Shown: positions 1-64,000 of the stretch, piece after piece | Layout of the letters: the number at the start of each line of letters is the position of its first letter | Numbering within the stretch: position 1 is the first letter of the stretch | From: Escherichia coli | GTDB taxonomy: Bacteria; Pseudomonadota; Gammaproteobacteria; Enterobacterales; Enterobacteriaceae | Reading direction: 5' to 3' (one strand) | DNA: 64,000 bases | NCBI RefSeq assembly: GCF_002854065.1 | Contig: NZ_CP024147.1 | Notes under the pieces: model-generated | The model's input: only the letters and a program-made list of their open reading frames with translations | What the model was told of the DNA's origin: nothing | Databases searched by the model: none | Translations under genes and position numbers: made by a program

Positions 1-640
1 GAGCGATGCTGCCTCACTGAATTCGGTGACGGAAGCGAATCAGCAAAAACCCCTGCTTGGCCTGTTTGCTGACGGCAATATGCCAGTGCGCTGGCTAGGA
101 CCGAAAGCAACGTACCATGGCAATATCGATAAGCCCGCAGTCACCTGTACGCCTAATCCGCAACGTAATGACAGTGTACCAACCCTGGCGCAGATGACCG
201 ACAAAGCCATTGAATTGTTGAGTAAAAATGAGAAAGGCTTTTTCCTGCAAGTTGAAGGTGCGTCAATCGATAAACAGGATCATGCTGCGAATCCTTGTGG
301 GCAAATTGGCGAGACGGTCGATCTCGATGAAGCCGTACAACGGGCGCTGGAATTCGCTAAAAAGGAGGGTAACACGCTGGTCATAGTCACCGCTGATCAC
401 GCCCACGCCAGCCAGATTGTTGCGCCGGATACCAAAGCTCCGGGCCTCACCCAGGCGCTAAATACCAAAGATGGCGCAGTGATGGTGATGAGTTACGGGA
501 ACTCCGAAGAGGATTCACAAGAACATACAGGCAGTCAGTTGCGTATTGCGGCGTATGGCCCGCATGCCGCCAATGTCGTTGGACTGACCGACCAGACCGA
601 TCTCTTCTACACCATGAAAGCCGCTCTGGGGCTGAAATAA
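1..640 (+). CDS. phoA: alkaline phosphatase, 3' partial (reading frame enters from upstream of window; codons begin at position 2)
   Basis: Translation ...[31 protein letters not shown]...[11 protein letters not shown]...[10 protein letters not shown] matches PhoA C-terminus; stop TAA at 638-640. Confidence 0.95.
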
Positions 641-644
641 AACC

Positions 645-683
645 GCGCCCGGCAGTGAATTTTCGCTGCCGGGTGGTTTTTTT
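645..683 (+). terminator. rho-independent terminator after phoA
   Basis: GC stem cccggcag / ctgccggg followed by T7 run immediately after phoA stop. Confidence 0.6.
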
Positions 684-757
684 GCTGTTAGCAACCAGAC
701 TTAATGGCAGATCACGGGCGCAAACGCTCATGGTTAAACATGAAGAGGGATGGTGCG

Positions 758-1078
758 ATGAAAATTACATTACTGGTTACCTTGCTTTTCGGTCTGGTTT
801 TTTTAACCACCGTCGGCGCTGCCGAGAGAACCTTAACCCCACAACAACAGCGTATGACCTCCTGTAATCAGCAGGCGACGGCACAGGCGTTGAAAGGGGA
901 TGCTCGTAAGAACTACATGAGTGATTGCCTGAAGAACAGCAAGTCTGCGCCTGGTGAAAAAAGTTTGACGCCACAGCAGCAAAAGATGCGCGAATGTAAT
1001 AATCAAGCAACGCAACAATCACTGAAAGGTGATGATCGTAATAAGTTTATGAGTGCCTGCCTCAAGAAAGCCGCCTGA
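758..1078 (+). CDS. psiF: phosphate-starvation inducible protein PsiF (signal peptide, two TPQQQ repeats)
   Basis: ORF 704-1078; start set at internal MKITLLVTLLFGLVFLTTVGA signal peptide with GAGGG RBS upstream; duplicated LTPQQQ(R/K)M..CN.QAT motif. Confidence 0.88.
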   Translation: MKITLLVTLLFGLVFLTTVGAAERTLTPQQQRMTSCNQQATAQALKGDARKNYMSDCLKNSKSAPGEKSLTPQQQKMRECNNQATQQSLKGDDRNKFMSACLKKAA

Positions 1079-1179
1079 TACCTGATAGTGCTAACGGGTG
1101 AGCTACGAAAATGGCTCACCCGAAATTTCATACTTCTGCCTTTAGCCCCGTCTCTATAATTTGGGAAAATTGTTTCTGA

Positions 1180-2295
1180 ATGTTCCCAAAAATAATGAAT
1201 GATGAAAACTTTTTCAAAAAAGCGGCGGCGCATGGGGAGGAACCTCCTTTAACTCCTCAAAACGAACATCAGCGGTCCGGGCTGCGCTTCGCCCGTCGCG
1301 TCAGACTACCCCGTGCGGTTGGCCTGGCTGGCATGTTCTTACCGATTGCTTCAACGCTGGTTTCACACCCGCCGCCGGGCTGGTGGTGGCTGGTGTTGGT
1401 CGGCTGGGCGTTCGTCTGGCCGCATTTAGCCTGGCAGATAGCGAGCAGGGCCGTCGATCCGCTTAGCCGGGAAATTTACAACTTAAAAACCGATGCAGTA
1501 TTAGCGGGAATGTGGGTAGGCGTAATGGGCGTAAACGTGCTGCCTTCCACCGCGATGTTGATGATTATGTGTCTGAATTTGATGGGGGCAGGCGGCCCCC
1601 GTCTGTTTGTCGCGGGTCTGGTGTTGATGGTGGTTTCCTGCCTTGTCACCCTCGAGCTGACGGGCATTACCGTGTCGTTCAATAGTGCGCCGCTGGAATG
1701 GTGGCTCTCCCTTCCCATTATTGTCATTTATCCTCTGCTGTTTGGCTGGGTCAGCTACCAGACGGCGACTAAACTGGCGGAACATAAACGCAGGTTGCAG
1801 GTCATGAGTACCCGCGACGGCATGACGGGCGTGTATAACCGACGTCATTGGGAAACTATGTTACGCAATGAATTTGATAACTGTCGGCGGCATAATCGCG
1901 ATGCAACGTTACTGATTATCGATATCGACCATTTCAAGAGCATCAACGATACCTGGGGCCATGATGTGGGCGATGAAGCGATTGTGGCGCTTACCCGACA
2001 GTTACAAATTACCCTGCGCGGTAGCGATGTGATTGGTCGGTTTGGCGGCGATGAGTTTGCAGTAATCATGTCCGGTACGCCAGCTGAGAGCGCCATTACC
2101 GCCATGTTACGGGTGCATGAAGGGCTAAATACATTACGTTTGCCGAATACGCCACAGGTAACTTTACGGATTAGTGTGGGGGTTGCGCCGCTGAACCCAC
2201 AAATGAGTCACTATCGTGAGTGGTTGAAATCGGCAGATTTGGCGCTTTACAAAGCAAAGAAAGCCGGACGTAACCGCACCGAAGTGGCGGCCTGA
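1180..2295 (+). CDS. dgcC: diguanylate cyclase (GGDEF domain, membrane-anchored), AdrA/YaiC
   Basis: 371 aa; N-terminal TM segments then RFGGDEF motif and DIDHFKSINDTWGH signature. Confidence 0.9.
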   Translation: MFPKIMNDENFFKKAAAHGEEPPLTPQNEHQRSGLRFARRVRLPRAVGLAGMFLPIASTLVSHPPPGWWWLVLVGWAFVWPHLAWQIASRAVDPLSREIYNLKTDAVLAGMWVGVMGVNVLPSTAMLMIMCLNLMGAGGPRLFVAGLVLMVVSCLVTLELTGITVSFNSAPLEWWLSLPIIVIYPLLFGWVSYQTATKLAEHKRRLQVMSTRDGMTGVYNRRHWETMLRNEFDNCRRHNRDATLLIIDIDHFKSINDTWGHDVGDEAIVALTRQLQITLRGSDVIGRFGGDEFAVIMSGTPAESAITAMLRVHEGLNTLRLPNTPQVTLRISVGVAPLNPQMSHYREWLKSADLALYKAKKAGRNRTEVAA

Positions 2296-2311
2296 CGTCC
2301 GGCGAAAGTCA

Positions 2312-3121
2312 TCAGGATTTGCTGAGTTTTTCTGATTTTTCCATACACTTCGTCATCGCTTCGATCACTGCAGCACGGAAGCCTTTCTCTTCCAGTACGC
2401 GTACCGCTTCAATGGTGGTGCCTCCCGGTGAGCAGACCATATCTTTCAGTGCCCCCGGATGTTCTCCCGTTTCCAGCACCATTTTTGCGGAACCCATTAC
2501 CGCCTGAGCGGCAAATTTATACGCCTGGGCACGTGGCATCCCGCCCAGCACGGCGGCGTCGGCCATCGCTTCGATAAACATAAAGACGTAGGCTGGCGAA
2601 GAACCGCTCACACCGACCACCGGGTGGATCATCGGCTCAGCAATTACTTCCGCTTCGCCAAAGCAGCGGAAAATATTCAGCACATCAGCGGTATCTTCTG
2701 GGGTTACCAGCGCGTTTGGCGTTACCGAGGTCATCCCGGCATTAACCAGCGCGGGAGTGTTCGGCATGGCGCGGATAATTTTCCGGTCATGGCCCAGCGC
2801 GCGGGCAAGCTGGTCGAGCGTGACACCTGCAGCAATAGAAACGACCAGAGAGTCTTTATTCAGGCTGGAGGTGATTTCGCTAAGCACTTTAATCATGATG
2901 CCAGGTTTAACGGCAGCAAAAATGATGTCGGCGATTTGCGCCACTTCTTGCGCCGATTCTGCGGCGTTGATGCCGAACTGGTCATGCAGGGCGGCGACTT
3001 TATCCGGGGAGGGGGTGTATACCCAGATTTGCCCTGGAAGCACCTGACCGCTGGCAATCAGACCGCCGAGAATGGCTTTTCCCATATTGCCGCAGCCAAT
3101 AAAACCGATTTTCTTTTCCAT
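2312..3121 (-). CDS. proC: pyrroline-5-carboxylate reductase
   Basis: [21 protein letters not shown]... 269 aa; ORF track start 3229 trimmed to ATG at 3119-3121 matching known ProC N-terminus. Confidence 0.95.
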
Positions 3122-3240
3122 TGCCTCACTCCTGCCGTGAAATTCATTGTTTTGATAATCGCTGGCAGAAGCATAAACAGAACTATGCCGGAAGGCAAAA
3201 GCGCGACACAATAGAGGATTACCCAACAAAGGATGACTTT

Positions 3241-3699
3241 ATGACAATTTGGGTGGATGCCGACGCGTGTCCCAATGTAATTAAAGAGATTTTGTATCGC
3301 GCGGCGGAACGTATGCAGATGCCGCTGGTACTGGTAGCAAACCAGAGTTTACGCGTGCCGCCATCGCGATTTATTCGTACGCTGCGCGTCGCGGCAGGTT
3401 TCGACGTTGCCGATAACGAAATTGTCCGGCAGTGTGAAGCGGGCGATTTGGTGATCACCGCAGATATACCTTTGGCTGCTGAAGCCATCGAGAAAGGCGC
3501 TGCGGCGCTTAATCCGCGCGGTGAACGTTACACGCCAGCGACCATTCGTGAGCGCCTGACGATGCGCGATTTTATGGATACCTTACGTGCCAGTGGGATC
3601 CAGACCGGCGGACCAGATAGCCTTTCACAACGTGACCGCCAGGCCTTTGCCGCGGAGCTGGAGAAGTGGTGGCTGGAATTGCAACGTAGTCGTGGCTAA
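3241..3699 (+). CDS. yaiI: UPF0178 family protein YaiI
   Basis: [35 protein letters not shown]...; ATG at 3241 preceded by AAAGGA RBS. Confidence 0.88.
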
Positions 3700-3700
3700 A

Positions 3701-3718
3701 TGTAATTTATTATTTACA
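3701..3718. promoter_or_regulatory. TyrR box (TGTAAT-N6-TTTACA) in aroL control region
   Basis: tgtaatttattatttaca matches TyrR box consensus TGTAAA-N6-TTTACA; aroL is a known TyrR regulon member. Confidence 0.55.
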
Positions 3719-3776
3719 CTTCATTCTTGAATATTTATTGGTATAGTAAGGGATGTATTGAGATTTTCACTTTAAG

Positions 3777-3794
3777 TGGAATTTTTTCTTTACA
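3777..3794. promoter_or_regulatory. second TyrR-box-like site upstream of aroL
   Basis: tggaattttttctttaca (TGGAAT-N6-TTTACA); a gtactagtt TrpR-like half-site follows at about 3804-3812. Confidence 0.45.
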
Positions 3795-3881
3795 ATCGAA
3801 ATTGTACTAGTTTGATGGTATGATCGCTATTCTCATGACACCGGCTTTCGCCGCATTGCGACCTATTGGGGAAAACCCACG

Positions 3882-4406
3882 ATGACACAACCTCTTTTTC
3901 TGATCGGGCCTCGGGGCTGTGGTAAAACAACGGTCGGAATGGCCCTTGCCGATTCGCTTAACCGTCGGTTTGTCGATACCGATCAGTGGTTGCAATCACA
4001 GCTCAATATGACGGTCGCGGAGATCGTCGAAAGGGAAGAGTGGGCGGGATTTCGCGCCAGAGAAACGGCGGCGCTGGAAGCGGTAACTGCGCCATCCACC
4101 GTTATCGCTACAGGCGGCGGCATTATTCTGACGGAATTTAATCGTCACTTCATGAAAAATAACGGGATCGTGGTTTATTTGTGTGCGCCAGTATCAGTCC
4201 TGGTTAACCGACTGCAAGCTGCACCGGAAGAAGATTTACGGCCAACCTTAACGGGAAAACCGCTGAGCGAAGAAGTTCAGGAAGTGCTGGAAGAACGCGA
4301 TGCGCTATATCGCGAAGTTGCGCATATTATCATCGACGCAACAAACGAACCCAGCCAGGTGATTTCTGAAATTCGCAGCGCCCTGGCACAGACGATCAAT
4401 TGTTGA
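3882..4406 (+). CDS. aroL: shikimate kinase II
   Basis: [26 protein letters not shown]... Walker A motif; 174 aa. Confidence 0.95.
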
Positions 4407-4446
4407 TTTTCGAGCGCCTATACTTAACGTTCATCCCGTGAAATAA

Positions 4447-4647
<201 letters not shown>

Positions 4648-4904
4648 CCGCATCAGACTGCTCGGAAGGGATTCTGAGTGCCACTACAAGGGATCTGCGT
4701 CACATTTTTCATAATTCATGTTTTTCAAATAATTAGAATATTAAACAATAACAATCCATTACTGGAATCATTTGGAATCTTTACATTATGCCGTGCACGT
4801 CTGCTGCTACGCTTTTTGTCATTTGTAGCACAAGTAAGTGTCAGCAGTGGTGCTTAACACTTGCCCGGTAATTAACGACGAAATAAAAGTAAGGTGGAAG
4901 AACA

Positions 4905-5582
4905 ATGAGTGCGTCGTTGGCGATCCTGACCATCGGCATTGTACCTATGCAGGAAGTTTTGCCGCTCCTGACAGAATACATTGACGAAGATAATATTTCC
5001 CATCATAGCCTGCTGGGGAAGTTAAGCCGCGAAGAAGTGATGGCGGAGTACGCGCCAGAAGCAGGCGAAGACACAATTCTCACATTATTAAATGACAACC
5101 ATCTGGCCCATGTTTCGCGTCGCAAAGTAGAGCGTGACCTGCAAGGTGTGGTTGAAGTGCTCGATAATCAGGGCTACGACGTCATTATATTAATGAGTAC
5201 GGCAAACATTAGTAGTATGACTGCGCGTAATACGATCTTTCTTGAGCCGTCGCGGATATTGCCACCGCTGGTTTCCTCTATTGTTGAAGATCATCAGGTG
5301 GGGGTTATCGTACCGGTTGAGGAGTTGCTGACCGTTCAGGCGCAAAAATGGCAAATTTTGCAGAAACCGCCGGTATTTTCATTGGGTAACCCCATTCATG
5401 ATTCAGAACAAAAAATCATTGATGCCGGGAAAGAATTACTGGCGAAAGGCGCAGATGTCATCATGCTGGATTGTTTGGGATTTAACCAGCGTCATCGCGA
5501 TTTACTGCAAAAACAGCTCGATGTTCCTGTCTTGCTCTCTAACGTATTGATTGCACGGTTGGCTGCGGAATTACTGGTGTAA
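4905..5582 (+). CDS. aroM: AroM family protein
   Basis: 225-aa [25 protein letters not shown]...; RBS AAGGTGGAAG. Confidence 0.9.
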
Positions 5583-5653
5583 TTTTGCGTGACAGCCAGC
5601 GCCTCTGGCCCCTATAGTGAAGTAGATGTTCAACTACCAGACAGGGCCAGTTT

Positions 5654-5938
5654 ATGCTTCAAAGTAATGAGTACTTTTCCGGCAAAGTGAAATCGATCGG
5701 CTTTTCCAGCAGCAGCACTGGTCGCGCCAGCGTGGGTGTTATGGTTGAAGGCGAATACACCTTCAGCACCGCTGAGCCGGAAGAAATGACGGTAATCAGT
5801 GGCGCGCTGAATGTGTTACTGCCTGACGCGACCGACTGGCAAGTGTATGAAGCCGGTTCGGTGTTTAATGTTCCCGGTCACAGTGAGTTTCATCTGCAAG
5901 TTGCCGAACCCACCTCTTATCTGTGCCGCTATCTGTAA
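5654..5938 (+). CDS. ppnP: pyrimidine/purine nucleoside phosphorylase PpnP (YaiE)
   Basis: 94-aa [17 protein letters not shown]... matches YaiE/PpnP. Confidence 0.9.
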
Positions 5939-6292
5939 TTCCTCGCCTTCCCCTTGAACGGGAGGGCATTTTTCTGAAATATCCTCTCTTTAACCCATAA
6001 TAATATTTCCTTTGCTGCGATTTTTTCAATTTCCGATATATTCATAATTCATCAAGGTTGATATAAATATCATTGAAGATTATGAATAGAATTAATATAT
6101 TGGTCATCTGTATGGTCGTATTTTTTATGACTGGCAATGCATGCGCCACAGAGTGGATCAGTAGCGAGGAGCTTATCACCTCTGACTTTCATCTTATGAC
6201 GGCAGATGAGCGCAACGTGGTTAAAGCGGCAACCGACGATAGTATGGAAGCTGCTTATATGCTAAAAGATAATATCCGCTGGTATTATCATA

Positions 6293-6301
6293 ATGGTGAC
6301 C
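6293..6301. repeat. 9-bp target site duplication (ATGGTGACC), left copy
   Basis: Identical 9-mer immediately flanks both IS1 ends. Confidence 0.85.
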
Positions 6302-6356
6302 GGTGATGCTGCCAACTTACTGATTTAGTGTATGATGGTGTTTTTGAGGTGCTCCA

Positions 6357-6632
6357 GTGGCTTCTGTTTCTATCAGCTGTCCCTCCTGTTCAGCTACTGA
6401 CGGGGTGGTGCGTAACGGCAAAAGCACTGCCGGACATCAGCGCTATCTCTGCTCTCACTGCCGTAAAACATGGCAACTGCAGTTCACTTACACCGCTTCT
6501 CAACCCGGTACGCACCAGAAAATCATTGATATGGCCATGAATGGCGTTGGATGCCGGGCAACCGCCCGCATTATGGGCGTTGGCCTCAACACGATTTTCC
6601 GCCATTTAAAAAACTCAGGCCGCAGTCGGTAA
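6357..6632 (+). CDS. insA: IS1 InsA (transposition inhibitor / N-terminal part of transposase)
   Basis: [46 protein letters not shown]... ; GTG start. Confidence 0.95.
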
Positions 6633-7054
6633 CCTCGCGCATACAGCCGGGCAGTGACGTCATCGTCTGCGCGGAAATGGACGAACAGTGGGGATACGTC
6701 GGGGCTAAATCGCGCCAGCGCTGGCTGTTTTACGCGTATGACAGGCTCCGGAAGACGGTTGTTGCGCACGTATTCGGTGAACGCACTATGGCGACGCTGG
6801 GGCGTCTTATGAGCCTGCTGTCACCCTTTGACGTGGTGATATGGATGACGGATGGCTGGCCGCTGTATGAATCCCGCCTGAAGGGAAAGCTGCACGTAAT
6901 CAGCAAGCGATATACGCAGCGAATTGAGCGGCATAACCTGAATCTGAGGCAGCACCTGGCACGGCTGGGACGGAAGTCGCTGTCGTTCTCAAAATCGGTG
7001 GAGCTGCATGACAAAGTCATCGGGCATTATCTGAACATAAAACACTATCAATAA
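6551..7054 (+). CDS. insB: IS1 InsB' frame (expressed as InsAB' fusion by programmed -1 frameshift at the A6C motif near 6606-6615)
   Basis: ...[26 protein letters not shown]...HYLNIKHYQ* ; TTTAAAAAAC slippery run in insA/insB overlap. Confidence 0.9.
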
Positions 7055-7069
7055 GTTGGAGTCATTACC

Positions 7070-7078
7070 ATGGTGACC
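7070..7078. repeat. 9-bp target site duplication (ATGGTGACC), right copy
   Basis: Identical to 6293-6301. Confidence 0.85.
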
Positions 7079-9134
7079 TATCATTACCCGCTAACTTCAG
7101 CAATCAAAATAAACTGGTGGTGAACGGTAATTTAACGATTTCCGGCGATTATGATGATTATCTGTCAGGTAATGGTCATCTGATTGTATTAGGTAATGTT
7201 ATTGTCGATAACTTTATTAATCATGATTTCGCGTATGTCAAAGGACAGATGACCGCGAAAGGTTTAGTTTATGCTGATTACAATGATCATAACTTTGAAG
7301 TGATGAAGGGAATTAGTGCGCGAGGCATTATTGTTTCCGATAAAGCAACGCAATTTGAAGTCATTAAAGCTGAATTTTATATCAATGAAGATGGAAGTGG
7401 TGAAGGATATAACTGGGATGAGAATATTCAAAAAGCCTATTCACTGGTGACTGCCGATCTTTATGATCACACTGAAATCGAAACCGATAACATTTCCAAT
7501 GCGTATCCTGACTATGATAGCGTCGCAGACAACATCGTTCAGGGTTTACCGCTTTTTCGAGATAAAGCCGCTCCTGAAATTAATGAGAAATTAAAATGGA
7601 TTGAAACGGGGAAACTCGATAATTTCCCAGCGAATAAAATAAAGCATCAAGATCCACTGGTGGCACGTTTGCTGACTCATACAGAGAGTTTATCACCCGC
7701 CGTTATGCTGCAACTGTTACAGCACCCCGATGACCAGACGCGTGAATCGATGGCGCAGTCCTGGCCCGCTCAACAGATGCATTTGCTTACCGATGAATTA
7801 ATTAAAGATGAGGCTGTTGCCAGAGGGCTGGTTAAAAACAGTAATATTTCCGCCGATGTGAATAAAAAATTAATGTCTGTACCCGTCGAGAGCGTACAGC
7901 TGGAGCAGGCCAGACAGGATAATCTTTCTCCAGATATTGTTGCGTCGTTAAGTCATAGCCCCTTTCTCAGTGTACGCAAGACATTACTCAGCCATTACGA
8001 TTACGCCTGGCTGGTTCCGACTGCAGTGGCCGATGAGTTGATAAATAACGAAGACCCGGAGTTACGTGAAAGAATTACCGGAGCAGATTTAACCGCACAA
8101 CAAGCAGTGATGTTGAGTAAAGATAAATCACTGAAAGTTCGTGAAGCATTAGCCCGGACGCTTACTGAATTAAAAATTACCCAACTGTCAGCAACCCTGC
8201 GTACAGAGGATATTGAACGTATCGCAGAACAAATGTATCTGGATAATAAAGAAAATAAAAATATCGTAAAGGCGTTATTGATAGCGTTGCCGGAGATGCG
8301 TCAACTGTCTCTGGCAAAAGAAGATGTGCACAATTTGCGCGAAGGTGCGCGTTATCTGACATCGAAGGACGTGATTAGTTATCTATTGACTCAGCATGAT
8401 GTTCCCACCGTCTGGGATGAGCTGGCACGCGATAAATTATTGCCGCTGGAATATAAGAAACAGTTATGGCAACGCACATTAAATTTAATGATGAGCAAAC
8501 GGCAAGAAGATCAAGAGCAAGCCTACGAAGTACAGCTGGCGCTGATTGATAATGGTGTTGTTGACGAAGAGATGTTAAATAATGCCATTGATTTACTGGT
8601 TGATTTACCCGCTGAATACCGCTATCGAATGCGTAACCAATTATTTGATAATAAAGATTTATCTTCCGGAATTATCAACAAACTCGATCAACAGTATCGC
8701 TTCAACTCTGACTGGGCGCTGTCTGTTGTCAGTATGAAAAATAGCACCCGTAGGCAAAGTGAAAGAGGATTACACCGCTGGAACCGTGAGGATAGCGATA
8801 TTTTTGCAGAACTGGCGACGATAAAAGATAAATCAGATGATGAATGGTGGCGTGCATTGCTGCAAAGTCGCAATGATCATTTGCGCCAAACGGCATTACG
8901 CAACGCACATACCCCGGCGTCGTTGTTAACGACATTGACTGAGCCTCAGGATCGGTCGCTGGCTATTAATAATCCACAGCTGGCTGCCGATGTGAAAACG
9001 GCGTGGTTAAAAGAGGATCCATCATTACTCTTATTTGTCGAACAACCCGATCTTTCGCTGTTACGTGATTTAGTGAAAACCGGGGCAACGCGGAAAATTT
9101 GCAGTGAAGCGCGTCACCGGCTTGAGGAAAAACA

Positions 9135-9590
9135 ATGACACAACGTCCATGGAGCAAGTTACAGCGGGAGATCTATGACTTACTGACGCCAACGATCAAC
9201 CTGCAAATTCACTGTACCCGTTATCCCATGCGCAGCCAAAATGGTGGAAGCACCGATTTACCGCGTTATTGGATCACGTTGGATAAAAACGTGATCTGGG
9301 ATTACCCGAAAGACTTTATTGCAGGTAACGGTGGAGTGCGTAATTTTCACGGTGAAACTTGCTGGTATCCTTACCTGACGGATATTTGTTCAATTTCTGA
9401 TTTATTGCGTGAATATATTGACACCCCAAAAGCGGAGTTGTTAACAAAACAATTTACCAGCGATAAATGGGGGTTAGTGAATATTCTGCGTGCTGCTGAC
9501 AGGCGAATAGGGATGAGGCGATTAGATCAGTTACGGCGTAAAACGCATAATATTGCTGCGCTAAAAATTATTGCCCGCCGTAGCGAATAA
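9135..9590 (+). CDS. hypothetical protein, 151 aa, translationally coupled to upstream repeat-protein gene
   Basis: ATG overlaps upstream stop (ATGA at 9135-9138); no motif recognised; [17 protein letters not shown]... Confidence 0.6.
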
Positions 9591-9595
9591 TTATA

Positions 9596-9655
9596 TGCCT
9601 GGTGTGGCTTCGTACGCCGGATAAGACGCGGCAGGCGTCGCATCCGGCATTAAAG
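9596..9655. repeat. REP (repetitive extragenic palindrome) element
   Basis: gccggataagacgcggcaggcgtcgcatccggc, typical REP palindrome in convergent intergenic gap. Confidence 0.5.
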
Positions 9656-9667
9656 GAAAATCAGCAA

Positions 9668-10579
9668 TTAACGTTGTGCTTCGCCACCTAATCCTTCAAT
9701 CAGGTTTTGAATTAACGCTGCCAGTTCACCAGTCATCAGGATGAAATCGGCATCAAAATGCTGGGCGAAATCTTCACGGTCGATATCTTCGTTTTGATCG
9801 CGCAGCTCGTCGCAGAACTTCAGACGCTTGAGCGAACCATCGTCGCACATCACAAACTGAATGCGCTGCTGCCAGTCGAGCGCCAGTTTAGTCACCACTT
9901 TTCCGGCTTCAATGTGATTGGTGATCTCTTCGCTGGTCAGATCTTGTTTCTTCGCGCGGATCACGCCGCCATCTTCCAGCAACGATTTCAGCTCGGCTTC
10001 ATCAAGCAGCTGGAAGCCCTGTGCCGCACTACCGGAGCGAACCCATTCGGTCAACGTCAGTTCAATCGGGTTTTCCATGCTCAATGGTACAACCGGTAAC
10101 GACCCCAGGCTTTTACGCAGCAGTGCCAGCGTATCTTCCGCTTTTTTGGCACTGGCGCAGTCCACCATAATCAAACCGTTAACCGTGTCGATCCACATCA
10201 TTGTCTGGCTAAAACGGCTGAAAGCACGCGGCAACAGAGAGTGCAGCACTTCGTCTTTCAGCGAATCTTTTTCGGTTTTCTTCAGCTTACGCGCCTGTTC
10301 CGCTTCCAGTTTGGCGATTTTCGCTTCCAGCGCCTGCTTAATCACCGGAGACGGGAGGATTTTTTCTTCTTTGCGCGCGCAGATAACAATTTGACCATTG
10401 GCAACGTGCGTTAACGCATCGCTGTGCGATCCCATCGGAGGAACCCAGCCCATCTTCGCCATGTCCTGGCTGCCGCATGGGGTAAATGCCATCGAGGCTA
10501 GCTGTTTTTCCATCTCTTCTGCACGCAGCGAAATCTCGCGGCTAAGACGGTAAACCATTAAATTTTTGAACCACAGCAT
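9668..10579 (-). CDS. rdgC: recombination-associated protein RdgC
   Basis: [28 protein letters not shown]... 303 aa; start trimmed from ORF track to ATG at 10577-10579. Confidence 0.95.
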
Positions 10580-10703
10580 GATAATTTCCACGGCCTTGTC
10601 GTTAAATTTAGCGGGCATGATAACGAATTGTCGGCGGCCTTGCATTGCCAATCCGGTTGTCCGTCTCTACGCTATTGATATTGAAAAAAATAAGGAGAGT
10701 ACC

Positions 10704-11612
10704 GTGCGTATAGGTATCGATTTAGGCGGCACCAAAACTGAAGTGATTGCACTGGGCGATGCAGGGGAGCAGTTGTACCGCCATCGTCTGCCCACGCCGC
10801 GTGATGATTACCGGCAGACTATTGAAACGATCGCCACGTTGGTTGATATGGCGGAGCAGGCGACGGGGCAGCGCGGAACGGTAGGTATGGGCATTCCTGG
10901 CTCAATTTCGCCTTACACCGGTGTGGTGAAGAATGCCAATTCAACCTGGCTCAACGGTCAGCCATTCGATAAAGACTTAAGCGCGAGGTTGCAGCGGGAA
11001 GTGCGGCTGGCAAATGACGCCAACTGTCTGGCGGTTTCAGAAGCAGTAGATGGCGCGGCAGCGGGAGCGCAAACGGTATTTGCCGTGATTATCGGCACGG
11101 GATGCGGCGCGGGCGTGGCATTCAATGGGCGGGCGCATATCGGCGGCAATGGCACGGCAGGTGAGTGGGGACACAATCCGCTACCGTGGATGGACGAAGA
11201 CGAACTGCGTTATCGCGAGGAAGTCCCTTGTTATTGCGGTAAACAAGGTTGTATTGAAACCTTTATTTCGGGCACGGGATTCGCGACGGATTATCGTCGT
11301 TTGAGCGGACATGCGCTGAAAGGCAGTGAAATTATCCGCCTGGTTGAAGAAAACGATCCGGTAGCGGAACTGGCATTGCGTCGCTACGAGCTGCGGCTGG
11401 CAAAATCGCTGGCACATGTCGTGAATATTCTCGATCCGGATGTGATTGTCCTGGGGGGCGGGATGAGCAATGTAGACCGTTTATATCAAACGGTTCCGCA
11501 GTTGATTAAACAATTTGTCTTCGGCGGCGAATGTGAAACGCCGGTGCGTAAGGCGAAGCATGGTGATTCCAGCGGCGTACGCGGCGCTGCGTGGTTATGG
11601 CCACAAGAGTAA
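10704..11612 (+). CDS. mak: fructokinase / manno(fructo)kinase, ROK family
   Basis: GTG start at 10704 after [25 protein letters not shown]... ROK sugar kinase signature. Confidence 0.9.
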
Positions 11613-11624
11613 AAAACGTAGGCA

Positions 11625-11740
11625 ATTGGCGCATCATGCCTGATGCGACGCTTGCCGCGTCTTATCAGGCCTACAAAATGTGCCAGAACCGCGTAGGGCG
11701 GATAAGGCGTTCACGCCGCATCCGGCAATAAGCAACGCGC
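11625..11740. repeat. BIME / REP element cluster (two REP palindromes)
   Basis: gcctgatgcgacgcttgccgcgtcttatcaggcctac and cgcgtagggcggataaggcgttcacgccgcatccggc. Confidence 0.6.
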
Positions 11741-11754
11741 ACCGTGACAGTAAT

Positions 11755-12939
11755 CTACCCCAGTGGTTTCGCCAGCACCGGACTATCCGCCGCTTGCTGG
11801 CGCTTATAGCGACCATACAGCAGCAACGATGACATCGCAGCAAACGAAAGCAGGGCGGCAGGCAGCGCCACGTAATTATATGCCAGCCCCAGCGTCAGCA
11901 TCATACCTCCGCAATATGCGCCGACGGCGCTACCGAGGTTAAACGCTATTTGCCCACCTGCGGCACCTAATAACTCTCCGCCTTTGGCATTTTGCAGTAA
12001 CAATATTTGCAGAGGTGCTGAAAGGGCAAATAATCCCGCGCAACAAATAAAAGCAAAAATAAGCGACGTTGTTTTCATGCCGCCGCAGAAAAAGAGCATC
12101 AGCAGTGCCAGTACAATGATAAAGTCAGTCACTGCTGCAATGCGCAGTGGTGAATAACGTCCTGAAATCCTGCCACTTAGCATATTTCCCAGCACCATCC
12201 CTAGCCCAACTAACATCATAATAAAGGTCATCGCCGTTTCCGAAAAACCGGAAATAAACATCATGTATGGCTTTACGTAGCTGAACCAGGCAAATACACC
12301 TGCGTTGCCAAACATGGTGGCGGCGAAAATTAACCACGGGGCCGGGCTGCGCAAAAAGTGAAATTGTTCGCGCAGCTTTCCTTTCGCCTCGTCGCGAATA
12401 TCCGGCACCCAAAAATAGACCGATGCCATCACCGCAATATTAAAAACAGCGATCAATAAAAAGGTGTAACGCCAGCTAAATTCCTGACTTAAATACGTTC
12501 CCAGCGGAATGCCCAGCAAATTGGCGACTGTCATCCCGGAAACCATCCCCGCCACGGCGGCGGTGACTTTTCCGGGTTTGATAATTTTTGATAACACGAT
12601 CGCTCCGACGCCAAAAAATGCGCCATGCGGAAAGCCGGAAACCAGGCGACCAATAGCAAGCATCAGGTAAGACGAAGAGAGCGTGAACATGGCGTTGCCA
12701 ATGACGCACAACGCCACCAGAAACAACAAGATATGTTTGAGTGAGTAGCGGCTGGAAAAGAGTGCGATGATTGGCGCACCGACCACCACCCCCAGCGCAT
12801 AATACGAGATCATATGCCCGGCGGCAGGAATCGAAATTCCTACGTTATGCGCCAGCTCCGTGAGCACGCCCATAATGCCAAATTCGGCCATCCCCAAACC
12901 AAACGTGCCCAGAGCCAAAGATAAAATGACTTTTTTCAT
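11755..12939 (-). CDS. araJ: MFS transporter AraJ
   Basis: MKKVILSLALGTFGLGMAEFGIMGV... 394 aa, 12 TM-like hydrophobic stretches; start trimmed to ATG at 12937-12939. Confidence 0.9.
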   Translation of the reverse strand: MKKVILSLALGTFGLGMAEFGIMGVLTELAHNVGISIPAAGHMISYYALGVVVGAPIIALFSSRYSLKHILLFLVALCVIGNAMFTLSSSYLMLAIGRLVSGFPHGAFFGVGAIVLSKIIKPGKVTAAVAGMVSGMTVANLLGIPLGTYLSQEFSWRYTFLLIAVFNIAVMASVYFWVPDIRDEAKGKLREQFHFLRSPAPWLIFAATMFGNAGVFAWFSYVKPYMMFISGFSETAMTFIMMLVGLGMVLGNMLSGRISGRYSPLRIAAVTDFIIVLALLMLFFCGGMKTTSLIFAFICCAGLFALSAPLQILLLQNAKGGELLGAAGGQIAFNLGSAVGAYCGGMMLTLGLAYNYVALPAALLSFAAMSSLLLYGRYKRQQAADSPVLAKPLG

Positions 12940-13064
12940 ACCACCATCACAACCACCAGAACGGCTACCAATCACCGTAGCCAATAAAGTGATAGCTTGC
13001 AGGATAACGACCAGCAAGGCCAAGAGATAATTCGCCCCTCTGTATTCATTATCCTGCTGAATAG

Positions 13065-16000
13065 TTATTTCACTGCAAACGTACTTTCCAGTTTGCTGTA
13101 GCCCAGTCCATTGATCTTTTTCACTTTGATCTGCACCGGAATACGCTCTTTCATCGCTTCTACGTGGCTAATCACACCGATGGTTTTGCCACTGGCGTTC
13201 AGGGCATCCAGCGCATCAAGGGCGGTATCCAGCGTTTCGCTATCCAGCGTGCCAAAACCTTCATCAAGGAACAGCGAGTCAATACGCGTTTTATGGCTGA
13301 CCAGATCTGAAAGCGCCAGCGCCAGCGCCAGACTGACGAGGAAACTTTCGCCGCCAGAAAGGGTACGGGTGTCGCGTACCGCATCTGCCTGCCAGGTATC
13401 AACAACCTCGACTTCCAGCGCCTCGCTGGCTTTGCGCTGTAACAGATAGCGCCCGTGCAGCCGGGTAAGTTGCTGATTAGCGAGATGGACTAAATTATCC
13501 AGCGTCAGCCCCTGGGCAAACTTGCGGAATTTATCGCCCTCTTTGGAACCTATTAGCGAATTCAGATATCCCCAGTCCTCAACCTGCTGCGTCATTTGAG
13601 CAATTTGCTGCAGTAAGGTTTGTTGTTGCTGACGGTTATCTGCATCCTGCTTCAGCTGCTGGCGAATCTCGCCTTGACTCGTGGTGTTCTCACGCAATTT
13701 TTGGTGAGTTTGCGCTAACTCTTGCTGAATCTGCTCCACCGTCACAGTGAGAGCCAACCCGTCAGGTCGGTGTTGCTGATGCTGTGCCAGCGTTTCTGCT
13801 GTCTGAGTGACCAGCGTTTGCGCCTGACGGCGCTGGTTTTCCAGATTCTGCTTGAGCTGTTCCAGTTGCGTTAGTGTTTGTTCATCCATTAGCGCCGCAA
13901 GGAACGCCTGCTGATCGTCAAAGACGCTGGCCTGTAGCGCGGTGTCAAACTGCGCCTGGGCTTTTTGCAGACTTTGCGCCGCCAGAACGTCCTGTTGCTG
14001 TAACGTCTGCTGCTGGCTGTGTAATGCGAGACATTGTTCATGTACCTGCCGCCAGTTTTCCAATACCACAGTTTCTTCGCAGTGCGGGAGTTCATCACTT
14101 TGCGGCAACGTTTCCAGAATCGGCGTCAGCTGCTGAATACGGTTTTGCAGCGCGGTTAATTCGTTCTGGCGTTGCTGCCAGCTCTGCGCTTCTTGCTGAC
14201 GTGTCGCCAACCAGCTCTCTTCTTCATCTTCCTGTGGCACTGTCAGTGCATAACCCGCCAATGCCGTTAAGAGTTGCTGCTGGCGTTGTTCAATTTGCTG
14301 TTGATACTGGATAATTTGCTGATTATGCGCGGCAATCTGCCCTTGTAATTCATGCCGTTGGCTGAGTAACCGCAGCTGGCGTTCGTGCTCATCTTGTGCA
14401 TCCAGCCACGGTTGAATATCGTCCTGTGGCTGCAACGTGATATTGAGGCTGGCCGTGACGGCTTGCCATTGTTGAGTAAGTGCTTGCTCATCTTGTCGGA
14501 GGCTTTGCGCTTCGTTTTCATCACGCTGAAGCTGCTTTGTTAAGGCGTCCAGTTGCCCACGTAGCGTCGCACCTTCTTCACCGAGCTTTTTAACTTCGTT
14601 TTCCAGCGCCAGTAATCGAGACTGATTAACACCAGGCTCCAGCGCCTGATACGCCTCGACCGCCGGGTGGCTGGTGGAACCACAAAGTGGGCAAGGCTGA
14701 CCCGCCTGTAACTGTGCACGTTGAGCTTCCAGCGTTTTGATGCGCGCTTCCTGCTCGCAAATGGTTTTGACATCGGCAAGTTGCTGCGTCTTTTCTTTAT
14801 AACGCTGGCGCATTTCGTTAAGTGCGGCATTACGTTGCGTCTGTTCCAGAGTGACATTCTGGATAGTGACCATTAACTGCGCCAGACGTTTTTGTTGGGG
14901 AACAATCTGCCCATGCAGCGCGACCAGGCGCTGACGCAGTGGGCGTTGCTCGGCATGTTGCGCCAGGGCGCTAGCAACTTCATCGGCGGTTAACGTCAAC
15001 GTGATCGCCGCAAGCGTATTAAGTTTTTGCTCAGCATGGGTTAACTGTTGCTGCCATTGCCGCAGATGCTCGCGATCGCTGGTTTGTTGGGAGAACTGCG
15101 CACGCCAACCCGCCAGTTCGTTGTTCCACTGACGGAAGCGGTCGTGTTCCTGTAACCAGGTATTCAGGCTTTGTTGCTGCTGCTGTAATTCTGCTGACTG
15201 CTTCGCCGCGTGGTGGCGAATGCTCGCGCGAAGCGCCATTGTGCTCTGTAAGCGAGTATTTACTTCTTCAATCTGCTGGCGAGTATGCGCCAGCGCCGCG
15301 CTGTGTTCTGCGATGCGTTCCCAGTGCGGACGAAGATTTCGTGCCGGTTGTGCCAGACTGAGCGCCGCCAGTTGAGGTTGCGCTTTTTCTTCTTCGGCTA
15401 ACGCCTGTTGCAAGGCCTGCTGACGGCGGCTGGCTTCTTGCTGCAATTCGTCCAGACGCGTTAACCAGTTTAGTGATTGTTGTTCTTGCTGCTGCGCGGT
15501 AAGTAACTGTTTTTCTTCGTCAGTAAGTACCTGCAAACTCGCTGTCAGCGATTGCACTTGTTCCGGCGTGAGCAACGCGACGCCGCTGGCCTGCGCTTGC
15601 AGCTTCTCCAGCTCAGTGCGGGCCGATTTGTGCTGCTCAAAAACCATCGCCGAGATTTGCCCGTAGATTTCAGTGCCGGTTAACTCCTCGAGCAATTCCG
15701 CGCGTTCTTTTGGTTTGGCATTCAGGAAGGCAGCAAATTGCCCCTGCGAAAGCAGCATCGAACGGGTGAAGCGCCCGTAATCCAGTCCGGTTAACGTCGC
15801 CGTCAGTTCCAGCTTATCTTTCACTTTGTCGGCGAGAATTTTGCCATCGGCGCAGCGCGCCAGCTCTACGCGTGGCACCTGCAAATTACCGTCGGGTTGG
15901 TTACGCGCCCGATTCTGGCTCCAGAACGCGCGATACGCTTCACCTTTCACTTCAAACTCCACCTCCGCCAGACATTCGGCGGTATCGCGGGTCATGAGAT

Positions 16001-16208
16001 CATTTTGCGATTGTGAAACGTTAGAGAGACGCGGAGTTTCGTGATACAGCGCCAAACAAATGGCGTCCAGCAGGGTGGTTTTCCCCGCACCGGTTGGGCC
16101 GGTAATGGCAAACAGCCCGTTGCTGGCGAACGGCTCGCGGGTGAAATCAATCTTCCATTCGCCTTTTAATGAGTTCAGGTTTTTCAGGCGCAGGCTGAGA
16201 ATTTTCAT
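13065..16208 (-). CDS. sbcC: ATP-dependent dsDNA exonuclease SbcC (SMC-like ATPase)
   Basis: [22 protein letters not shown]...[14 protein letters not shown]... long Q/E-rich coiled coil with CPLCGS zinc hook, C-terminal signature LSGGESFL...[11 protein letters not shown]. Confidence 0.95.
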
Positions 16209-17407
16209 GCTTCGTGTTCTCCGGCGAGGGTATGCAACGTCGTGGTGAAAAGATGCTGCAGACGTTGCTGCTGCGATTCATCCAGTTCTTCCAGTGCCAG
16301 ACGGCGATTGAACACCTCTTCGACGCTGAGTTCGCTGAGGGTTTCACGCTGTTGGCTGGCTAACACACGCTCGCGCTGTTCACGACTCCGGCGTACCAGT
16401 AATACTTCAACAGGCAATGATTCGGTTAATGTCTGGATTTTGCGCTGAATATCATGCAGATACTCATCAGTAGTGATTTCGATATCCAGCCAGACAGGTG
16501 GCTCCTGTGATACATCGCGCCACTGTTCCAGCTGTTCGGTAATCGACGCCAGATCGCCTTTCAGCACCGCCATAGGTTGCGTTACCGGTACGTTCAGGTT
16601 TTCCACGCTCTCTAATTTGCCGTTTGAAAATGTCACCAGATGGACATATTTACTCTTACCGCATTCATCAAAACTCAGTGGAATGGGGGAACCGCAATAG
16701 CGAACATGTTCCATGCCGCCAATAATCTGTGCGCGGTGAATATGCCCGAGCGCGATGTAGTCGGCTGGTGGAAAGTTTTGTGCCGGAAACGCGTCCAGCG
16801 TGCCAATATAAATGTCACGCACGGCGTCACTTTTACTGGCCCCCACGGTCGTTAAATGTCCCGTGGCGATGATGGGCAGAGGCTGATCGCCGCGCAGTTT
16901 GCAGGCATCGGCATAGTGTTGTTGGTAATAATCGGTAATCGCTGCCAGTAAATGCTGCTGTTTTTCAATACCATTAAGCCCCGCCTGGCTGGTAATAATG
17001 TCACGCGGACGTAAAAACGGAATGGGGCACAGCACTGCGCCTGGCGTCCCGTCGCGACGAGGCAAGATTTGCGGCGCATGTCCGGCGCTGGCGACCACGG
17101 TAGTATTGAGGAACGCCATGATATCGCGCGATTCATTCAGCGTGGCGACCGAGTCATGGTTTCCTGCCAGTACCACCAGATGACAGCCAGTTTGCTGTAA
17201 ATTGACAACAAAACGGTTGTATAACGTGCGGGCGTAACTGGGCGGCGAGCCGGTATCGAAAACATCACCAGCAACAATAATCGCATCCACCTGATGGGTT
17301 TGTGCTGTTTCCAGCAGCCAGTCAAGAAAAGCCTGATGTTCAGCTTCGCGGCTTTTACTGTAGAAGTTCTGGCCGAGATGCCAGTCTGAGGTGTGAAGGA
17401 TGCGCAT
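16205..17407 (-). CDS. sbcD: dsDNA exonuclease SbcD (Mre11-like phosphoesterase)
   Basis: [31 protein letters not shown]...; 4-nt overlap with sbcC start. Confidence 0.95.
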
Positions 17408-17515
17408 AACGGTTCCCTGGCGAAAAAGCATGGGCGCGATTATACCCAAACAGATGTGCCATTTGCTTTTTTCTGCGCCACGGAAATCAATAACCTGAAG
17501 ATATGTGCGACGAGC

Positions 17516-17546
17516 TTTTCATAAATCTGTCATAAATCTGACGCAT
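17516..17546 (+). promoter_or_regulatory. Pho box (PhoB binding sites) in phoB promoter
   Basis: ttttcataaatctgtcataaatctgacgcat: tandem CTGTCAT-like 7-mers spaced 11 bp apart, the canonical Pho box architecture. Confidence 0.7.
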
Positions 17547-17596
17547 AATGACGTCGCATTAATGATCGCAACCTATTTATTACAACAGGGCAAATC

Positions 17597-18286
17597 ATGG
17601 CGAGACGTATTCTGGTCGTAGAAGATGAAGCTCCAATTCGCGAAATGGTCTGCTTCGTGCTCGAACAAAATGGCTTTCAGCCGGTCGAAGCGGAAGATTA
17701 TGACAGTGCTGTGAATCAACTGAATGAACCCTGGCCGGATTTAATTCTTCTTGACTGGATGTTACCTGGCGGCTCCGGTATCCAGTTCATCAAACACCTC
17801 AAGCGCGAGTCGATGACCCGGGATATTCCAGTGGTGATGTTGACCGCCAGAGGGGAAGAAGAAGATCGCGTGCGCGGCCTTGAAACCGGCGCGGATGACT
17901 ATATCACCAAGCCGTTTTCGCCGAAGGAGCTGGTGGCGCGAATCAAAGCGGTAATGCGCCGTATTTCGCCAATGGCGGTGGAAGAGGTGATTGAGATGCA
18001 GGGATTAAGTCTCGACCCGACATCTCACCGGGTGATGGCGGGCGAAGAGCCGCTGGAGATGGGGCCGACAGAATTTAAACTGCTGCACTTTTTTATGACG
18101 CATCCTGAACGCGTGTACAGCCGCGAGCAGCTGTTAAACCACGTCTGGGGAACTAACGTGTATGTGGAAGACCGCACGGTCGATGTCCACATTCGTCGCC
18201 TGCGTAAAGCACTGGAGCCCGGCGGGCATGACCGCATGGTGCAGACCGTGCGTGGTACAGGATATCGTTTTTCAACCCGCTTTTAA
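17597..18286 (+). CDS. phoB: phosphate regulon response regulator PhoB
   Basis: [27 protein letters not shown]...; 229 aa. Confidence 0.97.
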
Positions 18287-18343
18287 CGCCTTGCTCATCG
18301 GACGCAGAGCAGGGCTTATGATTTCTTAACTGGAGTATCTTAC

Positions 18344-19639
18344 GTGCTGGAACGGCTGTCGTGGAAAAGGCTGGTGCTGGAGCTGCTACTTTGCTGCCTC
18401 CCGGCTTTCATCCTGGGTGCATTTTTTGGTTACCTGCCCTGGTTTTTGCTGGCATCGGTAACGGGACTGCTTATCTGGCATTTCTGGAATTTATTGCGCC
18501 TTTCATGGTGGCTGTGGGTTGATCGTAGTATGACCCCGCCACCGGGGCGTGGTAGCTGGGAACCGCTACTATACGGCTTACACCAGATGCAGCTGCGAAA
18601 TAAAAAACGCCGCCGTGAACTGGGCAATCTGATTAAACGCTTTCGTAGCGGCGCGGAGTCGCTGCCCGACGCAGTGGTGCTGACCACGGAAGAGGGCGGT
18701 ATTTTCTGGTGTAACGGTCTGGCGCAACAGATTCTTGGTTTGCGCTGGCCGGAAGATAACGGGCAGAACATCCTTAACCTGCTGCGTTACCCGGAGTTTA
18801 CGCAATATCTGAAAACGCGTGATTTTTCTCGCCCGCTCAATCTGGTGCTCAACACCGGGCGGCATCTGGAAATTCGCGTCATGCCTTATACCCACAAACA
18901 GTTGCTGATGGTGGCGCGTGATGTCACGCAAATGCATCAACTGGAAGGGGCGCGGCGTAACTTTTTTGCCAACGTGAGCCATGAGTTACGTACGCCATTG
19001 ACCGTGTTACAGGGTTACCTGGAGATGATGGATGAGCAACCGCTGGAAGGCGCGGTACGTGAAAAAGCGTTGCACACCATGCGCGAGCAGACCCAGCGGA
19101 TGGAAGGGCTGGTGAAGCAGTTGCTGACGCTGTCGAAAATTGAAGCCGCGCCGACGCAATTGCTCAATGAAAAGGTTGATGTGCCGATGATGCTGCGCGT
19201 TGTTGAGCGCGAGGCTCAGACTCTGAGTCAGAAAAAACAGACATTTACCTTTGAGATAGACAACGGCCTCAAGGTGTCTGGCAACGAAGATCAGCTACGC
19301 AGTGCGATTTCGAACCTGGTCTATAACGCCGTGAATCATACTCCAGAAGGCACGCATATCACCGTACGCTGGCAGCGAGTGCCGCACGGTGCCGAATTTA
19401 GCGTTGAAGATAACGGACCGGGCATTGCACCGGAGCATATTCCGCGCCTGACCGAGCGTTTTTATCGCGTTGATAAAGCGCGTTCCCGGCAAACCGGCGG
19501 TAGCGGATTAGGGTTAGCGATCGTGAAACATGCGGTGAATCATCACGAAAGTCGCCTGAATATTGAGAGTACAGTAGGAAAAGGAACACGTTTCAGTTTT
19601 GTTATCCCGGAACGTTTAATTGCCAAAAACAGCGATTAA
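18344..19639 (+). CDS. phoR: phosphate regulon sensor histidine kinase PhoR
   Basis: 431 aa; H-box [13 protein letters not shown] and ATPase motifs. Confidence 0.97.
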
Positions 19640-19663
19640 TCCGCCTTTGTCATCTTTTATTGC

Positions 19664-19696
19664 CATAAGCCAGCCGATGCTGGCTTATTTTCTTTG
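19664..19696 (+). terminator. rho-independent terminator after phoR
   Basis: stem aagccagc / gctggctt followed by T-rich run. Confidence 0.5.
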
Positions 19697-20045
19697 CAGT
19701 CAAAATACGGGCGCTAGATTTTACAACGGTTGGTGATTTTTTGTTCGCATGATTAGCCATGTCTTTTTCACGGAAATAGTGTTTTATACTGGTTGGTGAT
19801 TTCTTATCGCTATATACCTCTGGTTTTTAGATCCCTCCTTGCTTTAAAACGTTATAAGCGTTTAAATTGCGCTTCAGGTGCTGTCATACTGACTGCATTA
19901 ACGCGGTAAATCGAAAAACTATTCTTCGCCGCGCCTGGTTGGGAGTATTTCCCGCTAAAATTGTTTAAATATACCGCTGTATCATCCCCAGGGATTGGCA
20001 CAAAAATTTAACGTTACAACACCACATCCACAGGCAGTATGATTT

Positions 20046-21365
20046 ATGACCCATCAATTAAGATCGCGCGATATCATCGCTCTGGGCTTTATGACATTTG
20101 CGTTGTTCGTCGGCGCAGGTAACATTATTTTCCCTCCAATGGTCGGCTTGCAGGCAGGCGAACACGTCTGGACTGCGGCATTCGGCTTCCTCATTACTGC
20201 CGTTGGCCTGCCGGTATTAACGGTAGTGGCGCTGGCAAAAGTTGGCGGCGGTGTTGACAGCCTCAGCACGCCAATCGGTAAAGTCGCTGGCGTACTGCTG
20301 GCAACGGTTTGTTACCTGGCGGTGGGGCCGCTTTTCGCTACGCCGCGTACAGCTACCGTTTCTTTTGAAGTGGGGATTGCGCCGCTGACGGGTGATTCCG
20401 CGCTGCCGCTGTTTATCTACAGCCTGGTCTATTTCGCTATCGTTATTCTGGTTTCGCTCTATCCGGGCAAGCTGCTGGATACCGTGGGCAACTTCCTTGC
20501 GCCGCTGAAAATTATCGCGCTGGTCATCCTGTCTGTTGCCGCGATTGTCTGGCCGGCGGGTTCTATCAGCACGGCGACTGAGGCTTATCAAAACGCTGCG
20601 TTTTCTAACGGCTTCGTTAACGGCTATCTGACCATGGATACGCTGGGCGCAATGGTGTTTGGTATCGTTATTGTTAACGCGGCGCGTTCTCGTGGCGTTA
20701 CCGAAGCGCGTCTGCTGACCCGTTATACCGTCTGGGCTGGCCTGATGGCGGGTGTTGGTCTGACTCTGCTGTACCTGGCGCTGTTCCGTCTGGGTTCAGA
20801 CAGCGCGTCGCTGGTCGATCAGTCTGCAAACGGCGCGGCTATTCTGCATGCTTACGTTCAGCACACCTTTGGCGGCGGCGGTAGCTTCCTGCTGGCGGCG
20901 TTAATCTTCATCGCCTGCCTGGTAACGGCAGTTGGCCTGACCTGTGCTTGTGCAGAATTCTTTGCCCAGTACGTACCGCTCTCTTATCGTACGCTGGTGT
21001 TTATCCTCGGCGGCTTCTCGATGGTGGTTTCTAACCTCGGCTTGAGCCAACTGATTCAGATCTCCGTACCGGTGCTGACCGCCATTTATCCGCCGTGTAT
21101 CGCACTGGTTGTATTAAGTTTTACACGCTCATGGTGGCATAATTCGTCCCGCGTGATTGCTCCGCCGATGTTTATCAGCCTGCTTTTTGGTATTCTCGAC
21201 GGGATCAAAGCATCTGCATTCAGCGATATCTTACCGTCCTGGGCGCAGCGTTTACCGCTGGCCGAACAAGGTCTGGCGTGGTTAATGCCAACAGTGGTGA
21301 TGGTGGTTCTGGCCATTATCTGGGATCGCGCGGCAGGTCGTCAGGTGACCTCCAGCGCTCACTAA
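20046..21365 (+). CDS. brnQ: branched-chain amino acid transporter BrnQ
   Basis: [40 protein letters not shown]... 439 aa. Confidence 0.95.
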
Positions 21366-21385
21366 ATCACTGAACATTTGTTTTA

Positions 21386-21417
21386 ACCACGGGGCTGCGA
21401 TGCCCCGTGGTTTTTTA
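21386..21417 (+). terminator. rho-independent terminator after brnQ
   Basis: ccacggggc tgcgat gccccgtgg followed by TTTTTT. Confidence 0.7.
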
Positions 21418-21440
21418 TTGTGTTGATGGGTTAGGAATTG

Positions 21441-22814
21441 ATGGAAAGTAAGAACAAGCTAAAGCGTGGGCTAAGTACCCGCCACATACGCTTTATGGCA
21501 CTGGGTTCAGCAATTGGCACCGGGCTGTTTTACGGTTCGGCAGACGCCATCAAAATGGCCGGTCCGAGCGTGTTGTTGGCCTATATTATCGGTGGTATCG
21601 CGGCGTATATCATTATGCGTGCGCTGGGGGAAATGTCGGTACATAACCCGGCCGCCAGCTCTTTCTCGCGTTATGCGCAGGAAAACCTCGGCCCGCTGGC
21701 AGGTTACATTACCGGCTGGACCTACTGCTTTGAAATCCTAATTGTCGCCATCGCCGATGTGACCGCTTTTGGTATCTATATGGGTGTCTGGTTCCCGACG
21801 GTGCCGCACTGGATTTGGGTACTGAGCGTGGTGCTGATCATTTGCGCCGTAAACCTGATGAGCGTGAAGGTCTTCGGGGAGCTGGAATTCTGGTTCTCGT
21901 TCTTTAAAGTCGCCACTATCATCATCATGATTGTCGCTGGTTTCGGCATCATCATCTGGGGGATTGGCAACGGCGGGCAACCGACCGGTATTCATAATCT
22001 GTGGAGCAACGGCGGCTTCTTCAGTAACGGCTGGCTTGGGATGGTGATGTCGTTGCAAATGGTGATGTTTGCTTACGGTGGGATCGAAATTATCGGGATT
22101 ACCGCCGGTGAAGCGAAAGATCCTGAGAAATCGATACCGCGTGCGATTAACTCCGTGCCGATGCGTATTCTGGTGTTCTACGTCGGTACGCTGTTCGTCA
22201 TTATGTCTATCTACCCGTGGAATCAGGTTGGCACTGCCGGTAGCCCGTTCGTGCTGACGTTCCAGCATATGGGCATTACCTTTGCCGCCAGCATTCTTAA
22301 CTTTGTTGTGCTGACTGCTTCGCTGTCGGCAATTAACAGTGACGTATTTGGCGTAGGCCGTATGCTCCACGGTATGGCAGAGCAGGGCAGCGCACCGAAA
22401 ATTTTCAGCAAAACGTCGCGTCGCGGTATTCCGTGGGTTACGGTGCTGGTGATGACTACCGCGCTGCTGTTTGCGGTGTATCTGAACTACATCATGCCGG
22501 AAAACGTCTTCCTGGTGATCGCTTCGCTGGCAACCTTCGCCACGGTGTGGGTGTGGATTATGATCCTGCTGTCGCAAATTGCCTTCCGTCGCCGTTTGCC
22601 GCCAGAAGAAGTTAACGCGCTGAAATTTAAAGTGCCGGGTGGGGTAGCAACGACCATCGGCGGGCTGATTTTCCTGCTCTTTATTATCGGGTTGATTGGT
22701 TATCACCCGGATACGCGTATCTCGCTGTATGTCGGTTTCGCGTGGATTGTTGTGCTGTTGATTGGCTGGATGTTTAAACGCCGCCACGATCGTCAGCTGG
22801 CTGAAAACCAGTAA
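21441..22814 (+). CDS. proY: proline-specific permease ProY (APC family)
   Basis: [33 protein letters not shown]... ; ATG at 21441 (ORF track begins 3 nt earlier at TTG). Confidence 0.93.
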
Positions 22815-22969
22815 TACTTGCGTTCTGTAAGCCGGTTCAGGAGGAAATCCTGATCCGGCTATTCCGAAAGTTATCCGCCCCCGTCCTCCTCCCCCAAATA
22901 TCCTTCAGATGATGAGTGATCCTGCATTAGGCTATGGCAAGGTGATCAGATTTTCATCACAGGGGAATT

Positions 22970-49112: not shown

Positions 49113-50483
49113 TTATGCCTGGCGAATTGCCTGTTCAACATCAAAGCGATTCGTCACTTTGCTGTCGATTTTCACATAAGCTGAATGTTCTTCTTCTGCA
49201 ATCAACACTTCTTTGATGCCTTCAGTTTCTAGCAAACGCACTTTTAACGCCTCGTTTGCGGCAATGTTCGCCGGGATTTCAATGCGCAAGCTGCTGACAT
49301 ACGGCGGTTCTTTCATGGTACTGGCGACTGCCAGCCACACTGCGGCCAGCATTGCGCCAGCGAGAAATACGCCCTGACCGTCAAACATGCCGTCAATCCA
49401 GCCGCCCAGTGAACCGCCAATCGCCACGCCAAGAAACTGGCTGGTGGAGTAAACACCCATCGCCGTACCTTTGTAACCTGCTGGCGACTCTTTACTGATA
49501 AGTGAGGGCAGGAGGGCTTCCATCAAATTAAACGCCACAAAGAAAAGCTGCACGCCGACCACCAGTTGCCAGAACTGCGTTTGCGCGTTCCACAACACAA
49601 TTTCCGCAACCACGATCAACCCGACGCAGAAGACAAAGACTTGCTTCATTTTGCGCTTAACTTCAGCGTAGATAATGAAAGGCACGACCGAGCCAAAGGC
49701 GATTAGCATTGTCGCCAGATAGACCTTCCAGTGTTCAGCCGCCGGGAACCCCGCATCAGCCAGTTGTCCGGGCAGGGCAACAAACGTCGACATCAGCAAA
49801 ATATGCAGACACATAATGCCAAAGTTGAGTTTCAGCAGCCGCGGTTCCGCCAGCACTTTACTGAAACTGCCTTTCACCATTCCGGACTCACGATTAAGTA
49901 CGTGAGTGCTACTGTTGGGCACAACCCAAATGGTCAACGCAATGCCGGTCGTTGCCAGAATAGCGATCATCCAGAACAGCGCGTGCAGCCCAAGTTTGTG
50001 AGTGATGATCGGGCCAAGCACCATCGCAATGGCAAAGGTAATGCCAAAGCTCACGCCGATAAACGCCATTGCTTTGGTGCGGTTTTGTTCGCGCGTGAGA
50101 TCGGAAAGCAGCGCCATAACGGCAGCGGCAATCGCACCGGAGCCTTGTAGCGCCCGACCCAGAATAATTCCCCAGATGGAGTCAGAGAGCGCAGCGATAA
50201 CGCTACCGGCGGCAAACACTGCCAGCCCACCGACAATTAATGGTTTGCGACCAATGCGGTCGGAAAGCAGGCCAAACGGAATCTGAAAAACGGCCTGAGT
50301 CAGACCATAAATACCAATGGCAATACCGATTAATGCTTCGCTGGCACCTTGCAGAGCCATGCCGTACGTGGTCAGAACCGGCAGAACCATGAACATGCCC
50401 AGCATGCGCAACGAGAATACGGTCCCTAAACCCCAGGTCGCGCGCCGCTCACCTGGTGTCATTTTATAATCGTTCATTACCAC
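49113..50483 (-). CDS. yajR: MFS transporter YajR
   Basis: 456 aa, 12 TM-like segments, C-terminal soluble tail; MVMNDYKMTPGERRATWGLGTVFSLRMLGMFMVLPVL. Confidence 0.9.
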   Translation of the reverse strand: MVMNDYKMTPGERRATWGLGTVFSLRMLGMFMVLPVLTTYGMALQGASEALIGIAIGIYGLTQAVFQIPFGLLSDRIGRKPLIVGGLAVFAAGSVIAALSDSIWGIILGRALQGSGAIAAAVMALLSDLTREQNRTKAMAFIGVSFGITFAIAMVLGPIITHKLGLHALFWMIAILATTGIALTIWVVPNSSTHVLNRESGMVKGSFSKVLAEPRLLKLNFGIMCLHILLMSTFVALPGQLADAGFPAAEHWKVYLATMLIAFGSVVPFIIYAEVKRKMKQVFVFCVGLIVVAEIVLWNAQTQFWQLVVGVQLFFVAFNLMEALLPSLISKESPAGYKGTAMGVYSTSQFLGVAIGGSLGGWIDGMFDGQGVFLAGAMLAAVWLAVASTMKEPPYVSSLRIEIPANIAANEALKVRLLETEGIKEVLIAEEEHSAYVKIDSKVTNRFDVEQAIRQA

Positions 50484-50883
50484 CTCTTAAAAAAATGCCC
50501 ACATAGTGTAGTGCGGAGCGCATGTTGGGTAAACAGAGTGTTAATGAGAAAATATTACAGAGGAGAATAATTTGTGTGTCAGGTATGTTTTTTGCATTCA
50601 TAAAATGAATGCTCTATATGTTGAAAAAATGAATTTTAAAGCTAAATAGTTTTACATCAAAAAAATAATAATATCATTTCTTGATTACCATGTGCATTTT
50701 TTATCTTACGAATATGCTAGTTTTATCTTACTAAATAAACGATTTGGTGACATGGATGATAATGTTTCAGGCTAAATGTGTGCTTATTACTTGGGCCTTT
50801 ATGGCACTGTATTTATTCATTAAATGGATGTTTGGTGGTTAATTATTATGGAAGTATATGACAGTGAGGACATAAAGGTATAC

Positions 50884-51819
50884 ATGTTAACTAAAAGAAT
50901 ATTATTTTCTTTAATGCTAATAGTTTCACCAGGCGTGGTGGCAAGCGAGAAAGCGCATGAATTGTATGACAGCATATACGGTGGTCAACCTGCGCCCGAT
51001 GTTATAAATACACTGCATAAAATGGCTGAATTGGGAGATGTCGACGCGCAGAGCCTGTTAGGCTGGGAATATTATCAGCCTCGCTATGATACCAAACCTG
51101 ATGTTCAGGAAGCGATTAAATGGTTCGAGTTAGCCGCTAAACAAGGTGACAGAGAAGCTCCGTTAGCGCTGGGGAGTATCTACTACATCGGTGAGCTGGT
51201 GCGGGTGGATTATGCCAAAGCGTATGCACTATTTAATCAGGCCGCGCAATACGGTGTGAATTTAGCATGGTCCAGGTTGGGCATGATGTACGCCAATGGT
51301 CAGTATGTTGAGGTAGATTGTAAGAAAGCGAAGGAATATCTTGATAAAGGTGTCCACATTTATGGTGGTCCGGAAGACTTTCTGGCTACATGTCGAAAAG
51401 ACATGATTGACAGAAAAACGGTTGACGATACGTTACCCGTGATCACGGTTACCCGTTCTGGGATGCGGGATAATTTTTTAGATAAAGATTTTTCCTGCAT
51501 GGATAGCCTCTTCGCCACCACCAATAAATTAGGCGAAGTGGCCAATCTTCGCGTGACATTCAGCATTCGTAGCCCATCCGGTAAGGAGATTAACCAAACG
51601 GTTGGCTTCGCGCCTTTCGGTTTAAACCGGCTGAATATTAGCTTTACTGATTACATATTTGATTCATTTACCAGTAATTCGTCTCTAATTCTTTATAAAC
51701 CGGAATTTGAGCGAAAATCTTGTGCAACTGTAAGGACCACAATCGTTGCCGCAACGGCAACCATTAACGGCAAGGATGTGGAGTTGCTGAAAGCGGGGGC
51801 AATTGAACAAAAGTGGTAA
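50884..51819 (+). CDS. Sel1-repeat (TPR-like) secreted protein with uncharacterised C-terminal domain; accessory
   Basis: ATG at 50884 after AAAGG RBS; signal peptide MLTKRILFSLMLIVSPGVVASE; Sel1 repeats (DAQSLLGWEYY, AIKWFELAAKQGDREAPLALGSIYYIGELVRVDYAKAYALFNQAAQYG, LAWSRLGMMYANGQYVEVDCKKAKEYLDKG). Confidence 0.75.
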   Translation: MLTKRILFSLMLIVSPGVVASEKAHELYDSIYGGQPAPDVINTLHKMAELGDVDAQSLLGWEYYQPRYDTKPDVQEAIKWFELAAKQGDREAPLALGSIYYIGELVRVDYAKAYALFNQAAQYGVNLAWSRLGMMYANGQYVEVDCKKAKEYLDKGVHIYGGPEDFLATCRKDMIDRKTVDDTLPVITVTRSGMRDNFLDKDFSCMDSLFATTNKLGEVANLRVTFSIRSPSGKEINQTVGFAPFGLNRLNISFTDYIFDSFTSNSSLILYKPEFERKSCATVRTTIVAATATINGKDVELLKAGAIEQKW

Positions 51820-51874
51820 CGCTGCTCAGCCCCCGGCTAAGGCAAAACTTGCCCTGGCGGGTGGCGATAATAAT

Positions 51875-52417
51875 CTAAGCCGCGAGAATATGCTGAATCG
51901 CCAAAAACATAGGTACAGCACCAAAAGCATTTGGTGTCGCTGAAAGCTGAACAAAGCCGAGACGAGCATAAAAGTTAATGGCGGCAGGGTCAGCATCAAG
52001 ATAAACCCCTTTAATTGGTAATGCCTGGTGAATTATTTTTACATGTTCAAAAAAATCACATAGTAGGTCCTGACCAAAGCCCCGCTTTTGATACTTCCGC
52101 GCCACCCCCAACATGACTAATCTGACAACACCAATCTCTGAAGGCTGTGAACCCTGAAGGACGCCAGAAACGCGTTGTTTTTCCAGCGAATATGCCGTAA
52201 AAGTACAGATGCCAATCAGTTCACCACTTTGTCTGTCAATAAGTGCTTTAGCCGCACAGTCGCTATTACGCACACTTTTCTTTAGCGATGTGCGTACAAA
52301 TTTATCGATAACAGGGTTACCGCAATCAAACTGTTTTTGCCCAGGATAAGTAATATCAGACTGATAATTACAGGAGAGGACTATGGGCAGAGTAATCTCT
52401 TCATGCTTGTCGACCAT
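51875..52417 (-). CDS. GNAT-family acetyltransferase, predicted type II toxin (TacT/AtaT/ItaT-like)
   Basis: 180 aa; FDCG motif near N-terminus, acetyl-CoA motif QKRGFGQDLL; overlaps upstream RHH/DUF1778-like ORF by 17 nt. Confidence 0.8.
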   Translation of the reverse strand: MVDKHEEITLPIVLSCNYQSDITYPGQKQFDCGNPVIDKFVRTSLKKSVRNSDCAAKALIDRQSGELIGICTFTAYSLEKQRVSGVLQGSQPSEIGVVRLVMLGVARKYQKRGFGQDLLCDFFEHVKIIHQALPIKGVYLDADPAAINFYARLGFVQLSATPNAFGAVPMFLAIQHILAA

Positions 52418-52712
52418 CGCTGTTTTTCCTTTTCATTAACGCCTTGAGTGCGAGCGTCGGTTGAGCAGGTTCGGCGATGAGTTGGTTCATCAGTTCCCAG
52501 CTTTGATTCGAAAGCTCACGGCGACGTTGGTTATCAAGCACGCTTTCGGCGCGTTCCATAGCAGCGCTCAAAATAAAGGCGCTTAAATCTAACCCAACGG
52601 CTTGCGCAGCTTCACGAAGTCTGTTTTTGGCGTCGGGACTGGTTTTGAGTTCAACCCGCGCATTTTTCAGCGTTTTATCGACATCGGGTAGAGTGGCTGT
52701 TTTTCCAGGCAT
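52401..52712 (-). CDS. predicted antitoxin (DUF1778 / ribbon-helix-helix-like) of the GNAT toxin
   Basis: 103 aa from ATG at 52710-52712 with AAGAGG RBS; MPGKTATLPDVDKTLKNARVELKTSPDAKNRLREAAQAVGLDLSAFILSAAMERAESVL; track ORF extends further upstream (52778) but lacks RBS. Confidence 0.7.
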   Translation of the reverse strand: MPGKTATLPDVDKTLKNARVELKTSPDAKNRLREAAQAVGLDLSAFILSAAMERAESVLDNQRRRELSNQSWELMNQLIAEPAQPTLALKALMKRKNSDGRQA

Positions 52713-52765
52713 TGTGACCTCTTTGATTAACTGAATGAAATCGTAGGGAGTCGATCTCATACATA

Positions 52766-52784
52766 ATACGGCTATCAACCGTAT
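52766..52784. promoter_or_regulatory. operator-like palindrome 1 upstream of the toxin-antitoxin operon
   Basis: atacgg ctatcaa ccgtat (ATACGG-N7-CCGTAT). Confidence 0.4.
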
Positions 52785-52819
52785 GATTAATTTATGTGCA
52801 TCTGCTCACTCTGTCAAGA

Positions 52820-52840
52820 GATACGGTTATTAGCCGTATC
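52820..52840. promoter_or_regulatory. operator-like palindrome 2 upstream of the toxin-antitoxin operon
   Basis: gatacgg ttattag ccgtatc (GATACGG-N7-CCGTATC), same half-site as palindrome 1. Confidence 0.4.
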
Positions 52841-52854
52841 TCTGATCTCAGACA

Positions 52855-52884
52855 ATAAAAAAGGTGCCGTAGCACCTTTTTAAT
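52855..52884. terminator. bidirectional hairpin terminator downstream of cyoE
   Basis: aaaaaa ggtgc cgta gcacc ttttt. Confidence 0.55.
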
Positions 52885-52896
52885 AGAGAGGTTTTG

Positions 52897-53787
52897 TTAC
52901 CACACAGCAGCCAGCAGCGTATGCGAGTCCGGTACCATAAAATCAACGGACATCATCACCGAGAGGGCAGTGATGGCGATGATAGAGAAGCCGAACAGCT
53001 TGCGCGCCCAGATTCTGTCATCAGCAACCTTATAACCGCGCAGGGCCATACCTAACCACCAGACGCTCACCGCCGCGGCGACCACCAGATATTTATATCC
53101 AGCGTAACCGCCAAGAGAGAGCATCAGCGTGGCAACGGCAAAGGCGATGATATACAGCGTGATGTGATTCTTCGCCACCGAAATGCCTTTTACCACTGGC
53201 AATACCGGAATGTTTGCCGCCTGGTAATCCTTAAAGCGGAAAATGGCGATGGCATAGGAGTGAGGCATCTGCCACAGGCTGAAGATAGCCAGCAGGATCG
53301 CTGCGCCGCTATCGAACTCGCCGGTTACTGCACAGTAGCCAATCACCGGCGGCGCAGCGCCGGAGAGCGAACCAATCAATGTGCCGTAGACTGAGTGGCG
53401 TTTCATGTACAGGCTATAAACGCCGACATAAACCACAAAGCCCATCACCCCCAGCCAGCAGGCCAGCGGATTCGCGCCAAACCACAGCAGCATAAAGCCA
53501 GCAATACCCAGCAAGGTGGCGTACACCAGCGAGACAGCAGGAGAGATCAGGCCTTTAACCAGCACCCGATTCTTCGTCCTTTCCATCTTTCTGTCGATAT
53601 CCCTGTCGATGTAGTTGTTAAACACACAACCCGACGCCACAACCAGTGACACCCCAACCAGCGTGTAGATAAACAGGGGATAATCAATGCTGCCCTTTGA
53701 GGCCAGCAGGAATCCCCCAATCACCGAGATCAGGTTGCCAAAGATGATGCCTGGTTTCGTTACTTGCAGGTATTGCTTAAACATCAT
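52897..53787 (-). CDS. cyoE: protoheme IX farnesyltransferase (heme O synthase)
   Basis: [32 protein letters not shown]... 296 aa; start trimmed to ATG at 53785-53787. Confidence 0.95.
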
Positions 53788-53798
53788 AACCGCCGCTC

Positions 53799-56735
<2,937 letters not shown>

Positions 56736-56744
56736 TCAACCCCT

Positions 56745-57695
<951 letters not shown>

Positions 57696-58151
57696 ACGAC
57701 CTCAATTCCACGGGATCTGGTGGCGTTTAAAGTGTGTGGGCATTTTACGGGAAGGTTACATTACTGTAAACATGATTAAATTCCTGTTACTTGGATTTGG
57801 CTGTCAGGTCACATATGTTGCAAAACATATCAGGTTGATTTTAAGAAGCTGTTGCAAAAGGGCGTTATAACAAAAGGGGAGTGCAGAAGGAGTCTGGGCG
57901 GGCAATTGGTATAACCAATGCGAAATAAAACAATTATTTAACAAATAATTATCATTGGAGTGACAACTGGGTGGTGAGAAAATAAAGACTCATTAGCTGA
58001 ATCGTGTAAGAAAAATAGAATTTATAAATGGCGCCAATAATTTCCAAACGCTAAGCCGCACAAAAGAACAAATATTAATAAGCGATGCTGATGTTTATTT
58101 AGCCGTAATAATTACGGCGAGTGATTACTACAGCTAAATAATATTTACAGA

Positions 58152-59627
58152 TTACGTCAGATGCGTTTTTCGTAGCGCCAGATAATCCAGCAAACCACCA
58201 AGCACGACGCCAGAAAGGGCGACTAAAACCCCGACTTCCAGCAGAGCAGGCAGGAAAGAGAAGTGCGTCAAATCCAGCGCGTCCATCGTCAACAGCAGTA
58301 ACCACACGGCCAACAGGCTGACGCCCGCCGCCAGTGTCCACATGGCAAAGGCATAACCTGCCGGATATGCGGTACGGGAGATAAAGTTGTCATTTACTCG
58401 TGTATATTCAAGCGTCTGGCGGCAAACCAGCAGCAAAATAAGCCCTGGTACGGCAGCGGCGACGGAGAATAGATAGAATGTCGACCAGCCGTGTGCTTCA
58501 ACAAACCAACCCGCCACGGGGCCGACATAAACTCGCCCTACAGCAGAAAGCGCTGAGAGCAGGGCAAATTGAGTAGCGGAAAATGACTTATTACATAGCG
58601 TCATTAACAGCGCGACAAAGGCTGATGTGCCCATCCCGCCACAGAGGTTTTCGAAAAAGACGGCTGCGCTCATGCTGTAGAGATGCTTATCAGTAATCGA
58701 CAGCAGCCAGTAACCAGCGTTAGACGCACCTTGTAAAATGCCGAAAATCAGCAGTGCCCGGAACAGTGACAGGCGCTGCATCAAAATCCCACCGTACAAT
58801 GCGCCAACAATGGTCGCTAGTAAGCCAAGCGTTTTGTTTACCACGCCTACTTCACCCGCATCAAACCCGACGCCGCGAATCAAAAACGTGGTTGTCAGGC
58901 TCATGGCGAATGCGTCGCCCAGCTTATACAGCACGATAAGAAGCAAAATAAGCCAGGCATTATTGCGACCAAAGAAATCTCGCAGAGGTGCAACAACCGC
59001 TTGTTCCAGCGTTTTGGGCACAGGAATGGTGTCGGTTGGTTCTGGTGCAAGCAACGTCGCGATAATACAGGGGATCAACAGCGCCGCCATCAACCAGTAC
59101 ATGCCCTGCCAGCCCAGCCATTTATCTGCCAGCCACAGGGCTAGGCCGCCGGAAACCAGCATCCCTAAACGGTAACCCAGCACGCTGATTGCCGCGCCCG
59201 CACCACGTTCTTCTGCCGGGAGCACATCGGTTTTCCACGCATCGAAGACAATATCCTGGGAGGCAGAGCAAAAAGCGATCACCACCGCCAGCGCCGCCAT
59301 CCAGCGGAGTTGGGTGCCTGGTTCGAGAAAACCCATCGCCGCAATGGCGACTAATAACAGGATTTGCGTGGCGAGCAGCCAACCGCGCCGCCGCCCAAAA
59401 AATGGGGGCGTGTAGCGGTCCATCAGCGGTGACCAGAGGAATTTAAAAACGTAAGCCTGGCCTACCAGAGAGAAGAAACCAATGGTTTTGAGATCGATAT
59501 TCTCGACCGTCATCCAGGCCTGTAAGGTGCCGGATGTCAGGGCGAGCGGTAGCCCGGAAGCAAAACCCAGGATCAGCAATATGGCTGAACGCGGCTGTTG
59601 AAAAATACGTAAATATTGACTGGACAT
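58152..59627 (-). CDS. ampG: muropeptide permease AmpG (MFS)
   Basis: MSSQYLRIFQQPRSAILLILGFASGLPLALTSGTLQAWMTVENIDLKTIGFFSLVGQAY... 491 aa. Confidence 0.95.
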   Translation of the reverse strand: MSSQYLRIFQQPRSAILLILGFASGLPLALTSGTLQAWMTVENIDLKTIGFFSLVGQAYVFKFLWSPLMDRYTPPFFGRRRGWLLATQILLLVAIAAMGFLEPGTQLRWMAALAVVIAFCSASQDIVFDAWKTDVLPAEERGAGAAISVLGYRLGMLVSGGLALWLADKWLGWQGMYWLMAALLIPCIIATLLAPEPTDTIPVPKTLEQAVVAPLRDFFGRNNAWLILLLIVLYKLGDAFAMSLTTTFLIRGVGFDAGEVGVVNKTLGLLATIVGALYGGILMQRLSLFRALLIFGILQGASNAGYWLLSITDKHLYSMSAAVFFENLCGGMGTSAFVALLMTLCNKSFSATQFALLSALSAVGRVYVGPVAGWFVEAHGWSTFYLFSVAAAVPGLILLLVCRQTLEYTRVNDNFISRTAYPAGYAFAMWTLAAGVSLLAVWLLLLTMDALDLTHFSFLPALLEVGVLVALSGVVLGGLLDYLALRKTHLT

Positions 59628-59670
59628 GGGCGTCTACAGGCCCGGCTTGCACCGGGCCAGAGGGCAGAAA

Positions 59671-60249
59671 TTAACGCGCGTTCTGCTTGATGAATTCGTG
59701 AATGCTGGTGTCCTGAGACATATCAGCGATGGTATCGGTCAGCACACTGTTAACCGCATCGGCGATATTTTTGTTGGAGGCCTGGAACGCACCTTCAACG
59801 TTGTAGCTGGCACGATAGTTTTTGGTCATTTTGTTGCCATTCTGCGCGGTAGCGATGATGGCGATATCCGCTTTGGTAGCGATGTTGTAGCGCACGTTGC
59901 CCTGGGACACGTCAGCATACAGTTGGCTAACGATGATTTGCAGATTAACCGGGCCATTCGGACCAACCATGTAACCACGCGCGGTCATCTGTTTTTCCAG
60001 CACTTCTTGCAGCAGGAAACGCAGATCGCGGGAGGCGGTCAGGGTAACGATTTGATTATCGCGGGTGACTTTTGCCAGCGCCTGATCGGTACGCTGATCG
60101 GCACCATTAATGCTTACGGTGACGCCCATCAGGCTTGGATCCTGCTGTGGCAGTGTAATCGTCGGGGAAACTTCAATAGTTGTTGGCGGTTTTGCGCATC
60201 CTGCAAGCATAAACAGAGCAACTAACGGGAAGAGGATTTTTTTGAACAT
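59671..60249 (-). CDS. yajG: lipoprotein YajG
   Basis: MFKKILFPLVALFMLAGC lipobox; 192 aa; start trimmed to ATG at 60247-60249. Confidence 0.88.
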   Translation of the reverse strand: MFKKILFPLVALFMLAGCAKPPTTIEVSPTITLPQQDPSLMGVTVSINGADQRTDQALAKVTRDNQIVTLTASRDLRFLLQEVLEKQMTARGYMVGPNGPVNLQIIVSQLYADVSQGNVRYNIATKADIAIIATAQNGNKMTKNYRASYNVEGAFQASNKNIADAVNSVLTDTIADMSQDTSIHEFIKQNAR

Positions 60250-60553
60250 GTTCGGGCTCTCAGAGACTCTTAAGCGTGTTTGGTAAAAATTCCCGCCATC
60301 ATAACATTGCCAACGGCGAGGGGAAGTAGGTAAGGCATGTAAATTCATCATGTTGACGAAATAATCGCCCCTGGTAAAAGAAACGCTGATGCGAGGCCTG
60401 TGTTTCAATCTTTAAATCAGTAAACTTCATACGCTTGACGGAAAAACCAGGACGAAACCTAAATATTTGTTGTTAAGCTGCAATGGAAACGGTAAAAGCG
60501 GCTAGTATTTAAAGGGATGGATGACATCTCAGCGTTGTCGGAGGAGATATTTC

Positions 60554-60871
60554 ATGATGATACGTGAGCGGATAGAAGAAAAATTAAGGGCGGCGTTCCA
60601 ACCCGTATTCCTCGAAGTAGTGGATGAAAGCTATCGTCACAATGTCCCAGCCGGCTCTGAAAGCCATTTTAAAGTTGTGCTGGTCAGCGATCGTTTTACG
60701 GGTGAACGTTTTCTGAATCGTCATCGAATGATTTACAGTACTTTAGCGGAGGAACTCTCTACTACCGTTCATGCGCTGGCTCTGCATACTTACACTATTA
60801 AGGAGTGGGAAGGGTTGCAGGACACCGTCTTTGCCTCTCCTCCCTGTCGTGGAGCAGGAAGCATCGCGTAA
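60554..60871 (+). CDS. bolA: stress-response morphogene regulator BolA
   Basis: [48 protein letters not shown]... 105 aa. Confidence 0.93.
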
Positions 60872-61205
60872 AAACGCATTTGCAACTGTCGGCGCTTTTC
60901 CAGTATGTTGCTAAAGATTTTATGAAAAACGGCCTGCGGGCCGTTTTGTTTTGTCTGGATTTTGCGCTTTTTGCCCAGCATTCAGACGAAAATTGCCCGG
61001 GAATTGTGAAAAAATACGCGACAGCGCGCAATAACCGTTCTCGACTCATAAAAGTGATGCCGCTATAATGCTGCGTCCTATTTGAATGCTTTCGGGATGA
61101 TTCTGGTAACAGGGAATGTGATTGGTTATAAGAACATCCCGGTTCCGCGAAGCCAACAACCTGTGCTTGCGGGGTAAGAGTTGACCGAGCACTGTGATTT
61201 TTTGA

Positions 61206-62513
<1,308 letters not shown>

Positions 62514-62545
62514 TTTACGCAGCATAACGCGCTAAATTCGCACAA

Positions 62546-62580
62546 AGGCCCGTCACCGCCAGGTGGTGGGCTTTTTTTTG
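62546..62580 (+). terminator. rho-independent terminator after tig
   Basis: GC-rich imperfect stem gcccgtcacc / ggtggtgggc followed by T8. Confidence 0.6.
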
Positions 62581-62758
62581 TCATGAATTTTGCATGGAAC
62601 CGTGCGAAAAGCCTCTTTCGGTGTTAGCGTAACAACAAAAGATTGTTATGCTTGAAATATGGTGATGCCGTACCCATAACACAGGGACTAGCTGATAATC
62701 CGTCCATAAGGTTACAATCGGTACAGCAGGTTTTTTCAATTTTATCCAGGAGACGGAA

Positions 62759-63382
62759 ATGTCATACAGCGGCGAACGAGATAACTTTGCACCCCATATG
62801 GCGCTGGTGCCGATGGTCATTGAACAGACCTCACGTGGTGAGCGCTCTTTTGATATCTATTCTCGTCTACTTAAGGAACGCGTCATTTTTCTGACTGGCC
62901 AGGTTGAAGACCACATGGCTAACCTGATTGTGGCGCAGATGCTGTTCCTGGAAGCAGAAAACCCAGAAAAAGATATCTATCTGTACATTAACTCCCCAGG
63001 CGGGGTGATCACTGCCGGGATGTCTATCTATGACACCATGCAGTTTATCAAGCCTGATGTCAGCACCATCTGTATGGGCCAGGCGGCCTCGATGGGCGCT
63101 TTCTTGCTGACCGCAGGGGCAAAAGGTAAACGTTTTTGCCTGCCGAATTCGCGCGTGATGATTCACCAACCGTTGGGCGGCTACCAGGGCCAGGCGACCG
63201 ATATCGAAATTCATGCCCGTGAAATTCTGAAAGTTAAAGGGCGTATGAATGAACTTATGGCGCTTCATACGGGTCAATCATTAGAACAGATTGAACGTGA
63301 TACCGAGCGCGATCGCTTCCTTTCCGCCCCTGAAGCGGTGGAATACGGTCTGGTCGATTCGATTCTGACCCATCGTAATTGA
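62759..63382 (+). CDS. clpP: ATP-dependent Clp protease proteolytic subunit
   Basis: [49 protein letters not shown]... 207 aa. Confidence 0.97.
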
Positions 63383-63507
63383 TGCCAGAGGCGCAACTGT
63401 GCCGCTATACTTATCCAGGGCGGCACAACGCTGTAAGCGGCTTGCGCCTGAGAATGGCATTTGCGTCGTCGTGTGCGGCACAAAGAACAAAGAAGAGGTT
63501 TTGACCC

Positions 63508-64000: not shown

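Follow-up and report, generated by a model that had tools for sequence, protein, structure and literature searches.

The spacer between yaiI and aroL in this Escherichia coli sequence is very probably the E. coli aroL-yaiA-aroM promoter-operator region, under TyrR/TrpR control. It occupies positions 3700 to 3881 (182 bp) of the window, by which we mean the whole 64,000-nucleotide stretch of DNA that was analyzed, and is bounded in the open reading frame (ORF) list by the yaiI stop codon at 3699 and the aroL ATG at 3882. Alignment to the E. coli K-12 MG1655 aroL promoter, the check suggested with the original prediction for this region, matched 181 of the 182 bases, the sole difference being position 3753 (A here, G in K-12). 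The gene order (dgcC, proC, yaiI, aroL, yaiA, aroM, and ppnP) is also the same as in E. coli K-12, and a 501-bp query spanning the spacer was found in 5425 of 5426 complete E. coli genomes at 95 to 100% identity. Compared with the K-12 aroLp promoter-operator, which we take to be the one described by Lawley and Pittard in 1994 and by Heatwole and Somerville in 1992 and catalogued in RegulonDB, we find the same locus, the same three TyrR sites, the same TrpR site, and the same start, with one substitution (3753). The control region of aroL in this genome is thus already known, essentially base for base. It represents textbook regulation of the aromatic amino acid pathway on ordinary backbone sequence, and with a K-12 spacer identical bar one base, the earlier description of it as a backbone feature of low novelty stands. 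Note that the A at 3753, which precedes the P1 start by 2 nt and weak box 2 by 1 nt, is common to several other complete E. coli genomes (100% matches).

The original prediction was incomplete rather than wrong: It missed a weak third TyrR box, the position of the known promoter, and a second, minor start. The features that we recognize, including those, are as follows (the strand is given where a feature has one).

3701 to 3718: predicted strong TyrR box 3, TGTAATTTATTATTTACA, one mismatch to TGTAAA-N6-TTTACA, matrix rank 1
3720 to 3725, plus strand: −35 element of promoter P1, TTCATT, a poor element 16 bp upstream of the −10, with three of six consensus matches
3739 to 3747, plus strand: extended −10 of P1, TGgTATAGT, listed in PMC2760140 supplement 3 as the −10 of aroLp, a known sigma-70 promoter
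3754 to 3771: weak TyrR box 2, TGTATTGAGATTTTCACT, four mismatches, G-N14-C retained, overlapping the P1 start
3755, plus strand: P1 transcription start, present in three published start-site datasets and giving a 127-nt leader
3777 to 3794: predicted strong TyrR box 1, TGGAATTTTTTCTTTACA, two mismatches to the consensus, matrix rank 2
3796 to 3824, plus strand: second promoter P2, TCGAAA, a 17-bp spacer, and TGgTATGAT, the only consensus promoter match in 3550 to 4000
3804 to 3821: putative TrpR operator, GTACTAGTTTGATGGTAT, left half with nine of nine and right half with four of nine consensus matches
3829 to 3832, plus strand: minor P2 start, from 454 and Cappable-seq datasets
3868 to 3872, plus strand: Shine-Dalgarno–like GGGGA, 9 nt before the aroL ATG, read from the sequence
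3882 to 4406, plus strand: aroL coding sequence, shikimate kinase 2, 174 amino acids, from the ORF list and the RefSeq annotation of the identical K-12 locus, with homologues named AroL

Two strings in the spacer had been said to fit the TyrR box pattern, and both are present (boxes 3 and 1), with one and two mismatches, respectively, to TGTAAA-N6-TTTACA. This consensus is an 18-bp palindrome, as quoted in PMC10170061. We scanned the 64 kb with a TyrR matrix made from nine boxes in the K-12 control regions of aroF, tyrP, tyrR, aroP, and mtr, and therefore independent of aroL. Boxes 3 and 1 ranked first and second, at 21.2 and 17.9 bits, with the next match at 12.9 bits. The equal-or-better matrix matches expected per window from shuffles were 0 for box 3 and 0.01 for box 1, and no match equal to box 3 arose in 300 shuffles. 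TyrR boxes retain a G and a C 14 bp apart (G-N14-C). The three aroL boxes all have this pair, as does each strong or weak box that we found in aroF, tyrP, tyrR, aroP, and mtr. Box 2, whose four mismatches are like those of the weak boxes of aroF and aroP, is by sequence alone not above chance (matrix rank 67, with 56 expected). Its start, however, lies exactly 23 bp before that of box 1, and strong/weak pairs at a 23-bp offset occur in K-12 at aroL (−128/−105), aroF (−112/−89), tyrP (−109/−86), and aroP (−88/−65). All three boxes are listed as TyrR sites for aroL in a 2009 scan with the RegulonDB matrix (PMC2760140 supplement 6). Furthermore, the boxes flank the mapped start, 3755, of aroL, an aromatic amino acid biosynthesis gene. 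Judged by consensus, matrix rank, G-N14-C, 23-bp pairing, and promoter position, 3701 to 3718 and 3777 to 3794 have the sequence properties expected of TyrR boxes.

The known promoter, P1, lies between strong boxes 3 and 1, with box 2 over its start, and consequently box 1 and the TrpR site fall in the transcribed leader (centers at +31.5 and +58.5). Relative to the P1 start, box 3 is centered at −45.5, adjoining the −35 region, and box 2 at +8.5; box 1 is also centered at −46.5 from P2. The start itself is well established. It was mapped to U00096.2 405502 by Kim 2012 (136 reads; PMC3415461 supplement 2) and at the same base by Cappable-seq (PMC4782308 supplement 1), and Mendoza-Vargas 2009 gives a 454 start at −127, assigned to the known sigma-70 promoter aroLp with the −10 GGTATAGT (PMC2760140 supplement 3). 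Window coordinates equal U00096.2 coordinates minus 401747, a conversion fixed by aroL at 405629 to 406153 in the Kim table. Our consensus promoter scan missed the P1 −35 element because it has only three of six consensus matches; the element is also poorly conserved (62%).

We compared the spacer across the orthologous loci of ten lineages, collected by an AroL protein search plus exact look-ups and all syntenic for proC-yaiI-aroL-yaiA-aroM-ppnP. These were an E. albertii-like lineage, a divergent E. coli, Citrobacter amalonaticus, C. koseri, C. freundii, Salmonella enterica, Intestinirhabdus, the Enterobacter cloacae complex, Kosakonia, and Lelliottia. A degenerate P-loop pattern, GGNCCNMGNGGNTGYGGNAARACNAC, was also tried for finding loci and was discarded as too generic, with unrelated ATPases among the matches listed. 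Identity figures refer to the 8 closest taxa, and where a range is given, its second figure refers to all ten. Against a background identity to the window of 50 to 60% in the aligned spacer, the elements were conserved as follows.

Box 3 arms: 12 of 12 positions invariant, 100% identity, with the 6-bp box spacer at 69% (8 taxa)
P1 extended −10: 8 of 9 positions invariant in Escherichia, Citrobacter, Salmonella, and Intestinirhabdus, 90% identity (8 taxa)
Box 2 arms: 0 of 12 positions invariant, 61% identity, which is the background level
Box 1 arms: 9 of 12 positions invariant, 89% identity (8 taxa)
TrpR operator left half: 8 of 9 positions invariant, 98 to 99% identity, the best-conserved block of the spacer
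TrpR operator right half: 5 of 9 positions invariant, 88 to 90% identity
P2 extended −10 (TGgTATGAT): 7 of 9 positions invariant, 94 to 97% identity

Spacing is conserved as well. The distance from box 3 to box 1 is 74 to 77 bp in every lineage having both, and the TrpR operator begins 27 to 28 bp after box 1 (27 here) in the sequences carrying it (10 of 11). Box 2 is not conserved outside E. coli, this weak partner being kept only in E. coli-like sequences. The GGG of the Shine-Dalgarno–like GGGGA is invariant in all 11 sequences.

These results bear on whether the TyrR motif matches could be chance products of an AT-rich spacer, without regulatory meaning, which we regard as extremely unlikely. 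The spacer is only 35% G+C, and across the whole window the TyrR consensus is not enriched at up to two mismatches (4 matches versus 2.6 expected) and shows no excess over chance at up to three (31 versus 27 expected). However, two matches with at most two mismatches fell within 100 bp of each other in only 3 of 300 shuffles of the window, and shuffling the AT-rich spacer itself produced two such matches once in 5000 trials. Neither is chance compatible with matrix ranks of 1 and 2 where at most 0.01 such matches are expected, with box arms that stay invariant while the box spacers vary, or with a sequence that differs by one base from the region studied experimentally in K-12. This explanation is already refuted by the conservation and matrix results.

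The control region has also been remodeled among genera, as the differing sets of modules indicate. GTACTAG, from the TrpR operator, is present in 10 of 11 sequences and missing only from the E. cloacae complex, where the whole module is absent: This complex lacks the segment equivalent to about 3720 to 3850, which holds P1, box 2, box 1, and the TrpR operator. All that remains in its upstream region (L125, 1357 to 1500) is a weak box paired with a strong one, about 55 nt from the ATG. In Enterobacter and Lelliottia, a weak box lies 23 bp upstream of the box 3 equivalent, and Kosakonia has a related, more degenerate sequence at this position. The Klebsiella promoter string of Kim 2012 (PMC3415461) likewise has a weak box of this kind, 23 bp before its box 3 equivalent, and the Klebsiella aroL start mapped there falls just after it. 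The upstream regions of Lelliottia and Kosakonia (L131 and L130) combine this upstream pair with the downstream module of box 1 and the TrpR operator. A published survey (PMC5343134) found that TyrR controls aroLM in Enterobacteriales alone and that TrpR does so in just a few close relatives, and the lineage distribution that we find agrees with it.

For TrpR, only a half-site-like element, GTACTAGTT, had been pointed out. It is present at 3804 to 3812, but the element is a full 18-bp operator whose right half is degenerate. Centered at +58.5 from P1 and about −19.5 from P2, the operator sits within the P1 leader. GTACTAGTTTGATGGTAT is the best match in the window to the TrpR consensus GTACTAGTTAACTAGTAC, agreeing at 13 of 18 positions, and 47% of shuffles contain a match as good; against the same consensus the K-12 operators of trp, aroH, trpR, and mtr score 17, 15, 14, and 14 of 18, respectively. 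The left half keeps CTAG (3807 to 3810), and the right half has ATGG (3815 to 3818) where CTAG would be expected. Note that perfect CTAG cores are likewise missing from the trpR and mtr operators of K-12, so two such cores are not strictly required. The left half, GTACTAGTT, occurs as an exact copy only here in the window on either strand, against a chance expectation of 0.125 copies per window. In this DNA, CTAG is far rarer than base composition predicts (22 seen versus about 250 expected). The true chance of GTACTAGTT is therefore somewhat below 0.125, and retention of CTAG in the operator implies selection. This TrpR site is listed for aroL, with a matrix score of 16.32, in PMC2760140 supplement 6. 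As a candidate read from sequence, the operator is marginal in this single sequence, and its support comes from conservation across genera. The motif scan suggested with the original prediction thus placed the TyrR boxes at ranks 1 and 2 and left the TrpR 18-mer marginal when taken singly.

One could argue that the GTACTAGTT block is conserved simply as promoter or leader sequence and that TrpR has no physiological role at aroL. A recent preprint in which neither aroL transcripts nor a reporter showed an effect of trpR knock-down (bioRxiv 10.64898/2025.12.20.695731) would favor this, as would the marginal match in the single sequence and the right half without CTAG. We nevertheless consider it improbable. 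Promoters place no constraint on the sequence of their spacers, and the block sits in that of P2, yet no other 9-mer of the intergenic region is as well conserved (8 of 9 positions invariant, 98 to 99% identity). It is identical to the half-site of the K-12 trp operator, it retains CTAG although this tetramer is strongly avoided in the genome, and its distance from box 1 is fixed at 27 to 28 bp. Synergy of the Trp and Tyr repressors at aroL has also been reported, to judge by the title of a work cited in the literature.

Dual control of aroL, with which the motifs had been called consistent, is borne out by published accounts, in which aroL is repressed by both TyrR (with tyrosine) and TrpR (with tryptophan) (PMC5343134 and PMC3473263), and by the sites listed in PMC2760140 supplement 6. 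Tyrosine turns the TyrR dimer into a hexamer, which blocks RNA polymerase at aroLM and aroF-tyrA (PMC10170061), and the TyrR mutant T495I raises aroL 3.8-fold (PMC5791370). In the 2025 preprint (bioRxiv 10.64898/2025.12.20.695731), knock-down of tyrR raised aroL, knock-down of trpR had no effect, and TyrR alone regulated aroL under the conditions used. This suggests that the contribution of TrpR is small or condition-dependent.

From these elements and the K-12 literature, the following mechanism can be proposed. A sigma-70 promoter with an extended −10 (3739 to 3747) starts aroL transcription at 3755. In the presence of tyrosine and ATP, TyrR dimers bound at the strong boxes would assemble into a hexamer, which would also fill weak box 2 and loop out the 76 bp between box 3 and box 1. 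The loop would enclose the promoter and exclude RNA polymerase. Tryptophan-bound TrpR on the adjacent operator would add a small extra repression that depends on TyrR and needs the exact spacing between box 1 and the operator. The net effect would be that less shikimate kinase II is made when tyrosine is abundant, with a smaller decrease in response to abundant tryptophan. The K-12 studies of Lawley and Pittard and of Heatwole and Somerville (1994 and 1992) are said to have found boxes 1 and 3 essential and box 2 dispensable, and to have seen phased DNase hypersensitivity indicating a loop. They reportedly also saw TrpR protect its site, found it active in tyrR+ cells only, and lost the tryptophan effect on inserting 4 bp between box 1 and the TrpR site. 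The conservation that we observe (boxes 1 and 3 kept, box 2 not, and the spacing between box 1 and the TrpR site fixed) fits these reported results well. Earlier work on aroL is also said to have noted a potential site for IHF; within the spacer, we found no match to WATCAANNNNTTR at up to one mismatch.

Downstream of P1, the second start adds a less familiar element. The 454 dataset has a start at −53 (1 read, flagged 'New' and proposed as a new promoter), with the −35 CAATCGAAA, the −10 GGTATGAT, and a 17-bp spacer (PMC2760140 supplement 3). Cappable-seq places a start at U00096.2 405579, which is 3832 in the window and −50 from the ATG, with a relative read score of 7.35 (PMC4782308 supplement 1) and an enrichment of 3.87 versus 6.23 for P1. 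The Kim 2012 list (PMC3415461 supplement 2) has no entry for it, and we found no functional study of P2 in the literature. The extended −10 of P2 (3816 to 3824) overlaps the right half of the TrpR operator. That half is conserved as TGGTAT, which the next three bases complete to the P2 extended −10. An antisense start, weak at 4 reads in Kim 2012, also maps to this region, at U00096.2 405540 on the minus strand (window 3793). Its −10, TACAAT, is the reverse complement of 3801 to 3806; it arises inside the box 1/TrpR operator region and points toward yaiI and proC.

It is conceivable, although we would not favor it, that the TrpR operator acts mainly on P2, by direct repression through occlusion, with its +58 position from P1 being incidental. 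Such a role for P2 would add to the main explanation and not replace it. Several observations point this way. The P2 starts come from two independent datasets (−53 and −50 from the ATG), and P2 is the sole consensus promoter match in the region, with a TG before its −10. TGgTATGAT is 94 to 97% identical across the ten lineages, and the right half of the operator never drifts to the palindromic CTAGTAC, which suggests a second constraint there. Furthermore, box 1 adjoins the P2 −35 just as box 3 adjoins that of P1, its position at −46.5 from P2 mirroring that of box 3 at −45.5 from P1, and the operator covers the P2 spacer and −10 much as the K-12 trp operator contains its own −10, TTAACT. Against this, tryptophan reportedly has no effect in a tyrR mutant in classical genetics; an effect would be expected if TrpR repressed P2 directly, unless P1 masks P2. 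The P2 signal is weak, with a single 454 read, the lower Cappable-seq enrichment, and no place in the Kim 2012 list, and the 2025 preprint (bioRxiv 10.64898/2025.12.20.695731) again speaks against it with its lack of a trpR effect on aroL. On this evidence, we only tentatively suggest that aroL may have two tandem promoter-operator modules, with P1 guarded by box 3 and P2 guarded by box 1 and the TrpR operator. If so, TrpR would be a classical occluding repressor of P2, and this would explain both why the operator sits at the odd position of +58 and why TGGTATGAT is conserved instead of a palindromic right half. That TrpR may act directly on a conserved downstream promoter is the one angle here that is mildly new. 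With regard to modules, a tandem duplication of 3701 to 3755 and 3777 to 3832 was considered and rejected as unsupported, the similarity following the boxes in E. coli being no better than in shuffles (799 of 2000 as good); the same test in other taxa gave mixed results, with 2 to 653 of 1000 shuffles as good.

Dual control by TyrR and TrpR, as set out above, can be compared with three K-12 systems. Like aroL, aroF-tyrA has a strong and a weak box 23 bp apart and a lone strong box about 52 bp upstream, with box starts at −164, −112, and −89 for aroF and −181, −128, and −105 for aroL. The order of the boxes differs, being lone strong, strong, weak in aroF and lone strong, weak, strong in aroL, and only aroL has an adjoining TrpR operator. 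In aroF, the box pair overlaps the promoter; in aroL, box 3 is on one side of the promoter and the box 2/box 1 pair on the other. Both units are repressed through the TyrR hexamer (PMC10170061). The mtr control region, like that of aroL, combines a TyrR box (TGTAAAATAATATATACA) and a TrpR operator (GTACTCGTGTACTGGTAC), and mtr is the other unit under TyrR and TrpR control, co-regulated with aroL (bioRxiv 10.64898/2025.12.20.695731). According to the same preprint, mtr is activated by TyrR and repressed chiefly by TrpR; the main repressor of aroL is TyrR, with a minor part for TrpR. Both outer GTAC arms remain in the mtr operator, but only the left half does in that of aroL. The half-site of the trp operator (trpLEDCBA), which reads GTACTAGTTAACTAGTTC on one strand, is identical to the aroL left half, and in both systems the operator overlaps a −10 (TTAACT in trp and TATGAT of P2 in aroL). 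The trp operator is, however, a near-perfect palindrome (17 of 18), whereas that of aroL reaches 13 of 18, with ATGG replacing the second CTAG, and the promoter that it overlaps in aroL is minor, unlike in trp.

The aroL leader also holds an upstream ORF (3820 to 3885, 21 codons), which begins with an ATG in the P2 −10 and ends with a TGA that overlaps the aroL ATG (ATGA). Its frame and length are kept in six of the seven lineages with the ATG. We rejected it as a gene: It shows no excess of third-position substitutions (0.36, 0.41, and 0.38) and no Shine-Dalgarno sequence, and its ATG is lost in Kosakonia and Lelliottia. Database 'AroL' proteins of 192 to 195 amino acids proved to be frameshift fusions of this ORF with AroL through different indels. 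They form clusters of 1 to 9 sequences, mostly singletons and on short contigs, and are most likely assembly errors. A hairpin with a 4-bp stem (TCGC-cgcatt-GCGA, 3848 to 3861) lies about 20 nt upstream of the Shine-Dalgarno sequence, and most genera have a 4- to 8-bp stem there with a few compensatory changes, for example, GTCCTGCAC..TGCAGGAC in Kosakonia. Its covariation is slight and statistically weak, with 2 compensatory pairs and a score reached by 22 of 500 shuffles. The fold of the whole leader was not significant (z-score of −1.35), and a search against Rfam returned only a sub-threshold match to GcvB (17.5 bits versus a gathering score of 42; E = 0.34).

Beyond aroL, yaiA has its own strong promoter in the 49-bp aroL-yaiA spacer, at about 4419 to 4431, just past the aroL stop. 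Cappable-seq (PMC4782308 supplement 1) places the yaiA start at U00096.2 406178 (4431 in the window) with a relative read score of 719. This is about 100 times the score of the aroL starts, and the start lies 7 nt after a TATACT −10. Farther along, an IS1 copy at about 6300 to 7100 (InsA ORF at 6357 to 6632) lies downstream of ppnP and adjoins the DUF2773/ykiA region. Positions 5900 to 8400 of the window are covered to at least 80% by only 2 of 5426 complete E. coli genomes, which indicates that the IS1 insertion is rare and specific to a few strains.

Our findings confirm a known control region of practical relevance to strain engineering, in which derepression of aroL is used to raise the flux to shikimate and phenylalanine. 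To this we make a modest addition: Box 3, box 1, and the TrpR left half, together with their spacings, are conserved from Escherichia to Kosakonia and Lelliottia.

Follow-up and report, generated by a model that had tools for sequence, protein, structure and literature searches.

A probable decaying accessory locus between ppnP and rdgC in Escherichia coli: an IS1-interrupted gene for a repeat protein of predicted export and an independent SF0329-family neighbour

In some Escherichia coli genomes the gap between ppnP and rdgC carries two overlapping genes, a long one for a repeat protein and a short one for a protein of 151 aa, which raises the question of whether the two act together or are neighbours with separate histories. 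We addressed it in a stretch of 64,000 nucleotides from E. coli contig NZ_CP024147.1, hereafter the window, in which the first-pass annotation had seen a two-gene module whose larger member is split by an insertion sequence. The overall reading that we arrive at, and to which we give about an even chance, is that of a decaying locus with an exported repeat gene broken by IS1 and, separately, an SF0329 gene of immunity type that forms no conserved machine with it. Both genes were already known: RefSeq annotates them as "DUF2773 domain-containing protein" (759 aa) and "SF0329 family protein", and Pfam or NCBIfam family models exist for both. The window itself is ordinary, consisting of an accessory gene inactivated by IS1 and an annotated neighbour.

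The large gene is interrupted at 6302-7069 (plus strand) by a 768-bp element with the insA and insB' frames of IS1, imperfect terminal inverted repeats and a duplicated 9-bp target site, ATGGTGACC, at 6293-6301 on the left and 7070-7078 on the right. It is the single IS1 copy of the window, and the same insertion, labelled "IS1-like" in RefSeq, is found in strains CUWW06 and 2018-05-2CC. The insertion point lies past the first base of codon 74, within the conserved HNGDL motif of the protein. In-silico removal of the element and of one copy of the duplication, joining 6073-6301 to 7079-9138, restores a frame of 2289 nt with no internal stop and 762 sense codons counted from TTG at 6073, exactly as had been proposed; in RefSeq, intact alleles begin with the ATG at 6082, for a length of 759 aa. 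On the RefSeq count, the window holds a 5' fragment at 6082-6301 (codons 1-73 and one base) and a 3' part at 7079-9138, both on the plus strand. Since only a truncated 74-aa product can be made, the window copy is a pseudogene. The O157-type protein WP_120795310 (759 aa) is the product of the same gene, about 98% identical to the restored ORF and differing in that the window copy is split by IS1. The large gene was once a real gene, because its dN/dS between E. coli and Escherichia whittamii is 0.12.

The first-pass annotation had stated that K-12 has only a short orphan ORF, ykiA, at this position, and the remnant proves to be double: ykiA and ykiD are deletion stumps of the large gene and of the SF0329 gene, respectively. 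YkiA is a C-terminal stump of 113 aa, preceded by the same promoter and intergenic region as the large gene (5939-6081, plus strand), in which a consensus scan places a terminator-like hairpin of ppnP at 5945-5967 and a weak sigma-70-like match at 5974-6001. YkiD is a 27-aa relic left by an in-frame deletion of 372 nt between AGTTAC(A/G)GCG repeats, which lie at 9157 and 9529 in the window. Two orphan genes of K-12 are explained in this way as stumps of a larger ancestral locus. The K-12 ykiA promoter is activated by BglJ-RcsB (PMC3950696), and such activation may carry over to the window allele.

Behind the large gene, an intact SF0329-family gene occupies 9135-9590 (plus strand, 151 aa). The stop codon of the large gene overlaps its start codon in an ATGA at 9135-9138, as noted at first pass, and a GAGGA Shine-Dalgarno-like sequence lies upstream of the start. 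The ORF scores 94.6 bits with NCBIfam NF049912 (cutoff 60) over profile positions 2-160 of 161 and matches Pfam PF25753 at E = 3.8e-22; it is a full-length member showing no difference from the family, which has no assigned function and is named after a Shigella flexneri locus tag. With a net charge of +8 and no hydrophobic segment, the product would be a small basic cytoplasmic protein, encoded by a gene that is still intact in the window.

Do the two genes travel together? We surveyed 5426 complete E. coli genomes, counting a gene as present when at least 80% of it was covered. Intact alleles are not rare: both genes occur in 443 genomes, and strain 148 is one carrier of the pair. The large gene was found in 444 genomes and full-length SF0329 in 920, which leaves about 477 with SF0329 and without the large gene; in CRE10-type E. 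coli, for instance, SF0329 lies directly behind the ppnP intergenic region. The opposite state is seen at the same ppnP-rdgC site in E. whittamii and in Escherichia sp. E1V33, where the large gene is intact and SF0329 has been deleted: the large gene is followed by the ATGA and by the last ~60 nt of SF0329. Each gene is thus found alone even within Escherichia. Further afield, the large gene is absent from 78 of 80 metagenomic SF0329 loci (those most similar to the query, with a bias towards gut samples) and from all 13 of the other SF0329 contexts examined, and SF0329 is absent from 13 of the 15 genome loci of large-family relatives. Co-occurrence is confined to sequences of E. coli/Shigella type; a single cluster of the 759-aa protein has 1878 member sequences.

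Because the two ORFs are not conserved together, the proposed two-gene module is not supported. We hold it very probable that they are two independent genes in a decaying locus. The ppnP-rdgC gap would then be an accessory locus already present in the Escherichia ancestor, and its two genes would be neighbours that evolve and are lost independently. Within Escherichia some functional coupling is possible, since the large gene in E. coli is almost never found without SF0329 (444 versus 443 genomes) and the ATGA overlap is conserved.

What might each gene do by itself? The large protein had been described as secreted, with a beta-rich N-terminal region and HEAT- or LRV-like repeats towards the C-terminus. 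Its N-terminus, MNRINILVICMVVFFMTGNACA/TEW, resembles a signal peptide: MNR is followed by INILVICMVVFFM and by TGNACA/TEW, with a Kyte-Doolittle maximum of 3.5 over ten residues, and this hydrophobicity heuristic agrees with the signal peptide claimed. The same heuristic detects such a segment in 24 of 30 members of the large family, and also in one further relative (P0005) after upstream extension of its start. The repeat regions were borne out as a beta-helix of about six turns, extending to about mature residue 180, and an LRV-type alpha-solenoid. The 3' part encodes the remainder of the beta-helix, a linker with a conserved P-x-F-R motif and the solenoid; the AF2 model of the whole has a pLDDT of 73. 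A profile of the family hits 1LRV at E = 7.6e-13; the E. coli sequence by itself gives no significant Pfam LRV or HEAT match. Pfam DUF2773 (PF10971) covers the C-terminal 81 aa (E = 1.5e-39, residues 679-759, model positions 1-81 of 81). For the beta-helix module and the greater part of the solenoid there is no Pfam or NCBIfam model, and we found in the protein no enzymatic family (Pfam, NCBIfam) and no toxin domain (Pfam).

These parts would make up a Sec-exported protein of 759 aa, in which a signal peptide precedes a right-handed beta-helix of about six turns and a long LRV-type alpha-solenoid. Such an architecture would be of a binding or scaffold type, probably located in the periplasm. 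It is from this architecture that we infer export, a periplasmic location and a binding role, and we regard a non-enzymatic exported binder as moderately likely.

The protein appears to belong to a wider family of predicted exported proteins, the N-terminal module of which has no Pfam model. An exhaustive profile search gave 280 representatives. Some 45 are full length; members of this kind measure 750-820 aa and are conserved end to end. A homologue 49% identical to the large protein stands alone at a different locus. In actinobacteria, the only conserved neighbours in large-family loci are an LRV gene and a beta-helix gene, that is, the two halves of the same architecture. Noisy ORF calls hamper the comparison of neighbours in large-family loci with high GC. 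Compared with the LRV protein of Azotobacter vinelandii (PDB 1LRV; Pfam PF01816, PF25591), which has neither, the large protein adds a predicted signal peptide and an N-terminal beta-helix. Its likeness to the right-handed beta-helices of bactofilins and of the MinC C-terminus is generic for beta-helices and comes with no Pfam bactofilin match; moreover, bactofilins are cytoplasmic whereas the large protein is predicted to be exported.

The SF0329 family comprises 542 clusters, with 55-68% identity across Bacteroidota, Bacillota, Pseudomonadota and Bradymonadia and with many invariant polar residues (S7, K8, Q10, Y14, Q24, R44, D110, D122 and R124); the metagenome scan yielded at least 306 SF0329 loci. 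Its structure model is confident and resembles no solved structure; a PDB sequence search gave nothing below E = 0.15, and Foldseek against AFDB50 returned only the family itself and relatives labelled "DUF4304". No second Pfam family was detected among 48 members scanned. Our literature search found no mention of DUF4304 and nothing relevant on SF0329, DUF2773 or the O157/Shigella locus tags. The first-pass statement that function is not evident from sequence holds for both proteins: neither has a characterised function, and the models matched are DUF2773 and SF0329 in Pfam and SF0329_fam in NCBIfam.

On Bacteroidales-like contigs SF0329 is a cassette in recombinase-associated arrays. At two loci (L009 and L010) the array is co-directional, follows a tyrosine recombinase and also holds Imm10 and a DarG-like Macro gene. 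The L009 array runs over about 17 co-directional genes with a GC content of 29-39%, and intergenic CTGCCGGACATTA motifs are repeated in it, bracketing cassettes that include SF0329. A homologous upstream recombinase is present in 10 of the 80 metagenomic SF0329 loci; the recombinase that precedes all these arrays belongs to the Phage_integrase family, and the window copy has none. Co-directional runs of at least seven genes were observed in 26 of 44 non-Escherichia SF0329 loci of at least 5 kb. Among 123 dereplicated array neighbours, Pfam detects the families SMI1_KNR4/SUKH-1, SUKH_5, SUKH_6, Imm9, Imm19, Macro and ankyrin.

The arrays share these features with the rAID-1 clusters of Ross et al. 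(2019, 10.1101/471110). Taking as characteristic of rAID-1 at least two co-directional downstream genes, a GC content of at most 41% and repeated intergenic sequences, we find all three in the L009 array and not around the window copy. SF0329 homologues 58-62% identical to the window protein resemble the orphan immunity cassettes of gut Bacteroidales in their low-GC co-directional arrays, tyrosine recombinase, intergenic repeats and SUKH, Imm9, Imm10, Imm19, Macro and ankyrin neighbours, while the window gene lies outside any such array. Elsewhere SF0329 is a stand-alone mobile cassette, most conspicuous in recombinase-associated orphan-immunity arrays of gut Bacteroidales, and the family, spread across phyla, is now linked to such arrays.

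On this evidence SF0329 would act alone, as an immunity-type neutraliser of some interbacterial toxin. We advance an immunity-type protein, possibly of orphan status, as a tentative reading. In no locus checked was a cognate toxin gene seen beside an SF0329 homologue: the large ORFs adjoining metagenomic SF0329 encode housekeeping or TPR-type products (a TPR protein, DnaE, a membrane protein), no neighbour is toxin-like, and the gene upstream in E. coli has no toxin domain. Because no such gene was found, the immunity role is a case of guilt by association. Furthermore, typical immunity genes are far less conserved than SF0329; a cross-phylum identity of 55-68% with many invariant polar residues is unusually high for a binding-type immunity protein, and such conservation would be compatible with an enzyme or a protein that binds nucleic acids as well. 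SF0329 may for instance be an enzyme that reverses the action of a toxin; this would account for the 55-68% identity that links the E. coli protein with those of gut Bacteroidales and Paenibacillus. Should SF0329 prove to confer immunity across phyla, it would extend what is known of acquired interbacterial defence in the gut.

A more ambitious proposal concerns both genes, and we consider it somewhat unlikely as a whole. According to it, SF0329 would be a single-gene antidote of new fold to a very widespread interbacterial toxin, the chromosomal E. coli/Shigella copy being an orphan immunity gene that shields enterobacteria from toxins delivered by other gut phyla; separately, the exported protein of beta-helix and LRV repeats would stand for a family of periplasmic scaffolds that has gone unrecognised and that actinobacteria encode as two halves in neighbouring genes.

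Some SF0329 contexts are not immunity arrays; they are phage-defence-like islands or plain chromosomal sites. SF0329 could accordingly be imagined as a stand-alone defence or counter-defence protein directed at phages or mobile elements and carried as cargo of defence islands. In Bradymonadia its neighbours are TerB_N/TerB_C, a BrxC/BrxD-like ATPase and a DEAD helicase; a Photobacterium plasmid carries it beside a resolvase, a DEAD/DEAH helicase and a DUF1998 protein; and at one locus (L034) it shares an island with an integrase, a type I restriction-like helicase and putAbiC. An activity directed at nucleic acids would be in keeping with the strong conservation of SF0329 and with its basic C-terminal helices. 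We nevertheless judge this reading unlikely, given that the commonest recognisable context of SF0329 is the array of SUKH, Imm, Macro and ankyrin genes behind a tyrosine recombinase, that SF0329 hardly ever occurs in phages (no match among 50,697 phage records, 2 among 2.9 million viral contigs) and that neither protein of the locus matches a PADLOC-DB family at E <= 1. On the PADLOC-DB result a known anti-phage defence system was rejected, and on the phage and viral counts a phage origin; PHROGs gave nothing significant. Plasmid cargo was also rejected, with a single match to a non-E. coli plasmid.

It is quite improbable that the large exported protein serves in its own right as an immunity factor or decoy in the periplasm, which would make the Escherichia locus a miniature immunity island of two cassettes. 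A small LRV-like ORF, at 9465-9935 of locus L009, is a cassette in an SF0329-type array and matches the LRV region of the large-family profile at E = 3.6e-8; helical-repeat proteins, including ankyrin and TPR types, are among the array neighbours, and HEAT-type immunity proteins have been described in polymorphic toxin systems. However, full-length members of the large family were found in no array and beside no toxin at the 15 genome loci, the one neighbour that is conserved in actinobacteria supplies the second half of this architecture, and the large protein is far bigger than typical immunity proteins.

Highly improbable, and largely refuted on comparative-genomic grounds, is one translationally coupled module of exported repeat protein and 151-aa protein, be it sensor and effector or exported toxin and cytoplasmic antidote: it would suit the ATGA overlap with its Shine-Dalgarno-like sequence, the ancestral presence of both genes at the site and the restriction of the E. 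coli large gene to genomes with SF0329, but the pair occurs nowhere outside Escherichia in the contexts counted above, SF0329 is alone in the ~477 E. coli genomes, the large gene is intact under purifying selection in E. whittamii and E1V33 after SF0329 loss, the two proteins are predicted in different compartments, and the larger has no toxin or enzymatic domain. Since the large gene was kept after that loss, SF0329 cannot be an essential antidote; a toxin-antidote or type II toxin-antitoxin pair is rejected, as each gene survives intact alone and the large protein lacks a toxin domain.

No Rfam RNA family was found in the interval 5500-10800. Where the SF0329 gene and rdgC converge, an inverted repeat lying between them (GCCGGATAAGACGC / GCGTCGCATCCGGC) forms a REP-like palindrome at 9616-9648, which we take to be a REP element and which is conserved in K-12 and E. 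whittamii.

The gap between the aroL-yaiA-aroM-ppnP group upstream and the rdgC-mak-araJ group downstream holds two genes, the first of which is split by a 768-bp IS1 element (6302-7069) with imperfect terminal inverted repeats, bracketed by the target duplication ATGGTGACC (6293-6301 and 7070-7078). Without IS1 and one of the repeat copies, 6073-6301 continues into 7079-9138 as a stop-free ORF of 2289 nt; intact alleles in RefSeq start at the ATG equivalent to 6082, giving 759 aa. The stop codon of this large gene overlaps the ATG of a 151-aa ORF, the SF0329 gene, as ATGA (9135-9138), and GAGGA lies upstream of that ATG. The first-pass annotation had described the split ORF, its restored frame and the overlap, and was right in every detail. 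IS1 interrupts codon 74 behind its first base, inside a conserved HNGDL motif, and the split gene can therefore yield only a 74-aa product: in the window, the large gene is dead and the SF0329 gene intact. This exact allele is rare, its right-hand junction being common to only 1-2 complete E. coli genomes. Two retrieved loci share one junction each, CUWW06 the left (L002, 6483-8152) and 2018-05-2CC the right (L036, 2700-3640), and both have a further IS1-adjacent deletion, on the right in one and on the left in the other; the same insertion apparently seeded more decay of the large gene. A REP-like palindrome (GCCGGATAAGACGC / GCGTCGCATCCGGC, 9616-9648) separates the SF0329 gene from the convergent rdgC, and K-12 and E. 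whittamii keep it too.

Both genes are already catalogued, and the locus, though genuine, is unremarkable as a genomic feature. Intact alleles, which the first-pass annotation had proposed to look for, occur for instance in E. coli strain 148, where the pair is labelled 'DUF2773 domain-containing protein' (759 aa) and 'SF0329 family protein'. In Pfam, the large protein matches DUF2773 alone, over its last 81 residues, while its neighbour scores above the curated cutoff for Pfam SF0329 and NCBIfam NF049912. PADLOC and PHROGs searches returned no significant match for either protein, and a literature search found no discussion of the DUF2773 or SF0329 families. K-12, said in the first-pass annotation to carry only a short ykiA at this site, indeed has remnants only: ykiA, a pseudogenised piece of the DUF2773 protein, and the 27-aa YkiD, a small protein whose expression has been detected (PMC6001520). 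In YkiD, the first 11 residues of SF0329 are joined directly to its last 16, the result of a 372-nt in-frame deletion between two imperfect direct repeats, AGTTACAGCG and AGTTACGGCG, of the form AGTTAC(A/G)GCG (window 9157-9166 and 9529-9538; K-12 locus L003, 3825-3908). The K-12 ykiA promoter, which is activated by BglJ-RcsB (PMC3950696), sits in the intergenic region kept upstream of the large gene.

Do the two genes form a functional module, as had been suggested? Among 5426 complete E. coli genomes, 443 have both genes at a coverage of at least 80% and 444 the 5' part of the large gene, whereas 920 have a full-length SF0329 gene; this leaves about 477 genomes in which SF0329 persists but the large gene is not intact. 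Strain CRE10 has lost the large gene completely, with the same left junction as in K-12, and the ppnP intergenic region leads directly into SF0329. Conversely, in E. whittamii and Escherichia sp. E1V33 the large gene is intact at this site (73% identical), and behind its ATGA just the final ~60 nt of SF0329 remain. This SF0329 loss is a deletion other than that of YkiD, ending at nearly the same 3' point. Both genes are thus ancestral to Escherichia, and several distinct deletions have removed them independently of one another. Purifying selection acted on the large gene, with dN/dS values of 0.12 for E. coli against E. whittamii and 0.19 for the two cryptic-clade sequences. Outside Escherichia no pairing is seen: a large-family gene is absent from 13 SF0329 contexts retrieved by exact look-up and from 78 of 80 metagenomic loci, the other two being E. 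coli sequences. The proposed module is thus unsupported, and the comparative evidence rules out both an obligate two-gene module and a toxin-antidote relation. The stop/start overlap is most plausibly ordinary operon packing: the two accessory genes share an AT-rich segment (37-45% GC, against ~50% in the flanks) and probably a BglJ-RcsB-responsive promoter.

What remains of interest is the SF0329 family, together with a beta-helix module of the large family that has no Pfam model. SF0329 relatives form 542 clusters, with 55-68% identity to the E. coli protein in Leminorella, Prevotellaceae, Bradymonadia, Paenibacillus, Zoogloeaceae and many metagenomes; phages and plasmids carry next to none. 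The SF0329 gene often forms a single cassette within a long co-directional array of small genes: among the 44 non-Escherichia loci that span 5 kb or more, 26 place it in a co-directional run of at least 7 genes. In 123 dereplicated run neighbours, recognisable Pfam domains are mainly SUKH-type (SMI1_KNR4, SUKH_5, SUKH_6), Imm9, Imm19, Macro and ankyrin. Two Bacteroidales-like arrays (L009 and L010; 29-39% GC) lie behind a tyrosine recombinase, contain Imm10 and a DarG-like Macro gene, and have CTGCCGGACATTA-type intergenic motifs bracketing the SF0329 cassette; these features match those described for the rAID-1 orphan-immunity clusters of Bacteroidales (10.1101/471110). Ten metagenomic loci have, upstream and on the same strand, a recombinase with 61-94% identity to the L009 enzyme. 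Within L009 (4758-9986), repeats (...CGCTGCCGGACATTA...) follow successive cassettes, for example at 5812-5842, 6403-6435, 7476-7508 and 9094-9122; they recall integron attC-like sites, and the SF0329 cassette overlaps one of them at its 3' end.

SF0329 is most economically read as a stand-alone, horizontally acquired immunity-type protein; no toxin gene was found among its neighbours in the loci examined. SUKH-3 and Macro genes accompany it in Paenibacillus, WGR/DUF4240 on an island in Leminorella. Its other sites include isolated chromosomal positions and defence-like islands, the latter in keeping with a defence-island function. A conserved enzymatic or nucleic-acid-binding activity is the second alternative: the SF0329 alignment has 20 invariant and many near-invariant positions, and this unusual conservation keeps both alternatives plausible. 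At three of the defence-like sites, SF0329 homologues adjoin candidate phage-defence genes: in Bradymonadia, TerB_N/TerB_C with a BrxC/BrxD-like ATPase and a DEAD helicase (L007, 1576-7356); on a Photobacterium plasmid, a DEAD/DEAH helicase with DUF1998 and an AAA ATPase (L032, 10035-17801); and on an integrase-bearing island, a type I restriction-like helicase with putAbiC (L034, 10-5834).

Relatives of the large protein numbered only six clusters in a word-indexed search, against 280 representatives in an exhaustive profile search (E <= 1e-3), about 45 of them full-length (750-820 aa) and aligned end to end. A hydrophobic, signal-peptide-like N-terminal segment is present in 24 of 30 aligned members, and Pfam and NCBIfam detected no catalytic family. 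We conclude that the large protein is probably exported and serves in binding or as a scaffold rather than as an enzyme. Its beta-helix module (HxGDLxIxG...LIVxGNLxIxGxYDDY...LIVLGD...GLVYxxYNDFxFEV) also occurs alone in 200-350-aa proteins, in tandem duplicate (P0205), after PARCEL surface-lipoprotein repeats (P0255), and as the N-terminus of 1000-1200-aa LRV + TPR proteins without signal peptide (P0202, P0219, P0249, P0274). In six actinobacterial genomes, an LRV-repeat gene adjoins a beta-helix gene in reverse order, LRV first, and these are the only genes conserved between the six loci; this Rosetta-stone-type adjacency supports both halves working together. The pairs, from Streptomyces, Kitasatospora and Streptacidiphilus (L021-L025 and L028), lie at ~4300-6600 of each locus, the two ORFs of a pair being in different frames. 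In the immunity-type array of L009, a ~138-aa ORF (9465-9935) matches the LRV region of the large-family profile (E = 3.6e-8). A 49%-identical homologue on an enterobacterial contig (P0005; L013, 7923-10241) stands alone, flanked by sprT/endA-like genes on one side and an MFS transporter/metK on the other; the called start truncates it, and an upstream ATG gives the signal-peptide-like N-terminus MLKLNILTGCIIMIGLNSFAQSA.

Follow-up and report, generated by a model that had tools for sequence, protein, structure and literature searches.

A recent IS1 insertion very probably disrupted a DUF2773-protein gene in one clone of Escherichia coli

Within a 64-kb stretch of E. coli chromosome (the window, to whose first letter all positions refer), an intact IS1 element has very probably inserted, recently and by ordinary transposition, into a gene encoding a DUF2773 protein. 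The anatomy and identity of the element, the reading frame that is restored by its removal, the empty and occupied sites in other strains and the adjacent deletions in relatives can all be read directly from the sequences compared. In the course of events that we propose, a transposition-competent IS1 would have inserted by DDE-transposase chemistry, with staggered target cuts 9 bp apart and fill-in giving rise to a duplication of ATGGTGACC. It would have landed at codon 74 of 759, in the AT-rich 5' part of the gene, leaving a 5' fragment that would give a 74-aa stub and a 3' remainder that would be devoid of promoter, ribosome-binding site, start codon and signal peptide, and the overlapping SF0329-family gene would probably be subject to polarity. 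The insertion would belong to the history of one E. coli clone, and in strain CUWW06 the IS1 would later have made a 1,387-bp adjacent deletion.

Recomputation from the sequence places a complete IS1 of exactly 768 bp at 6302-7069 on the + strand, in the same transcription direction as the target gene, an assignment made from length, ends, identity and an NCBIfam model. The element ends in GGTGATGCTGCCAACTTACTGAT at the left and in ATCAATAAGTTGGAGTCATTACC at the right, the right end being the reverse complement of GGTAATGACTCCAACTTATTGAT, and its terminal inverted repeats, IRL (6302-6324, + strand) and IRR (7047-7069, - strand), both located by end sequence, are imperfect, with 18 of 23 positions in agreement. 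Within these ends lie insA (6357-6632, + strand), an ORF with a GTG start that encodes a 91-aa zinc-finger/HTH repressor (IS1_IS1595_Zn domain, E = 2e-10), and the insB' frame (6551-7054, + strand), identified from the ORF list and the NCBIfam model and open throughout its 167 codons. The A6C slippery motif, at which a -1 frameshift would yield the InsAB' transposase, is found at 6608-6614 on the + strand, within TTTAAAAAAC at 6605-6614. The NCBIfam model transpos_IS1 (NF033558) matches the InsB' part with 143.8 bits (cut-off 100; model positions 76-199) and the InsA part with 90 bits (positions 1-81), and the two halves together span the whole model. A promoter scan additionally returned a weak promoter-like site, CTGCCA-16-TATGAT, at 6309-6336, overlapping IRL. 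This is the same position as that of the described IS1 promoter overlapping IRL, which is extremely weak and repressed by InsA (PMC12428005). The published anatomy of IS1 comprises 768 bp, imperfect inverted repeats, the InsA repressor and an A6C -1 frameshift leading to InsAB' (PMC12428005); its target duplication is 8-9 bp long, and intramolecular replicative transposition is also described (PMC12428005). Set against the IS1 family, the window element matches in its 768 bp, 23-bp repeats, insA/insB' overlap, A6C motif and 9-bp duplication, with no structural difference.

The element is bracketed by a target-site duplication, identified from the sequence as a left copy of ATGGTGACC at 6293-6301 and a right copy at 7070-7078. 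These two sites are the only occurrences of the 9-mer on either strand of the window. The duplication ends at 9 bp, the tenth base being different, and two fixed 9-mers are expected to be identical by chance with a probability of 4^-9, or about 4e-6. The original prediction, made from the letters of the window, had described a complete 768-bp IS1 with both terminal repeats, intact insA and insB' frames including the A6C motif, and identical 9-mers on either side; on recomputation its coordinates for the element were exact to the base, the reading frames were intact at 91 aa and 167 codons, and both flanking 9-mers were found where it had placed them.

Copies with 100% identity to the window IS1 along its whole length occur on at least 4,899 plasmid records, where they are annotated as 'IS1-like element IS1B family transposase', and the copy in CUWW06 is identical DNA, annotated as WP_095033700.1 with a programmed frameshift. 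One nucleotide separates the window IS1 from K-12 IS1B and IS1C, and eight from K-12 IS1A. At IS1 position 704, in insB', the window has CTG (Leu) as does K-12 IS1A, whereas K-12 IS1B and IS1C have CAG (Gln). The window element appears in every respect compared to be an ordinary IS1, of an isoform common on enterobacterial plasmids and of a kind already known. The K-12 copies IS1B, C, D and F barely transpose (PMC12428005). The window isoform is evidently mobile in its own clone, since an identical copy, with a duplication of its own, occupies a second site in the sister strain 100416. We infer that the window copy is itself transposition-competent; relatives of the window strain have also undergone adjacent deletions at this locus.

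When IS1 is deleted together with one 9-mer, 6082-6301 is joined to 7079-9138 in frame and without a stop, and an uninterrupted ORF of 2,280 nt (759 codons) runs from the ATG at 6082. The 5' fragment of the gene (6082-6301, + strand, from the ORF) runs from codon 1 to the first base of codon 74, and the 3' remainder (7079-9138, + strand), which is in frame with it after removal of IS1, holds codons 74-759. As the sequence now stands, the 5' fragment runs into IS1 and ends ...YHNGDR-stop, a stub of 74 aa. By inspection, it contains a predicted signal peptide, MNRINILVICMVVFFMTGNACA|TEW, with a basic N-region, a hydrophobic core and an A-x-A motif; the identical 5' stretch in CUWW06 is annotated by RefSeq as a partial pseudogene without its C-terminus. 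DUF2773 (Pfam PF10971) matches residues 679-759 over the full model (1-81) with E = 6.3e-43, and the remaining 678 residues gave no match in Pfam, NCBIfam, PADLOC or PDB sequences. The target is best described as a chromosomal gene between ppnP and rdgC for a predicted secreted protein with a C-terminal DUF2773. Two bases in this region are private to the window, the T at 9100 and the T at 9759, each of which is C in CUWW06, 100416, XJ34 and 2018-05-2CC; the former changes Arg748 to Cys in the DUF2773 domain of the disrupted gene, and the latter lies in rdgC.

The gene order is aroM-ppnP-[target gene]-[SF0329]-rdgC-mak. The SF0329-family gene (9135-9590, + strand) encodes 151 aa and matches NF049912 with 94.6 bits (cut-off 60) over model positions 2-160 of 161. 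Its ATG overlaps the stop codon of the target gene (ATGA), and the two genes probably form an operon in which SF0329 is second. A scan for terminators found a terminator-like hairpin and T-run after ppnP (5945-5967, + strand), which argues that the operon has a promoter of its own, and a candidate promoter is implied in the AT-rich stretch 5968-6081; GC content is 0.33-0.35 at 5900-6199. The counterpart intergenic region of K-12 has a mapped ykiA promoter under activation by BglJ-RcsB (PMC3950696). The alignment of K-12 with the window extends to 6080, and the ykiA promoter region is common to both. Elsewhere in the window (~24975-26444), as in CUWW06, malZ and acpH flank a gene for a 489-aa 'hypothetical protein'.

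Among complete genomes that hold this stretch, 443 of 445 have the uninterrupted site. These genomes were enumerated by unique-flank queries, as a cross-check on the junction queries (best 40 pieces per record, which concerns some 375 IS1-rich records). Comparison with sister strains, a check that the original prediction had proposed, found the empty site in both 100416 and XJ34. Strain 100416 (NZ_CM128593) shows 5 differences from the window in about 13.2 kb (~0.04%), two of which are private to the window, and has a single uninterrupted ATGGTGACC. XJ34 also has a single uninterrupted ATGGTGACC, within an intact 759-aa gene (WP_123040695.1) whose allele is separated from the rebuilt window gene by 5 nt (3 aa) and is free of stops and frameshifts. 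XJ34 is 99.9% identical to the window over 7079-9600 and 0.35% diverged over the whole 15.2-kb locus. Its differences from the window number 46 to the left of 6272 and only 3 between 7079 and 14000, and a putative recombination breakpoint between the two strains is indicated at the target gene's 5' end or close to it (~6271-7254).

The occupied site is found in CUWW06 (NZ_CP182139), which has no mismatches to the window over 1-7069 and therein the same IS1 and the same left junction. In CUWW06 the right end of IS1 is joined to window position 8457 with no duplication, a deletion of 1,387 bp, and this state appears to be an IS1-adjacent deletion derived from the state seen in the window. The next 42.9 kb of CUWW06 differ by 9 scattered transitions and one 12-bp indel. 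The 12 bp, at 40313-40324 in the window and absent from CUWW06, lie within the gene for EspY3 (~39271-40854), a T3SS effector pentapeptide-repeat protein by the CUWW06 annotation, and constitute an in-frame difference in repeat number between near-clonal strains. The left junction extends to samples beyond these two genomes: the junction-specific 74-aa product was found on at least 23 public contigs, whose sources are draft genomes (GCA_036662595.1 for one), metagenomes and assembled sequencing runs, and all five of the contigs inspected read from ppnP through the same junction into IRL.

The insertion would accordingly have occurred in a single circulating clone, once the 100416 lineage had branched off but before CUWW06 did. 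Each of these splits amounts to ~2-4 differences per 10 kb. The short-term substitution rate of E. coli is a few times 1e-7 per site per year, and a rough reckoning from this rate suggests that the insertion is decades to a few centuries old. The original prediction had called the insertion recent, and the empty site in 100416 together with the left junction shared with CUWW06 bears this out, but at the level of the clone: CUWW06 and at least 23 contigs carry the insertion, which is not private to the isolate. The perfect duplication and the stop-free remnant from which recency had been argued are both present, but taken alone they are weak grounds for dating, as a strain whose flanks are 0.6% diverged has the same perfect right junction.

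By junction and unique-flank queries, no other complete RefSeq E. coli genome has both junctions and the full 3' remainder, and among the molecules compared the window is the only one in which the two junctions occur together. An exact 39-nt right-junction pattern gave 0 matches in JGI metagenome contigs, a result of little weight because short-read assemblies break at IS1. The 629-aa product that begins at the ATG at 7249 is present on at least 12 contigs, but the four inspected all have the junction of the 100416 type (IS1 | GATAACTTT), and the window-type right junction was not recovered in drafts by way of these four. In favour of an artefact, a repeat misplaced by the assembler, one may cite that the element is multicopy, with at least 40 matching places in close relatives, and that both junctions are seen together in no other complete genome. 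Yet transposition, and not misassembly, is what an exact 9-bp duplication and a precisely restored frame point to, the left junction occurs independently in CUWW06 and in the 23 or more contigs from other samples, and the right junction occurs independently in strain 2018-05-2CC. We consider an artefact extremely improbable and treat the insertion as real.

Strain 2018-05-2CC (NZ_AP027877) carries an IS1 in the same orientation whose right junction is exactly that of the window (IS1 end | ATGGTGACCTATC...), and the event maps to 6111-7078. On the left side, the strain has IS1 directly against position 6110, 191 bp having been lost in an adjacent deletion that left no duplication. Its flanks are ~0.6% diverged from the window on both sides, and its IS1 differs from the window copy at 8 positions and from K-12 IS1A at 2. 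This strain also has a 1-bp deletion at 8597. Both adjacent deletions at the locus are of the IS1-mediated kind: CUWW06 keeps the left junction and 2018-05-2CC the right, neither with a duplication, whereas the window represents the undeleted parental state in which both copies of the duplication are present.

The junction in 2018-05-2CC raises the question of whether the insertion could instead be old and shared by descent across diverged lineages, with the empty sites in relatives produced by recombinational replacement and the perfect duplication merely what low divergence over 9 bp would lead one to expect. The shared right junction and orientation in spite of ~0.6% diverged flanks speak for such a history, the more so as an independent hit at the same base and in the same orientation within the gene would be expected only about 1 time in 4,560 under uniform targeting. 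However, the IS1 of 2018-05-2CC is a different isoform, and the nearest relatives of the window (100416 at ~0.04%; XJ34 across the gene) are empty. Position 7254, 185 bp to the right of IS1, carries the 100416 allele and not that of 2018-05-2CC, so recombination could have brought in the occupied site only as a very small patch. Moreover, the target has motifs resembling IS1 ends and could be a hot spot. Descent from an old insertion is unlikely; in view of the empty nearest relatives and the 100416 allele at 7254, we favour a separate insertion at the same position in 2018-05-2CC, and a recent insertion in the clone of the window.

Further IS1 copies have been found within the target gene. 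In 100416, an identical and co-oriented IS1 is found 137 bp deeper into the gene, with a duplication of GATAACTTT at 7207-7215, and this junction type is present on at least 12 public contigs, some of them from studies that also yielded contigs with the window-type junction. GDSC2227PM has an IS1A-type copy in the opposite orientation with a duplication of GAAGTGGTG at 7394-7402, and JX21CE8 an IS1A-type copy in the same orientation with a duplication of ACTCAGCCA at 7986-7994. The gene has thus been entered by IS1 at no fewer than four distinct sites (6293, 7207, 7394 and 7986), three of them reached independently of that of the window.

IS1 prefers AT-rich targets, and by a classical report its hot spots resemble IS1 ends and are located in AT-rich DNA, with which the target agrees. 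In the target, GGTGA, the left terminus of IS1, occurs within the duplication at 6295-6299, and TCATTACC, the right terminus of IS1, lies 2 bp downstream of the duplication at 7081-7088; by way of these two pseudo-ends, InsA or InsAB' might be drawn to the site. Two further motifs are close to other insertions, GGTAATG (7192-7198) beside that of 100416 and AGTCATTA (7359-7366) not far from that of GDSC2227PM. Across the window, some 2% of positions have an 8-mer matching an IS1 terminus within 25 bp, which is suggestive, although the test was chosen after the motif had been seen. Occupied genomes number 5 among ~447 carriers, where a per-genome median of 10 IS1-matching places would predict ~2, an enrichment that is not convincing alone. 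The rarity of the full-length gene, the deletion remnants in K-12 and most other strains, the four or more IS1 sites and the two isoforms at one identical right junction give rise to a tentative proposal, possible but rather doubtful: that loss of the DUF2773/SF0329 operon has been repeatedly selected in E. coli, or that this stretch is a sequence-directed hot spot for IS1.

As for the consequences of the insertion, we infer that the DUF2773-protein gene is now a pseudogene that has lost its expression. IS1 insertions are classically polar in both orientations. As the probable second member of the disrupted operon, the SF0329-family gene is exposed to polarity and is probably silenced at least in part, a likely effect on which the original prediction was silent. 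An alternative is that the insertion has rewired expression, such that read-through from IS1 or transcription going out of it would give an N-terminally truncated cytoplasmic protein from the GTG at 7117 or the ATG at 7249, or continued expression of SF0329. IS1 and the target gene are co-oriented, transcription from flanking DNA can enter IS1 (PMC12428005), and the frame of the remainder is open from 7012, inside IS1, to 9138. The original prediction had noted a 673-codon ORF beginning with GTG, which is present at 7117-9138, and had suggested, with a hedge, that the remainder could be expressed from that codon. This suggestion found no support. The GTG at 7117 is the first possible start, but neither it nor the GTG at 7120 is preceded by a Shine-Dalgarno-like sequence, and the promoter scan found no + strand promoter-like site at 6337-7439 and no sigma-70-like site facing outward at the right end of IS1. 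The first start with a Shine-Dalgarno-like motif is the ATG at 7249, which has AAGGA upstream and is the one chosen by gene callers. In exact look-ups, no record of the 673-aa remainder was found, either in its Cys748 version or in the common Arg748 version, and gene callers evidently pick another start.

Other evidence also stands against rewired expression. The promoter of IS1 itself is extremely weak and InsA-repressed, as noted above, and without its signal peptide the product would be mislocalized. The additional 1,387 bp of the remainder that IS1 has removed in CUWW06 tell against selection for its retention; the 3' remainder is not being maintained there. Rewiring is thus very unlikely, and disruption with loss of expression is the reading that we retain. 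IS1 sits 3' of the target-gene promoter, in the same orientation, with no terminator-like site between them in the scan, and transcription that enters IS1 from flanking DNA raises transposition (PMC12428005). Read-in transcription might then favour further IS1 events from the window copy.

Of 5,426 complete E. coli genomes, no more than 443 have the target locus largely at full length, among them O157:H7, O55:H7, O145 and various others. The remaining complete genomes, K-12 included, keep ~26-29% of the query, and in the K-12 derivative MGY (NZ_CP019629) window positions 6081-8796 are deleted. In the same position between ppnP and rdgC, K-12 retains ykiA, which represents the final 113 codons of the DUF2773-protein gene, and the 27-aa ykiD, in which 11 N-terminal and 16 C-terminal residues are what remains of the 151-aa SF0329-family protein; the sequence of YkiD has been published and reported as a small protein (PMC6001520). 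In K-12 both genes have been lost by deletions, whereas in the window both are complete in sequence and IS1 is the sole interruption. By these alignments, K-12 ykiA and ykiD are deletion remnants of a two-gene DUF2773-protein/SF0329 operon, and the target gene is expendable and readily lost by E. coli.

Taken by itself, this is a textbook IS1 insertion of a kind already known, and the equivalent in CUWW06 is represented in RefSeq as an IS1 between two partial pseudogenes; its importance beyond annotation is little. For annotation, 6082-6301 and 7079-9138 are to be recorded as one IS1-disrupted pseudogene, and the 673-codon ORF should not be counted as a protein. The 74-aa junction product, or the junction sequence, may serve as a marker of the lineage in draft genomes and metagenomes. 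Together, the window, CUWW06 and 100416 would document the dynamics of IS1 in one clone: a simple insertion, another that arose independently at a distance of 137 bp, and an adjacent deletion. The only lead of wider biological interest is the recurrent loss of this predicted secreted protein across E. coli.

Follow-up and report, generated by a model that had tools for sequence, protein, structure and literature searches.

What does the short intergenic region upstream of phoB contain in this E. coli strain, a Pho box alone or a larger regulatory element of which the Pho box is one part? The window, that is, the whole 64-kb stretch of E. coli DNA (64,000 nucleotides) analysed here, had previously been read from its letters alone, and this sequence-only reading reported an intact canonical Pho box at 17516-17546, upstream of phoB, with tandem CTGTCAT-type repeats as expected for an autoregulated phoBR operon. 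The observation is confirmed and its interpretation is supported with refinements. It is almost certain that a Pho box at 17516-17537 activates phoBR and that an overlapping, weak antisense site at 17539-17553 represses it. The feature is already known, and is letter for letter that of K-12. The sequence, position, statistics, identity to K-12 and conservation described below are from this analysis, while binding, activation and repression are drawn from published work on K-12.

The interval lies 81 bp 5' of the phoB ATG (17597), in the 189-bp intergenic region between sbcD and phoB (Table 1). The sensor kinase gene phoR follows phoB in the same operon after a gap of 57 bp, and both genes exceed the cut-offs of their equivalog models, as is expected of a cognate PhoB/PhoR system. 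The gene order after phoB is phoR, brnQ, proY, and all five genes, sbcD included, reach NCBIfam equivalog cut-offs and are annotated alike in RefSeq genomes. The phoA 3' end and psiF, which had also been recognized from sequence at the window start, are indeed there. The phoA promoter and its Pho box fall outside the window, and neither a consensus search nor a position weight matrix (PWM) scan of the 64 kb found a phoA-type box. No Rfam RNA family reached its gathering threshold anywhere in the window.

Table 1. Features at and around the phoB promoter, with window coordinates; the last column gives identity to the window among 105 distinct sequences from other genomes that span the full comparison region.
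Feature	Coordinates	Strand	Sequence or basis	Identity to window
phoA 3' end	1-640	+	Annotation of near-identical genome	
psiF	758-1078	+	Annotation of near-identical genome	
sbcD, divergent neighbour	16205-17407	-	NCBIfam equivalog and RefSeq annotation	
Upstream flank				0.29
Pho box upstream half-site (half-site 1)	17516-17526	+	TTTTCATAAAT; part of top PWM match and of ChIP-seq motif TTTCATAAATCTGTCATA	0.92
Pho box downstream half-site (half-site 2)	17527-17537	+	CTGTCATAAAT; perfect CTGTCAT core, then A/T-rich minor-groove segment	0.88
Third, degenerate 11-bp repeat	17538-17548	+	CTGACGCATAA; adjoins Pho box, fills 10-bp gap, overlaps -10 hexamer	0.96
Low-affinity PhoB auto-repression site	17539-17553	-	Mapped here from mutagenic primers in PMC6194859	
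phoB -10 hexamer, PhoB-dependent sigma-70 promoter	17544-17549	+	CATAAT; sequence, and primers in PMC6194859	0.98
Region 3' of -10 hexamer	17550-17560			0.57
Downstream flank	17561-17577			0.32
phoB, response regulator; target of the box, to which its product binds	17597-18286	+	NCBIfam equivalog NF007546, 540 bits (cut-off 471)	
Second PhoB site, within phoB coding sequence	17699-17716	-	ATTCACAGCACTGTCATA; second-best PWM match in window, 16.0 bits	
phoR, sensor kinase	18344-19639	+	NCBIfam equivalog NF008235, 889 bits (cut-off 390); RefSeq agrees	

The exact sequence of window positions 17516-17546 is TTTTCATAAATCTGTCATAAATCTGACGCAT, and it includes, without change, the tandem-repeat string quoted in the sequence-only reading. 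Tandem Repeats Finder identified an exact 11-bp unit, TCATAAATCTG, present in 2.0 copies with a 100% match at 17519-17540; the chance expectation of an exact 11-bp tandem duplication is about 0.015 per 64 kb (64000 x 4^-11). The locus thus has the two direct repeats with an 11-bp period that define a Pho box, each consisting of a CTGTCAT-like core and an A/T-rich 4-bp segment (AAAT in both cases), and each half-site carries a TGTCA-type tract, exact in the downstream half and with one mismatch in the upstream half, where the major-groove tract is TTTCA (7-bp core, TTTTCAT). The same upstream tract is found in K-12 phoB and in several ChIP-seq sites, for example those of amn, rpoH and yhjB. The label 'canonical' therefore suits the CTGTCAT of the downstream half but not the TTTTCAT of the upstream half. 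The extent of the box also has to be revised, since the 22-bp PhoB site occupies only 17516-17537 and is shorter than the interval reported; bases 17538-17546 comprise a third degenerate repeat, one auto-repression tract and the 5' half (three bases) of the -10 hexamer.

How well does this sequence score as a PhoB site when set beside sites that are bound experimentally? The PWM was trained on 57 PhoB ChIP-seq sites from Table 1 of Fitzgerald et al. (2023; PMC10294691), with both phoB-locus sites left out against circularity, and the training sites themselves score from 6.9 to 23.2 bits (median 14.8). Positions 17517-17534 score 20.98 bits, the best score on either strand of the 64-kb window; when the window was shuffled 300 times with its dinucleotides preserved, this value was never reached (mean of the shuffle maxima 14.7, largest 20.05). 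The classical consensus CTGTCATAWAWCTGTCAY, with up to three mismatches allowed, matches at a single place in the window, in two overlapping registers (17516-17533 and 17527-17544) with two mismatches each. By chance, 0.29 matches are expected, and at least two were seen in 6 of 100 shuffles; taken alone, the consensus test is only moderately strong. The second-best PWM match, inside the phoB coding sequence, coincides with an intragenic '(phoB)' ChIP-seq peak at K-12 417245 (score 5, motif ATTCACAGCACTGTCATA; PMC10294691, Table 1), and most intragenic PhoB sites were deemed inert by the same authors. Lower-scoring matches elsewhere in the window, among them the third-best at 34122-34139 (+) in the tsx-yajI intergenic region upstream of tsx (TTTCACAGTTCTATCATT, 13.9 bits) and another at 28847-28864 (12.8 bits), are not taken as PhoB sites, because they lie within the chance range (a shuffle is expected to contain about 2.1 sites scoring 13.1 bits or more) and the published list has no ChIP-seq peak between K-12 417245 and 569907 (PMC10294691).

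The check proposed with the sequence-only reading was alignment to the K-12 phoB promoter, and over 17400-17620 all 221 of 221 bases are identical to those of E. coli K-12 MG1655 (K-12 coordinate = window coordinate + 399545). PhoB is likewise identical to its K-12 counterpart at 229 of 229 positions, and the flanking genes are the same, with sbcD on one side and phoB-phoR-brnQ-proY on the other. The Pho box of the K-12 phoB promoter (Makino et al., 1986; 1988, cited in PMC6194859) is therefore the same locus without any difference. On this identical sequence, PhoB~P binding and induction by starvation have been documented by ChIP-seq, EMSA and reporter assays (PMC10294691; PMC6194859; PMC4447250). 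The ChIP-seq peak labelled 'sbcD/phoB' is centred at K-12 417093, which is window position 17548, with a score of 11 and the motif TTTCATAAATCTGTCATA, and phoBR was found to be positively regulated by PhoB (Fitzgerald et al., 2023; PMC10294691). High-affinity PhoB binding and positive autoregulation have been described for the K-12 phoB promoter (PMC6194859; PMC4447250); PhoB covers 22 bp, corresponding to two 11-bp repeats, and the phoB box is bound more tightly than the phoA box because its minor-groove segments consist of A/T only (Gao and Stock, 2015; PMC4447250). Because both the promoter and PhoB are identical, these experimental results can be transferred, and we infer that PhoB binding, activation and repression should hold in this strain as they do in K-12. 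The PDB holds entries 1GXP and 3T72 for the PhoB DNA-binding domain, which we take to be a PhoB-DNA complex and a sigma-4 complex, respectively.

The arrangement of the promoter is that of a PhoB-dependent promoter. The 18-bp box ends at 17533, leaving a gap of 10 bp before the -10 hexamer at 17544, and the positions at which a -35 hexamer would lie match TTGACA at only two of six bases. The -35 hexamer is absent and the Pho box stands in its place, about 10 bp 5' of the -10 hexamer and upstream of a Pho-regulon gene. A sigma-70 promoter scan of 17350-17650 found no -35/-10 pair, a result that fits an activator-dependent promoter and that we do not count against there being a promoter, because the -35 hexamer is absent, as expected. 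Transcription would start about 6-8 nt after 17549. The phrase 'CATGAT at the -10 region' in Gao and Stock (2018; PMC6194859) refers to a mutant of the phoB hexamer; their primers leave CATAAT intact.

The third repeat is where the promoter departs from a simple activator site. In the sense direction it gives a PhoB match of 13.2 bits at 17528-17545 and forms the second register of the consensus search, and an extra half-site adjoining the downstream half of the Pho box was described by Gao and Stock (2018; PMC6194859). The same study also placed a low-affinity PhoB site on the opposite strand, surrounding the -10 hexamer (KD 4.9 µM, against a dissociation constant of about 0.25 µM for the activation site). 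In the window, antisense CGTCA tracts at 17543-17539 and 17553-17549 (TGACG on the sense strand) bracket the -10 hexamer, forming two antisense half-sites with a 1-bp overlap and tracts 5 bp apart; the tracts are spaced by 10 bp, not 11. The bases of this site are identical to those of K-12 and correspond to the positions altered in the published mutagenic primers. In window coordinates, the rp2 mutant carries ACG to TTC at 17541-17543 and ACG to TGC at 17551-17553, and primer RG278-f carries G to A at 17543, which makes an antisense CGTCA into TGTCA (PMC6194859). We take RG278-f to be the rp-hi mutant, because rp-hi is said in the paper to turn one half-site to consensus (PMC6194859). Repression was lost in rp2 mutants, in which CATAAT is intact, and was stronger in rp-hi, and among phoB, phoA and phnC marked PhoB-dependent auto-repression was found for phoB only (Gao and Stock, 2018; PMC6194859). 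Because its 3' part overlaps the -10 hexamer and half of the antisense site, the interval 17516-17546 is a combined activation and repression element; even the closing 'ctgac' of the string quoted in the sequence-only reading belongs to the repression site. The expectation of an autoregulated phoBR therefore stands as far as the positive loop is concerned, which is published for the identical K-12 sequence, but the regulation is not purely positive, since a coupled negative feedback through the antisense site has also been published.

The element is close to invariant within the species. Of 5423 complete E. coli genomes, 5390 match the window at every one of the 60 bases from 17505 to 17564. 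The sequence-only reading had considered refutation not applicable, but the intactness of the box is a testable property: in E. coli N4220121 (NZ_CP114227.1, 2462-2571) exactly one 11-bp unit is deleted, equivalent to window 17519-17529, leaving GCTTTTCATAAATCTGACGCATAAT. This was the lowest-ranked match of the 5423-genome search and the only genome seen there with a broken Pho box. The loss has the look of replication slippage from one perfect copy to the other, but the repeat may instead have collapsed in the assembly.

To what extent does the element persist beyond E. coli? One genome per species was scanned with a degenerate pattern that represents the start of the phoB coding sequence (its first 35 bases). 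This gave 120 loci, nearly all from Enterobacterales (Escherichia, Salmonella, Citrobacter, Enterobacter, Serratia, Yersinia, Dickeya, Photorhabdus, Providencia, Morganella and others), together with Photobacterium and one unrelated match in Acidimicrobiales. The same element was present in 114 of the 117 loci that had enough upstream sequence. The loci were anchored with a regular expression in which some positions from 17528 to 17547 are fixed, and the bias this introduces is small because so many of these loci matched. Identity to the window is 88-98% across a 35-bp block, 17516-17550, and drops to 29-32%, the level of chance, in the flanks (Table 1); broad conservation of the phoB site among 29 gammaproteobacteria was also reported by Fitzgerald et al. 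(PMC10294691). Within the 114 loci, half-site 1 reads TTTCA in 78 and xxTCA in nearly all, half-site 2 keeps TGTCA in 113, and the -10 hexamer is CATAAT in 101 and CATACT in the other 13. The two auto-repression tracts differ in their conservation: TGACG is kept at 17539-17543 in 110 loci but at 17549-17553 in only 30, with TGGCG there in 44, including E. albertii and one E. coli genome (E69). Because the 17549-17553 tract is poorly conserved outside Escherichia, the negative-feedback arm may be lineage-specific, and the strength of negative autoregulation may differ between lineages.

These comparisons bear on an alternative that was implicit in the sequence-only reading, namely that the Pho box is a purely positive autoregulatory site and that the bases after 17537 are mere spacer plus the -10 hexamer. 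Such a reading could draw on the third repeat being a weak sense match at a score level where chance alone supplies about two sites per 64 kb, on the variation of the downstream repression tract among species, and on the fact that the -10 hexamer by itself accounts for the conservation of 17544-17549. However, the TGACG at 17539-17543 lies outside the hexamer and is nonetheless kept in almost every locus, the repression site is bound in EMSA, and the loss of repression in rp2 with an unaltered CATAAT, together with the gain in rp-hi, has already refuted a purely positive box for K-12 (Gao and Stock, 2018; PMC6194859). We consider it improbable for this strain.

A second alternative, in which phoBR is not the sole target and the box regulates the divergent sbcDC operon or transcription in both directions, is very improbable. 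The two operons share the intergenic region, the box lies about 110 bp from the start of sbcD, and the ChIP-seq peak bears the names of both genes (PMC10294691). Against this, the orientation of the box and its 10-bp spacing fit the plus-strand CATAAT, the sbcD strand has its best -10-like hexamer (TATAAT, approximately 17440-17445) about 70 bp from the box, and sbcD RNA was unchanged by deletion of phoB (274 in the wild type and 271 in the deletion; PMC10294691, Table 1); control of sbcDC by the box is rejected on these published RNA-seq data. The perfect TATAAT on the sbcD strand sits within a short G+C-rich inverted repeat followed by a T-run, at 17431-17448 (-), which a terminator scan flagged; instead of a terminator, it may represent the -10 region of sbcDC. 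Finally, a chance A/T-rich tandem repeat without function can be practically dismissed, for the loose consensus search does find two or more matches in some shuffles, but no shuffle exceeds the PWM score, the position relative to the -10 hexamer and phoB is as expected, the block is conserved across 114 genomes and its flanks are not, and ChIP-seq and EMSA data for the identical sequence (PMC10294691; PMC6194859) had, with that conservation, already refuted it.

With the combined activation and repression element as the preferred reading, the circuit would operate as follows. When phosphate is scarce, PhoR would phosphorylate PhoB, and a PhoB~P dimer would bind head-to-tail on the two 11-bp direct repeats at 17516-17537, with a recognition helix in each (T/G)TCA major-groove tract and a wing on each A/T-rich minor groove. 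From the -35 position, 10 bp 5' of CATAAT, bound PhoB would recruit RNA polymerase through sigma-70 region 4 and so raise phoBR transcription, giving positive autoregulation. At high PhoB~P, the antisense site at 17539-17553 would be filled as well, occluding the -10 hexamer and blocking RNA polymerase, and this repression would cap PhoB at an optimal level, as a coupled negative feedback.

The architecture of the phoB box is shared with the Pho boxes of pstS (TGTCATAAAACTGTCATA) and phoA (TGTCATAAAGTTGTCACG), in which two 11-bp direct repeats with TGTCA tracts likewise take the place of the -35 hexamer, but the phoB box differs in its upstream tract, TTTCA, and in minor-groove segments that are entirely A/T. 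In other two-component systems of the OmpR/PhoB family, autoregulated promoters have a tandem direct-repeat site 5' of the regulator's own operon, which provides positive feedback. In contrast to these, phoB adds a weaker site on the opposite strand, over the -10 hexamer, which provides negative feedback (PMC6194859).

Elsewhere the window departs from K-12. The host strain is not K-12, and its closest genome is that of strain 100416 (Gambia). The distance from phoA to phoB is about 3 kb shorter in K-12; the extra DNA of the window, which includes an IS1, lies between ppnP and rdgC. There, in the region 6082-9138, the IS1 (6302-7069; insA 6357-6632, insB 6551-7054) interrupts a DUF2773-family gene. 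The same gene carries an IS1 in strain 100416, 137 bp further along, which indicates two insertions at different sites. A second IS1 in strain 100416, absent from the window, splits a gene for a SEL1/tetratricopeptide-repeat protein that is intact here as a 331-aa ORF (50824-51819). Adjoining this ORF is a pair consisting of a TacA-like antitoxin and a GNAT acetyltransferase toxin (51875-52417 and 52401-52778, minus strand). Between yajO and pgpA, 39271-40854 is annotated in a near-identical genome as the type III secretion effector EspY3, a pentapeptide-repeat protein.

What, then, does this locus add? The only mildly new point concerns the size of the conserved unit, which is 35 bp (17516-17550) instead of the 18-22 bp usually quoted, and which includes CTGACG (17538-17543), between the Pho box and the -10 hexamer, a segment at least as conserved as the Pho box itself among the 114 genomes. 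It is conceivable, but in our view rather unlikely, that the single A/G position 17551 tunes the coupled negative feedback between lineages, in which case the invariant upstream tract would serve another, undescribed role, such as contact with a third PhoB protomer or with RNA polymerase. That suggestion concerns the promoter family; the window itself holds nothing new and serves as a positive control, in that a known regulatory site was correctly recognized from raw sequence. For the organism, the strain keeps the textbook phosphate-starvation circuit, in which phoA-psiF and phoBR are present and both the Pho box and the auto-repression site are intact, so that its Pho-regulon behaviour can be assumed to follow that of K-12.

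Follow-up and report, generated by a model that had tools for sequence, protein, structure and literature searches.

The two similar stretches that lie upstream of brnQ in this Escherichia coli genome are probably a lineage-specific likeness of two T-rich segments in front of the sigma-70 brnQ promoter, and not a functional pair. Their likeness is confined to Escherichia and to fast-evolving DNA upstream of that promoter, which makes the repeat an ordinary one, and as such it is of little importance.

The window, by which we mean the whole 64,000-nucleotide stretch of DNA that was analyzed, carries phoB, phoR, an intergenic region, brnQ, and proY in that order. The same order is found in E. 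coli K-12 MG1655, where there is no annotated feature between phoR and brnQ. The genes and the two copies of the repeat are placed as follows, with positions given in the window and, for the copies, also relative to the brnQ transcription start site and in MG1655 (U00096.3).

17597-18286: phoB
18344-19639: phoR
Between phoR and brnQ: the phoR-brnQ intergenic region, 406 bp
19719-19748: repeat copy 1 (TTTTACAACGGTTGGTGATTTTTTGTTCGC), -157 to -128 from the brnQ start site; 419264-419293 in MG1655
19782-19810: repeat copy 2 (TTTTATACTGGTTGGTGATTTCTTATCGC), -94 to -66 from the brnQ start site; 419327-419355 in MG1655
20046-21365, plus strand: brnQ coding sequence, 439 aa

The segments at 19728-19748 (ggttggtgattttttgttcgc) and 19791-19810 (ggttggtgatttcttatcgc) were identical in 18 of 21 aligned columns (86%), with one gap. 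A repeat finder extended the match in the 5' direction to 19719-19742 and 19782-19805, where 20 of 24 positions agreed in an ungapped alignment and the start-to-start spacing was 63 bp. An earlier note on this DNA had described a direct repeat at 19728-19748 and 19791-19810 with about 85% identity and a spacing of roughly 60 bp, and each of these particulars was confirmed. The exact 12-base core common to both copies, GGTTGGTGATTT, occurred in the 64-kb window only at these two positions; when up to one mismatch was allowed, there were four occurrences in the 64 kb, two of them being the pair itself.

Against shuffles of its own intergenic region the repeat is unusual. Of 1000 dinucleotide-shuffled versions of the 406-bp region, 10 contained an exact direct repeat of at least 12 bases and 2 a 20/24 match. 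A window-wide test was then made with 314 half-overlapping 406-bp windows tiled over the real 64-kb sequence, and this returned matches of at least 20/24 at 4 distinct loci and exact repeats of at least 12 bases at approximately 9 loci. Because repeats of equal strength are found elsewhere in the 64 kb, the phoR-brnQ pair is no more than a scan of that size yields. Two further 20/24 direct repeats in the window lay at about 45034 and 45097, with a spacing of 63 bp, and at about 891 and 1023. The pair resembles the chance short direct repeats of bacterial intergenic DNA in that its 20/24 match with 12 exact bases is equaled at 4 to 9 other loci of the same 64 kb, and in that it evolves fast and is without conservation beyond the genus. 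It differs from them in being somewhat better than expected for its own 406-bp region, and in being the majority state in E. coli.

Recognized classes of repeat and RNA were also considered. Tandem Repeats Finder, run with a minimum score of 30, gave no rows for the region, and the right-hand parts of the 63-bp units are dissimilar, which rules out a tandem repeat. A dispersed repeat family (REP/BIME, ERIC, or similar) was likewise ruled out, as a 60-mer around each copy was found at one place per E. coli genome rather than in many copies. Rfam covariance models searched against 19300-20400 with E values up to 10 yielded nothing relevant, the sole match being a chance-level tmRNA fragment at 19617-19668 (7.5 bits, E = 1.5), and a known RNA family was ruled out on these grounds.

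The intergenic region belongs to the core sequence of E. coli and was found at 95% identity or better in 5424 of 5426 complete E. coli genomes, and no annotated feature lay under it among the E. coli matches listed. Most E. coli have the perfect 12-mer in copy 1, with the 60-mer that holds it present exactly in 3684 E. coli genomes. These counts bear out the view of the earlier note that the repeat is backbone sequence, and the gene map and the MG1655 annotation agree with its placing of the repeat between phoR and brnQ with brnQ downstream. The core of copy 1 is polymorphic, reading GATTGG in K-12 (344 genomes) and GGCTGG in strain 4114; copy 2 was invariant in eight aligned E. coli genomes, and its 60-mer was exact in 4475 of 5423. 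In K-12, with which the note had proposed a comparison, the repeat is present with GATTGG in the core of copy 1, and the copies agree at 19 rather than 20 of 24 positions.

That the perfect 12-mer might be a rare allele of this strain was ruled out, since the base that is rare, the C at 19714, lies outside the repeat. The position is T in other E. coli, and the exact 60-mer at 19704-19763 was present in only 4 of 5426 complete genomes. The whole intergenic region was 100% identical in strain TB06052, which came from fresh water. A separate observation concerns Escherichia sp. MOD1-EC7003, in which a GC-rich, REP-like sequence (GCCGGATAAGGCGTTCACGCCGCATCCGGCA) lies just 3' of phoR in place of the usual pre-terminator sequence, at about 2075-2130 of its locus (alignment columns 16-70).

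For comparison beyond E. coli, the brnQ locus was taken from 80 Enterobacteriaceae species, no Salmonella locus being among the 80, and the intergenic regions were aligned. Read in the 24-nt register, the two copies agreed with each other at 17 positions in four other Escherichia species, at 8-14 in Citrobacter, and at a mean of 8.3 in the 74 non-Escherichia species. This last value lies within the background range, as the means over all sequences with the second segment taken at other offsets were 5.2-10.0. Mean column conservation of the copy 1 core, GGTTGGTGA, was 0.66 and that of the copy 2 core 0.48, which is among the lowest values of the region; TTTTTTGTTCGC, with which copy 1 ends on the right, scored 0.93, the ATGATTAGCCATG that follows scored 0.84, and the block around the promoter at 19822-19876 scored 0.90. 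The left two-thirds of copy 1 varies between species, and its right third, TTTTTTGTTCGC, is the start of a deeply conserved block, while copy 2 lies within the least conserved spacer, the length of which is fixed. Across the six Escherichia lineages, variable positions made up 9 of the 24 in the cores versus 46 of the 350 in the region (hypergeometric P = 0.0015). Judged from these alignments, no part of the intergenic region evolves faster within Escherichia than the cores, which is the opposite of what would be expected for contact sites of a shared regulator.

The promoter of brnQ could be placed from published data. In the PhoB-regulon RNA-seq of Fitzgerald et al., phoR changed by 6.8 log2 units (roughly 100-fold) and brnQ by 0.4, with P = 0.19 (PMC10294691 supplement). 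Since brnQ RNA does not track the PhoB-dependent change in phoR, the phoR terminator is efficient; and since brnQ barely changes with phoR, it is transcribed without a read-through feed and from its own promoter. Kim et al. 2012 reported one brnQ start site with a 170-nt 5' UTR and gave the 51 bases that end at the start (PMC3415461, supplementary file 2). This 51-mer is identical to window positions 19826-19876, and because it ends at 19876, the brnQ start is the A at that position. The orthologous brnQ start of Klebsiella pneumoniae was mapped behind the same sequence (PMC3415461 supplement).

19665-19695, plus strand: phoR intrinsic terminator, with a 10-bp stem, a 4-nt loop, and a T-run
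19839-19868, plus strand: brnQ core promoter, with putative -35 TTGCTT at 19839-19844 and putative -10 TTAAAT/TAAATT at 19862-19868
19876, plus strand: brnQ transcription start (A), by mapping of the 51-mer from the PMC3415461 supplement

The hexamers are our own assignment, made from the sequence that precedes the mapped start. By their distances from this start, both copies lie upstream of the core promoter and are not part of it. A consensus scan of 19500-20150 detected no promoter-like site anywhere in that interval and no hexamer pair in either copy, and the brnQ promoter at 19839-19868 is unrelated in sequence to both.

These results bear on the suggestion of the earlier note that the repeat is a remnant of promoter duplication, and on the wider idea that the copies descend from an old local duplication, either of the promoter or of a 63-bp unit, and have since diverged. 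Two similar segments do stand in the same orientation 63 bp apart, and a gapped alignment of the 63-bp units scored above 1997 of 2000 shuffles. That score, however, derives wholly from the 30-35 nt already noted, and the remaining 28-29 nt of each unit aligned no better than shuffled sequence, with 1479 of 2000 shuffles scoring as high; the empty Tandem Repeats Finder result points the same way. A promoter-like hexamer pair (-35 and -10 elements at 16-18 bp) is absent from both copies, the single mapped brnQ start site is 3' of both, as is the single orthologous start in K. pneumoniae, and the mapped promoter at 19839-19876 is dissimilar to the repeat, so that the suggested promoter remnant was not upheld. 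The sequences at the two positions are unrelated to each other in other genera, where the total length is unchanged; a duplication would therefore need to predate the family and be without trace outside Escherichia. We regard descent from a duplication as very improbable.

The earlier note had favored paired binding sites for a regulator, with Lrp as its example. In the main rival to our reading, the copies would be Escherichia-specific paired sites for an oligomeric protein of low specificity (such as Lrp, Fis, or H-NS), bound at about -143 and -80 on the same side of the helix, from where it would modulate the brnQ promoter. The position upstream of the mapped promoter is appropriate for this, and the 63-bp spacing amounts to 6.0 helical turns at about 10.5 bp per turn, which would put both sites on the same face of the DNA, although this is weak evidence, because an unrelated 20/24 repeat elsewhere in the window is also spaced by 63 bp. 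Both copies hold a G-N3-TTT motif of very low information, which we take to be of the kind present at Lrp sites in pap. An Lrp consensus match with two mismatches at 19777-19791 overlaps the 5' flank of copy 2, copy 1 fits the degenerate Fis consensus with one mismatch at 19732-19746, and the repeat is kept at 17/24 or better across all six Escherichia lineages, well above background.

Other results count against such sites. The cores are the most variable sequence within the genus and fall to background similarity outside it. The window and its shuffles were scanned with the Lrp consensus YAGHAWATTWTDCTR, which Cui et al. reportedly derived by SELEX in 1995. There were 98 matches in the window versus 84 ± 10 in the shuffles, and at up to three mismatches none covered either core, the nearest being that at 19777-19791. 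Consensus strings for CRP, IHF, PhoB, Nac, TyrR, ArgR, NtrC, sigma-54, and Fis disclosed nothing common to both copies. The Fis-like match is in copy 1 only, copy 2 not fitting, and matches of this kind turn up about every 1.4 kb. In the accessible literature, we found no report of Lrp control of E. coli brnQ, and the Kroner preprint on Lrp makes no mention of brnQ.

Known arrays offer a further measure. Upstream of Lrp-controlled promoters such as those of ilvIH and pap, Lrp sites are arrayed about 30 bp apart. The present pair shares with them A/T-rich sites upstream of a sigma-70 promoter, an amino-acid-related gene, and spacing by whole turns (63 bp here). It differs in consisting of one pair at 63 bp rather than an array at about 30 bp, in having no core that fits YAGHAWATTWTDCTR, and in being not conserved in orthologous promoters. 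The upstream activating region of rrnB P1 has Fis sites near -71, -102, and -143, and the T-rich copies, centered at about -80 and -143, recall these positions, with copy 1 within one mismatch of the Fis consensus; in contrast, copy 2 falls outside a consensus so degenerate that the 406-bp region alone gives three matches. The likeness to the Lrp and Fis upstream arrays is limited to position and phasing and fails on both consensus and conservation.

The proposal of paired regulator sites was thus not sustained, with copy-to-copy identity outside Escherichia at background, the cores the most variable part, and the Lrp consensus absent from them. The earlier note had itself named a lack of conservation of the repeats in related species as evidence against its reading, and this is what the 74 non-Escherichia species gave; the scan with Lrp and other regulators that it had advised gave nothing common to both copies. 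The Lrp reading is unsupported rather than disproved. We consider paired sites for one of these proteins unlikely, but an Escherichia-specific regulatory pair of some kind is possible in view of the locally unusual match, the six-turn spacing, the retention of at least 17/24 in all six lineages, and the constancy of copy 2 among E. coli genomes.

Elsewhere in the window, an AT-rich ORF of 489 aa (24975-26444) follows a 605-aa ORF (22970-24787) that is presumably malZ. Matches resembling the Lrp consensus cluster at 25123-25839 in the 489-aa ORF, possibly an accessory gene, which near 25.82-25.90 kb also has a coding repeat offset by 24 nt (GCGAAAAAAACTGCGGAAAAAACT...).

The alignments that told against the repeat also revealed sequence upstream of brnQ that is under strong constraint, in the following elements.

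19737-19769 (-139 to -107): block A (TTTTTTGTTCGCATGATTAGCCATGTCTTTTTC), a conserved upstream block beginning within the right half of copy 1
19822-19876: promoter block, invariant, with a palindrome
19847-19869: AAACGTTATAAGCGTTTAAATTG, 23 nt between the -35 and -10 elements, a candidate operator

The 23-nt AAACGTTATAAGCGTTTAAATTG was identical in 66 of the 81 sequences examined, which represent approximately 24 genera. Within it lies the palindrome AAACGTT-ATA-AGCGTTT, of which Buttiauxella and Cedecea have a perfect form, AAACGCT-ATA-AGCGTTT. Conservation of this stretch far exceeds the needs of a core promoter, and the palindrome looks like an operator candidate. A full-text literature search with the sequences themselves returned unrelated eukaryotic primers only and no bacterial paper, and no regulator for this arrangement was found in the available literature.

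The distance from block A to the promoter block, measured from TTGTTCGCATGAT to AAACGTTATAAGCG, was exactly 106 bp in 62 of 64 species. That from the promoter to the ribosome-binding region varied between species, from 166 to 175 bp. The sequence between block A and the promoter palindrome, which holds copy 2, is the most variable part of the region, with its length fixed. We suspect that the fixed 106-bp distance reflects a helical-phase constraint.

Fixed length would also be explained if a small protein were translated from the ATG at 19749 (MISHVFF...), with copy 1 as its ribosome-binding region and copy 2 as coding sequence. In 25 species this frame stays open for 32 codons, and in 9 for 38, ending at a TAA inside the -35 region, and there are no indels across the 106 bp in 62 species. 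Yet it is open in only 34 of about 70 species, with in-frame stops at many different codons in the others. All six Escherichia sequences have a stop, a TGA inside the copy 2 core (19797-19799 in E. coli), and several species have ACT, ACG, or ATT instead of the start codon. Codon-position periodicity is lacking, with 1.27, 1.26, and 1.25 bits at positions 1, 2, and 3; no CDS is annotated in MG1655 or among the E. coli matches listed, and no start site has been mapped upstream of the ATG at 19749. We find a small protein here barely credible, and the ORF at 19749-19847 (32 aa, open in Citrobacter) was ruled out as a gene by its stops, lost starts, and lack of codon periodicity. With the frame broken and no periodicity in it, the constraint would appear to act on DNA geometry, about 10 helical turns, and not on a protein.

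A more elaborate arrangement would take the whole region from -140 to the brnQ start as one module of fixed geometry, with protein or proteins bound to block A and to the palindrome at 19847-19863, 106 bp apart, in about 20 genera. Escherichia would then have gained a second GGTGATTT-type contact in the spacer, and the repeat would represent two in-phase contacts of one oligomer. We give this arrangement little credence.

Constraint extends into the 5' UTR of brnQ, where one element stands out just before the start codon.

20017-20035, plus strand: CA-rich invariant stretch and Shine-Dalgarno region (ACAACACCACATCCACAGG)

The sRNA GcvB represses brnQ in Salmonella through its R1 seed (PMC9299463). 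From its sequence, ACAACACCACATCCACAGG is likely the GcvB pairing site. RNAalifold applied to the 170-nt 5' UTR of 26 species returned no consensus structure. The loop UAAAUCGAAAAACUAUUCUUCG, which is highly conserved, is closed by a 5-bp helix of 19902-19906 with 19929-19933; pairing in this helix reached 83% over the 26 species, 6 of which show a compensatory change from U-A to C-G. An inverted repeat of 12 nt, 92% complementary, joins 19884-19895, at the start of the 5' UTR, with 20031-20042 in the Shine-Dalgarno and start-codon region, and inspection by eye of one Citrobacter sequence revealed no compensatory changes in this pairing.

A genomic-SELEX peak for RpoN holoenzyme and NtrC has been reported between phoR and brnQ, at 418,832 on the map in old coordinates, or about 20063 in the window (PMC8743547). 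In the brnQ 5' UTR, approximately 60 bp from this peak, a sigma-54-like sequence, TGGCAC-AAAAA-TTTAA, with a perfect -24 element, is present at 19996-20011 in Escherichia only.

Taking the copies as a lineage-specific likeness, as we prefer to do, copy 1 would straddle the edge of block A, its GGTTGGTGA part being free to vary and its TTTTTTGTTCGC part constrained, and copy 2 would lie in a spacer of fixed length and drifting sequence. Drift in the Escherichia lineage would have brought the variable cores to 8-10 identical bases of 12, and to 12 of 12 in most E. coli. The pair caught the eye because the cores are 12/12 in this strain. Transcription of brnQ is probably controlled jointly by block A and the promoter block, which lie exactly 106 bp (about 10 helical turns) from each other; this would be through bound protein or proteins on one helix face, and the cores of the repeat would not be the conserved contacts.

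The pair serves as a caution, since a 12-base exact match in T-rich DNA upstream of a promoter falls within the chance yield of a 64-kb scan, and conservation analysis can reverse an attractive paired-operator reading. Of more use than the repeat is the by-product of its study, an unannotated and strongly constrained brnQ control region. Its constrained elements are the promoter palindrome, block A at a strictly fixed distance from it, and a conserved block in the 5' UTR, and the gene they precede encodes a major carrier of branched-chain amino acids and threonine, which is of interest for production strains.

Follow-up and report, generated by a model that had tools for sequence, protein, structure and literature searches.

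The itaRT module was described in Escherichia coli HS, where ItaT is toxic, ItaR neutralises it, Ile-tRNA is acetylated and the complex of the two proteins represses its own promoter (Wilcox et al. 2018, PMC6125619). In that work K-12 hosts, which are free of the Sel1 gene to be discussed below, needed nothing beyond itaRT for toxicity, neutralisation and autoregulation. Subsequent studies gave the structure of ItaT, its Val/Met specificity and the substitutions G115D and Y150F, both of which abolish toxicity (Zhang et al. 2020, PMC7367177), and reported that ItaT makes ribosomes pause at Ile codons and that Pth rescues this, ItaT being a member of clade B of Bikmetov et al. (PMC9177977). KacAT of Klebsiella, AtaRT of E. 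coli O157:H7 and TacAT of Salmonella share with ItaRT the two-gene architecture and the chemistry of aminoacyl-tRNA N-acetylation, but they are distant in sequence, prefer other aminoacyl-tRNA substrates and fall into a different clade.

Two further groups of described proteins are relevant to the locus. Exported bacterial proteins with Sel1-like repeats (SLR proteins) include c5321 of E. coli (4BWR), LpnE of Legionella (6DEH) and HcpC of Helicobacter (1OUV). IrmA (5EK5), which uropathogenic E. coli secretes, is an FNIII-like mimic of interleukin receptors that forms a domain-swapped dimer, binds IL-2, IL-4 and IL-10 and is released into the supernatant (Moriel et al. 2016, PMC4807369). The locus considered here lies between yajR and cyoE in a stretch of 64,000 nucleotides of E. 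coli contig NZ_CP024147.1 (assembly GCF_002854065.1), hereafter called the window. The reading preferred here, with a probability of about 0.9, is that this islet holds two functionally independent modules at one variable chromosomal site, that is, itaRT and a gene for an exported Sel1-repeat protein.

Layout of the yajR-cyoE islet

The first-pass annotation, made from the letters of the window, had placed three open reading frames between yajR and cyoE behind an AT-rich leader of about 400 bp, and had noted that K-12 has no genes there. All of this is borne out: the ORF list and the RefSeq annotation have the three frames at the positions given, the spacer of K-12 MG1655 is 148 bp long and gene-free, and the leader (50490-50883) contains 30% G + C against 50% across the window. 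In the alignment with K-12, DNA specific to the islet starts at about 50560-50575 and stops at about 52850, a size of 2.3 kb; the part of the leader up to about 50559 matches a diverged K-12 counterpart, and the cyoE terminator shared with K-12 begins at about 52855. As for signs of mobility, neither integrase or transposase ORFs nor border direct repeats were found at the islet, and its repeat families are all short and internal. The features are collected in Table 1.

Table 1. Coordinates of the genes and of the known, predicted and candidate sites in and around the islet
Feature	Position	Strand	Basis or remark
yajR, MFS transporter, left flank	49113..50477	-	ORF list and RefSeq annotation of identical genome; 99% identical to K-12 YajR
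AT-rich divergent promoter/leader, yajR to Sel1 gene	50478..50883	.	composition; K-12 alignment
Perfect palindrome GCATTCAT-AAA-ATGAATGC in leader	50594..50612	.	candidate regulator binding site
Gene for 311-aa predicted exported Sel1-repeat protein	50884..51819	+	ORF end 51819; RefSeq start in 100%-identical genome CUWW06
G+C-rich hairpin in 55-nt convergent gap, possible shared terminator	51829..51866	.	centroid stem, z-score -1.2
itaT, GNAT toxin, aminoacyl-tRNA N-acetyltransferase, 180 aa, 19.8 kDa	51875..52417	-	PDB 7BYY match, Pfam GNAT
itaR, DUF1778/TacA-type RHH antitoxin, 103 aa (from RefSeq ATG), 11.4 kDa	52401..52712	-	Pfam TacA1
Operator-like palindrome ATACGG-N7-CCGTAT, just 3' of -10 element	52766..52784	.	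conserved half-sites
Predicted itaRT promoter TTGACA-17-TAAATT	52789..52817	-	10/12 consensus matches
Second ATACGG-N7-CCGTAT copy, adjoining -35 element	52821..52839	.	extended form AGAGATACGG..CCGTATCTCT at 52817-52843
cyoE intrinsic terminator, right islet border	52855..52884	-	common to K-12 and window
cyoE, heme o synthase, right flank	52897..53787	-	ORF list and RefSeq annotation; 100% identical to K-12 CyoE

The leader is conserved, with a mean column identity of 86% across E. coli, E. albertii and a cryptic Escherichia clade, and the same region stands upstream of a long Sel1 paralogue in a four-gene E. coli variant. A riboswitch or small RNA was dropped as an account of the leader, since a search of 50300-53000 against Rfam at E <= 1 returned no RNA family. 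The half-site motif of its palindrome recurs in two looser direct copies (50621-50634 and 50816-50829), and the palindrome itself is kept in HS, E. albertii and Escherichia sp. MOD1-EC7003 and degraded in the four-gene variant. At the other end of the Sel1 gene, its stop codon and that of itaT converge across the 55-nt gap. The hairpin in this gap folds no better than shuffled sequences, its T-run is unclear or absent and the terminator scan did not call it, so it is listed as a possible terminator and was rejected as an established bidirectional one.

The itaRT operon and its candidate operators

Judged by its sequence, the minus-strand pair is itaRT, the toxin-antitoxin module already characterised in E. 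coli HS. ItaT of the window matches PDB 7BYY, which is ItaT(G115D), over its full length with 178 of 180 residues identical (E 1.6e-117) and differs from the HS orthologue by T43A only (179/180), while ItaR has R31K and L41V (101/103 identical to its HS orthologue); the differences between the two pairs are allelic only. The catalytic Y150, G115 and the acetyl-CoA loop Q110-K-R-G113-F-G115 are retained. Both partners of a GNAT-DUF1778 module are present, namely a toxin with Pfam GNAT domains and, encoded immediately upstream in the same operon, an antitoxin matching Pfam TacA1 (E 2.8e-17). Moreover, the calculated masses of 19.83 kDa (ItaT) and 11.40 kDa (ItaR) equal the published 19.8 and 11.4 kDa (PMC6125619), the gene order yajR-TPR-GNAT-DUF1778-cyoE of HS is that of the window, the 17-nt overlap of the two genes is common to both, and the islet DNA including the promoter region is 97.7% identical between them. 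Matches to PDB chains of the other families were weaker: KacA (E 3.5e-11) and AtaR-type chains for ItaR, and AtaT, KacT and TacT chains (E 1e-5 to 1e-9) for ItaT. NCBIfam gave for all three islet proteins far-sub-threshold matches only (MerG, MotX, AlgK, RelB and MobA), which were dropped as assignments and taken as generic repeat or RHH similarity. The first-pass annotation had read the pair as a type II GNAT/RHH toxin-antitoxin with a 17-nt overlap, and was correct in both respects. The pair has been in the literature since 2018, and its biochemistry, crystal structure and in vivo targets have been reported, so finding it again adds nothing new.

Standing one (ItaT) and two (ItaR) residues apart from the HS alleles, the window alleles would be toxic, neutralising and tRNA-acetylating in the same way. 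In the preferred reading, the first module would occupy 51875-52850 of the minus strand and work as the known type II operon does: with acetyl-CoA as donor, ItaT would transfer an acetyl group to the alpha-amino group of elongator tRNAs that carry their amino acid, mainly Ile-tRNA(Ile) but also Val-tRNA and Met-tRNA, and so block translation elongation; ItaR would bind and neutralise ItaT; and the promoter of the operon would be repressed by the ItaR-ItaT complex, with the two ATACGG-N7-CCGTAT palindromes on either side of the -35 and -10 elements as the most probable sites of action. Enzymology, neutralisation and autorepression have been shown in published work on the near-identical HS alleles, and the assignment of the operators is what we infer here.

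This assignment is based on the following observations. The window contains exactly two exact copies of ATACGG-N7-CCGTAT, both upstream of itaR, with 55 bp between their centres, and the best promoter match is flanked by them. In HS, the upstream fragment spanning the predicted promoter carries the ItaRT-repressed promoter (PMC6125619). Across five diverged loci, from E. coli to Pseudocitrobacter, the half-sites of the palindromes are invariant while the surrounding DNA has diverged, and the -35 element is also invariant across five diverged loci. The motif was searched for in the Sel1 leader and is absent there. The palindromes are most probably the ItaR-ItaT binding sites, and phylogenetic footprinting allows these probable operators to be named.

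Distribution and independence of the two modules

Among 5426 complete E. coli genomes, the Sel1 gene was found in 1369, itaRT in 1368 and the whole islet in 1367. About 75% of the genomes are without the whole islet, so joint loss or replacement of the toxin-antitoxin pair and the Sel1 gene has evidently occurred. In other lineages the two modules come apart. Sel1 orthologues without itaRT are found at the same locus in E. albertii, in Escherichia sp. MOD1-EC7003 (cryptic clade) and in E. coli R32_14_1F, a long Sel1 paralogue stands alone beside cyoE in another enterobacterium (L008), and Sel1 homologues of Pectobacterium and Affinibrenneria lie in unrelated contexts. Conversely, homologues of ItaT at 69-78% identity, all paired with a TacA1 antitoxin, were located in other settings, namely a P2-like prophage, the cpxP-fieF gap, a CP4-like island and a plasmid-like contig, and no Sel1 gene lies closer than 4 kb to any of them. 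At the yajR-cyoE locus itself, itaRT was never seen without a Sel1 gene, and in a Pseudocitrobacter MAG (L012) one or more Sel1 genes and itaRT are together beside cyoE. Nineteen E. coli genomes whose Sel1 gene is 80-90% identical had been candidates for further TA-free loci; in the one inspected (L099), a long Sel1 paralogue, a short Sel1 gene and itaRT are all present.

Joint gain, retention and loss of the three genes were thus not found across genomes, nor were shared transcription or shared regulatory sites, the genes being convergent and the operator motif being upstream of itaR only. The linkage of the Sel1 gene and itaRT in E. coli is accordingly regarded as shared position, not shared function. 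Its near-perfect degree fits common descent of the locus and is also compatible with a functional link, for example a toxin-antitoxin that stabilises the islet. In the two-module reading, the Sel1 gene would have occupied the site for longer and more constantly, and itaRT would be one among several neighbours that can accompany it. Within Escherichia, every comparison gave the islet genes a dS similar to that of yajR and cyoE, which supports long residence of the islet at this site.

The stabilising link just mentioned can be put as follows: itaRT would be an addiction module that retains an otherwise dispensable Sel1 islet by selfish stabilisation, with no biochemical link between the proteins. 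That some toxin-antitoxin modules stabilise unstable genomic loci is accepted (PMC6125619, introduction), the pair is always beside a Sel1 gene at the locus, and 1367 of the approximately 1369 E. coli carriers keep both. We nevertheless consider this unlikely, as the Sel1 gene is kept TA-free in E. albertii, the cryptic clade and L008 with a dN/dS of 0.2-0.4, well below 1, as both Sel1 genes are intact in a locus with a truncated itaT (L005), and as the pair and the Sel1 gene have evidently been lost or replaced together in the islet-free majority of E. coli.

A further reading, likewise improbable, gives the chromosomal itaRT a principal role in anti-phage defence by abortive infection and regards the islet as a small defence or accessory hotspot. 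In its favour are an ItaT homologue of 72% identity which, with its TacA1 antitoxin, is flanked by gpA and the portal gene in P2-like prophages (L093 and L094), a position where anti-phage systems have been shown to accumulate (PMC9122126), and the homologue in the CP4-like island. However, PADLOC has no match for any of the three islet proteins, giving nothing for ItaT, ItaR or the 325-aa protein of E. albertii and a sub-threshold repeat-like match only for the Sel1 protein. In addition, GNAT/DUF1778 pairs are unmentioned by Rousset et al. (PMC9122126), the physiological role is not known according to the ItaT papers (PMC6125619), and the other yajR-cyoE configurations seen hold no recognisable defence gene.

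The first-pass annotation had suggested that the Sel1 gene and the pair form an undescribed three-gene system, in which the Sel1 protein would be a sensor, adaptor or third component controlling or controlled by ItaR-ItaT; this is scarcely credible in spite of the near-perfect co-occurrence in E. coli, the adjacency in a second genus and in the four-gene variant, and a Pectobacterium carotovorum locus with a long Sel1 homologue near a GNAT/DUF1778 pair, because the genes occur independently in other genomes, as the annotation itself had named as the finding that would count against it (Sel1 without the pair in three Escherichia lineages and L008, and the pair elsewhere without a nearby Sel1 gene), itaRT is self-sufficient in the K-12 hosts mentioned above, the orientation is convergent with no operator copy in the Sel1 leader, the predicted export signal of the Sel1 protein would place it in a different compartment from the cytoplasmic tRNA on which ItaT acts, and PADLOC has no matching multi-gene system. 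The P. carotovorum case was rejected as a recurrent association, its pair being a different one (24% identical) that lies 2 kb off behind unrelated genes, and the other Pectobacterium loci have no GNAT/DUF1778 pair nearby.

The predicted exported Sel1-repeat protein and its significance

The product of the Sel1 gene is, as far as its sequence indicates, an exported, uncharacterised protein that is independent of the toxin-antitoxin pair. The first-pass annotation had called it secreted. This label is plausible in view of a signal-like N-terminus, with cleavage predicted after VVA (residue 21), and of conserved cysteines, and it remains an inference. Helical Sel1 repeats extend over residues ~16-178 (one significant and two weak Pfam matches) and are tandem repeats of PF08238 that form an SLR solenoid. 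They are followed at ~187-310 by a C-terminal β-sandwich of IrmA-like fold, a seven-stranded FNIII-like sandwich that superposes on IrmA, the closest solved fold, with 17% identity in the structural alignment. The profile of this domain matched no chain among the PDB sequences at E <= 10, so that homology to IrmA was not detected by sequence. A literature search with the presumed locus tags of the gene, and with Sel1 together with yajR or cyoE, found nothing on the gene.

The comparison with known proteins has its limits. The SLR proteins c5321, LpnE and HcpC are without a C-terminal β-sandwich and have 21-24% identity to the Sel1 protein, so their functions are not transferable. IrmA is a stand-alone 13-kDa domain co-transcribed with agn43, whereas the domain in the window is fused behind Sel1 repeats. 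This C-terminal β-sandwich is rare and constitutes a small unreported point.

In the two-module reading, the second module would extend from about 50560 to 51819 on the plus strand as a separately transcribed gene with its conserved AT-rich leader, and would encode a protein that leaves the cytoplasm by the Sec route and is probably disulfide-bonded, with Sel1 repeats followed by an IrmA-like β-sandwich of FNIII type at the C-terminus; it may be a periplasmic or released protein-binding adaptor. More speculatively, the 311-aa protein might belong to a very small, undescribed exported family, mostly of Enterobacterales, that combines Sel1 repeats with an IrmA-like FNIII domain, and might act in commensal and pathogenic phylogroup A/B1 E. 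coli as an adaptor binding host factors or envelope proteins, like IrmA or other SLR proteins; we hold this conceivable and rather doubtful. If it were true, selection on a surface that contacts a partner would account for the elevated dN/dS of the Sel1 gene. In a weaker form of the suggestion, itaRT would help to retain the Sel1 gene at the yajR-cyoE site.

For the ItaT family, the pair in the P2 anti-phage hotspot provides a testable hint on the physiological role of these toxin-antitoxins. For the islet, the analysis indicates that the juxtaposition of Sel1 gene and toxin-antitoxin is a neighbourhood in a variable intergenic site and no new system, which cautions against proposing a three-gene system from linkage alone. 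Finally, an uncharacterised, predicted exported Sel1/IrmA-like protein is encoded in one quarter of the complete E. coli genomes, including laboratory strains derived from BL21 (for example T7 Express and Nico21(DE3)), HS, O104:H4, O26 and O111.

Identity of the islet genes

Between yajR and cyoE the window carries a Sel1-repeat gene and, convergent to it, the minus-strand genes itaR and itaT, which overlap by 17 nt. These three reading frames, the overlap and an AT-rich leader had been described in the first-pass annotation and were all borne out by the ORF list and its coordinates; moreover, CUWW06, a genome 100% identical to the window over the islet, is annotated in RefSeq with exactly these three genes, labelled "tetratricopeptide repeat protein", "GNAT family N-acetyltransferase" and "DUF1778 domain-containing protein". 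The leader (50490-50883) has a G + C content of 30% against 50% for the window, and the convergent stop codons of the Sel1 gene and itaT are 55 nt apart. That K-12 has no gene here also proved right: the spacer in MG1655 is gene-free and only 148 bp long. Alignment to K-12 places the borders of the extra DNA at about 50560-50575 on the left and about 52850 on the right, just before the cyoE terminator common to K-12. The stretch 50490-50559 has a K-12 homologue which is about 60% identical by eye, whereas the adjacent coding flanks are 97-99% identical; this divergence suggests that the yajR promoter region exists as two old haplotypes, one linked to carriage of the islet and the other to its absence.

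Features of the yajR-cyoE interval in the window
Feature	Coordinates	Strand	Basis or remark
yajR	49113-50477	-	left flank
Sel1-repeat gene	50884-51819	+	ORF list; RefSeq start ATG taken from CUWW06
C-terminal beta-sandwich domain of Sel1 protein (residues about 187-311)	51441-51816	+	AlphaFold model
itaT, 180 aa	51875-52417	-	ORF list
itaR, 103 aa from annotated ATG	52401-52712	-	ORF list
Palindrome ATACGG-N7-CCGTAT, two copies	52821-52839 and 52766-52784		bracket the promoter match
Sigma-70 match TTGACA-17-TAAATT	52817-52789	-	best match in region
cyoE	52897-53787	-	right flank

Pfam matches are Sel1 repeats in the Sel1 protein, GNAT domains in ItaT and TacA1/DUF1778 in ItaR, and the earlier reading of the minus-strand pair as a GNAT/RHH toxin-antitoxin (TA) module is correct, the pair being nearly identical to ItaR-ItaT of E. 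coli HS. Along its full length the toxin aligns with PDB 7BYY (E 1.6e-117, 178 of 180 residues identical), and since this entry is ItaT(G115D) of strain HS (PMC7367177), one of the two mismatches is the engineered mutation. At the same site the HS chromosome has the order yajR, TPR protein, GNAT, DUF1778 and cyoE as in the window, with T43A as the sole difference in ItaT and R31K and L41V in ItaR. The window's ItaT keeps G115, the acetyl-CoA loop Q110-K-R-G-F-G115 and the catalytic Y150, and the calculated masses of ItaT and ItaR (19.83 and 11.40 kDa) agree with the 19.8 and 11.4 kDa in the literature (PMC6125619). The pair is thus itaRT, an already published system at its published locus.

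The mechanism is carried over from the literature on the HS alleles and not inferred from the window. ItaT alone stops growth and translation, co-expression of ItaR rescues the cells, and the toxin acetylates Ile-tRNA(Ile) (PMC6125619) and also Val-tRNA and Met-tRNA (PMC7367177). Its toxicity is lowered by G115D and by Y150F (PMC7367177); ribosomes pause in vivo at Ile codons, and Pth counters the toxicity (PMC9177977). The promoter on a 172-bp upstream fragment is repressed by the ItaR-ItaT complex, not by ItaR alone (PMC6125619). In the window the two palindromes around the promoter match, with centres 55 bp apart, are the only exact copies of the motif in 64 kb. An alignment of the itaR upstream regions of the window, HS, a divergent four-gene E. 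coli, a Pseudocitrobacter MAG and a related metagenomic contig shows no change in the half-sites or the -35 element, while the DNA around them diverges. Because of this conserved footprint and the published repression by the complex (PMC6125619), the palindromes are likely ItaR-ItaT binding sites.

The Sel1-repeat protein

The N-terminus of the Sel1 protein, MLTKRILFSLMLIVSPGVVA|SE, is signal-like, basic at its start, hydrophobic in its core (mean Kyte-Doolittle 2.4) and with small residues in a cleavage motif, and the mature protein contains four cysteines, three invariant and one nearly invariant among homologues; from these features we infer that it is exported and disulfide-bonded. An AlphaFold model built with 13 homologues (mean pLDDT 84.5) gives a helical Sel1 solenoid at residues 16-178, followed by a beta-sandwich at 187-310, for which there is no Pfam family. 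The predicted sandwich resembles IrmA, an FNIII-like protein that is released, forms a domain-swapped dimer and binds IL-2, IL-4 and IL-10 (PMC4807369), but the likeness is one of fold, because the domain profile matches no PDB chain at E <= 10; homology is not demonstrated and the function is not transferable. Among 1.84 billion representative proteins the clusters that the profile reached at E <= 0.001 number only 33, and several are fragments; in nearly every full-length cluster the domain is C-terminal in a longer protein, and those read have Sel1 repeats upstream. Full-length relatives occur only in Escherichia, Pseudocitrobacter, Pectobacterium and Affinibrenneria, and a literature search found no paper mentioning the gene. 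The leader contains a perfect palindrome, GCATTCAT-AAA-ATGAATGC (50594-50612), conserved in E. albertii and a cryptic Escherichia clade, and looser copies of the motif TTCATAAAATGAAT at 50621-50634 and 50816-50829; the palindrome is a possible regulator site.

States and probable history of the yajR-cyoE site

Among 5426 complete E. coli genomes the Sel1 gene is present in 1369, itaRT in 1368 and the whole islet in 1367, at yajR-cyoE every time. The site (window span 50478-52896; loci surveyed include L003, L005, L008, L011, L012, L099 and L100) is a small hotspot of variation, for which at least six configurations are seen in Escherichia and related bacteria. It is empty in K-12, O157:H7 and CFT073 (state 0), and holds the short Sel1 gene with itaRT in the window and HS (state 1). 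A long Sel1 gene (about 500 aa) precedes these genes in E. coli CP057686 and the Pseudocitrobacter MAG (state 2), and in the metagenomic contigs L005 and L006 the long and short Sel1 genes and itaR are accompanied by an 80-aa N-terminal itaT remnant (state 3). The short Sel1 gene stands with an unrelated 325-aa signal-peptide protein and without the TA pair in E. albertii, Escherichia sp. MOD1-EC7003 and E. coli R32_14_1F (state 4), and the long gene alone adjoins cyoE in another enterobacterium, L008 (state 5).

In L005 (5972-6544), an enterobacterial contig, and likewise L006, itaR is intact and 85% identical, and the ItaT remnant is without the acetyl-CoA loop and Y150; this itaR is an orphan antitoxin left behind after the toxin decayed. 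Clusters of truncated ItaT are frequent in Shigella, too (P0086, P0141, P0142). The 325-aa protein (L003:6048-7025 in E. albertii, L100:3109-4086 in R32_14_1F) is encoded 3' of the Sel1 gene and in the same orientation, itaRT being absent; its N-terminus, MFSHSVKSITAVLLLLWTIFPVSAQA, is signal-like, it has no significant match in Pfam and none in NCBIfam or PADLOC, and it occurs in only one of the 5426 genomes.

In the four-gene E. coli the region 5' of the long Sel1 gene is 80% identical to window 50300-50859, and from 50884 on the window aligns to the short gene of that variant; the one- and two-Sel1 forms therefore have a promoter region in common and differ in having or cleanly lacking the long paralogue. 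Against E. albertii, dS is 0.39 for Sel1, 0.27 for yajR and 0.26 for cyoE; against the four-gene E. coli it is 0.40 for Sel1, 0.24 for itaT, 0.32 for yajR and 0.13 for cyoE; against the Pseudocitrobacter MAG it is saturated for Sel1 and itaT. Because islet genes and flanking core genes have similar dS in every within-Escherichia comparison, the data favour prolonged residence through vertical descent, or homologous exchange via the flanks, over a recent insertion. The Sel1 protein evolves faster than ItaRT or the flanks, yet under purifying selection: dN/dS is 0.21-0.37 in three within-Escherichia comparisons against 0.05-0.12 for itaT/itaR and 0.02-0.06 for yajR/cyoE, and window and HS differ at 15 residues in Sel1, one in ItaT and two in ItaR.

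One system or two, and the ItaT family elsewhere

The first-pass annotation had not recognised the juxtaposition of Sel1 and the TA pair as a described system, but a novel Sel1 + TA combination is not supported: Sel1 occurs without the pair at yajR-cyoE, and ItaT homologues (69-78% identical, each with an upstream TacA1 antitoxin) occur in a plasmid-like contig, the gpA-portal gap of P2-like prophages, the cpxP-fieF gap and a CP4-like integrative island, with no Sel1 gene found within 4 kb in any of the four contexts. Within E. coli the two look inseparable, and outside that population the three-gene arrangement comes apart; independent occurrence in other genomes, which the first-pass annotation had named as refuting its reading, is thus observed. 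In addition, the genes are transcribed convergently, the Sel1 leader contains no copy of ATACGG-N7-CCGTAT, itaRT functions alone in K-12 hosts without the Sel1 gene (PMC6125619), and the predicted compartments differ, the Sel1 protein being predicted to be exported and the ItaT substrate being cytoplasmic aminoacyl-tRNA. One coupled system is not supported, and on the simplest reading a Sel1 gene is the old resident of the site and itaRT one of several interchangeable neighbours.

In Pectobacterium carotovorum (L013) a 485-aa long-form homologue of the Sel1/IrmA-like protein (4320-5777) and an unrelated GNAT/DUF1778 pair (7760-8485, 24% identical to ItaT) are 2 kb apart, with HTH genes and an unknown ORF between them; the proximity is probably a coincidence in an accessory region, the GNAT gene being absent from other Pectobacterium loci.

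In the P2-like prophages L093 and L094 the gpA replication gene and the portal gene flank a TacA1/GNAT pair (3709-4540 in each), and its toxin shares 72% identity with ItaT. Rousset et al. 2022 (PMC9122126) showed this locus to be a hotspot for anti-phage systems. The central TA pair is already known, and the points unreported so far are minor: a family of uncharacterised Sel1/IrmA-like proteins predicted to be exported, the likely ItaR-ItaT operator sites, and the P2-hotspot context, which hints that the physiological role of ItaT-family modules may be in defence.

Follow-up and report, generated by a model that had tools for sequence, protein, structure and literature searches.

The window, as the whole stretch of 64,000 nucleotides of Escherichia coli DNA analyzed here is called, carries the chromosomal gene order yajL-panE-yajQ-yajR, followed by an insert and by cyoE-cyoD-cyoC-cyoB. 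The limits of the insert were set by a blastn comparison of the K-12 yajR-cyoE region with the window and by the GC profile, which gave a low-GC segment of 2,290 bp (50564-52853, without an assigned strand) containing the gene for a protein with Sel1 repeats and an IrmA-like domain, together with the itaRT pair. At the position of the insert K-12 has 17 bp, and the spacing between yajR and cyoE annotated in that strain is 148 bp.

The Sel1/IrmA-like gene occupies positions 50884-51819 on the + strand and encodes 311 amino acids plus a stop codon, in exact agreement with the RefSeq protein WP_032280441.1; this region was also found to be 100% identical in E. coli CUWW06. The gene is real, as it aligned with homologues and was conserved across genera with dN/dS values between 0.11 and 0.24. 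On the + strand, the full open frame extends over positions 50824-51819. The start used by RefSeq is the ATG at 50884, and the equivalent methionine opens all of the 12 homologues aligned. The longer version of 331 residues present in some UniProt entries, starting at the ATG in 50824, was rejected: in it, the signal peptide would be preceded by 20 residues, and the homologues begin at the equivalent of position 50884. Generic names are already attached to the protein in the databases: its RefSeq label is “tetratricopeptide repeat protein,” and some UniProt entries name it “putative zinc-dependent hydrolase.” The precomputed Pfam annotations of the homologues list Sel1 only.

Upstream of the start codon, the region 50484-50883 (+ strand) had a computed GC content of 30.2%, in accordance with its description as AT-rich in the first-pass annotation of this DNA, and H-NS binding at DNA of 30% GC is plausible from its base composition. 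Two sigma-70-like sites were predicted from the letters of this region (50544-50571 and 50621-50650), which also contains a tandem direct repeat of 22 nt (50690-50733) and an AAGG motif located 6 nt ahead of the ATG at 50884. The counterpart of this region in Escherichia sp. MOD1-EC7003, a member of a cryptic clade, shares about 92% identity with it. The GC content of the Sel1/IrmA-like gene was 44.4%, that of the flanking genes about 53% and that of the whole window 50.3%. An Rfam scan of positions 48000-54000 detected no RNA family.

On the opposite strand, and convergent with the Sel1 gene, lies itaT (51875-52417, - strand), a GNAT-type toxin gene whose product matched E. coli ItaT (PDB 7byy) over its full length, residues 1-180, with an E-value of 1.6e-117 in phmmer. 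It is overlapped by 17 nt by itaR (52401-52712, - strand), annotated in RefSeq as the gene of a DUF1778/TacA-type ribbon-helix-helix (RHH) antitoxin; its product gave weak RelB and MobA RHH matches, and PF08681 (TacA1) was matched on the Pseudocitrobacter orthologue. This neighboring GNAT/DUF1778 pair is the characterized ItaRT toxin-antitoxin system, which has been located in E. coli HS and in BL21(DE3), where it corresponds to ECD_00377-00378 (PMC6125619).

Domain architecture of the encoded protein

The first 20 residues (50884-50943, + strand), MLTKRILFSLMLIVSPGVVA, followed by SE after the putative cleavage site, were read by eye as a signal peptide whose pattern is conserved in the homologues. 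It consists of an MLTKR n-region, a hydrophobic core and a VVA-SE junction, and it resembles the signal peptidase I type, the lipobox cysteine being absent. Residues 1-17 had a low pLDDT in the AlphaFold2 model. From these features the protein is probably exported through the Sec pathway. An export signal is typical of bacterial Sel1-like repeat proteins, although it is not obligatory.

The signal peptide is followed by three tandem Sel1 repeats (residues 54-155; 51043-51348, + strand), embedded in an alpha/alpha solenoid that extends approximately from residue 40 to residue 160. This assignment was supported by Pfam, by the Sel1 proteins of the PDB and by the predicted helices. Pfam PF08238 was matched at residues 54-89 (E 4.2e-7), 95-122 (E 0.019) and 131-155 (E 0.0021). 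The best phmmer match among the PDB sequences was EsiB/c5321 (4bwr; 7.3e-41), and the remaining matches were all Sel1 proteins, SEL1L, HcpC and AlgK among them, all of them located inside residues 25-170. NCBIfam gave weak MerG, MotX, AlgK and ExoR matches, confined to the repeat region as well. The full-length AlphaFold2 model had a pLDDT of 84.5 and a pTM of 0.82, and in it eight helices were predicted that pair into four hairpins (residues 40-178), the pLDDT being above 90 for most of this segment. Hence, the first-pass description of an exported-type protein with at least three Sel1 repeats behind a signal peptide was borne out, the signal peptide by reading of the sequence and the repeats by Pfam.

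The order of a signal peptide, putative here, and then Sel1 alpha/alpha repeats is shared with EsiB/c5321 (4BWR), HcpB/HcpC, LpnE, AlgK, MotX and ExoR. The repeat module is short here, with three to four repeats, whereas EsiB, a protein of 467 residues, was matched in five stretches. To our knowledge, no IrmA-like beta domain is present on EsiB, HcpB/HcpC, LpnE, AlgK, MotX or ExoR.

The last helix hairpin and a linker helix follow (residues 146-178; 51319-51417, + strand), defined by invariant columns of the homologue alignment and by the model helices 146-155 and 166-178. The invariant residues of this segment are C146, C170, D173 and R177, and a disulfide between C146 and C170 may staple the cap helix. 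The conservation continues from the linker, with the pattern C170-x-x-D173-x-x-x-R177, to the pair L184-P185 that opens the C-terminal domain.

This last domain, an IrmA-like beta-sandwich of the Ig/FNIII type according to prediction, comprises residues 184-311 (51433-51816, + strand). The first-pass annotation had described about 150 C-terminal residues as an unrecognized domain. The figure is correct only when the linker helix is included, and the beta domain proper has about 125 residues. That the domain is missed by sequence libraries was confirmed, as the Pfam, NCBIfam and PDB sequence searches gave nothing significant past approximately residue 160, and neither did the comparison of the C-terminal domain, as a single sequence and as a profile, with PADLOC and the PDB. 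It is nevertheless recognizable by its predicted structure. The full-length model and a separate model of the C-terminal part (pLDDT 81.3), built on shallow alignments of 13 and 18 sequences, both showed an FNIII-like beta-sandwich of seven to eight strands, and the assignment to the Ig/FNIII-like fold is solid as a prediction. Within the domain, the cysteines C205 and C280 and the motifs TNKLGEVANLRV, FxPFGxN and AATATINGK are conserved.

Resemblance of the C-terminal domain to IrmA

The first-pass annotation had proposed a Foldseek comparison of the C-terminal domain, and this search against the PDB returned chain 5ek5_B as the top match with an E-value of 3.4e-4, no other match reaching 1e-3. 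The chain belongs to IrmA, the interleukin receptor mimic protein A (c1275/c3665 of E. coli CFT073, PDB 5EK5, Pfam PF18673), a secreted FNIII-like protein of uropathogenic E. coli that binds IL-2, IL-4 and IL-10 in vitro. IrmA and the protein described here have in common the accessory character of the gene, an occurrence mainly in Enterobacterales and an aligned cysteine pair, and the putative signal peptide of the latter would correspond to that of IrmA. On the other hand, IrmA stands alone, with about 130 residues in its mature form, whereas here the beta domain is fused behind Sel1 repeats; irmA is located downstream of agn43-yeeR in pathogenicity islands, whereas this gene is found between yajR and cyoE; and the sequence identity between IrmA and the C-terminal domain is approximately 18-22%.

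The similarity was also analyzed at the level of family profiles. For this comparison irmA of CFT073 and its homologues were assembled into a family alignment, and hhalign of the C-terminal profile with this IrmA profile gave an E-value of 0.0031 over 78 columns with a probability of 10%. The alignment pairs the near-invariant C205 and C280 with C46 and C105 of the IrmA precursor, which are C21 and C80 of the mature protein, and it also superimposes an A-T-x-x-x-N-G strand. The C21-C80 intradomain disulfide of IrmA is unusual for FNIII domains (PMC4807369). The pair C205/C280 may therefore form a disulfide as in IrmA, as far as the alignment of the two families indicates.

The main alternative at this point is that the resemblance is one of analogy, the domain being a family-specific Ig-like beta-sandwich that superposes best on IrmA, so that the knowledge of IrmA would be uninformative for it. 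The low hhalign probability agrees with this alternative, as does the match of the query itself to the Pfam IrmA model, which had an i-Evalue of 1.6 (residues 106-144 of the C-terminal fragment) and lay below the Pfam threshold. Furthermore, the profiles of the two families do not detect each other. An HMM made from close IrmA homologues, when run against the family members and 4,416 background ORFs, matched IrmA alone, and in the reverse search the C-terminal profile detected its own family and not IrmA. The Pfam scans of the distant members P0053 and P0047 gave no IrmA match either. Nevertheless, PF18673 matched 2 of 18 relatives at 1e-3 or better, one of them with an E-value of 6.4e-5, which speaks against analogy. 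The same holds for the rank of IrmA, which came out first in each of two structure methods that are independent of each other, well ahead of the second match, for the alignment of both cysteines of the unusual disulfide along with the A-T-x-x-x-N-G strand, and for the fact that both families are largely confined to Enterobacterales. Analogy is thus regarded as unlikely, and a remote homology of the C-terminal domain to IrmA as probable but not proven.

Distribution, age and selection of the gene

The domain family is rare. When residues 161-311 were compared exhaustively by phmmer with 1.84 billion cluster representatives, 23 clusters were obtained at 1e-3 or better, two of which were eukaryote-like repeat artefacts. 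In every full-length protein recovered, the beta domain was C-terminal to Sel1 repeats. Among the 80 Sel1 loci fetched, the C-terminal profile matched the eight full-length family loci (L010-L017) and no others, and beyond the first eight loci the search for related loci mostly gave unrelated Sel1 proteins. A homologue search with the alignment of the C-terminal domain yielded fragments only, Salmonella members being absent from it. The matches in AFDB50 extended the family to Salmonella, E. fergusonii, Morganella, Proteus and Achromobacter, and a homologue with 82% identity was found in E. albertii. A common housekeeping fold with a conserved core distribution, the outcome against which the first-pass annotation had set its reading, was not found; the fold class is common, and the domain family is rare and accessory.

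The form of about 310 residues, found in Escherichia and Pseudocitrobacter, is the shortest version of the family. Longer forms of approximately 390-620 residues are present in Pseudocitrobacter, Pectobacterium, Affinibrenneria, Salmonella, E. fergusonii, Morganella and Achromobacter. They share with the query the motifs TNKLGE[VI]ANLR and AATAxxNG, the cysteine pair and the linker pattern C-x-x-D-x-x-x-R, but in them further Sel1 repeats are added on the N-terminal side and a helical segment is inserted.

Among complete E. coli genomes, the gene was carried by about 1,363-1,371 of 5,426 (~25%); the count of 1,367 was obtained by requiring that at least 80% of positions 50400-52950 be present. 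The carriers include E. coli B/BL21, C, HS and O111:H8, and K-12 is without the gene. In an Escherichia cryptic-clade genome the gene was found in the same slot between yajR and cyoE, with other cargo replacing itaRT. In Pseudocitrobacter the order is yajR, a long paralogue, the short orthologue (59% identity), itaT, itaR and cyoE, and another contig of the Pseudocitrobacter type carries the long form alone beside cyoE. The copies of Pectobacterium and Affinibrenneria occupy a different site, where a DJ-1/AraC-type regulator is found upstream of them. This regulator was the sole recurring neighbor, observed at two Pectobacteriaceae loci (L005 and L012), and it may reflect family synteny. No neighbor was common across genera in the neighborhoods examined, which gave no functional clue.

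The presence of the same gene at the same yajR-cyoE position in the cryptic clade and in Pseudocitrobacter argues for an old locus and not for a recent import. The suggestion of foreign DNA made in the first-pass annotation was weakened by this result. An old, AT-rich, variably retained accessory locus fits the data better, and “recently acquired foreign DNA” would be too strong a description.

Selection on the gene was analyzed by comparison with the orthologue of the Escherichia cryptic clade. The dN/dS was 0.24 (dN 0.079) for the Sel1/IrmA-like gene, 0.046 for yajR and 0.029 for cyoE. Between E. coli and Pseudocitrobacter, the protein identity was 59% for the Sel1 protein, 91% for ItaT, 92% for CyoE and 85% for YajR. 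The gene is functional and under purifying selection, and it evolves several times faster than its neighbors. Exported accessory proteins often evolve fast.

Proposed role and alternatives

The best explanation, to which a probability of roughly 0.6 was assigned, is that the product of the gene is exported by the Sec pathway, has no enzymatic activity and acts as a binding protein of two domains, its beta-sandwich being remotely related to that of IrmA. Once the signal peptide had been cleaved, the mature protein would consist of a short Sel1 alpha-solenoid, with three canonical repeats and a capping hairpin, joined by the conserved cysteine-containing helix to the C-terminal beta-sandwich, and the two modules would form a fixed two-domain scaffold. 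Given its two conserved cysteine pairs, C146/C170 and C205/C280, the protein would probably fold oxidatively once in the periplasm, with DsbA-dependent disulfides. Most likely, it would bind or adapt a partner, either within the periplasm or on the cell surface or in the surrounding medium, and the invariant motifs of the beta domain, TNKLGEVANLR and FxPFG, are the best candidates for the contact surface. No catalytic or defense signature was detected with NCBIfam or PADLOC, and for Sel1 and IrmA-like modules alike the only known function is that of a scaffold that binds proteins or ligands. The role in host or protein-protein interactions that had been put forward in the first-pass annotation would be in line with these domain families, by analogy with their known members.

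One alternative is a more specific function, in which the protein would be released as a host-directed decoy or virulence factor and would bind mammalian immune proteins in the manner of IrmA and EsiB. The closest characterized relatives are indeed EsiB for the Sel1 part, which reportedly binds secretory IgA, and IrmA for the beta domain; the signal peptide, the evolution faster than that of the neighbors and the AT-rich putative promoter region, as in many horizontally regulated virulence genes, are also compatible with such a function. Nevertheless, the gene is present in the laboratory and commensal strains E. coli B, C and HS. Members of the family also occur in the plant-associated Pectobacterium and Affinibrenneria, as well as in Pseudocitrobacter, Achromobacter and Morganella, and this distribution argues against a mammal-specific ligand. 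Moreover, the tail past the IrmA-aligned region has about 9 residues, in comparison with about 22 in the swapped dimer tail of IrmA, which speaks against an identical swap, and the groove of the domain-swapped dimer may not form. The dN/dS is, in addition, well below 1. A host-directed function of this kind is considered improbable.

Slightly more doubtful still would be a function in the periplasm as an orphan immunity protein, or one otherwise protective, directed against an interbacterial toxin such as a type VI effector. Such a function has been attributed to certain periplasmic proteins with Sel1 repeats, and an exported-type Sel1 protein with a presence/absence polymorphism and a fast evolution would be compatible with it. 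The tandem long and short paralogues of Pseudocitrobacter resemble an immunity-gene array, and the variable locus adjoins a toxin-antitoxin pair. However, no effector, Hcp, VgrG, PAAR, Rhs or CDI gene adjoined the gene in any of the contexts examined, and none of the known immunity families was matched in NCBIfam, the PDB or PADLOC; the proposal is one by analogy.

Finally, a functional three-gene module with ItaRT, in which the Sel1 protein would be, for example, a sensor or trigger of the toxin-antitoxin pair, was rejected as very improbable: the gene adjoins itaT in both E. coli and Pseudocitrobacter, the convergent stop codons being 55 bp apart in the window, but convergent genes are not co-transcribed, the gene occurs without itaRT in the loci L006 and L010 and in Pectobacterium and Affinibrenneria, one product would be exported and the other two cytoplasmic, the identities between genera of ItaT (91%) and the Sel1 protein (59%) point to different histories, and ItaRT is functional and autoregulated alone when cloned (PMC6125619).

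The reading of an exported two-domain binding protein reveals no new mechanism or system, and no paper on this gene was found in the literature. The architecture of Sel1 repeats followed by an IrmA-like domain appears to be undescribed, and it represents a new combination of known domains and a better annotation. The IrmA-like call is the first structural annotation for the C-terminal half of the protein.

A broader proposal, tentative and doubtful in our estimation, is that the IrmA-type beta-sandwich would be the ancestral ligand-binding module of an unnamed family of exported envelope proteins with Sel1 repeats and an IrmA-like domain, the stand-alone IrmA being a fragment derived from it, with a role that would be bacterial and not one of cytokine mimicry. 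If this were true, the family would belong to Enterobacterales with outliers in Achromobacter, and its members could act, for example, as orphan immunity proteins that counter an interbacterial toxin, as blockers of the receptor for a phage or colicin, or as envelope adaptors. The IrmA-like assignment itself extends the IrmA fold from a small, island-encoded protein of pathogens to commensal, plant-associated and environmental bacteria, and, given this wide spread, one may ask if the binding of cytokines is what the fold natively serves for.

Elements flanking the Sel1/IrmA-like gene

The Sel1/IrmA-like gene (window 50884-51819, + strand) was preceded by a tandem 22-nt direct repeat, ATGTGCATTTTTTATCTTACGA / ATATGCTAGTTTTATCTTACTA (window 50690-50733), located approximately 150-190 bp 5' of the gene start. 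This repeat was mostly kept in an Escherichia cryptic clade and could be a regulator binding site.

The adjoining pair of genes (window 51875-52712, - strand) corresponded to the characterised ItaRT toxin-antitoxin pair. Its upstream promoter region (52766-52839) contained a sigma-70-like promoter, recognised by a sequence match at 10 of 12 consensus positions (52817-52789). On either side of this promoter was a palindromic site of 19 nt (ATACGGCTATCAACCGTAT and ATACGGTTATTAGCCGTAT; 89% complementary), and the two sites probably constitute the operator for ItaR/ItaRT. Additionally, a fall in GC content to 0.39-0.45 was observed past the cyo operon (window ~57400-58000).

The yajR-cyoE slot and Sel1 loci in other genomes

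In Escherichia sp. MOD1-EC7003 (L010:4127-5829), the Sel1/IrmA-like gene occupied the same yajR-cyoE slot without itaRT, and the place where itaRT would be was taken by a 315-aa ORF (4812-5759) and further ORFs; this 315-aa ORF resembles, by eye, an M20-type amidohydrolase. The slot appears to act as a hotspot whose cargo varies. Two Pseudocitrobacter loci (L008:4542-6927 and L011:~4200-6655) carried tandem long (about 480-500 aa) and short (308 aa) paralogues, with the C-terminal domain present in both forms. The itaT gene of L008 was truncated, matching residues 11-89 only, and its itaR was intact.

In E. coli CFT073, the island PAI-CFT073-serX encoded a 'SEL1-like repeat protein' of 378 aa and, directly after it, a hypothetical protein of 180 aa (L003:39724-41438). 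This pair was located ~10 kb upstream of agn43-yeeR-irmA in the same island, possibly by coincidence.

Database names and disrupted copies

The Sel1/IrmA-like protein was labelled 'putative zinc-dependent hydrolase' in several UniProt entries (AFDB50: A0A0H3MM38, A0A376ZPS8 and A0A376P1S9), one of which was a 331-aa version that apparently started at the upstream ATG (50824 in the window). Since no hydrolase signature was found in the protein, this name looks like an annotation error.

Broken copies of the gene were detected among the hits to E. coli genomes (H2 and H49) and in the clusters P0014 and P0015 (Shigella sonnei and others). Strain 100416 had an IS1 insertion within the island. In Shigella sonnei, partial ORFs comprising only the C-terminal part were frequent, with 377 member sequences. 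These disrupted copies point to a repeated loss of function of the Sel1/IrmA-like gene.

Follow-up and report, generated by a model that had tools for sequence, protein, structure and literature searches.

A predicted minority allele of the chromosomal itaRT toxin-antitoxin operon of Escherichia coli

The gene pair and its translation signals

The window analysed in this work, that is the whole 64-kb stretch of E. coli chromosomal DNA, contains on its minus strand two overlapping genes that are named here after the toxin-antitoxin pair they match. The downstream gene, itaT (51875..52417, -), encodes a GNAT toxin of 180 amino acids and 19.8 kDa that begins with MVDKHEE in the list of open reading frames and that, according to this list, the match to the solved structure 7BYY and the comparison with E. 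coli HS, is a predicted aminoacyl-tRNA N-alpha-acetyltransferase. The upstream gene, itaR (52401..52712, -), encodes a protein of 103 amino acids and 11.4 kDa, which the reading frame, the Pfam match and the HS comparison point to as a ribbon-helix-helix (RHH)/TacA1 (DUF1778) antitoxin and co-repressor. The stop codon end of itaR overlaps the start of itaT by 17 nt (52401-52417), and direct reading of the sequence places a Shine-Dalgarno element, AAGAGG, at 52718..52723 (-), 5 nt ahead of the itaR ATG. The predicted masses of both proteins equal the published values.

Translation of itaR from the ATG at 52712 gives the 103-aa product, and identical genomes carry the same 312-nt coding sequence in RefSeq, which annotates both genes in genomes that are 100% identical over the stretch. 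A longer reading of ItaR, with 125 amino acids from a TTG at 52778, was rejected, given that this codon lies within the promoter-proximal palindrome, approximately at the predicted transcription start, and that the published mass of ItaR (11.4 kDa) corresponds to the 103-aa product (PMC6125619). The RefSeq labels are generic, being "GNAT family N-acetyltransferase" for itaT and "DUF1778 / TacA family antitoxin" for itaR.

Both proteins match their families far beyond chance. The acetyl-CoA motif QKRGFGQDLL occupies residues 110-119 of ItaT, where QKRGFG (110-115) fits the consensus Q/RxxGxG/A, and the motif FDCG is found at residues 30-33, aligning with the same motif of AtaT and KacT in a search of the PDB. 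In Pfam, ItaT matched the GNAT families Acetyltransf_7, Acetyltransf_10 and Acetyltransf_1 (E between 1.6e-7 and 1.9e-5), and residues 19-96 of ItaR matched TacA1 (PF08681, the former DUF1778) with E=2.8e-17. Among solved structures, ItaR matched KacA (3.5e-11) and AtaR (8.4e-9), as well as TacA-type chains. NCBIfam has no dedicated model for ItaT or ItaR and returned only generic sub-threshold matches to MshD, PaiA, MobA and RelB, and neither protein of the window matched any defence-system model of PADLOC. An earlier, sequence-only reading of this DNA had described the 180-aa GNAT frame with its QKRGFGQDLL signature, an N-terminal FDCG like that of TacT/AtaT/ItaT-type toxins, an upstream 103-aa frame starting at 52712 behind an AAGAGG element and an overlap of 17 nt between them; each of these was found in place.

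Promoter, palindromes and chromosomal setting

The region upstream of itaR contains one strong sigma-70-type match, TTGACA-17 nt-TAAATT (52789..52817, -), with 10 of 12 hexamer positions matched. It falls inside the 172-bp fragment of E. coli HS that has ItaRT-repressible activity (PMC6125619), and it is the predicted promoter of itaRT, with the exact hexamers taken from the motif match. A pattern search revealed two 19-bp palindromes of the form ATACGG-N7-CCGTAT around it. The distal one (52821..52839, with extended arms at 52817-52843) abuts the -35 hexamer, and the proximal one (52766..52784) starts 5 nt past the -10 hexamer and covers the expected transcription start, predicted near 52782; they are the predicted first and second operators of ItaR or the ItaRT complex. 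This pattern occurs twice in the 64 kb, against 0.06 occurrences expected, and none of 100 shuffled sequences reached two.

The palindromes are present in five E. coli alleles and in three plasmid homologues. Their cores are identical in HS, in O111:H8 strain 8234 and in strain 100117, and strain TCM3e1 has a single point change in the proximal copy. The homologues of Citrobacter freundii, Rahnella and Serratia display the same succession of elements, RTACGG-N7-CCGTAY, -35, a 17-nt spacer, -10 and a second RTACGG-N7-CCGTAY, and the distance between palindrome centres is 55 bp in the window and 55-61 bp in the homologues. The arrangement is thus kept at toxin identities of 62-79%, despite intergenic DNA that has otherwise diverged. 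Since it is maintained in such diverged plasmid homologues, the two palindromes are probably ItaRT operators.

Previous work with the HS allele is in line with this suggestion. The 172-bp upstream promoter fragment was repressed by the ItaR-ItaT complex but not by ItaR alone, and repression by the complex was independent of acetyltransferase activity (PMC6125619). The paired palindromes would fit operators of RHH repressors and would agree with this repression by the complex. We hypothesize that transcription starts from TTGACA-17-TAAATT and that the ItaR-ItaT complex may bind both ATACGG-N7-CCGTAT palindromes, which bracket this promoter. The terms "operator", "inverted repeat" and "palindrom" are absent from the main text of PMC6125619, and the conserved pair offers a concrete candidate for the unmapped ItaRT operator.

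The operon lies in a 2366-bp indel (50488..52853) that comprises a Sel1/TPR-repeat gene, itaT, itaR and their promoter, as delimited by blastn of the yajR-cyoE interval of K-12 against the window. In K-12 MG1655, which lacks this segment, only 148 bp separate yajR and cyoE, and 95 unrelated bp stand in the place of the 2366 bp. The GC content of the segment is 0.44-0.46, compared with 0.50 for the whole window. Its right-hand edge is marked by the intrinsic terminator of cyoE (52858..52881, -), a 10-bp stem followed by a T-run, which lies outside the module and is common to the window and K-12.

The gene order yajR, Sel1/TPR gene, itaT, itaR, cyoE is the same in the window and on the HS chromosome. 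It is also found in PapRG-06-5, a strain 100% identical across the 1201-nt query with coordinates collinear with those of the window, and in strain 100416, whose Sel1 gene carries an IS1 insertion. Among 5426 complete E. coli genomes, itaRT was found in 1368 (intact in 1367), nearly always as a single chromosomal copy. Our first search, with the 1201-nt query, matched 3182 genomes; the excess over 1368 is best explained by about 47 nt at the cyoE end of the query, which correspond to the cyoE terminator and are common to K-12-type genomes.

The Sel1/TPR-repeat gene (50884-51819, +) encodes a protein with a signal-like N-terminal sequence and is convergent with itaT. It is broken in several strains by IS1, an internal stop or a frameshift, with itaRT intact there, and it is absent beside the plasmid homologues of ItaRT. 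Because the operon persists where its neighbour decays and occurs on plasmids that lack this neighbour, itaRT is an autonomous unit, independent of the Sel1 gene.

Copies outside the chromosome are scarce. True plasmid copies of the ItaT clade were found in 4 of 72,556 records, and three further E. coli "plasmid" matches were discarded, as these records of 1.2-4.8 Mb are chromosomal pieces filed as plasmids. Carriage of itaT by phages was likewise rejected: only two unannotated records (6.5 and 2.3 kb) contained it, in a form identical to that of E. coli, and they are most likely fragments of host DNA. Throughout the 64 kb, no RNA family of Rfam reached its gathering threshold.

Other intervals of the window differ from E. 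coli HS. Between pgpA and yajO, a 531-aa frame (39271-40866, -) takes the position at which, by coordinate mapping, RefSeq annotates espY3, a type III secretion (T3SS) effector pentapeptide-repeat protein gene, in PapRG-06-5; the corresponding site of HS is devoid of genes. A Lys/Asn/Glu-rich frame of 489 aa (24975-26444, +) lies between malZ and acpH, at the position of a "hypothetical protein" of PapRG-06-5; in HS malZ and acpH are adjacent. Between ppnP and rdgC, two frames (7117-9138 and 9135-9590, +) occupy the positions of the DUF2773-domain and SF0329-family genes of PapRG-06-5, and HS carries at this place only a truncated DUF2773 pseudogene.

Identification as itaRT and weighing of alternatives

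The itaRT system was first described in E. coli HS (Wilcox et al. 2018, PMC6125619). In the search of solved structures, the best match of the window toxin was chain A of PDB 7BYY (E=1.6e-117, residues 1-180), with 178 of 180 residues identical. The protein crystallised for this entry was E. coli ItaT with the engineered substitution G115D, which inactivates it (PMC7367177) and accounts for one of the two mismatches, the window having the wild-type G115. The next-best structural matches were all toxins of toxin-antitoxin systems, namely AtaT, KacT and TacT. Compared directly with the HS proteins, ItaT is identical at 179 of 180 residues (99.4%), the sole difference being T43 here in place of A43, and ItaR at 101 of 103 (98.1%), with R31 and L41 where HS has K31 and V41. 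At the nucleotide level, 7 of 543 positions changed in itaT (six synonymous, one non-synonymous) and 8 of 312 in itaR (six synonymous, two non-synonymous), making 15 differences over both coding sequences, and 3 of the 184 nt between itaR and cyoE differ. The 17-nt overlap of the two genes is common to both strains. Since sequence, gene organisation and chromosomal position all agree, the locus is almost certainly the chromosomal itaRT type II toxin-antitoxin operon of E. coli, in a minority allele, and nothing was found that contradicts this identification.

The module is therefore already known, as a characterised ItaR-ItaT system with published target tRNA, structure and regulation. For the HS allele, expression of ItaT from pBAD was toxic, and co-expressed ItaR neutralised the toxin, with which it forms a tight, stable complex; ItaT acetylates the amino group of isoleucine on Ile-tRNAIle, so that translation is blocked at Ile codons (PMC6125619). 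Val-tRNAVal and Met-tRNAMet are also substrates, in vivo and in vitro, and become acetylated upon overexpression of the toxin (PMC7367177). Ribosome profiling revealed pausing chiefly at AUU and AUC, which identified Ile-tRNAIle(GAU) as the primary physiological target; as overexpressed Pth relieves the toxicity, the block lies at the elongation step (PMC9177977). In the structure, Y150 is the general acid, G115 contacts acetyl-CoA, and V36, I37, F40 and M102 form the aminoacyl pocket; mutants of these six residues showed that they are needed for toxicity or acetylation (PMC7367177). In addition, L133E at the dimer interface lowers toxicity, helices alpha1 and alpha2 are the proposed tRNA-binding surface, and the double mutant K46A/K47A is only slightly less toxic (PMC7367177).

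A position check showed that Y150, G115, Q110, G113, V36, I37, F40 and M102 are intact in the ItaT of the window, and L133 is present as well. As only one residue of the toxin and two of the antitoxin differ, and every functionally tested residue is unchanged, we infer with high confidence that the window allele has the same activity and target as the HS allele. As shown for the HS allele, ItaT would then act as a dimeric GNAT enzyme whose primary target is Ile-tRNAIle, mainly its GAU isoacceptor; the acetylated aminoacyl-tRNA would be unusable in elongation, and ribosomes would pause at Ile codons and growth would stop. ItaR, which by homology to KacA and AtaR presumably combines a ribbon-helix-helix domain at its N-terminus with a C-terminal tail that binds the toxin, would bind ItaT tightly, and the resulting complex would repress the itaRT promoter.

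The sequence-only reading had predicted a GNAT toxin paired with a DUF1778/RHH antitoxin and acting by acetylation of aminoacyl-tRNA, a prediction borne out by the identity to the HS pair at the same position. It had also held that the target tRNA was not readable from sequence; on this point it proved too cautious, as the identity to HS ItaT lets the published Ile-tRNAIle target be inferred. For the HS allele, all of the checks that it proposed were already in the literature: induction of the toxin with arabinose, alone and together with the antitoxin, acetylation in vitro, and a solved structure (PMC6125619, PMC7367177).

The locus could also be read as a housekeeping or non-toxin GNAT, RimI-like or acting on small molecules, that happens to lie beside an unrelated small frame, an interpretation to which the weak sub-threshold NCBIfam matches to MshD and PaiA-type GNAT models and the generic RefSeq label would lend some credit. 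It is refuted by the structure matches, by the identity to HS and by the TacA1 match of the antitoxin: a toxin of proven activity and solved structure shares 99.4% of its residues with the protein, whose next-best structural relatives are all toxins of toxin-antitoxin systems, and the partner is a TacA1/DUF1778 antitoxin. In each of the four homologous loci (E. coli HS and the three plasmid loci), the frames of antitoxin and toxin overlap by 17-26 nt. The probability left to such an enzyme is negligible. That the operon is a decayed, non-functional remnant of itaRT appears extremely improbable, even if pseudogene forms of the neighbouring Sel1/TPR gene in several strains indicate that this indel segment can decay. 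Neither frame is truncated or interrupted by a frameshift or a stop, and the promoter, the ribosome-binding site and both palindromes are preserved. Synonymous changes relative to HS outnumber the non-synonymous ones, and the strains with a broken Sel1 gene still have an intact itaRT.

A further question is whether descent from itaRT has gone along with an altered function of this minority allele, with T43 affecting tRNA preference or toxicity and R31 and L41 the DNA binding of ItaR. None of the three substitutions occurs in the four other E. coli alleles examined, which all have A43 in ItaT and lack R31 and L41 in ItaR, and only 25 of the 1368 itaRT genomes carry a sequence with 99% or more identity to that of the window, the HS type (about 98.2% identical) being the common allele. 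Moreover, T43 is located on helix alpha1, flanked by R42 and K46, two residues that are proposed to contact tRNA (PMC7367177). However, all three substitutions are conservative, the pocket formed by V36, I37, F40 and M102 and the catalytic residues are unchanged, and position 43 is free to vary among homologues, which have S, N or G there. A functional shift due to T43 is unlikely, since this position varies among homologues and even the K46A/K47A double mutation reduced toxicity only slightly, and an allele altered in the manner outlined is, taken as a whole, very improbable.

A wider proposal joins the two RTACGG-N7-CCGTAY sites, spaced 55-61 bp apart, as an operator design specific to this clade in which an ItaR-ItaT oligomer would bridge the sites, to a functional difference of the T43/R31/L41 allele. 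In this joint form we regard it as tentative and rather doubtful. Were repression to require such bridging of both palindromes by ItaR-ItaT, the failure of ItaR alone to repress would be accounted for; a clade-specific operator design or an altered allele, if real, would leave the identity of the system unchanged.

With the locus taken as itaRT, the finding matters little beyond annotation, in that genes with generic RefSeq labels can be named itaT and itaR and given Ile-tRNAIle as their target. The analysis makes modest additions to what is published, namely a candidate operator pair, the boundaries of the indel, the population frequency of the operon and a rarer allele with three conservative substitutions. 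It also places itaRT and a Sel1-repeat gene together in a 2.37-kb indel that roughly one in four complete E. coli genomes contain.

Comparison with related systems

AtaR-AtaT of E. coli O157:H7 and KacA-KacT of Klebsiella pneumoniae resemble the pair of the window in the FDCG and Q/RxxGxG/A motifs of the toxin, in the DUF1778/TacA1 antitoxin encoded upstream and in the acetylation of aminoacyl-tRNA. Nevertheless, AtaT and KacT are distant from the window toxin (E about 1e-6), and the antitoxins AtaR and KacA match at 1e-8 to 1e-11. The clades differ, ItaT belonging to clade B and AtaT to clade A (PMC9177977), and so do the preferred substrates, AtaT being biased towards Gly-tRNA. The TacA-TacT, TacT2 and TacT3 systems of Salmonella share family and chemistry with ItaT, including the reversal of toxicity by Pth, and TacA is the namesake of TacA1, the Pfam family of ItaR. 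The matches of TacT to the window ItaT are weak (E about 5e-4 to 3e-3), and TacT, TacT2 and TacT3, unlike ItaT, are specific for Gly-tRNAGly in vivo. TacT also acetylates TacA, whereas acetylation of ItaR was not detected in the purified ItaR-ItaT complex (PMC6125619).

Closer relatives are the ItaT-clade modules on plasmids of Citrobacter freundii, Rahnella victoriana and Serratia marcescens, with toxin identities of 79%, 69% and 62%, respectively, and antitoxin identities of 64-82%. They differ from the window operon in their location on plasmids and in the lack of a Sel1 neighbour; two of them have leaders of about 180 nt, and in Serratia the antitoxin carries an N-terminal insertion of 17 aa. 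On the 99-kb C. freundii plasmid pRHBSTW-00697_3, which may be a phage-plasmid, the ItaRT homologue (79% and 82% identity for toxin and antitoxin; locus L006, 1506-2660) adjoins a "baseplate protein" gene; here a long leader separates the promoter and palindromes from the antitoxin start, which is found about 190 nt downstream of them. With the window, these plasmid modules have in common the overlap of the two reading frames and a promoter set between two RTACGG-N7-CCGTAY palindromes.

Follow-up and report, generated by a model that had tools for sequence, protein, structure and literature searches.

Two palindromes bracketing the predicted promoter of Escherichia coli itaRT as candidate operators of the ItaR–ItaT complex

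Two related palindromes lie upstream of the toxin–antitoxin operon itaRT in the 64,000-bp stretch of Escherichia coli DNA that was analysed (the window). They are almost certainly repressor-binding sites for autoregulation by ItaR and ItaT, with binding at these exact positions being what we infer. It is very likely that they are the itaRT operators, that each takes one ItaT–ItaR2–ItaR2–ItaT hexamer, and that the two complexes would jointly exclude RNA polymerase. As such they are an ordinary autoregulatory operator pair, newly placed for itaRT. The autoregulation of this operon had been published but was previously unmapped, and it can now be pinned to two 17-bp candidate sites and a defined predicted promoter. 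The reading of the palindromes as operators, made in the initial annotation, draws on three independent lines of evidence: the match of the core sequence and of the DNA-reading residues to those of KacA, a footprint in 14 loci, and the published repression of a fragment from upstream of itaRT.

The proximal operator (O_P) is the 19-mer ATACGGCTATCAACCGTAT at positions 52766–52784, identified in the sequence, by motif search and by a repeat finder. Its 17-bp core, TACGGTTGATAGCCGTA when read on the minus strand, occupies 52767–52783, or approximately −1 to +16 of the predicted transcript. The distal operator (O_D) is GATACGGTTATTAGCCGTATC at 52820–52840, containing the ATACGG-N7-CCGTAT 19-mer at 52821–52839; its 17-bp core, TACGGCTAATAACCGTA in the minus-strand reading, lies at 52822–52838 (approximately −56 to −40). 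The two 19-mers are separated by 36 nt. The sequence thus agrees with the initial annotation, which described two palindromes with shared half-sites and 7-nt spacers that are 36 nt apart and sit upstream of the antitoxin gene. The antitoxin ATG (52712, minus strand) is 54 nt from O_P and 108 nt from O_D, both sites being upstream of it. A search of the whole window that allowed one mismatch returned exactly two ATACGG-N7-CCGTAT sites. In shuffled versions of the window 0.06 sites were expected, and two or more were found in none of 100 shuffles. Chance occurrence is excluded by these shuffles, and by the restriction of the motif to the upstream regions of antitoxin genes that is described below.

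In each 17-bp palindrome the centres of the half-sites are 12 bp apart, approximately one helical turn, so that they are presented on the same face of the DNA. In the window the repeat finder extends the arms of O_D to 10 bp, AGAGATACGG and CCGTATCTCT, at 52817–52843. This extension is specific to the window and is absent from the other genera. Position 52820 differs in FORC_042 and 2013C-4974, two of the three E. coli strains compared, breaking the seventh pair of the O_D arms. The conserved unit is the 17-mer TACGG-N7-CCGTA plus near-invariant inner positions, and the consensus for the clade is R-TACGG-CTRWYAG-CCGTA-Y.

Both genes of the operon are on the minus strand. itaR (52401–52712) encodes a ribbon-helix-helix antitoxin of the DUF1778/TacA family with 103 amino acids and a mass of 11.4 kDa (PF08681, E = 2.3e-17), and itaT (51875–52417) encodes a GNAT acetyltransferase toxin of 180 amino acids and 19.8 kDa. 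The latter matches PDB 7BYY, which is E. coli ItaT(G115D), over residues 1–180 with E = 1.6e-117. The computed masses of 11.4 and 19.8 kDa equal the published values for the two proteins in E. coli HS (Wilcox et al. 2018). Given the full-length match to 7BYY and the agreement of the masses, we assign the operon on its sequence as itaRT of E. coli. The best solved relatives of ItaR are the KacA chain 5ZGN_A (phmmer E = 3.5e-11) and AtaR. The two genes overlap by 17 nt (52401–52417) in different frames, which suggests translational coupling.

The initial annotation preferred a short antitoxin, starting at 52712, and this choice is well supported. A Shine-Dalgarno sequence AAGAGG can be read at 52718–52723 (minus strand), 5 nt before the ATG, RefSeq annotates itaR as a 312-nt gene, and orthologues from other genera have their first methionine at the corresponding position. 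The published mass of 11.4 kDa fits a protein of 103 amino acids, and not one of 125. The alternative start is a TTG at 52778. It is located inside the proximal operator only a few nucleotides from the predicted start of transcription, and was rejected on account of this position and the misfit of its 125-amino acid product with the published mass. An AlphaFold2 model of the ItaR monomer was poor (pLDDT 69), with the N-terminal strand built as a helix; it was set aside because the strand of a ribbon-helix-helix protein forms only in the dimer.

A consensus promoter scan of 52300–53100 found a single promoter-like site, on the minus strand with a score of 10/12. It has a predicted −35 hexamer TTGACA at 52812–52817 and, 17 nt after it, a predicted −10 hexamer TAAATT at 52789–52794. 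From the position of the −10 hexamer, transcription is predicted to start at an A at 52782, 7 nt past it. The O_D core ends 4 nt upstream of the −35 hexamer and the O_P core begins 5 nt downstream of the −10 hexamer. The operators therefore abut or overlap the predicted core promoter of the operon, a layout that is kept in 14 loci. Beyond O_D lies the intrinsic terminator of cyoE (52858–52881, minus strand), which is also present in E. coli strains that lack itaRT.

Related loci were collected by scanning one genome per species with an alignment of the ItaR clade. This yielded 21 loci of approximately 5 kb each, from Pseudocitrobacter, Edaphovirga, Buttiauxella, Rahnella, Phytobacter, Trabulsiella, Chimaeribacter, Serratia, Kluyvera, Xenorhabdus, Superficieibacter and three Nitrospirae MAGs. 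All 21 contain TACGG-N7-CCGTA with at most one mismatch. The 29 exact matches are all upstream of the antitoxin gene, no more than approximately 300 nt away from it, and none was found elsewhere in the 21 loci. Twelve of the loci have two sites, and together with the window and a paralogue of ItaR (L033–L035) they give 14 two-site loci. The order of elements is the same in all 14: O_D, 4–5 nt, TTGACN, 17 nt, TAnnnT, 4–10 nt and O_P. The centre-to-centre distance between O_D and O_P is 54–60 bp among these loci, with a mode of 57 bp, and is 55 bp in the window. Because this spacing varies, neither a fixed helical phasing nor obligatory cooperation between the sites can be inferred from it.

An alignment of 13 of the two-site promoters (A2) has a mean column identity of 59%. 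Its invariant columns comprise only the four half-sites, two inner positions per operator, TTGAC and TA...T. The O_D half-sites are invariant in the 13 aligned loci, representing 10 genera, and also in the paralogue, whereas the flanking DNA varies; those of O_P are invariant save for two loci with a degenerate left arm. Such a pattern of conservation amounts to a clean phylogenetic footprint, with two candidate operators and a predicted sigma-70 promoter.

Other arrangements were seen among the related loci. Five Xenorhabdus loci have kept solely the site upstream of the −35, that is the distal one, and Superficieibacter has only the proximal site at the start. In the three Nitrospirae MAGs, where the antitoxin is 43–49% identical, a single site fills the 17 nt that separate TTGACA from the −10. 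In E. coli IAI39 the otherwise invariant first base of a proximal half-site is changed from T to C (CACGG; window position 52783), so damage to at least one of the sites is tolerated in natural strains. In four ItaR-clade loci the antitoxin start lies approximately 200 nt from the proximal operator (L002:2289–2500, L004:2292–2500, L034:2797–3000 and L010:2302–2475). The hairpin GGCGT-aagaaac-ACGCC is conserved in three of these four long leaders, and each of the four has an upstream open reading frame of 16–21 codons that has a GGAG of its own; MKFTANVFNLNRFRCIF and MRNQSKALNFSRFIKLS are examples. This reading frame may encode a leader peptide through which the translation block imposed by the toxin is sensed. 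A long leader of this type is absent from the window locus.

The core of the itaRT palindromes is one that has been crystallized with a related antitoxin. The DNA in the co-crystal of the Klebsiella pneumoniae KacT–KacA2–KacA2–KacT complex (PDB 5ZGN) is the 27-bp AAATGTACGGTTATTAACCGTACATGA (Qian et al. 2019, PMC6698736). It was "adapted" from the natural kacAT site, which we have read from the genome as TACGGAAAATAACCGTA. The TACGG-N7-CCGTA core of itaRT is identical to that of the 5ZGN DNA (GTACGGTTATTAACCGTAC), and the 5ZGN spacer TTATTAA is one base apart from the plus-strand spacer of O_D, TTATTAG. In 5ZGN each palindrome arm has its own KacA dimer to read it, with base contacts from R8 to G9/G20, from D10 to C8/C18 and from R12 to G5; the contacts of these three residues fall on G5, C8, G9 and G10. 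KacA R8, D10 and R12 align with R19, E21 and K23 of ItaR, two of the three being conservative substitutions. Across 24 ItaR-clade sequences K23 never varies, and the conservation of R19 and E21 is 90% or higher. Given the contacts in 5ZGN and the conservation of the aligned residues, the arginine and acidic residues of ItaR would be expected to read the invariant CGG of the half-site.

Both clades have preferences outside the core. The half-sites of the KacA/AtaR clade have T-G before TACGG (G in 14 of 14) and free inner positions, and those of the ItaR clade conform to R-TACGG-C-T-R, where 60 of 62 half-sites have T as the second inner base. We considered whether the outer base switches from G to A in a one-for-one match with the replacement of KacA R12 by ItaR K23. 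This was rejected, since 36 of the 62 ItaR-clade half-sites have A at the outer position and 26 have G; the contrast holds only between the clades. A search of metagenome contigs for exact copies of the KacAT crystal operator gave one unrelated match, with no toxin–antitoxin genes adjoining it.

The regulation of itaRT has been studied with a reporter by Wilcox et al. 2018, who cloned the region from −183 to −11 upstream of itaRT before galK. The fragment had approximately 40-fold the activity of a promoterless control. ItaR together with ItaT, or with catalytically dead ItaT, cut this activity to near background, and ItaR alone had no effect (Wilcox et al. 2018). ItaR was not found to be acetylated in that study. 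If the numbering is from the start codon, the fragment (approximately 172 bp) is probably 52723–52895, with both sites inside it. Neither Wilcox et al. 2018 nor Zhang et al. 2020, the two papers on itaRT found in the library searched, mentions an operator, palindrome or inverted repeat for itaRT. The palindromes had been put forward in the initial annotation as candidate operators of the antitoxin. That they are operators stands, but not that the antitoxin would act on them alone, given that ItaR alone does not repress the published reporter; the sites are thus better regarded as operators of the ItaR–ItaT complex.

How the complex might act can be modeled on its relatives. Each TACGG half-site would be read by the two-stranded β-sheet of one ItaR ribbon-helix-helix dimer, and one ItaT–ItaR2–ItaR2–ItaT hexamer would set two such dimers on one palindrome, with a stoichiometry taken from KacAT and AtaRT. 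The toxins would keep the two ItaR dimers spaced so that each meets its arm of the palindrome. A hexamer that places two dimers on each palindrome would make the toxin necessary as a co-repressor. When bound to O_D (approximately −56 to −40) the hexamer would abut the −35 element, and when bound to O_P (approximately −1 to +16) it would cover the start of transcription; both complexes together would exclude RNA polymerase. For KacAT and AtaRT repression is reported to be strongest at a toxin:antitoxin ratio of approximately 1:2 and to be relieved by excess toxin. By analogy, excess ItaT would derepress itaRT.

It might be argued that only the proximal palindrome works, and that the distal copy is a duplicate that is vestigial or can be dispensed with. 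The loci of the KacA/AtaR clade have one palindrome just past the −10, and Superficieibacter retains the proximal site only, both as this would predict. However, the distal half-sites are those that remain invariant in the 13 loci, the 10 genera and the paralogue amid variable DNA, the distal site is always 4–5 nt from the −35, and the Xenorhabdus loci retain the distal and not the proximal site. Salmonella TacAT has moreover been reported to bind two sites in its promoter. We therefore consider a redundant distal site to be improbable.

Two further explanations are each less probable still. The 91-nt leader of itaRT folds with the proximal palindrome as an 8-bp hairpin, with a z-score of −2.3, so the palindrome might serve as a 5′-terminal mRNA hairpin for stability or translation and not as a DNA operator. 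Yet the predicted start at 52782 falls inside the 5′ arm of the hairpin, and a second copy of the same sequence stands upstream of the −35, outside the transcribed region. The arms are also kept as the specific TACGG and CCGTA, and not through compensatory changes, and Rfam gave no match in 50400–53000. A role in the mRNA is very unlikely on these grounds; the hairpin could be a by-product of an operator at +1. It is just as hard to believe that the palindromes bind an unrelated host regulator, or that they are a repeated genomic element or a terminator. A scan does flag 52766–52784 on the plus strand as terminator-like, but its 'T tail' comes from reading the −10 region on the opposite strand, and there is no plus-strand gene with its end in the vicinity. 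The real terminator is that of cyoE at 52858–52881, and an intrinsic terminator at the palindrome was rejected. A dispersed element of the REP type was likewise rejected, with two copies in 64 kb and none elsewhere in the related loci. The motif is found just twice in the window, in the other loci it lies upstream of antitoxin genes only, in many genomic contexts, and both sites are within an inserted segment. A pair of operators for the ItaR–ItaT complex is thus very much the preferred reading.

The inserted segment is a variable one of 2.37 kb (50488–52853) that replaces 95 bp of the K-12-type spacer between yajR and cyoE. It contains itaRT, the promoter and both operators, together with a gene for a Sel1-repeat protein (50824–51819, plus strand; PF08238). 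E. coli without itaRT shares sequence with the window only from 52854, at the cyoE terminator, onward. As both palindromes are inside the segment, the operators travel with the genes. Of 5426 complete E. coli genomes, 1368 have the itaRT segment at this yajR–cyoE position.

ataRT is on approximately 1620 of the same 5426 chromosomes. Both modules were found together in 395 complete genomes (a concatenated query gave 2599 records and 2994 places), compared with approximately 410 expected if they were independent, and these are approximately 29% of the genomes with itaRT. Strain JX21CE8 (NZ_CP178438.1) is one that carries both. It is therefore common for a cell to have two repressors whose operators share a core. 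itaRT occurs together with a plasmid KacA-like module in approximately 31 genomes, against 38 expected. The ItaR paralogue noted above (P0057) is 68% identical to ItaR, has the same reading strand KNARVELKTS and has two operators. It adjoins a YagK/YfjJ-family gene and IS66 or Mutator-type transposases, in draft assemblies labelled E. coli. As a partner of itaRT in cross-talk it was rejected, since it was found in none of the 5426 complete E. coli genomes.

The ItaR clade has a layout of two sites bracketing the promoter, against one site in the structurally studied kacAT and ataRT. We can suggest, tentatively and with considerable doubt, that modules of GNAT toxins and ribbon-helix-helix antitoxins share an operator core and are told apart only by clade-specific flanks, and that ItaRT and AtaRT either cross-regulate or are insulated by the flanks plus the second ItaR operator. 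If true, toxins linked to persistence would be joined in a small regulatory network or separated by an insulation code. itaRT is found in a quarter of complete E. coli genomes, and cross-talk or insulation at the operators is testable in the natural co-carriers of ataRT.

kacAT of Klebsiella pneumoniae is like itaRT in having the TACGG-N7-CCGTA core, a DUF1778 ribbon-helix-helix antitoxin and a GNAT acetyltransferase toxin that is a co-repressor. Its operator is in the position of the itaRT proximal site, 5 nt past the −10 and spanning the start of transcription. The difference is that kacAT has one palindrome, whereas itaRT has two that bracket the promoter. The reading residues are R/D/R in KacA and R/E/K in ItaR, and the antitoxins are only distantly related. 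kacAT, four plasmid paralogues and the chromosomal ataRT all have one palindrome each, just past the −10.

ataRT of E. coli O157:H7 resembles itaRT in having a palindrome, GTACGG-N7-CCGTAC, right after the −10. Its promoter (L036 and L037, 545–575) also contains an orphan TACGG 7 nt past the palindrome and just before the Shine-Dalgarno sequence. Unlike itaRT it therefore has one full palindrome and one orphan half-site, and its locus is livJ–panM. A structure of AtaR and AtaT with DNA was reportedly described by Jurenas and colleagues in 2019. According to reviews the repressor is the AtaRT heterohexamer, and the antitoxin alone binds weakly. The weak DNA binding of AtaR alone parallels the failure of ItaR alone to repress.

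For tacAT of Salmonella enterica, the promoter is reported to have two separable sites for the complex, at −81 to −46 and −46 to −6 (VanDrisse et al. 2017, PMC5449658). TacT acetylates TacA and so modulates its binding, whereas ItaR was not found acetylated. The two-site promoter of tacAT means that two sites are not new for this family. Beyond the family, in relBE (relO), ccdAB and FitAB, antitoxin dimers bind adjacent half-sites that overlap the promoter, with the toxin as co-repressor. The proteins, the half-site sequences and the toxin folds of these three systems all differ from those of itaRT.
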